The notes under the pieces are model-generated. The model ran no database searches, was not told the DNA's origin, and worked only from the letters and a program-made list of their open reading frames with translations. A DNA stretch of 20,514 nucleotides from Candidatus Methylomirabilota bacterium. Lineage in GTDB: Bacteria > Methylomirabilota > Methylomirabilia > Rokubacteriales > CSP1-6. Numbering within the stretch: position 1 is the stretch's first letter; every line of letters begins with the position of its first letter. This document shows, piece after piece, positions 1-20,514 of the stretch. Location: contig JBKPAK010000040.1 of the NCBI GenBank assembly GCA_046726415.1, forward strand, positions 1 to 20,514, given 5' to 3'. A program made the translations under genes and the position numbers.

Positions 1-1149
1 ACGTACCGCGGCCGGGAGCGGCTCCTGCGCGTGGACGACACGATCTGGCTCTCGCTCGGCCACGCCGACGTTACCGCCATGCTCCGCCACCCGAAGCTCT
101 CGTCAAACGAGTCGCGCGCCACCACCGAAGCCGGTTGCCCGCACCCCGGGCGCTTGGCGGGCAGCCTCCTCTTCATGGATCCGCCCGACCACACCCGGCT
201 GCGCCGGCTGGTGGCCTGCGCGTTCACGCCGAAGCGGGTCGCGGACCTCCGGCGGACGTCAGAGGCGATCACCGCGGAGCTCCTCGACGAGACCGCCGCC
301 GCGGGCGCGTCCGGAGACGTGGTGGACCTGATCCGCTCCCTCGCCTACCCGCTCCCCGTCCGGACCATTTGCTCCCTCCTCGGGGTGCCCGAGGCTGACG
401 AAGCGACGTTCACCCGCTGGTCCCGGGGCCTGGCCCGGTCGCTCGACCCCTCGGTGCTCCGCTCGGCTGAGGTGGATGCCGCCATCGCCGACGCCGAGAG
501 CGGCCTGGCCGCGTACCTGGAGGATCTCCTCGCTGTCCGGCGCACGAGGCCGCGGGACGACCTCCTCTCGGCCCTGCTCGACGTGGAGGCCGACGGCGAT
601 CGGATCTCGCCGGACGAGGTCGTCGACCTCGCGCTGCTCCTGCTCGTCGCCGGGCACGAGACGACCGTGAACCTCATCGGCAACGGAGTCCTCGCCTTGC
701 TCCGCGCCCCCGATCAGCTCAACCTTCTCCGGCGCGCGCCCGACCTCGTCGCCGGGGCGGTCGACGAGCTGTTGCGCTTCGACAGTCCGGTCCAGCTGAC
801 CCAGCGGGTGGCCACCGAGGATCTCGACCTCGTCGGCTGCCCGGTCAGGGCCGGCGACGAGATCATGCTGGTCCTCGGCGCCGCGAACCGCGACCCGCTG
901 GTCTTCGCCGAGCCCAACCGCCTCGACGTCACCCGCGACGCCCGCCGCCACGTGGCCTTCGGCGGCGGCATTCATCATTGTCTTGGCGCGGCGCTCGCGC
1001 AGCTCGAGGGCGAGGTGGCGCTGTCGGCTCTACTCGCGCGATTTCCTCAGCTCGAGCTCGCGGGCGAACCGCTCCGTCGGCCGACGTTCACCCTGCGGGG
1101 TCTCGAGTCACTTCCAGTCGTGGTTGGCAAGGCGGCCCGCGGCACTTAG
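1..1149 (+). CDS. Cytochrome P450 (bacterial CYP107-like), probably 5'-truncated by the window edge
   Basis: Frame is open from base 1 (first GTG at 31). Motifs: MDPPDHTRLR, I-helix AGHETT, K-helix ELLR, heme-binding FGGGIHHCLG. Confidence 0.95.
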   Translation, partial: TYRGRERLLRVDDTIWLSLGHADVTAMLRHPKLSSNESRATTEAGCPHPGRLAGSLLFMDPPDHTRLRRLVACAFTPKRVADLRRTSEAITAELLDETAAAGASGDVVDLIRSLAYPLPVRTICSLLGVPEADEATFTRWSRGLARSLDPSVLRSAEVDAAIADAESGLAAYLEDLLAVRRTRPRDDLLSALLDVEADGDRISPDEVVDLALLLLVAGHETTVNLIGNGVLALLRAPDQLNLLRRAPDLVAGAVDELLRFDSPVQLTQRVATEDLDLVGCPVRAGDEIMLVLGAANRDPLVFAEPNRLDVTRDARRHVAFGGGIHHCLGAALAQLEGEVALSALLARFPQLELAGEPLRRPTFTLRGLESLPVVVGKAARGT

Positions 1150-1160
1150 AACCCGGCCCA

Positions 1161-1188
1161 TGGTTACACCCCGGTCGGCCTGTAACCA
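1161..1188. repeat. Inverted repeat TGGTTACA-N12-TGTAACCA downstream of the P450 stop (hairpin or operator)
   Basis: Perfect 8-bp AT-rich arms in a very GC-rich background, 11 bp after the stop; no U-tract. Confidence 0.45.
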
Positions 1189-1299
1189 GCGAGCGCGTAC
1201 CATGATGGTTTCCAAGATGGCGGGCGTATCAGACGCGAGACGTTGACCGCGGCAATCCGCTGCCCCTACAGTCGCACCATCGACGACGACTCTCGTGGT

Positions 1300-1328
1300 T
1301 TGACTTACATAACTTCGATCGATAGCAT
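1300..1328 (+). promoter_or_regulatory. Sigma70-type promoter of the TA operon
   Basis: TTGACT (1300-1305), 17 bp, TAGCAT (1323-1328). It lies 12 bp before the ATG at 1341 with no SD. Palindromic TCGATCGA and CTTAC/GTAAG arms overlap it. Confidence 0.7.
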
Positions 1329-1340
1329 CTCGGTAAGACG

Positions 1341-1550
1341 ATGGAGACCGTGACACTTTCCAGCAAATACCAGCTCGTCCTCCCGCGCGGCGCTCGTGAG
1401 CGTCTGCAGCTGCGCCCGGGGATGCGGATCACCGTCCTCGACAAGGGTGGCGTGATCTTCCTGATCCCCGAGCGCCCGCTGCGCGCTTACCGCGGCATCG
1501 CGCGCGGTGTGAGTGCCAAAGGCCTCCGCGAGAAGAGGGATCGCCACTGA
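1341..1550 (+). CDS. AbrB/MazE/SpoVT-family antitoxin (VapB-type)
   Basis: 69 aa with swapped-hairpin signature VTLSSKYQLVLP...R..LQLRPG; its stop overlaps the PIN gene start. Confidence 0.9.
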   Translation: METVTLSSKYQLVLPRGARERLQLRPGMRITVLDKGGVIFLIPERPLRAYRGIARGVSAKGLREKRDRH

Positions 1551-1915
1551 TCCTGGTCGATTCGAGTGGCTGGATAGAGTACCTGGCCGGCCGCTCGAAC
1601 GCGGATCGCTTCGCCATCCACATCGAGGGCCGAGAACCGCTGCTCGTGTCGGCGATCGAGGTCTACGAAGTCTACAAGGTCATACGGCGCGATCTCAGCG
1701 AGGAGCGCGCGGTGGAAGCTGTCTCTGCCCTCCGCCGTGCGACGATCGCGCCGGTCGACGAGTCTCTGGCGCTGGAGGCCGCGGATCTGTCGCTGGCCCA
1801 TGGCCTCGCCATGGCCGACTCGTTCGTCTATGCCACTGCCCGACGGTTCGGAGCCACCCTGGTGACCGGCGATACCGACTTCGACGGCCTCCCGGACACG
1901 GTGGTCATTCGGTGA
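1547..1915 (+). CDS. vapC: PIN-domain toxin (VapC family); probable CTG start, 122 aa
   Basis: Frame extends upstream of the track's GTG at 1646 to give (M)ILVDSSGWIEYL, supplying the first catalytic Asp. Later motifs: EVYEV, LAMADS, LVTGDTDF. CTG at 1547 overlaps antitoxin TGA; SD-like AGAGGGA at 1534-1540. Confidence 0.88.
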   Translation: MILVDSSGWIEYLAGRSNADRFAIHIEGREPLLVSAIEVYEVYKVIRRDLSEERAVEAVSALRRATIAPVDESLALEAADLSLAHGLAMADSFVYATARRFGATLVTGDTDFDGLPDTVVIR

Positions 1916-1991
1916 TTGACAGACCCACGAATTCAGCAGGGCCGGCAATCGAGGTGGGCTGAGCCACAGCCGCGGCGGCCCCACGCGGGCA

Positions 1992-2021
1992 TTGACGATC
2001 CGGCCGCGTCGCCGATAGCGT
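1992..2021 (+). promoter_or_regulatory. Putative sigma70 promoter of the truncated dehydrogenase
   Basis: TTGACG-18bp-TAGCGT, then SD GGAGG at 2048-2052 before ATG 2059. Confidence 0.45.
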
Positions 2022-2058
2022 GGCGGGAAGATCGCCATCACGCACGGGGAGGATGCCC

Positions 2059-2232
2059 ATGCAGATCAGGGCCGCCGTCGCCGCCGCCAAGTCGGAGCCG
2101 TTCTCGATCGAGGCGCTGGAGCTGGAGGAGCCGCGCGACGACGAAGTGCTCGTCCGGATGGTCGGCGTGGGCATCTGCCACACGGACCTCGTCGTGCGCG
2201 ATCAGTACTACCCCACACAGCTCCCGGCCGTC
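2059..2232 (+). pseudogene. N-terminal fragment of a Zn-dependent (aryl/benzyl) alcohol dehydrogenase
   Basis: MQIRAAVA...EPRDDEVLVRMVGVGICHTD...YPTQLPAV, breaking just before the expected LGHEG motif. The rest of the track ORF is antisense of the cyclase gene. Confidence 0.85.
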
Positions 2233-2253
2233 GAATCGAACCGCCGAGCCGAC

Positions 2254-3252
2254 TCAGGGCGCGAGGGCAAACGAGCGCAGGCCCGAACCGGTGCCGCCCC
2301 GGATCTTGATCGGCGGCACCACCAGCAGGAACTCGTACACCTGTTCCGCGGCCAGCTCCTCCAGGAAGAAGTTCTCGATGATGTTGATGCCGTGGTCGGC
2401 GATCAGGAGCATGTGGACCGGGAAGATCTGAAACGTCGGCGTGAAGAGCAGCGGTGGCCTCTGCTCGAACGTGAGGGTGTCGTTGCCCACCACGCGTGCT
2501 CCGTGATCGACGAGAAACTGCGCCCCACCAACCCCGGGCCCGGGTGAGTCGCCGCCTGCGTACAGCGCTGGGTCGCCCGCGAAGTACTGACCCCATCCGG
2601 TCCGGATGAGCACGGTGTCTCCGGGCTCGAGGGAGACGCGCTGCGCGCTCGCCGTGTCGGCCAGGTGCTGGGCGGTGACTTCGAAAGTCGCGGGCAGCGG
2701 CGACAGATTCCCCTGGACGAAGCGCGCCACGTCGAGCAGCACGCCGCGATTCACCAGCAGGTCCATCGGGTAGTGGTCGATGGCCAGGTGGGCACCGACC
2801 CCGCTCCGCCCGATGCCGCGCGTATCGCTCGTGGCGGCAAAGGCGTCGACACCGCCGAAGAGCTTGCCGTCGCGGCCGATGTGCCCAATGGCGTCGATGC
2901 TCGGAGCGCCGTGCTGACCGCTCCACCGCATGATCTCTGACGTGAACGAGAGATGGCCGTCGAAGGAATCGATGGTGTTCGCGTGGGTCGCGTCGAGCGC
3001 CATGGAGAAGGGCGGGTTGACGCTGGCGATCGGCGAGTTCTCGTCCCACGTGAACGAGAGGTCGAAGAGGCGGGCCTGCTTGACGTCGCGGATGAAGTTC
3101 TTGATCCGCCCTGGCGCCTGCTTGGCCTCTGCCGCCTCGAGGAGGCCGCCCAGCGCAACACCGGCGGCTGACACTCCGGCCGCCCTCACAAAATCGCGCC
3201 GATTCACCGAAGCCTTGCTCTCACCACGACGAGCGCGAGCCTCTTCGTCCAT
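2254..3252 (-). CDS. Tat-exported cyclase-family (kynurenine formamidase-like) metal-dependent hydrolase
   Basis: Start ATG 3252 with GGGAG SD; Tat motif NRRDFVR plus hydrophobic stretch and AEA. Family motifs: RGVLLDV, PGDTVLIRTGW, VGNDT, PVH...GINIIEN, PIKIRGGTGS. Confidence 0.9.
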   Translation of the reverse strand: MDEEARARRGESKASVNRRDFVRAAGVSAAGVALGGLLEAAEAKQAPGRIKNFIRDVKQARLFDLSFTWDENSPIASVNPPFSMALDATHANTIDSFDGHLSFTSEIMRWSGQHGAPSIDAIGHIGRDGKLFGGVDAFAATSDTRGIGRSGVGAHLAIDHYPMDLLVNRGVLLDVARFVQGNLSPLPATFEVTAQHLADTASAQRVSLEPGDTVLIRTGWGQYFAGDPALYAGGDSPGPGVGGAQFLVDHGARVVGNDTLTFEQRPPLLFTPTFQIFPVHMLLIADHGINIIENFFLEELAAEQVYEFLLVVPPIKIRGGTGSGLRSFALAP

Positions 3253-3289
3253 GGTCGGATCTCCCGCGGCACGATTGGATTCCGCGCGG

Positions 3290-3298
3290 AGTCTAGCA
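3290..3298 (-). promoter_or_regulatory. Extended -10 element (TGCTAGACT) upstream of the cyclase gene
   Basis: TGn-TAGACT 37 bp upstream of the ATG; conserved as TGCTAGATT in copy 2 (4704-4712). Confidence 0.55.
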
Positions 3299-3377
3299 CG
3301 ACGATGGCGCTCTCCGGTGCTCGCCGTCCGACGCACGTGGCCGTGGGACGGTCTCCTCTCGGCCCTCCCGCAGAGTC

Positions 3378-3488
3378 TTAGCGGCCCCCAACGTCTCGAG
3401 GCGGGCCCGCGTGCGCTCGCGCAGTGACTCCACGATCGCGCGCGACGCCTTGTCGGGCGAGCCGGGCGTCGAACGGCGACTGCGGGTC
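3378..3488 (-). pseudogene. C-terminal remnant of a second DJ-1/PfpI gene copy
   Basis: DPQSPFDA/GSPDKASRAIVESLRERTRARLETLG versus DPQPPFDAGSPDKAPRAIVESLRERTRARLATSG in the intact gene; two 1-bp indels. Confidence 0.9.
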
Positions 3489-3490
3489 AA

Positions 3491-3631
3491 AGGCGCCTGG
3501 CGCTCGACCCTGGCCGCCGACACCGCCCAGCAAATGGGCCTAAGCCCGTCTGCGAGATGGACGCCGGCTTCGCCGCCTGGAAGAACGCCGGCTACCCGGT
3601 GGCGGAACGCGTGAAGAAGAACCCCGGCTGA
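3491..3631 (+). pseudogene. C-terminal remnant of a rhodanese-like domain protein
   Basis: GAWRSTLAADTAQQMGLSP, then after a 1-bp frameshift near 3548 VCEMDAGFAAWKNAGYPVAERVKKNPG*. This matches the rhodanese RS...GGFxAWxxAGxPV pattern; the catalytic Cys and N-terminus are missing. Confidence 0.75.
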
Positions 3632-3650
3632 GGAGCCGCCGCGCCCGCCC

Positions 3651-4238
3651 TCACTCCAGCACGGTGAAGACCTGGGTGTAACCGCCCGCGGGAAGGCGCG
3701 TGCTGGTGAGCTGACCGCGAACCCCGATGAAGTCACCCGTCCCCCCGAGAAGCACCCGGGAGACGGGACGGCCAGGCTCGAATTCGGTGCTATCGGCGGG
3801 ATAGTCCACCACGCCGGCGACGATGACCTGATGCTGCCGGTCGAGTGACGCGAAGTACAGATGGGTGATCCGCTGCTCGATTCCCGGTTCGGCCTCGGTG
3901 GCGTTTCTGATCACCCTCTTGACGCCGAACACGTGACCGACGACGTCCCCGTTGGGCACCAGCCGCAGGTCGGCATGGAAGTAGAGGGCGTCACCCAGGT
4001 TTTCACCGGGCCCATCGACGGCGGTGATGGTCGGCGCATCCTGGTGAATGGTGAACTGCGTGGTGCGCACCGCGCCCAGGGCTATGGCCGCCTGACCGTC
4101 AGACGGGGCGGCGGCTCCGGCAACGCCCGGGCCGGCGAGCCACCCGGCCAGGGCCGTCACGCCGAAGGCGTTGGTGGCCGCGAGCATGAACCGGCGCCGG
4201 CCGACCCCTGGAGTATCCTCGTCTGCTCGCTCGCTCAT
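3651..4238 (-). CDS. Tat-signal protein with a dirigent/allene-oxide-cyclase-like beta-barrel
   Basis: ATG 4238 with GGAGG SD; GRRRFML Tat motif. GDALYFHADL...VVGHVFG...LLGGTGDFIGVRGQL resembles the dirigent/AOC GGTGxFxGARG motif. Confidence 0.7.
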   Translation of the reverse strand: MSERADEDTPGVGRRRFMLAATNAFGVTALAGWLAGPGVAGAAAPSDGQAAIALGAVRTTQFTIHQDAPTITAVDGPGENLGDALYFHADLRLVPNGDVVGHVFGVKRVIRNATEAEPGIEQRITHLYFASLDRQHQVIVAGVVDYPADSTEFEPGRPVSRVLLGGTGDFIGVRGQLTSTRLPAGGYTQVFTVLE

Positions 4239-4457
4239 ACCCTGACCTCCGTGCGGATGTGGGCTGGGGACACGGATAGATTGCCACGCGGATCCGGCCT
4301 GGACCACTGCCACGCCCTGGATCTCGGCGAAGCGGTCGCCGTGGCGCGGGTCTTTGATGACACGGTCATGATGACCAGATCGGCCAGGGTGCCCCCGGTC
4401 GCCCTCCGGTCAGAGCCCTCAGAGGTTGTCCAGGCGCGGGACGCGAAGCCCCGCCTC

Positions 4458-4651
4458 TCAGGCCAGGACGCGGTCCACCTCCTGCGATTCGCCCGTCTCC
4501 ATGTCGAGGATGGCGCACCGGAGCCCCACGGCGACCATGATCTCGAACCCGTTCTCGACATGTCGCAGTAGAGCTCGACGCGGTTGCCGTCCGGATCGGG
4601 GAAGTAGACGCTGCGGGTGACGTTGTGCTCTACGGTGGCCTCCACGGGAAC
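4458..4651 (-). pseudogene. C-terminal remnant of a VOC/glyoxalase (ring-cleavage dioxygenase-like) gene
   Basis: VPVEATVEHNVTRSVYFPDPDGNRVELYCDM, 1-bp frameshift near 4559, then VENGFEIMVAVGLRCAILDMETGESQEVDRVLA*; no N-terminus. Confidence 0.8.
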
Positions 4652-4672
4652 GCAGAGCCGGCCCGGCTCGCG

Positions 4673-4902
4673 GATTCCCGCGGCACGATTGGATGCCGCG
4701 CGGAATCTAGCACCGGGCGCTGGTGCCCTCCGGTGCTCGCCGTCCGACGCGGAGGCCGGGGGACGATCTGCTCTCGGCCCTCCGCGGAGTTTCAGCGGAC
4801 CCCCGACGTCGCGAGGCGGGCCCGCGTGCGCTCGCGCAGCGACTCCACGATCGCCCGCGGCGCCTTGTCCGGAGAGCCGGCGTCGAACGGCGGCTGGGGG
4901 TC
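4673..4902. repeat. Diverged direct repeat, copy 2
   Basis: Partner of 3258-3488; overlaps the 3' end of the intact DJ-1/PfpI gene. Confidence 0.95.
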
Positions 4903-5439
4903 GTACTCGATGCCGAGCTGGATGGCCTGGGCGACCTCGTCGCCCGCGATGCGGGCCGCCAAGGTCAGCGCCATGTCGATCCCCGACGACACGCCGGCGG
5001 CCGTCACGATCTTGCCCTGCTCGACCACGCGCCGTGAGGTGGGGCGCGCGCCGAGCGCGGTGAGCTGGTCGAGCACCGTCCAGTGGGTGGTGGCCTCGAG
5101 CCCGCGTAGCAATCCGGCGGCGCCGAGGAGCAGGGAACCCGTGCACACCGACGTGGTCCACTGGCTCGTCTCGTGCGCGGTGCGGATCCAGTCCAGCAGG
5201 GGATTCGGCGTCATGAACGCGCGCGTGCCGAAGCCTCCCGGCACCACGATGATCTCCGGGCGCGGCACCGCGGAGAGCGGTTCGTCGGCGACCAGAGTGA
5301 GGTCCTTGTCCGTCTTCTTCGGCCCGGGTTCGATGGCCACGAAGCGCACGCGGGCGCCGGGCAGGCGCGAGAGCACCTCGTAGGGGCCGATGGCGTCGAG
5401 CGCCGTGATCTCGTCGAACAGCGGAATGGCGATGTCCAT
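4792..5439 (-). CDS. DJ-1/PfpI family protein, isonitrile hydratase (InhA)-like
   Basis: LDAIGPYEVL, VVPGG, nucleophile elbow SVCTGS, ATTHW, TAAGVSSGID, C-terminal EYDPQPPFDAGSP; SD AAGGAG. Confidence 0.93.
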   Translation of the reverse strand: MDIAIPLFDEITALDAIGPYEVLSRLPGARVRFVAIEPGPKKTDKDLTLVADEPLSAVPRPEIIVVPGGFGTRAFMTPNPLLDWIRTAHETSQWTTSVCTGSLLLGAAGLLRGLEATTHWTVLDQLTALGARPTSRRVVEQGKIVTAAGVSSGIDMALTLAARIAGDEVAQAIQLGIEYDPQPPFDAGSPDKAPRAIVESLRERTRARLATSGVR

Positions 5440-5458
5440 GTTTTCATCTCTCCTTGTC

Positions 5459-5620
5459 GTGAATATCTCGGCGCCGCGCGGGTCTCACGACGCCCTGAAG
5501 TTGGCGGCGAAGCTCTGGCGTGACGAGGCGGCGCGGCGGTTGGACGAGCTCAAGTCCGGAAGGGTCGTTGGAATCCCCGCCGAGAAGGTGATCAGGAAGG
5601 CGCGCTCCTCGCTTCGGTGA
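5459..5620 (+). pseudogene. Addiction-module antitoxin remnant (TIGR02574-like), probably internally deleted
   Basis: ...DALKL joined directly to AAKLWRDEAARRLDELKSGRVVGIPAEKVIRKARSSLR*; the central helix usual in this family seems absent. Confidence 0.65.
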
Positions 5621-5640
5621 GAAGCGTTGAGTTTCATCCA
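5617..5640 (+). pseudogene. First 8 codons of a RelE/ParE-type toxin
   Basis: GTGA overlap with the antitoxin stop, reading (M)RSVEFHP, a typical ParE-like N-terminus; similarity ends immediately after. Confidence 0.55.
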
Positions 5641-5776
5641 AGTTTCGTCGGACCCTCCTCGACAGCGGCCTCCGGGAGCACCAGGCGAAGAGGGCCGAGA
5701 ACCAGGATCACGTGGCTAGCGCCCGTGATAGCAGTCCGGCGATCAGAGCGTGAGCATCGCCACTGACGGATGACAC
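5639..5776 (-). pseudogene. Frameshifted N-terminal remnant of a PIN-domain toxin
   Basis: Pieced across frames: DAHALIAGLLS / GASHVILVLGPLRLVLPEAAVEE / VRRNL, matching the DxxxLIAG...GAS...EEVRRNL pattern of PIN proteins. Confidence 0.6.
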
Positions 5777-5777
5777 C

Positions 5778-5939
5778 TCAGTCGTCTCGGGCCGAGCGAC
5801 CTAGATCCTTCAAGGAGAGCTTTCGGGCTCGGCGCAGACGTTTCATCTCGGCAGCGGGCCGTGGCACGACGAGACGAGGGGCTGAGAAGCACTGCTCTAT
5901 CGAGGTCGACGACCGTCAAGGGTCGCCCTCACCGAGCCG
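5778..5939 (-). pseudogene. Frameshifted remnant of an AbrB/MazE-family antitoxin
   Basis: Pieced across frames: RLGEGD / LTVVDLDRAVLLSP / LVVPRPAAEMKRLRRARKLSLKDLGRSARDD*; lies immediately upstream of the PIN remnant. Confidence 0.6.
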
Positions 5940-5959
5940 ACCCCGTCCTCCGTGCCAGG

Positions 5960-6337
5960 TCAACCGGTCAGTGATCCGGGCGAGGAGTGCGTCAGCTCCT
6001 GAACCGGGCGGACTTCGATGGTCGCGATGCGCGCCGGCGGGAACCTCGCGGCAATCGCGCACGCCTCGTCCATGTCCCGGGCCTCGATGAGGAAGAATCC
6101 GCCCAGCTGCTCCTTGGTCTCGGCGAAGGGTCCATCAGTGGTCGCGACCTTGCCGGGACGGACTCGGATGGTCCTGGCGGTCCGGACGCGCTGTAGCGCG
6201 TTGGAGACGATGAAGTGACCGCTCCGCCGTAGCTCATCCATGTAATCGAGGGCTCCGTCGACGAGGGTCTGCAGCTCCCCCGCGGGCAGGGCGTCCAGCT
6301 CCTTCTCGTCGTGGTAGATCATGAACATGAACTTCAA
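5960..6337 (-). CDS. YciI/DGPF-family protein, 125 aa
   Basis: TTG start at 6337 with GAGGAGG SD; (M)KFMFMIY...TTDGPFAETKEQLGGFFLIEA...IEVRPV. Confidence 0.92.
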   Translation of the reverse strand: MKFMFMIYHDEKELDALPAGELQTLVDGALDYMDELRRSGHFIVSNALQRVRTARTIRVRPGKVATTDGPFAETKEQLGGFFLIEARDMDEACAIAARFPPARIATIEVRPVQELTHSSPGSLTG

Positions 6338-6513
6338 TTGCGCCTCCTCACGGCCTGGGTTTCCTTGATCGAGATCTGCTTTTGATCGCGGCACGTCGCA
6401 TGGTAGGTGACGCGCTCGACTGCCATGGTGCAGGCGTCGACCTGCTCGACCGTCGATCTGTCGTCGGTCGGCAGGATCGGCCGAGAGCACGCGACGCATA
6501 TCGAGTCTGCCAT
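6334..6513 (-). CDS. 59-aa putative zinc-binding microprotein (CxxC...HxxC)
   Basis: MADSICVACSRPILPTDDRSTVEQVDACTMAVERVTYHATCRDQKQISIKETQAVRRRN*. Stop overlaps the YciI start (TTGA). TGnGATACT lies 6 nt before the ATG. Too short to appear in the ORF track. Confidence 0.6.
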   Translation of the reverse strand: MADSICVACSRPILPTDDRSTVEQVDACTMAVERVTYHATCRDQKQISIKETQAVRRRN

Positions 6514-6564
6514 GGTCGGAGTATCGCACGCCGATCCTCCAGGCGCCGCCGCGAAGGTCCTTGG

Positions 6565-6594
6565 TTGACGGCCGCGCGCTCGCGCGCGTACGGT
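6565..6594 (+). promoter_or_regulatory. Putative sigma70 promoter of the ABC operon
   Basis: TTGACG-18bp-TACGGT, followed by SD AAGGAGGA before ATG 6627. Confidence 0.55.
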
Positions 6595-6626
6595 AGCCCC
6601 GCGCCACCCACAAGGAGGATCGCGCC

Positions 6627-8285
6627 ATGGAGCAGCTCCGCGTCGGCGGAAGGGTGAATCGGAGGCGTTTCCTCAAGACCACGGCGGGCGCCGCACTGGC
6701 CGGGTGGTCGCTGAAGGACGCGCCACCCGCGCGGGCGGCGGCGCGTTCCGATCGCGCCCGCGCCCCCGAGGCGAACCCGAAGCGGGGGGGCGTGCTCAAG
6801 TGGGCCGGCCCCGCCGAGGTGGCCCACTTCGACGTGCATCAGGGGGCATTCCGGTTCGTGCTGTGCCAGATGTACAACAACCTGGTGCGGTTCAACCCCG
6901 CCGACGGCCTGAAGACGATCATCCCGGATCTCGCCGAGAGCTGGAAGACGACGCCGGATGGCCGGACGTACACCTTCCGCCTGCGCGATGGGGTGAAGTT
7001 CCACGACGGGACGGCGTTCAGCTCGGCCGACGTGGTGGCCACGTTCTCCCGCATCATCTTTCCGCCCGCCGGGATGGCCAGCATCTACAAGGATCAGTTC
7101 GCGGCGGTGGACAAGGTGGACGCTGTCGACCGCCTCACGGTGCGATTCGTCGTGAAGGAGCCCCGGCCGTATTTCCTCGAGCTCTTCACGCCCTCGTCGA
7201 TGATCGTCTACTCGAAAAAGACCCTCGACGAGAACAACCAGGACCTCCGCAAGGTCATCGCTCCGGGCACCGGCGCCTTCATGTTCAAGGAGCGGAAAGT
7301 GGCCGAGAAGTGGGTGATGGTGCGGAATCCCAGCTACTGGGACTCCGAGCTGCCGTATCTGGACAGCGTGGAGCTGCTGCACATCCCCGCGTGGACGGAT
7401 CGGGGCACCGCCGTGCTCACCGGACAGGCCGACTACTCGCCGAACGTGTCGCTCGAGACGCACCAGGAGGGGCTCAAGCGCAAGGACATCGTGGGGACGG
7501 TCCGGTATCCGGGCGAGTTCAACTCCTACCAGGTGCACATCAACAACGAGCGCAAGCCCTTCAACGACCCCAGGGTGCGGCGGGCCATCAACCTGGCCGT
7601 CAGCCGTCAGAACCTGATCAAGGCATTCGGGACCCAGGAGCCGATCATGCTCACCCGCTGGATGACCCACGCCAGCGACTTCGCCACTCCCATGAAGGAG
7701 CTGGAGAGCCTGCCCGGCTACCGCGCGGACAAGACCGCCGACCTCGCCGAGGCGAAGAAGCTCCTGGCCGCCGCCGGCGTGGCCGGCGGCATCAAAGGTG
7801 TCGACCTGGTGTCGGCCTCGGTGGCCCCGCATGCCGAGATCCTGGCCCCGGCCTTCCAGGAAGAGCTGCGGCGCACGCTCGGCATCGAGACGAAGATCCG
7901 GGTGATGGAGCGGGCCCTCCTCATCGAGGAGCTGAAGAAGGGCACCTTCGACATGATGGTGCACACCGAGTACCGCTCGCCCATTTCGGATCCGGGGCCG
8001 GGCTGGGAGATGTGCCTGAAGACGGGCGGGTCCTTGAACTTCTCTCGCTATGCCAACCCCGAGTTCGACCGCCTCCTGAAGCAGATCAACAGCGAGACGG
8101 ACCGGACCAAGCGGAAGCGGCTCTTCGCCGAGGGCATGGCGCTCTTGGATCAGACGGCCCCGCTCTATCTCATCGGGTTCACCGATCACCTGCCCATGTG
8201 GAGGACTTCCGTCAAGGGCCACGCCAGCGACCTCCGCGCGTTCTCGGAGCTGGGGCGCGTCGACACGTTCTGGCTGGATCGGTAG
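6627..8285 (+). CDS. ABC transporter substrate-binding protein, family 5 (Dpp/Opp/Nik-like), Tat signal
   Basis: NRRRFLK Tat motif; PKRGGVL, PDLAESW...YTFRLRDGVKFHDG, PFNDPRVRRAINLA. Confidence 0.95.
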   Translation: MEQLRVGGRVNRRRFLKTTAGAALAGWSLKDAPPARAAARSDRARAPEANPKRGGVLKWAGPAEVAHFDVHQGAFRFVLCQMYNNLVRFNPADGLKTIIPDLAESWKTTPDGRTYTFRLRDGVKFHDGTAFSSADVVATFSRIIFPPAGMASIYKDQFAAVDKVDAVDRLTVRFVVKEPRPYFLELFTPSSMIVYSKKTLDENNQDLRKVIAPGTGAFMFKERKVAEKWVMVRNPSYWDSELPYLDSVELLHIPAWTDRGTAVLTGQADYSPNVSLETHQEGLKRKDIVGTVRYPGEFNSYQVHINNERKPFNDPRVRRAINLAVSRQNLIKAFGTQEPIMLTRWMTHASDFATPMKELESLPGYRADKTADLAEAKKLLAAAGVAGGIKGVDLVSASVAPHAEILAPAFQEELRRTLGIETKIRVMERALLIEELKKGTFDMMVHTEYRSPISDPGPGWEMCLKTGGSLNFSRYANPEFDRLLKQINSETDRTKRKRLFAEGMALLDQTAPLYLIGFTDHLPMWRTSVKGHASDLRAFSELGRVDTFWLDR

Positions 8286-8342
8286 CCGTCACCTCCCGGA
8301 CTCCAAGAATACCGGGCGGAAGACCGGGGCGACGGGCAAGCC

Positions 8343-9302
8343 ATGCGCAAGTACCTGGCCCATCGGCTGCTCATCGCGATTCCGACGCTCCTGGGCGTCA
8401 CCCTGCTCATCTTCATCGCCATGCGGGTGCTGCCCGGTGATCCCCTGGCGGCAATCTCCGGCGAGGGCGGGGGAAGCTATGTCCTGAACCAGGAGCAGCT
8501 CCAGGCCGCGCGGGCCAGCCTCGGCCTGGATCGACCGTACGCGATCCAGTACCTGGACTGGCTGAAGGACATCCTGCGCGGGGACCTCGGCAAGTCGTTC
8601 TGGCGCGGCGAGCCCATCCGGGAGCTCATCTTCCGGCGCGGCCCCATCACCGGGCAGATCGCGGTGATGGCCGTGCTCCTCTCCTGGCTCATCGGCCTGC
8701 CGGTGGGGCTCGTCGGCGCGGTGTGGCGGAACTCGTGGACCGACTACGCCTCCCGGTTCGTCGTCGTGCTCTTCATGGCCATCCCCAGCTTCTGGGTCGG
8801 GCTGATGATCGTCCTTTCGCTGGTCCTGGCCTTCACGTGGAGGCCACCCTTGACCATCGCGTACCTGTGGGACGACCCCATCCGAAATCTGCAGATGACG
8901 GCGGGGCCGGCCCTGGCCCTGGGGATTGCGCTGGCCGCGATGATGGCGCGCATCACGCGCTCCTCGGTGCTCGAGGTGCTCGGCGAAGACTATGTCCGCA
9001 CGGCCCGGGCCAAAGGTCTGCGCGAGCAGATCGTGGTGTGGCGCCACGCGCTCGTCAACGCCATGCTCCCCATCCTCACCGTGTCGGGCACGACGCTGGG
9101 AGCTCTCCTGGGCGGTTCAGTGGCGGTGGAACGCGCCTTCGGCGTGCCGGGACTGGGCCTGGCCCTGGTGTTCGCCATCGCCGAGCGCGACTGGATGCTC
9201 ATCCAGAACCTCGTCTTGCTCTACGGCGTCATCTTCGTCCTGATCAACCTGGTGGTCGACATCAGCTACGGCTGGTTCGACCCCCGCATCCGCTATCAAT
9301 AG
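8343..9302 (+). CDS. ABC permease, DppB/OppB-like
   Basis: RVLPGDP, LGLDRP, GDLGKS, EAA-loop EDYVRTARAKGL, C-terminal DPRIRY. Confidence 0.95.
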   Translation: MRKYLAHRLLIAIPTLLGVTLLIFIAMRVLPGDPLAAISGEGGGSYVLNQEQLQAARASLGLDRPYAIQYLDWLKDILRGDLGKSFWRGEPIRELIFRRGPITGQIAVMAVLLSWLIGLPVGLVGAVWRNSWTDYASRFVVVLFMAIPSFWVGLMIVLSLVLAFTWRPPLTIAYLWDDPIRNLQMTAGPALALGIALAAMMARITRSSVLEVLGEDYVRTARAKGLREQIVVWRHALVNAMLPILTVSGTTLGALLGGSVAVERAFGVPGLGLALVFAIAERDWMLIQNLVLLYGVIFVLINLVVDISYGWFDPRIRYQ

Positions 9303-10157
9303 ATGCGCGCGCCCATGGTCGTGGCGCGCTTCTTCCGCTCTTCACCGCTCGGTGGCGTCTGCGCCCTGGTGTTGCTGCTCCTGGTATCGGTGGCCGTGTT
9401 GGCGGATCGGCTCGCGCCCCACAACCCGCTCACCGCGAACTACGCTCTCACCCGCGACCCGCCCCTGGCCCGACACGTCCTGGGCACCGATCACCTCGGG
9501 CGCGACGTGCTGAGCCGGATCATCTTCGGCGCTCGCGTCACCCTGCTCGTGGCCATCAGCTCGGTGCTCCTCGGCGATACCGTCGGGTTCGTCTGGGGCC
9601 TGGCCAGTGGCTACTTTGGCGGCCGGGTGGACCTGCTCAGTCAGCGGGTGCTCGACGTCCTGATGTCGCTGCCGTCCATCATCCTGGCCCTGCTGCTGAT
9701 GGTGGGGCTGGGCGCCGGGCTGTCCACGGTCATCGTGGCCATCGCGGTCACCCGCGTGCCTCTCAGCAGTCGCGTCGTCCGGTCGATGGTGCTCTCCATC
9801 AAGGAACTTTCGTACGTGGAAGCGGCCCAGGTGCTCGGGGCCTCCCGGGCGCGGGTGATGGCCAGGCACATCGCGCCGCAGTGCGTGGCCCCTTTCCTGA
9901 TCATCACCACGGGGCACCTGGGCGCGGCCATCTTCATCGAGGCGGCGCTGAGCTTCGTGGGGGTCGGCGTGCCTCCCCCGACTCCCAGCTGGGGCAACAT
10001 GCTGGGCGGCGTCCTGGCCGAGGCATTCAAGCCCCCCTGGTGGATGGTCGTCTTCCCCGGGGCGGCCATCACGGTCACGATCTTGGCCGTGAACCTGTTC
10101 GGGGACGCCCTGCGCGACTTCCTCGATCCGAAGCTGAGAACCGAGGCGCGGGGCTGA
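9303..10157 (+). CDS. ABC permease, DppC/OppC-like
   Basis: LGTDHLGRDVLSRIIFGAR, YVEAAQVLGAS, PPTPSWG, NLFGDALRDFLDP. Confidence 0.95.
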   Translation: MRAPMVVARFFRSSPLGGVCALVLLLLVSVAVLADRLAPHNPLTANYALTRDPPLARHVLGTDHLGRDVLSRIIFGARVTLLVAISSVLLGDTVGFVWGLASGYFGGRVDLLSQRVLDVLMSLPSIILALLLMVGLGAGLSTVIVAIAVTRVPLSSRVVRSMVLSIKELSYVEAAQVLGASRARVMARHIAPQCVAPFLIITTGHLGAAIFIEAALSFVGVGVPPPTPSWGNMLGGVLAEAFKPPWWMVVFPGAAITVTILAVNLFGDALRDFLDPKLRTEARG

Positions 10158-10362
10158 GCCGATACCGCGGGGAACGGCGGAGCGATTGCCGTAGGCTGCG
10201 TGCTTCGCATCGTCCCATCCACCCACGCTGCACGCTAGGTGGTTCCGGGTGCGCCGGGCGGGGCGATCCATTCGTGGACTGACTCTATGGCCTCGGAGCC
10301 CACGATGCCCCGGCCCAGGGTGCTTCCGAGGTGATAAGGTTGGCGCACGCTTGGATCCCGCG

Positions 10363-13300
10363 ATGGCGCGACTGGACTTGACACTCCTGGAGGGCTTCCG
10401 CGCCCGACTGGTGACGGGCCCGCCGCTGGTGTTGCCGACGCGGAAAGCGCAGGCCTTGCTCGCCTACCTCGCTCTGCCTCTCGGTCAGGCGCACTCCCGC
10501 GACAAGATCGCCGCGCTGCTCTGGGGCGACATGCGCCAGCCCCAGGCCCGCGCGAGCCTGCGCCAGGCGCTGACCGCCATTCGCCGGGCCCTGGCCGGCG
10601 TAGACGTTCTGCGCGCCGACGCGGAGACCGTCGCCCTCGATCCGGCGGCGGTCGCCGTCGATGCTCTGACCTTCCAGCAGAACGTGAAGACTGGCACCCT
10701 CGAGGCGCTGGAGCAGGCCGCCGCTCTCTACCAAGGCGACCTCCTCGCCGGACTCGCCCTGAACGAGGCGCCGTTCGAGGAGTGGTTGTTGAGCGAGCGC
10801 GAGCGCTTGCACGAGCTTGCCCTGGGCGCCTTTGCCAAGCTCCTCGCCCAGCAGCGCGTCGTCGGTGCGACCGAGGCCGCCGTGCAATCGGCTCTCCGGG
10901 TCCTGACGCTCGATCCGCTCCACGAGCCCGTGCACCGCGCGCTCATGCGTCTCTACGCCCAGCTCGGGCGCCGCGGCGCCGCCCTGCACCAGTACCAGGT
11001 CTGCGTCGCCACTCTCGAGCGCGAGCTCCACGCCGAGCCGGAAACGGAGACGAAGGCGCTCTACGAGGAGATCCTGCGCCGGCAGCCCACGCCCGTCGAC
11101 GAGGGTGCCTCGCCGAGGCAGCGGGCCGTGGCGCCGGCCCCGGCGCCTCGACTCATCGCGGCGGCGCCGGAGACGCCCCTGGTGGGCCGGGACGCCGAGC
11201 TCGCGATCCTCGAGAAAGCCTTGGCTCAATCGCTCGATGGCGATGGACGCCTCGTCACCCTTCTCGGCGAGGCGGGCATCGGCAAGAGCCGGCTCGCGGC
11301 GGAGATCGCAACGATCGCGGCGTCCCGCGATTGCCAGGTCATGCTGGGACGGTGCTACGAAACCGAGCAGGCGCTGCCGTTCGCCCCGTGGGTCGATGCG
11401 CTGCGGAGCGCGCGAGTGACCGACAACGACGCGCTGGTGACGGGGCTCGCACCAGTGTGGCGCGCGGAGCTGGCGCGGCTCCTCCCCGAGGTCGGCGTCG
11501 GAGCGTCGGCTGGGCGGCCCGACGCCGAGCCCCGGAACCTGTTCGAGGCTGTCGTCCAGGTGGTGCATCACCTCGCGGCCGAGCGGCCGCTCGTGGCGAT
11601 GTTCGAGGATCTGCACTGGGCCGACGAGATGAGCCTCCGCCTGCTGGCCTTCACGGGCCGCCGGCTGACCGGCCGCATCATGCTCGTCGCCACCGCGCGA
11701 CGAGGATCTCTCCTTGACCCCGCTCCTTGGCCAGACCCTCGGCGAGCTGGAGCGCGAGCAGCGCCTGGTCGCCCTGCGACTCGCCCCGCTCTCCCGCGAG
11801 GACACCATGGCGCTGACCTCGCGCCTGGTGGAGAGCAGCCGCATTCCGGCGGAGGTCGCGGCGATCGAAGAGCAAGTCTGGCGAGCGAGCGAAGGGAATC
11901 CCTTCGTCGCGGTGGAAACTGTCCGCGCCCTCCGCCGCGAGCGCGTACCGACGGGCGATCGCCGCACGCTCCTGCCCAGTCGCGTGCACGATCTCATCGC
12001 CCAGCGGCTCGCGCGGCTAGGCGAGCCGAGCCGGCGGCTCGTCACCGTCGCCGCGGTCGTCGGGCACCAGTGCGACTTCGCGCTGTTGCAGCAGGCCGCC
12101 GACGTGCCCGAGTTGGACGCGGCGCGCGCGATGGAGGAACTGGTGCGCCACCGCGTGCTCCACCAGTCGGGCGACGGGTTCGAGTTCACCCACGACCGGA
12201 TCCGCGAGGTAGCGCACACCGATCTCCTCGCCCCTCATCGGCTCGTCCTGCACCGGCGGATCGCCGAGAGCTTGGAGGCGCGAACTGCGGGACCGCACGC
12301 CGCCGATGCGCTGACCCTGGGCACCCACTACTGGGCCGCGGAGGTCTGGGACAAGGCGGCACGCCATCTGAAAGAGGCGGGGCACGCGGCGGGGTCCCGG
12401 CTCGCGCCGGCCGATGCCGCGGCCCGGTTCGAGCAGGCTCTCGACGCCCTCGGGAGGCTCGCCGAGAGCCGGCAGACTCGCGAGGAGGCGTTCGAGATCC
12501 ACTTCGCACTGGGTCGCGTCGCGTACTTCTCCCTCGGTGACCTCAACCGCGCGCTTCAGCACCACCGCACCGCCGAGGGCTTCGCGCGCGCGCTTGGCGA
12601 CGACCGGCGCCTCAGCCAGGTGCTGGGGGGGATGCTCTATCTGCTGTCGAGCGACGGCTTGCACGGAGAGGCGAGCGAGGCGGGCGAGCGTGCTTTGGCC
12701 CTGGCGCGCGGGCTCGATGACCTGACCTTGCAGGCCTGGACGGGTGTCGGACTGGGCCGAGCGTACTTTGCCCTCGGACAGTACCGTCTTGGCATCGAGC
12801 GGACCCGCTGGCTCGTCGCGATGGACACCCGGACACCTTTGGATGCCTCGGCGCGGCCGGCCACCTTGCTCCCCTCGGTGGGCTCGCGGACGTGGCTCGC
12901 GCACTGCCTGGCCCGGATCGGCGAGTACGGCGAAGCGTTGAGCGCGGCCGAGGACGCCGTTCATGCGGCCGAGCGAGCCGACAACGCCCAGAGTCGTGTC
13001 TGGGCGTACTACACCCGGGCCTACATTCAACTGACTCGCGGCGAGTCCGCGCCCGCCCTCGCGCTGCTCGAGCGCGCACTGGCTCTGTGCCGCAACGGCG
13101 AGCTTCCGCTTTACTACCCCCGCGTGCTCGGGGCGCTGGGCTCGGCCCACGCGCTCGAGGGACACACGGAGCAAGCCGTCGAGCTGCTCGAGCGCGCGGT
13201 GGCGGAATCGCGCGCCATCCGCCTTTTATATGGATACGCCGGCCTCGTGGCCTCACTGGCCGAAGCCTGTCTCGGGGCCGGGCGCTTCGACGACGCCGGC

Positions 13301-13644
13301 CGCCTGGCGGCCGAAGCGGTCGCGCTGGCGCGCGAGCGCGGCGAACGGGGCGACGAGGGATGGGCTCTCCACCTGTCCGCCGAGATCGCCGCCCGGCGAG
13401 GACCTCCGGGTCTCGCGGAGGCCACGGTGGCGTACCGCCAGGCGCTCGCCGTTGCCGAGGCGCTCGAGATGCGTCCCGGCTCGCGGCGCGCTGCCATCTG
13501 GGACTCGGAGCGCTGGCCAGCGGCGCCGGAGAGGTCCTCGAAGCGCAGGCCCAGCTCGCGCGGGCCAGCGAGCTGTTCGCCGCGCTCGGCATCGCTCGCT
13601 GGCGCCGCGAAGCCGAGGCACGGTCGGCCGAGATCGCGCGCTGA
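10363..13644 (+). pseudogene. SARP/AfsR-type STAND regulator (wHTH-BTAD-AAA ATPase-TPR), split by two frameshifts
   Basis: RKAQALLAYL, BTAD DPLHEPVHRALM, Walker A GEAGIGKS, Walker B FEDLHWAD, SEGNPF, FTHDRIRE, TPR-like helices. Frame changes at ~11698 (apparent 2-bp loss) and ~13478 (apparent 2-bp gain). Confidence 0.88.
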
Positions 13645-13865
13645 CTCCGACTCTCGGAACAGAGCGTTGCCGCGCGAGACCTGGGCCGGCCGCTCGAGAA
13701 TCGCTCCCGCAAAGGGTCTAAAACCAGCGTCGCCGCCCATAGCGAGCCGCTGCAATCTGGCCGTGGGAGCCGATGGGGTTGTCACTCTGCGCCCACGCGC
13801 CGATCACATGATCGTGTTGGGTTCTGCGCGCTGAGCTATAGCCGTGATTCTCCCACCCGCTGTTC

Positions 13866-14336
13866 ATGGAGGTGGCCGCATGCATCAGGGCGCCCGCGAT
13901 TGTCGCCATGGCACTCGTCTCTCTCGCGCTCGCCCATGCCGGGGCACACGCACAGACGCCGTCACCGTTTGCCAACCCGCTCTACAGACAGTGGGTGGGC
14001 TTCGCCGTGGGAACGAGCGTCACCTTCACGGATCAGAGGTGGGTTGTGGGCCAGCGGGGGAGCCAGCACGTCGTCACCCAGCAGCTGGTCTCGTCGTCGC
14101 CTGACGAGATAGTGGTCACATGGACGAGCCGACCTTCGTGGGCGCGGCGCACCGCTCACTTCGACGTGTTCACGGCCGACTCGACAGGCAGCTACACGGT
14201 GGAGCAGAATTTCTTGGAGATCAATACGGAGCTCAATACCCTGTGTTTGGAGCCCGGCGATTGCGACAGGTATGCGACCTGGGCGATGAACGCGCACGCC
14301 GGTGATGGCGTCAACGACCTGAAGACCTGCAGATGA
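13866..14336 (+). CDS. Hypothetical secreted protein, possibly frameshifted or chimeric
   Basis: Signal-peptide-like IVAMALVSLALAHAGAHA-Q. The best SD (GGAGGT 13868-13873) precedes an out-of-frame ATG at 13880. Confidence 0.45.
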   Translation: MEVAACIRAPAIVAMALVSLALAHAGAHAQTPSPFANPLYRQWVGFAVGTSVTFTDQRWVVGQRGSQHVVTQQLVSSSPDEIVVTWTSRPSWARRTAHFDVFTADSTGSYTVEQNFLEINTELNTLCLEPGDCDRYATWAMNAHAGDGVNDLKTCR

Positions 14337-14488
14337 GACGAGGGGTACGGCGGCGAGAGGGCTGCGCGACCCCAACGGGAGGCGCCGGCCCGGTGACCGT
14401 TATCGACTAGCCTTACTGACGCGTCTTCGGAGGGCTCCCATGAGTGAGCGCGTTCGATCGGAGACGAAGTTTTGGCATAGGAGATATC

Positions 14489-14722
14489 TTGCCGGCTGAG
14501 GTCACGCGGCGGCAAATGGAGCGGTGGTTGCTCGAACATGGGTTCCAGGAGCTGCCTGGCAAGAAGACGAGCCACCGCCAGTACGAGGGACATGGGATCA
14601 AGATCGCCCTGCCTGGGCACGGTCCGCAGGATCTGACGAAAAAGCACGTCGCGCTCATCGTGCGACAGCTCGTGGTGGCGGGATTCGACCGCGCGCGGGT
14701 GCTCCATGAGCTCAAGGGATAG
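14489..14722 (+). CDS. HicA-like mRNA interferase toxin (orphan), 77 aa
   Basis: TTG at 14489 with AGGAG SD; (M)PAEVTRRQMERWLLEHGF...KTSHRQY...IALPGHGPQDL follows the HicA GF...SH...PxH pattern. Confidence 0.65.
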   Translation: MPAEVTRRQMERWLLEHGFQELPGKKTSHRQYEGHGIKIALPGHGPQDLTKKHVALIVRQLVVAGFDRARVLHELKG

Positions 14723-14908
14723 CGTGGCGGATCAGCGATGCGACGCGCGTGGAGGAGCTACCTGAGGGTCAAGTTTTTCCAATACGACCGCCGTTGCCGG
14801 AGGGACGAGGAACGGTGTCGCCTCAGCGCGACGAGTAATGGCTGATCGCGGTACCTCGGAGCGAGCGATCGAGCCGCACGGGACGCATCGCACGGAGGAA
14901 GACAGACG

Positions 14909-15286
14909 ATGACGACCGTCAATGTCCGTTACATCGTCGACGACGTCGACGCCGCCGTTGCCTTTTACACGACTCATCTTGGCTTTAAGCTCATCTCCAA
15001 GACACCGCCGGCTTTCGCCGATGTCGCCCTCGGGGACTTGCGGCTGCTACTCAGCGGACCGACGAGCTCGGCGGGGCGGCCGATGCCCGACGGCCGCCGG
15101 CCTACGCCGGGCGGCTGGAACCGTATCCACCTCATCGTCGATGATCTCTCGGCTGAGGTAGGTCGACTCCGGAGTGTCGGCGTGCTCTTTCGAAACGACA
15201 TTGTCACTGGACCAGGCGGCTCGCAGATCCTGTTAGACGACCCCTCCGGCAATCCAATTGAGCTCTTTGAGCCCCGGCGCCAGTGA
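14909..15286 (+). CDS. VOC/glyoxalase family protein
   Basis: VRYIVDDVDAAVAFYTTHLGF, PGGWNRIHL, DPSGNPIELFE; SD GGAGG. Confidence 0.93.
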   Translation: MTTVNVRYIVDDVDAAVAFYTTHLGFKLISKTPPAFADVALGDLRLLLSGPTSSAGRPMPDGRRPTPGGWNRIHLIVDDLSAEVGRLRSVGVLFRNDIVTGPGGSQILLDDPSGNPIELFEPRRQ

Positions 15287-15601
15287 CAGCTGACCGGGAG
15301 GCGGTTTCCCGAACGTCGACCTCAAGAATCGACTCGACATCATCGCGAGGTGGGGGAACCGCGAGTGCTTACCGTGGAGGCAGCAGGTCGGCCACCCCCA
15401 CCCGGTCGTTGGGAAACGCGAGAGGAACGACGACCGCCGGTGGCGCGAGCGTCGTGACGGATCGGTATCGCCATCCATAGATGGCCAGGGAGAGGGAGTC
15501 AGAGAATACGTCACCGACCTTGCGACATGCAGTACTCAAGCGTAGCGAGCGATCGTGGCAAAGAGCGCCGGTCGCGCTCGCCCGGCCACGATAAAAGCGG
15601 G

Positions 15602-18600
15602 TCAGGGCGTGGTGGCGCCTCTCCCCACCCCGAGTCGGCGGGCGAGCGCCGCCGCTTGCTCGGCTCGCTTCGACAGGCCGAGGTCCCGGAACATGCCCAC
15701 AGCTTCGGCGAGAGTCGCCTGGGCTTGGCCGCGATCGCCAAGCGCGTGGGCCACCTCGGCCAGGTCGAGCCGGGTCCGGGCCGCCTCCAGCCTCGCCTCC
15801 ATTGCTGTGAAGGCGGCCAGCGCATCCTCGAGGTGTCGCCGGGCCTCCTCCATCGCGCCGCGGTGCCGGGCCAGCCGCCCCCGTGTCCGCTCGGCCCATG
15901 CGAGAGCCCAGCGAGCCCTGCTCTCGCGGCTCATGGTGAGCGCGCGGGCGGCCACCTCATCGGCTCGGGCCAGGTCGCCGATGGCCAGGCATGCGTCGCC
16001 GAGGAGGGCCAGGACGCGCGCCGCCGACTGATGCATCCCGAAACGGATGAGCTGCTCCGAGGCCTCCTCCAGCGGCGCTCGCGCCGCTGCGGCATCGCCG
16101 CCCTCGAGGTAGGCGTACCCGAGGGTTTGGGACGCGGCGGCTCCGGCCACCGGGTCGCGCGAGAGCTCGCTCGCCCGGCGGCAGGCCTCGATCGCCGCGT
16201 CTCCGTCCCCGCGAGCGGCCAGAGCCCAGCCTCTGGCCGAGGCCGCCATGCTCCGGAGCCGGGCGTCGTCCATGGCATTCCCTATGGCCTCGGCCTCGCC
16301 GGCGGCCCGCAGCGCGGGCTCGACCTCGCCGAGCGAAATGTGATTCATGCCCAGCACCCAGTGGCTCAGTCCCAGCCAGAGCTCCTCGCCGGTCCCGGCG
16401 AGGAGCGCGATGGACTGGGTGGCGTGCTCGACACCCTGGCGGGGCTCCCCCGCCCAGTAGCTCTTGAGCGCGAGCACGTAGCGGGCCTCGCCCGCGATCG
16501 CCCGGTCGCCCCCACGGTCGGCGGCCTCGGCCGCGCACTCGGCTGCCGCTCCCGCCTCATGCACGTGGCCGAGATAATTGTGGGTCAACGCGAGCCGGAA
16601 GAAGTAGGGGCCCGCCAGCGACGGGTCCCGAAGGCTCTCCACCCATTCCCGGAGCGGGAGCAGCAGCTCCAGGATCTCGCGGAAGCGGGCGAGAACCGAG
16701 AGCACCCGGGCCTTCTCGAGGACGAGTTGAAGCCGCCGGCGCTCGCGATCGGGGCCGGGGAGGCGCCCGGTCTGCCCGAACGCCTGATCGAGCACCCGTA
16801 TGGCCTCCTCGAACGCGTATCGCAGGCGTGCGACCGTCGCCAGCTCGGCCAGGTACGTGGCGGCCTTGCCGGGGACGCCCGCCTGGGCGTAATGCTCGGC
16901 GAGCTGGTCGTACACCTCCTCGAGACGCCCGGCGTGAGTGATCTCGAGCGCCTCTCCCACCGCCGTGTGAAGGGCGGCCCGGCGTGGCGCCAGGAGTCCC
17001 TCGTACACGACGCGCCGGATGCGGTCGTGGGCAAGCTCAAAGCGCTCGCCCACCGCCGTCACGAGCCGCCGGCTCACGAGTTGCTCCAGCGCCTCAGCGG
17101 CGTCCGCCGGGCTCAGCCCGGCGGCCCGCTGGAGCAGTGGGAAAGCGCACTCGCGGCCCACGACCGCCGCCACCGCGGCGATCTGACGGGCGCGGTCGCC
17201 GAGCCGGTCGAGGGGGGCGGTGATCACCTCTCGCACCCGCTTCGGCAGCGCCACCGCCTCCGATCGGGCCGAAGGGTCGGGCAGCGCGTGCACGCATTCG
17301 ACAACGACGAAGGGATTGCCCTCGCTGAGGTCCCAGACCTGCTCGGCGGTACGGGAGAGCCACGGCTCGTCACTGCCGGCGCGGACCAGCGCCCGGACGA
17401 GGGCGTCGGAATCGCTGCGGGAGAGGGGACTCAGCTCGAGCGACAGGAGAGACCGCTCCGGGGCCAGCTCTTCCACCAGCCGCCGGAGTACCGGCGCTCC
17501 GGCCAGCTCCTCCTCGCGCGCGGTCGCGGCCAGCAGGACGCCGCGCGATGTCGCCCGCCTGGCGAGGAAGGACAGGAGGCGCAGGCTCATCTCGTCGGCC
17601 CAGTGCAGATCCTCGAGGATCACGACCAGCGGCTGCCGCTCGGCCAGCCGGCCGACCAGATCGAGCACGGCCTCGAACAGCCGCGTCGAGTTGTCGGCGC
17701 TCACCGGACTCACGGGCGAGGCGTCGCTCAGCTCGGGAAACAACCGCGACAGCTCGGCGCGCGATCCGGGGCTCAGCCGGTCGACCACCTCCCCATCGGC
17801 GAGGGCCTGGCCCGCGCGGAGCGCATCGATCCAGGGTTGAAAGGGGAGCAGCTGCTCGGACTCGTACGCCCGGCCCACCACGGCTCGCCCGCCGCACGCC
17901 ACCGCCTCCGCCGCGAGCACCTCCATCAGCCGGCTCTTCCCGATGCCGGCCTCACCCATCACCAGGACCAGCTGGCCGCGGCCCGACCACGCCTCACCGA
18001 GGGCGCGCTCCAGACGAGCCAGCTCCGCGTGCCGGCCGACCAGCGGCCTGTCCGGGCTTTCCCGGTGGGCTCGCACACTGAGCCGGCGAGCCTGAGGCCT
18101 CGGCGGCGCCGACGGCGCCTGGCGGGGCGCCGCCGGCTGCTGCTGGAGGATCTGCTGGTACAGCTCGCGCGTCTCGGGCTCGGGATCCACGCCCAGCTCC
18201 TTGCGGAGCACGGCGACGCACACCTGATACTGCTTGAGCGCGGCGGTGCGGCGGCCCTGCCGCACGTAGAGACGCATCAGGGCCCGCTGCACGCCCTCCT
18301 GTAGCGGGTCGAGGCTCAGCAGCCTGAGGGCCGTGCGGATGGCTGGCTCGGCCGGTCCGGCCGCGGACTGCTTCGCCAGCAGCTTCCCCAGTGCCTCCTG
18401 CGCAAGCTCGCGCATGCGCTCGCGCTCGGCGAGCAGCCAGTCCTCGAAGGGACCGGCATTGACGGTGAAGCCCTCCAGCAGATCGCCTCGATACAGCGCC
18501 GTTGCGCGCTCGAGGCTCTCCGCCGTCCCCTGGGCCACCAGCCACTCGAAGCTGGTCGCGTCCACCTCGACCGCGCCCGGATCGAGCGCCACGGTGTCGC

Positions 18601-18865
18601 CCTCCATCCGCAGCACGCCTTTCTTGACGGGGGCGAGCGCCTTCCGGAGATCGAACAGCGTCTGCCGGAGGCTCTGGCGGGCCTGTCTATCGTCGACGTC
18701 GGGCCAGAGGAGGGCCGTGAGTTTGTCGCGCACCTGCGGCTCTCCCGGGTGCGCTCCGAGATAAGCCAAGAGGGCCTGGCCCTTTCTCGAGGACAGCGCG
18801 ATGGGCCGATCGGACGGAGCCCGCACCTTGAAGCTTCCGAGGAGGGTGAGGACCAGCGCTGCCTT
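15602..18865 (-). CDS. SARP/AfsR-type STAND regulator (wHTH-BTAD-AAA ATPase-TPR); start uncertain (AAG at 18865 or GTG at 18826)
   Basis: Uninterrupted 1074-aa frame with RKGQALLAYL, DPLQEGVQRALM, GEAGIGKS, LEDLHWAD, SEGNPF and TPR-like repeats. Similarity to the paralogue extends 13 codons above the GTG. Confidence 0.9.
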   Translation of the reverse strand, partial: KAALVLTLLGSFKVRAPSDRPIALSSRKGQALLAYLGAHPGEPQVRDKLTALLWPDVDDRQARQSLRQTLFDLRKALAPVKKGVLRMEGDTVALDPGAVEVDATSFEWLVAQGTAESLERATALYRGDLLEGFTVNAGPFEDWLLAERERMRELAQEALGKLLAKQSAAGPAEPAIRTALRLLSLDPLQEGVQRALMRLYVRQGRRTAALKQYQVCVAVLRKELGVDPEPETRELYQQILQQQPAAPRQAPSAPPRPQARRLSVRAHRESPDRPLVGRHAELARLERALGEAWSGRGQLVLVMGEAGIGKSRLMEVLAAEAVACGGRAVVGRAYESEQLLPFQPWIDALRAGQALADGEVVDRLSPGSRAELSRLFPELSDASPVSPVSADNSTRLFEAVLDLVGRLAERQPLVVILEDLHWADEMSLRLLSFLARRATSRGVLLAATAREEELAGAPVLRRLVEELAPERSLLSLELSPLSRSDSDALVRALVRAGSDEPWLSRTAEQVWDLSEGNPFVVVECVHALPDPSARSEAVALPKRVREVITAPLDRLGDRARQIAAVAAVVGRECAFPLLQRAAGLSPADAAEALEQLVSRRLVTAVGERFELAHDRIRRVVYEGLLAPRRAALHTAVGEALEITHAGRLEEVYDQLAEHYAQAGVPGKAATYLAELATVARLRYAFEEAIRVLDQAFGQTGRLPGPDRERRRLQLVLEKARVLSVLARFREILELLLPLREWVESLRDPSLAGPYFFRLALTHNYLGHVHEAGAAAECAAEAADRGGDRAIAGEARYVLALKSYWAGEPRQGVEHATQSIALLAGTGEELWLGLSHWVLGMNHISLGEVEPALRAAGEAEAIGNAMDDARLRSMAASARGWALAARGDGDAAIEACRRASELSRDPVAGAAASQTLGYAYLEGGDAAAARAPLEEASEQLIRFGMHQSAARVLALLGDACLAIGDLARADEVAARALTMSRESRARWALAWAERTRGRLARHRGAMEEARRHLEDALAAFTAMEARLEAARTRLDLAEVAHALGDRGQAQATLAEAVGMFRDLGLSKRAEQAAALARRLGVGRGATTP

Positions 18866-18956
18866 CGATCCTGTCCGGCTATGCGTAAGCCGACGTTAGC
18901 AACGGCGCCTTGCCCCGGTCAAGGCCGACTTACCGACACGCCCGCCGGGGCGAATT

Positions 18957-19010
18957 TGACGCTGGAGTAACGGCTCGGCTGACGCCCGCATCACGCCGCG
19001 TTCGGATACT
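18957..19010 (+). promoter_or_regulatory. Four helically phased TnACG(C/G) direct repeats plus -10 box (SARP-type promoter)
   Basis: TGACGC 18957, TAACGG 18968, TGACGC 18980, TCACGC 18991 (11/12/11 spacing), then 8 bp, then GATACT 19005-19010. Confidence 0.6.
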
Positions 19011-19019
19011 CGATGCTCG

Positions 19020-19223
19020 ATGGGGAAGATGACGAGCCCGCGCCGGTCAGTGCCAGGCGGGATGAGGACCTTCATCGTGCGCGTATCGCCCGACGAGTCG
19101 GGCGAGTTGCAGGGGATCGTCGAGCGGGTGGCCACCGGCCTCAAGCAGCGCTTCCACGGGGCGGCCGAGATCGGCCGGATCATCCGGGAGGTCGTGGTGG
19201 CTGAGAAGGAGAGGACGGGATGA
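19020..19223 (+). CDS. Small hypothetical protein (start 19020, 19029 or 19062)
   Basis: TFIVRVSPDESGELQGIVERVATGLKQRFHGAAEIGRIIREVV looks like a compact beta3-alpha domain; ATGA overlap with the next gene. Confidence 0.7.
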   Translation: MGKMTSPRRSVPGGMRTFIVRVSPDESGELQGIVERVATGLKQRFHGAAEIGRIIREVVVAEKERTG

Positions 19224-20452
19224 GGACCCCTGGCCTCTCGCCCAAGGAGGGCATCATGAGCATGCGCCTCGTCAGAGCGATCGCGATCATCGAACTCACG
19301 CTCCTGGGGTGGATCGCCGCGCCGGGCTGGGCCCAGACCGGCCTGGTCGAGCCGCGCGCGGGAACGTGGAAGACCCACGTCCTCGCCTCGGGGAGCGAGC
19401 TGCGGCTCCCGCCCCCGCCGGACGCCGCGGCCACCCAGGCGGAGATGGGCGAGCTGCGAGCCCTCGCCGGCCAGCGCACGCCGGCCGCCCTGGTCCAGAT
19501 CAACTACTGGGATGCCGGATCACCGGGCTACCGGTGGAACGAGATTGCCATGTCGCAGGGACTCCGGCGCATCGGCAAGATCGGGGCTCACGGCAACTAC
19601 CGGATGATGGCCCTCCTGAACGTCGCCATCTACGACGCCACCATCGCCGCATGGGAGTCGAAGTACGCCCACAACCGCCGTCGGCCGGGCGAGATCGATC
19701 CGACGCTCACCACCGCCCTGCCCAGCCCGCGCTCGCCGTCTTATCCCTCGGCGCATGCGGCGGCGGCGGGGGCGGCTTCCGTGGTGCTCGCCTACGTGAT
19801 GCCCGACGACGCGCAGCTCTTCGCGGCCAAGGCCGAAGAGGCGGCTCGATCGCGGGTGCTAGCCGGCGCCGAGTTCCCGAGCGACGTCAAGGTCGGCCTC
19901 GCCCTGGGGCGCGCGGTGGGTGAGCGCGCGGTTGCTCGCGCGCGGAACGACGGCTTCGACGCCTCCTGGACGGGAACCGTCCCGGCGGAGCCGGGCAAGT
20001 GGACGGGGACGAACCCGAACTTCCCGATGGCGGGGACGTGGAAGACGTGGATCGCCCGGTGGGACGGCAAGTCGAGCATTCCGGACCCGCCCGCCTGGAA
20101 CGGTCCCGAGATGGCCAAGGCGGTTGCCGAGATGAAGGCCTTCAAGCCCACGGGGCAGCCGAACGGGACCTTCTGGCCCGACGACCCCGCGGGCCGTCCC
20201 GCGCCCGACCAGGGTCCGAAGGCGACGGATCAGATCGCCTATCACTACGCGAAGCTGAACCACCTCCTCTGGGCACCGCAGCTCTCCCAGAAGATCTTCG
20301 AGTACCGGTGGGATCAGAACCCGCCGCGGGCCGCCCGCGCCTATGCCCTCACCAGCATCGCCTCCTACGACACCCTTATACTTCCGGCCGTCCTGGGAGG
20401 AGTAGCAGAGGAGAGAACACTCTCCTGCTGCCCCAGGCCGACGGGGTATTAG
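19220..20452 (+). pseudogene. Secreted two-domain PAP2 / vanadium-haloperoxidase-like protein, truncated early in domain 2
   Basis: Signal peptide ...GWA-Q. Domain 1 motifs KYAHNRRRP, PSYPSAH, SRVLAGAEFPSD. Domain 2 begins NPPRAARAYAL...SYD and is then replaced by unrelated sequence after ~20373-20380. Confidence 0.8.
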
Positions 20453-20514
20453 GGAGGGGCGGCCAAGCGTGACGGCCAAGGGCTTGCTGACCAGAGGACC
20501 TTACGACACGGAGC
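20374..20514. mobile_element. Candidate inserted element end (IS110-like non-coding left end, or small TIR-less insertion)
   Basis: Abrupt loss of protein similarity; CT followed by TATACT at the junction; ~80-nt hairpin; internal copy of flanking TACGACAC. No transposase in the window. Confidence 0.45.

Follow-up and report, generated by a model that had tools for sequence, protein, structure and literature searches.

The last gene of the window, the 20,514-nt stretch analysed here and the complete contig C40 of a 7.6-Mb metagenome-assembled genome (MAG) of 352 contigs, raises two questions: why does a PAP2-superfamily reading frame cease to resemble its family just before the end of the contig, and why does the octamer found at that point recur inside the sequence that follows? 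The upstream frame carries a clear PAP2 match in Pfam (E 7.2e-10) and remains open as far as 20452. The octamer, TACGACAC, occupies positions 20366–20373, where it is followed by CCT, and is found again at 20502–20509; from base composition, the chance that such a flank 8-mer recurs in the next ~133 positions is ~0.0012. All sequence features listed in the initial annotation of this region are present in the window at their coordinates. We conclude that an IS110-group insertion sequence has very probably inserted into the PAP2 gene, with nucleotides 20375–20514 as its first 140 nt, the left end (LE). The initial annotation had put forward an IS110 left end, and every testable part of that proposal holds. 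Bridge-RNA elements of this type are already known, and the window copy is a new, well-supported example.

The junction at the end of the PAP2 gene is real, as demonstrated by a second copy in the same MAG. The 141 nt from 20374 to 20514 match the 3′ end of contig C150 (15392–15532) with 100% identity, and a comparison of flanks, which had been suggested as a check, places this copy directly after the same 8-mer. The upstream flanks of C40 and C150 are unrelated apart from a shared terminal ...CTACGACAC, and both end in TACGACAC; the C150 flank sits within a DDE_Tnp_1_4 transposase gene. A paralogue of this target gene on contig C87 is truncated before the site and provides no right flank. The two contigs end at the same base. 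Contigs of the assembly overlap by 141-mers that are common to many contig ends of the MAG, and C40 and C150 therefore merely stop one k-mer into a repeat. Sequence searches of the MAG contigs found the continuation of the element in no further contig.

The uninterrupted form of the site was recovered from public soil metagenomes. Logan contigs of four runs (X1–X4) were compared with positions 19900–20514, with depth not used. X3 record 15 (841 nt) equals window 19997–20376 and X1 record 4 equals window 20311–20376, both with 0 differing letters, and past 20376 both read GGTGGCGTGCTGGGGGACGCGCTATCTCTA instead of the element. With this continuation the PAP2 frame stays open (...SYDTLVACWGTRYLY), and the added part resembles the protein's own first PAP2 half (IYDATIAAWESKYAH), so that the end of PAP2 homology is explained by interruption of the gene by the element. 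The uninterrupted site reads ...TACGACACCCT up to the joint and GGTGGCGTGC... beyond it, with a right flank that begins GGTGGCG, and the intact target is ...CCTACGACACC-CT-GGTGGCG.... The loss of resemblance to PAP2 had been noticed from the window alone, with divergence placed right after 20373; because the empty-site contigs match through 20376, the exact divergence lies after 20376. The C at 20374 and the CT at 20375–20376 are present in the empty site too. The empty site and the window thus agree through the CT and then diverge, which corresponds to insertion at a shared core, and the CT core postulated initially is borne out by X1 and X3.

The same runs contain the LE joined to other flanks. 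In X1 record 6, 20374 is preceded by CACTACGCCA. X3 record 17, with a total length of 386 nt, carries the LE after a further flank; it is unlike the window before 20363 and extends 178 nt past 20514. The four runs yielded the empty site and other LE joints, and none of them contains the occupied PAP2–LE joint; the contigs of X2 stop at 20272 and those of X4 at 19994, so that neither covers the junction, and X4 otherwise matches the conserved LE block only (about 20458–20502). In the RNA runs X18–X20, the share of sequence words present is just 0.04. In the MAG, the 30-nt empty-site continuation is absent with up to 3 mismatches allowed, and the remainder of the PAP2 gene was not found using the C-termini of same-MAG paralogues as queries. 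The existence of both empty and occupied sites suggests that the element moved recently.

Relatives of the LE were identified by DNA searches across the order, where 22 of 183 genomes match at E ≤ 0.01, and across the phylum, where 11 of 251 genomes match at E ≤ 1e-5 (both counts include G000); none of the 251 holds a closer match than the order-wide relatives. The conserved block corresponds to window positions ~20453–20502, with identities of 79–93%. The weak order-wide matches L026 and L027 were read, and L025 and L029–L034 were left out; L026 and L027 (E > 1e-4) lack the LE motif, look like chance and were rejected. The Pfam domain test was run on two relatives, L014 and L016. In both, an ORF with DEDD_Tnp_IS110 (E 1.3e-31 and 1.4e-33, respectively) and Transposase_20 domains lies downstream of the block on the same strand, with the block ~170 nt upstream of the Pfam-matched start. 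The gene that the initial annotation had anticipated is thus found in relatives that share the conserved LE core. A protein-based scan revealed 44 related recombinase loci among genome contigs, mostly from Candidatus Rokubacteria/Rokuibacteriota/Methylomirabilota MAGs, with a few from bins labelled as other phyla. The recombinase gene of the relatives encodes ~405 aa, and its product is similar to the IS621 recombinase (chain 8wt6_A) only distantly (phmmer E 8e-6, 28.4 bits).

The ends of the elements were set by comparing multi-copy genomes. The left end starts with TATACT immediately after the CT core, and the right end (RE) closes with ...AAAGT immediately before CT. The RE is just 19 nt long after the stop codon, the core CT included, and reads ...TGA-CATGAACCAGAGAAAGT followed by CT. 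TATACT stands directly after the core in 19/19 distinct relatives, and in 14/19 a TTGACA lies 17 nt upstream of it across the RE–LE joint. The −10 box at 20377–20382, already singled out at the left end, therefore has the position that is kept throughout the relatives; in the window this half of the predicted split promoter is visible, and the RE would fall beyond the contig end. By analogy with the relatives, the whole element would measure ~1.6–1.7 kb, and we infer that the window copy continues as they do, with an intact recombinase.

The predicted LE RNA of the relatives has the layout of the IS621 bridge RNA, in which a target loop precedes a donor loop. From 5′ to 3′ after the −10 box, it consists of a variable 5′ region that often forms a hairpin, a small GGCC hairpin, the segment CTTGCTGACC-AGAGGACC, a variable 9-mer, NN-AGCCCCCGGAGGCT, a variable stretch ending in AG, the segment ACTGTCCC-GGTCGGCAAG, and finally GAACGGCG...GGTTC-AAGAGAAAGT-hairpin-GGTATAAGG...GCCGTTC. 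A 5′ hairpin similar to that of the window (CAGGAGAG...CUCUCCUG) is found in some relatives, not in all. The target-binding loop is formed by a closing stem, a 9-nt left target guide, an inner hairpin and a 7-nt right target guide. In the donor-binding loop, the left donor guide AGAGAAAGT equals the RE tip, and the right donor guide GTATAAG is the complement of CT plus TATAC, the LE tip. In one relative, L096, the core is CA, with concerted changes in the RE end, right target guide and right donor guide.

This two-loop organization is conserved as structure. The helix alignment comprises 26 distinct relatives and a partial row for the window, which contributes the 5′ strand of the target-loop stem only. 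The named helices contain 38 pairs, with 98.2% of cells paired, and compensatory changes occur in 10 of the 38, compared with 2.3 in column shuffles and 1–5 in slid controls. All three pairs of helix 1, the GGCC hairpin, show compensatory changes, as do 5 of the 15 pairs of helix 2, the closing stem of the target loop, in which 98.7% of cells are paired.

The variable segments of the loop follow the insertion sites. For the left guide, one site was counted per distinct guide, giving 19 elements in which the out-of-register PAP2 site represents the window. The 9-nt guide is identical to the left flank at 123/171 positions, a value reached in 0/100,000 shuffles (mean 68.3), although the shuffle test is inflated somewhat because elements from kin genomes are only partly independent of one another and several guides have nearly the same sequence (e.g., CTGCTGCGC, TTGCTGCGC and CTTCTGCGC). 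Taken as a reverse complement, the second variable stretch reads as CT and the initial 5 nt of the right flank; this right guide is complementary to the right flank at 77/80 positions in 16 elements (shuffled mean 29.9; 0/100,000 reach 77). Across the 17 guide pairs, left-guide positions 2–9 match in 10–16/17 and position 1 in 4/17, and right-flank positions 1–5 match in 14–17/17 and position 6 in 3/17. Rows dropped from these counts comprise spurious second anchors ~70 nt upstream (L020, L021, L039, L042, L098), L037/L051 and L092, which lacked a recognizable LE start, loci truncated ahead of the LE or RE, and same-site duplicates listed under several locus ids.

From this comparison, the internal TACGACAC is the informative part of a predicted left target guide at 20501–20509. 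A target guide matching the flank had been part of the initial proposal, and the position that holds TACGACAC indeed covaries with the left flank in the 19 distinct elements. The guide of the window, TTACGACAC, matches the C150 flank CTACGACAC at 8/9 positions in register. The proposal had carried the caveat that the internal copy is followed by GG and not by the CCT of the junction. The explanation is that left guides end short of the core: two bases past the guide, T is found in 0/17 elements. Right guides of the relatives do include the core.

The features of the window are collected in Table 1.

Table 1. Coordinates of the interrupted gene, its target site and the predicted RNA elements of the left end in the window.
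Feature	Coordinates	Strand	Basis
PAP2-superfamily gene, 5′ part, cut by the insertion	19220..20376	+	ORF list, Pfam PAP2, empty-site contigs
Left target (LT)	20366..20374	+	TACGACAC at 20366–20373 equals guide; flank comparison
Core dinucleotide CT, crossover point, common to target and element	20375..20376	+	Empty-site contigs, ends of relatives
−10 box TATACT; the right end would complete the promoter in the circular form	20377..20382	+	Relatives
5′ stem-loop of predicted non-coding RNA	20389..20440	+	Fold: CCTGGG/CCCAGG, GTAGCA/TGCTGC, GGAGAG/CTCTCC
GGTATTAGG	20445..20453	+	8/9 identical to right donor guide GGTATAAGG of relatives, complementary to LE tip
Small conserved hairpin GGCC-N9-GGCC	20461..20477	+	Helix 1 of alignment
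Closing stem of target-binding loop, 5′ strand (CTTGCTGACC, then AGAGGACC)	20483..20500	+	Helix 2
Left target guide (LTG) TTACGACAC	20501..20509	+	Relatives; flank covariation, positions 2–9
GGAGC, opening bases of the inner hairpin (target-binding loop)	20510..20514	+	Aligned with NNAGCCCCCGGAGGCT of relatives

Conservation within the LE is highest in the 5′ strand of the closing stem, whose 3′ partner falls past the contig end, which lies 5 nt beyond the left target guide. Between the 8-mer match and the core, the target has one additional base, the C at 20374. The long imperfect hairpin described initially is reproduced: the fold returns the listed stems, and the outermost stem, CCCTTATAC/GTATTAGGG, is probably not an RNA structure, since it includes the core and the −10 box and lies upstream of the expected transcription start. 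The minimum-energy fold of 20366–20514 is unexceptional for a G+C-rich sequence (z −1.49; 15/200 shuffles as good), and the inner hairpin at 20389–20440 alone reaches −29.1 kcal/mol (z −1.87; 10/200 shuffles as good). An Rfam scan returned no family at E ≤ 1 except two chance microRNA matches well under their gathering scores, in a database that may hold no bridge-RNA model. A group II intron or another curated structured RNA was rejected on this lack of an Rfam match. The segment GGTATTAGG occupies an unexpected place and is not seen at that place in the relatives.

The PAP2 site differs from the C150 site in its register. Its flank matches the guide at 2/9 positions in register 0 and at 8/9 in register −1, and the empty-site contigs show that the extra C belongs to the target. 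The shift is not predicted by a simple guide-pairing model. Register 0 holds for 15 of the 19 distinct elements, −1 for 3 (window, L028 and L096) and +1 for 1 (L065); the site of X3 record 17 appears to have the same extra base as the PAP2 site. The shift may reflect tolerance of a one-base bulge or, alternatively, an off-target insertion for which the unseen right guide was mainly responsible. “Half-match” insertions have been reported for IS621 in the accessible part of a 2026 preprint (10.64898/2026.08.31.748434). The MAG contains 10 further TACGACAC-CT sites and 6 further TACGACAC-C-CT sites, all unoccupied, and the left half-site alone is therefore evidently insufficient. It is conceivable, though we consider it rather doubtful, that one bridge RNA uses target sites in two registers, the C150 type abutting CT and the PAP2 type with the extra C. 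If true, this would be a target-recognition rule unlike that described for IS621. If the shift reflects chemistry and not later mutation, this branch would tolerate a one-base bulge beside the crossover, with the core left unpaired on the left guides.

A quite improbable alternative is that the window holds a non-autonomous or decayed derivative, an LE, perhaps with an RE, that lacks a working recombinase and was moved in trans or is a relic. The right guide, donor loop, recombinase and right end of the window copy are found neither in the window nor in the MAG. A tblastn search of the MAG with the recombinase of a relative returned a 55-aa relic in C136 only, and blastn with the LE-plus-recombinase stretches of 8 relatives (spanning 130 nt upstream and 1,450 nt downstream of the conserved LE anchor) returned C40, C150 and relics only. 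Exact scans found 0 matches to a 71-nt pattern of the window LE and guide in metagenome contigs and 0 to a 24-nt LE-plus-guide pattern in genome and metagenome contigs, sets from which records of the own genome may be left out. A missing recombinase is what a decayed copy would predict, and the MAG does hold relics of the family, an LE stub of ~50 nt on C254 and, on C136, a right end standing alone. However, bins commonly lose repeat contigs, and no difference separates the two copies in their 141 visible nt, at which the assembly breaks, as expected of a young multi-copy repeat. Moreover, the insertion is polymorphic, with the empty site at 100% flank identity in X1 and X3, and X3 record 17 continues for its 178 nt past the point at which the window stops. 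The two identical copies and the polymorphic site therefore argue for a young, complete element.

The initial annotation had offered, as an alternative to the IS110-group left end, a 128-bp element without terminal inverted repeats (TIRs) flanked by an 8-bp target duplication. Such a small element, of ~128–136 bp with TACGACAC as the duplicated target, would explain the direct 8-mer repeat at 20366–20373 and 20502–20509, but the sequence after 20509 is GGAGC and not the PAP2 continuation (C)CTGGTGGCG... of the empty site. PAP2 resumes with GGTGGCG, a continuation absent from the window and the MAG. In the relatives, furthermore, the second copy lies inside the conserved RNA loop, 107–199 nt into the LE, and is followed by ~1.4 kb of element, and the right flank differs. 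This alternative is refuted to the point of being extremely improbable. An assembly artefact that joined PAP2 to an unrelated repeat at 20374 is just as hard to credit: the contig does end in a repeat and the occupied joint is missing from the four public runs, but the PAP2 site shares only ~14 nt with other LE sites, too short to mislead a k-mer assembler, and the joint falls exactly at a CT after a guide-matching 8-mer, as the rule of the relatives predicts and chance would not produce.

The IS110-group reading was compared with known systems. In the available portion of the IS621 description, the LE encodes an RNA in which a 5′ stem-loop is followed by a target-binding loop and then a donor-binding loop; the element rebuilds a sigma-70 promoter upon excision and has the core included in all four guides, and the IS110 group is characterized by a long LE and a short RE (Durrant et al. 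2024, PMC11208160). As far as that portion goes, the elements described here are analogous in most respects. The recombinase of the relatives combines DEDD_Tnp_IS110 and Transposase_20, the LE is long and the RE very short, CT forms the core at both joints with no duplication beyond it, the −10 box at the LE tip and the −35 box in the RE would form a promoter only in the circle, and the LE RNA comprises a 5′ hairpin, a target loop and a donor loop. By contrast with IS621, the recombinase of the relatives is only remotely similar, the left guides of the Rokubacteria-branch elements leave the core uncovered (again relative to the available text), the guide-to-core register is shifted by one base in 4/19 natural elements, and the hosts are high-G+C soil Rokubacteria/Methylomirabilota MAGs.

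The IS1111 group shares the recombinase family and an RNA-guided choice of sites. In the same portion of PMC11208160, its members combine a short LE with a long RE in which the guide RNA is encoded; this RNA also goes by the name “seekRNA”. Assignment to this group was rejected, as the RNA here lies upstream of the recombinase and the RE ends so soon after the stop codon.

Elements of the IS200/IS605 family insert beside a short specific motif, have subterminal hairpins, and encode a Y1 HUH transposase or TnpB. They resemble the present element in the lack of inverted repeats and of target duplication, in a site-specific left flank and in a hairpin near the end. The gene of the relatives, however, encodes a DEDD/Tnp recombinase and neither a Y1 HUH transposase nor TnpB, and the target is ~15 bp long, with two RNA guides that read both sides of the core.

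Following the work on IS621, the IS110-group element in the PAP2 gene would exit as a circle, in which the RE–LE joint would make a TTGACA-17 nt-TATACT promoter. The RNA made from this joint promoter would bind the recombinase, the donor loop would hold the joint of the element itself, and strand exchange would take place at the CT.

This reading accounts at once for the contig end, the truncated-looking PAP2 gene and the recurrence of the flank inside the insert. It also delineates, among bridge-RNA recombinases, a branch from high-G+C soil bacteria whose protein sequence is far from that of IS621. The 19 natural guide variants, including the 17 guide pairs for which both flanks are known, constitute a small natural data set of “reprogramming”, and the one-base register shifts and the left guides that fall short of the core represent modest departures from the published rules of IS621.

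The protein encoded by the interrupted PAP2 gene looks, from its sequence, like two tandem PAP2-like halves: residues 43–226 and 177–295 of the 372-residue translation both align to one paralogue on contig C133 of the same MAG. It is the second of these halves that the element interrupts, at its YD..(I/V)A.W motif. Elsewhere in the window, a 1074-aa minus-strand ORF and an open frame of 925 aa on the opposite strand overlap; such antisense open frames are typical for high-G+C DNA.

A word located upstream of the target loop in the left end (LE) of the window copy, GGTATTAGG, is identical at 8 of 9 positions to the right donor guide of the family, GGTATAAGG, and is therefore complementary to the LE tip. 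At the matching place, the relatives carry an unrelated, purine-rich sequence. The word may reflect chance or may constitute an additional donor-like guide.

The family includes a member, L096, that has a CA rather than a CT core and comes from a genome_contigs record titled Alphaproteobacteria MAG. In this element, the right-end tip (AGTCA), the right target guide (...CTG) and the right donor guide (GGTATATGG) are jointly changed. A sub-group of the family (loci L022, L024, L038, L040, L057 and L066, and the loci duplicating them) possesses an LE that is approximately 80 nt longer, with a distance from the guide to the LE tip of 190–199 nt, compared with 107–132 nt otherwise (L069: 83 nt). 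A conserved GATATCAC motif occurs within the additional stretch.

Features in the window and on other contigs of the same MAG
Feature	Location	Strand
PAP2 gene	window, 19220–20376	
372-residue PAP2 translation	window, 19256–20371	
Overlapping open frames	window, 15527–18826	
1074-aa ORF	window, 15602–18826	minus
Donor-guide-like word	window, 20445–20453	
Second insertion site	contig C150, 14767–15391 (= locus L013, 879–1499)	
LE stub of a second family member	contig C254, about 31240–31290	
Solo right-end relic of the family	contig C136, 15408–15597	minus

Two family relics lie outside the window. The LE stub is approximately 50 nt long, is followed by unrelated sequence, and has a flank (...ACGTGGCGCGC|CTTATACT) whose target word is identical to that of the GTGGCGCGC-guide elements in the related genomes G038 and G181. 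The solo right-end relic, which adjoins a membrane-transporter-like ORF, consists of the final 55 codons of an IS110-type recombinase and CCTGAACCAGAGAAAGTCT.

The second insertion site lies within a DDE_Tnp_1_4 (IS1380-type) transposase gene, which also seems to be frameshifted, and the four compared copies in G181 (L058–L061) are located in paralogous repeated sequences. Other mobile elements are often the landing place of the family.
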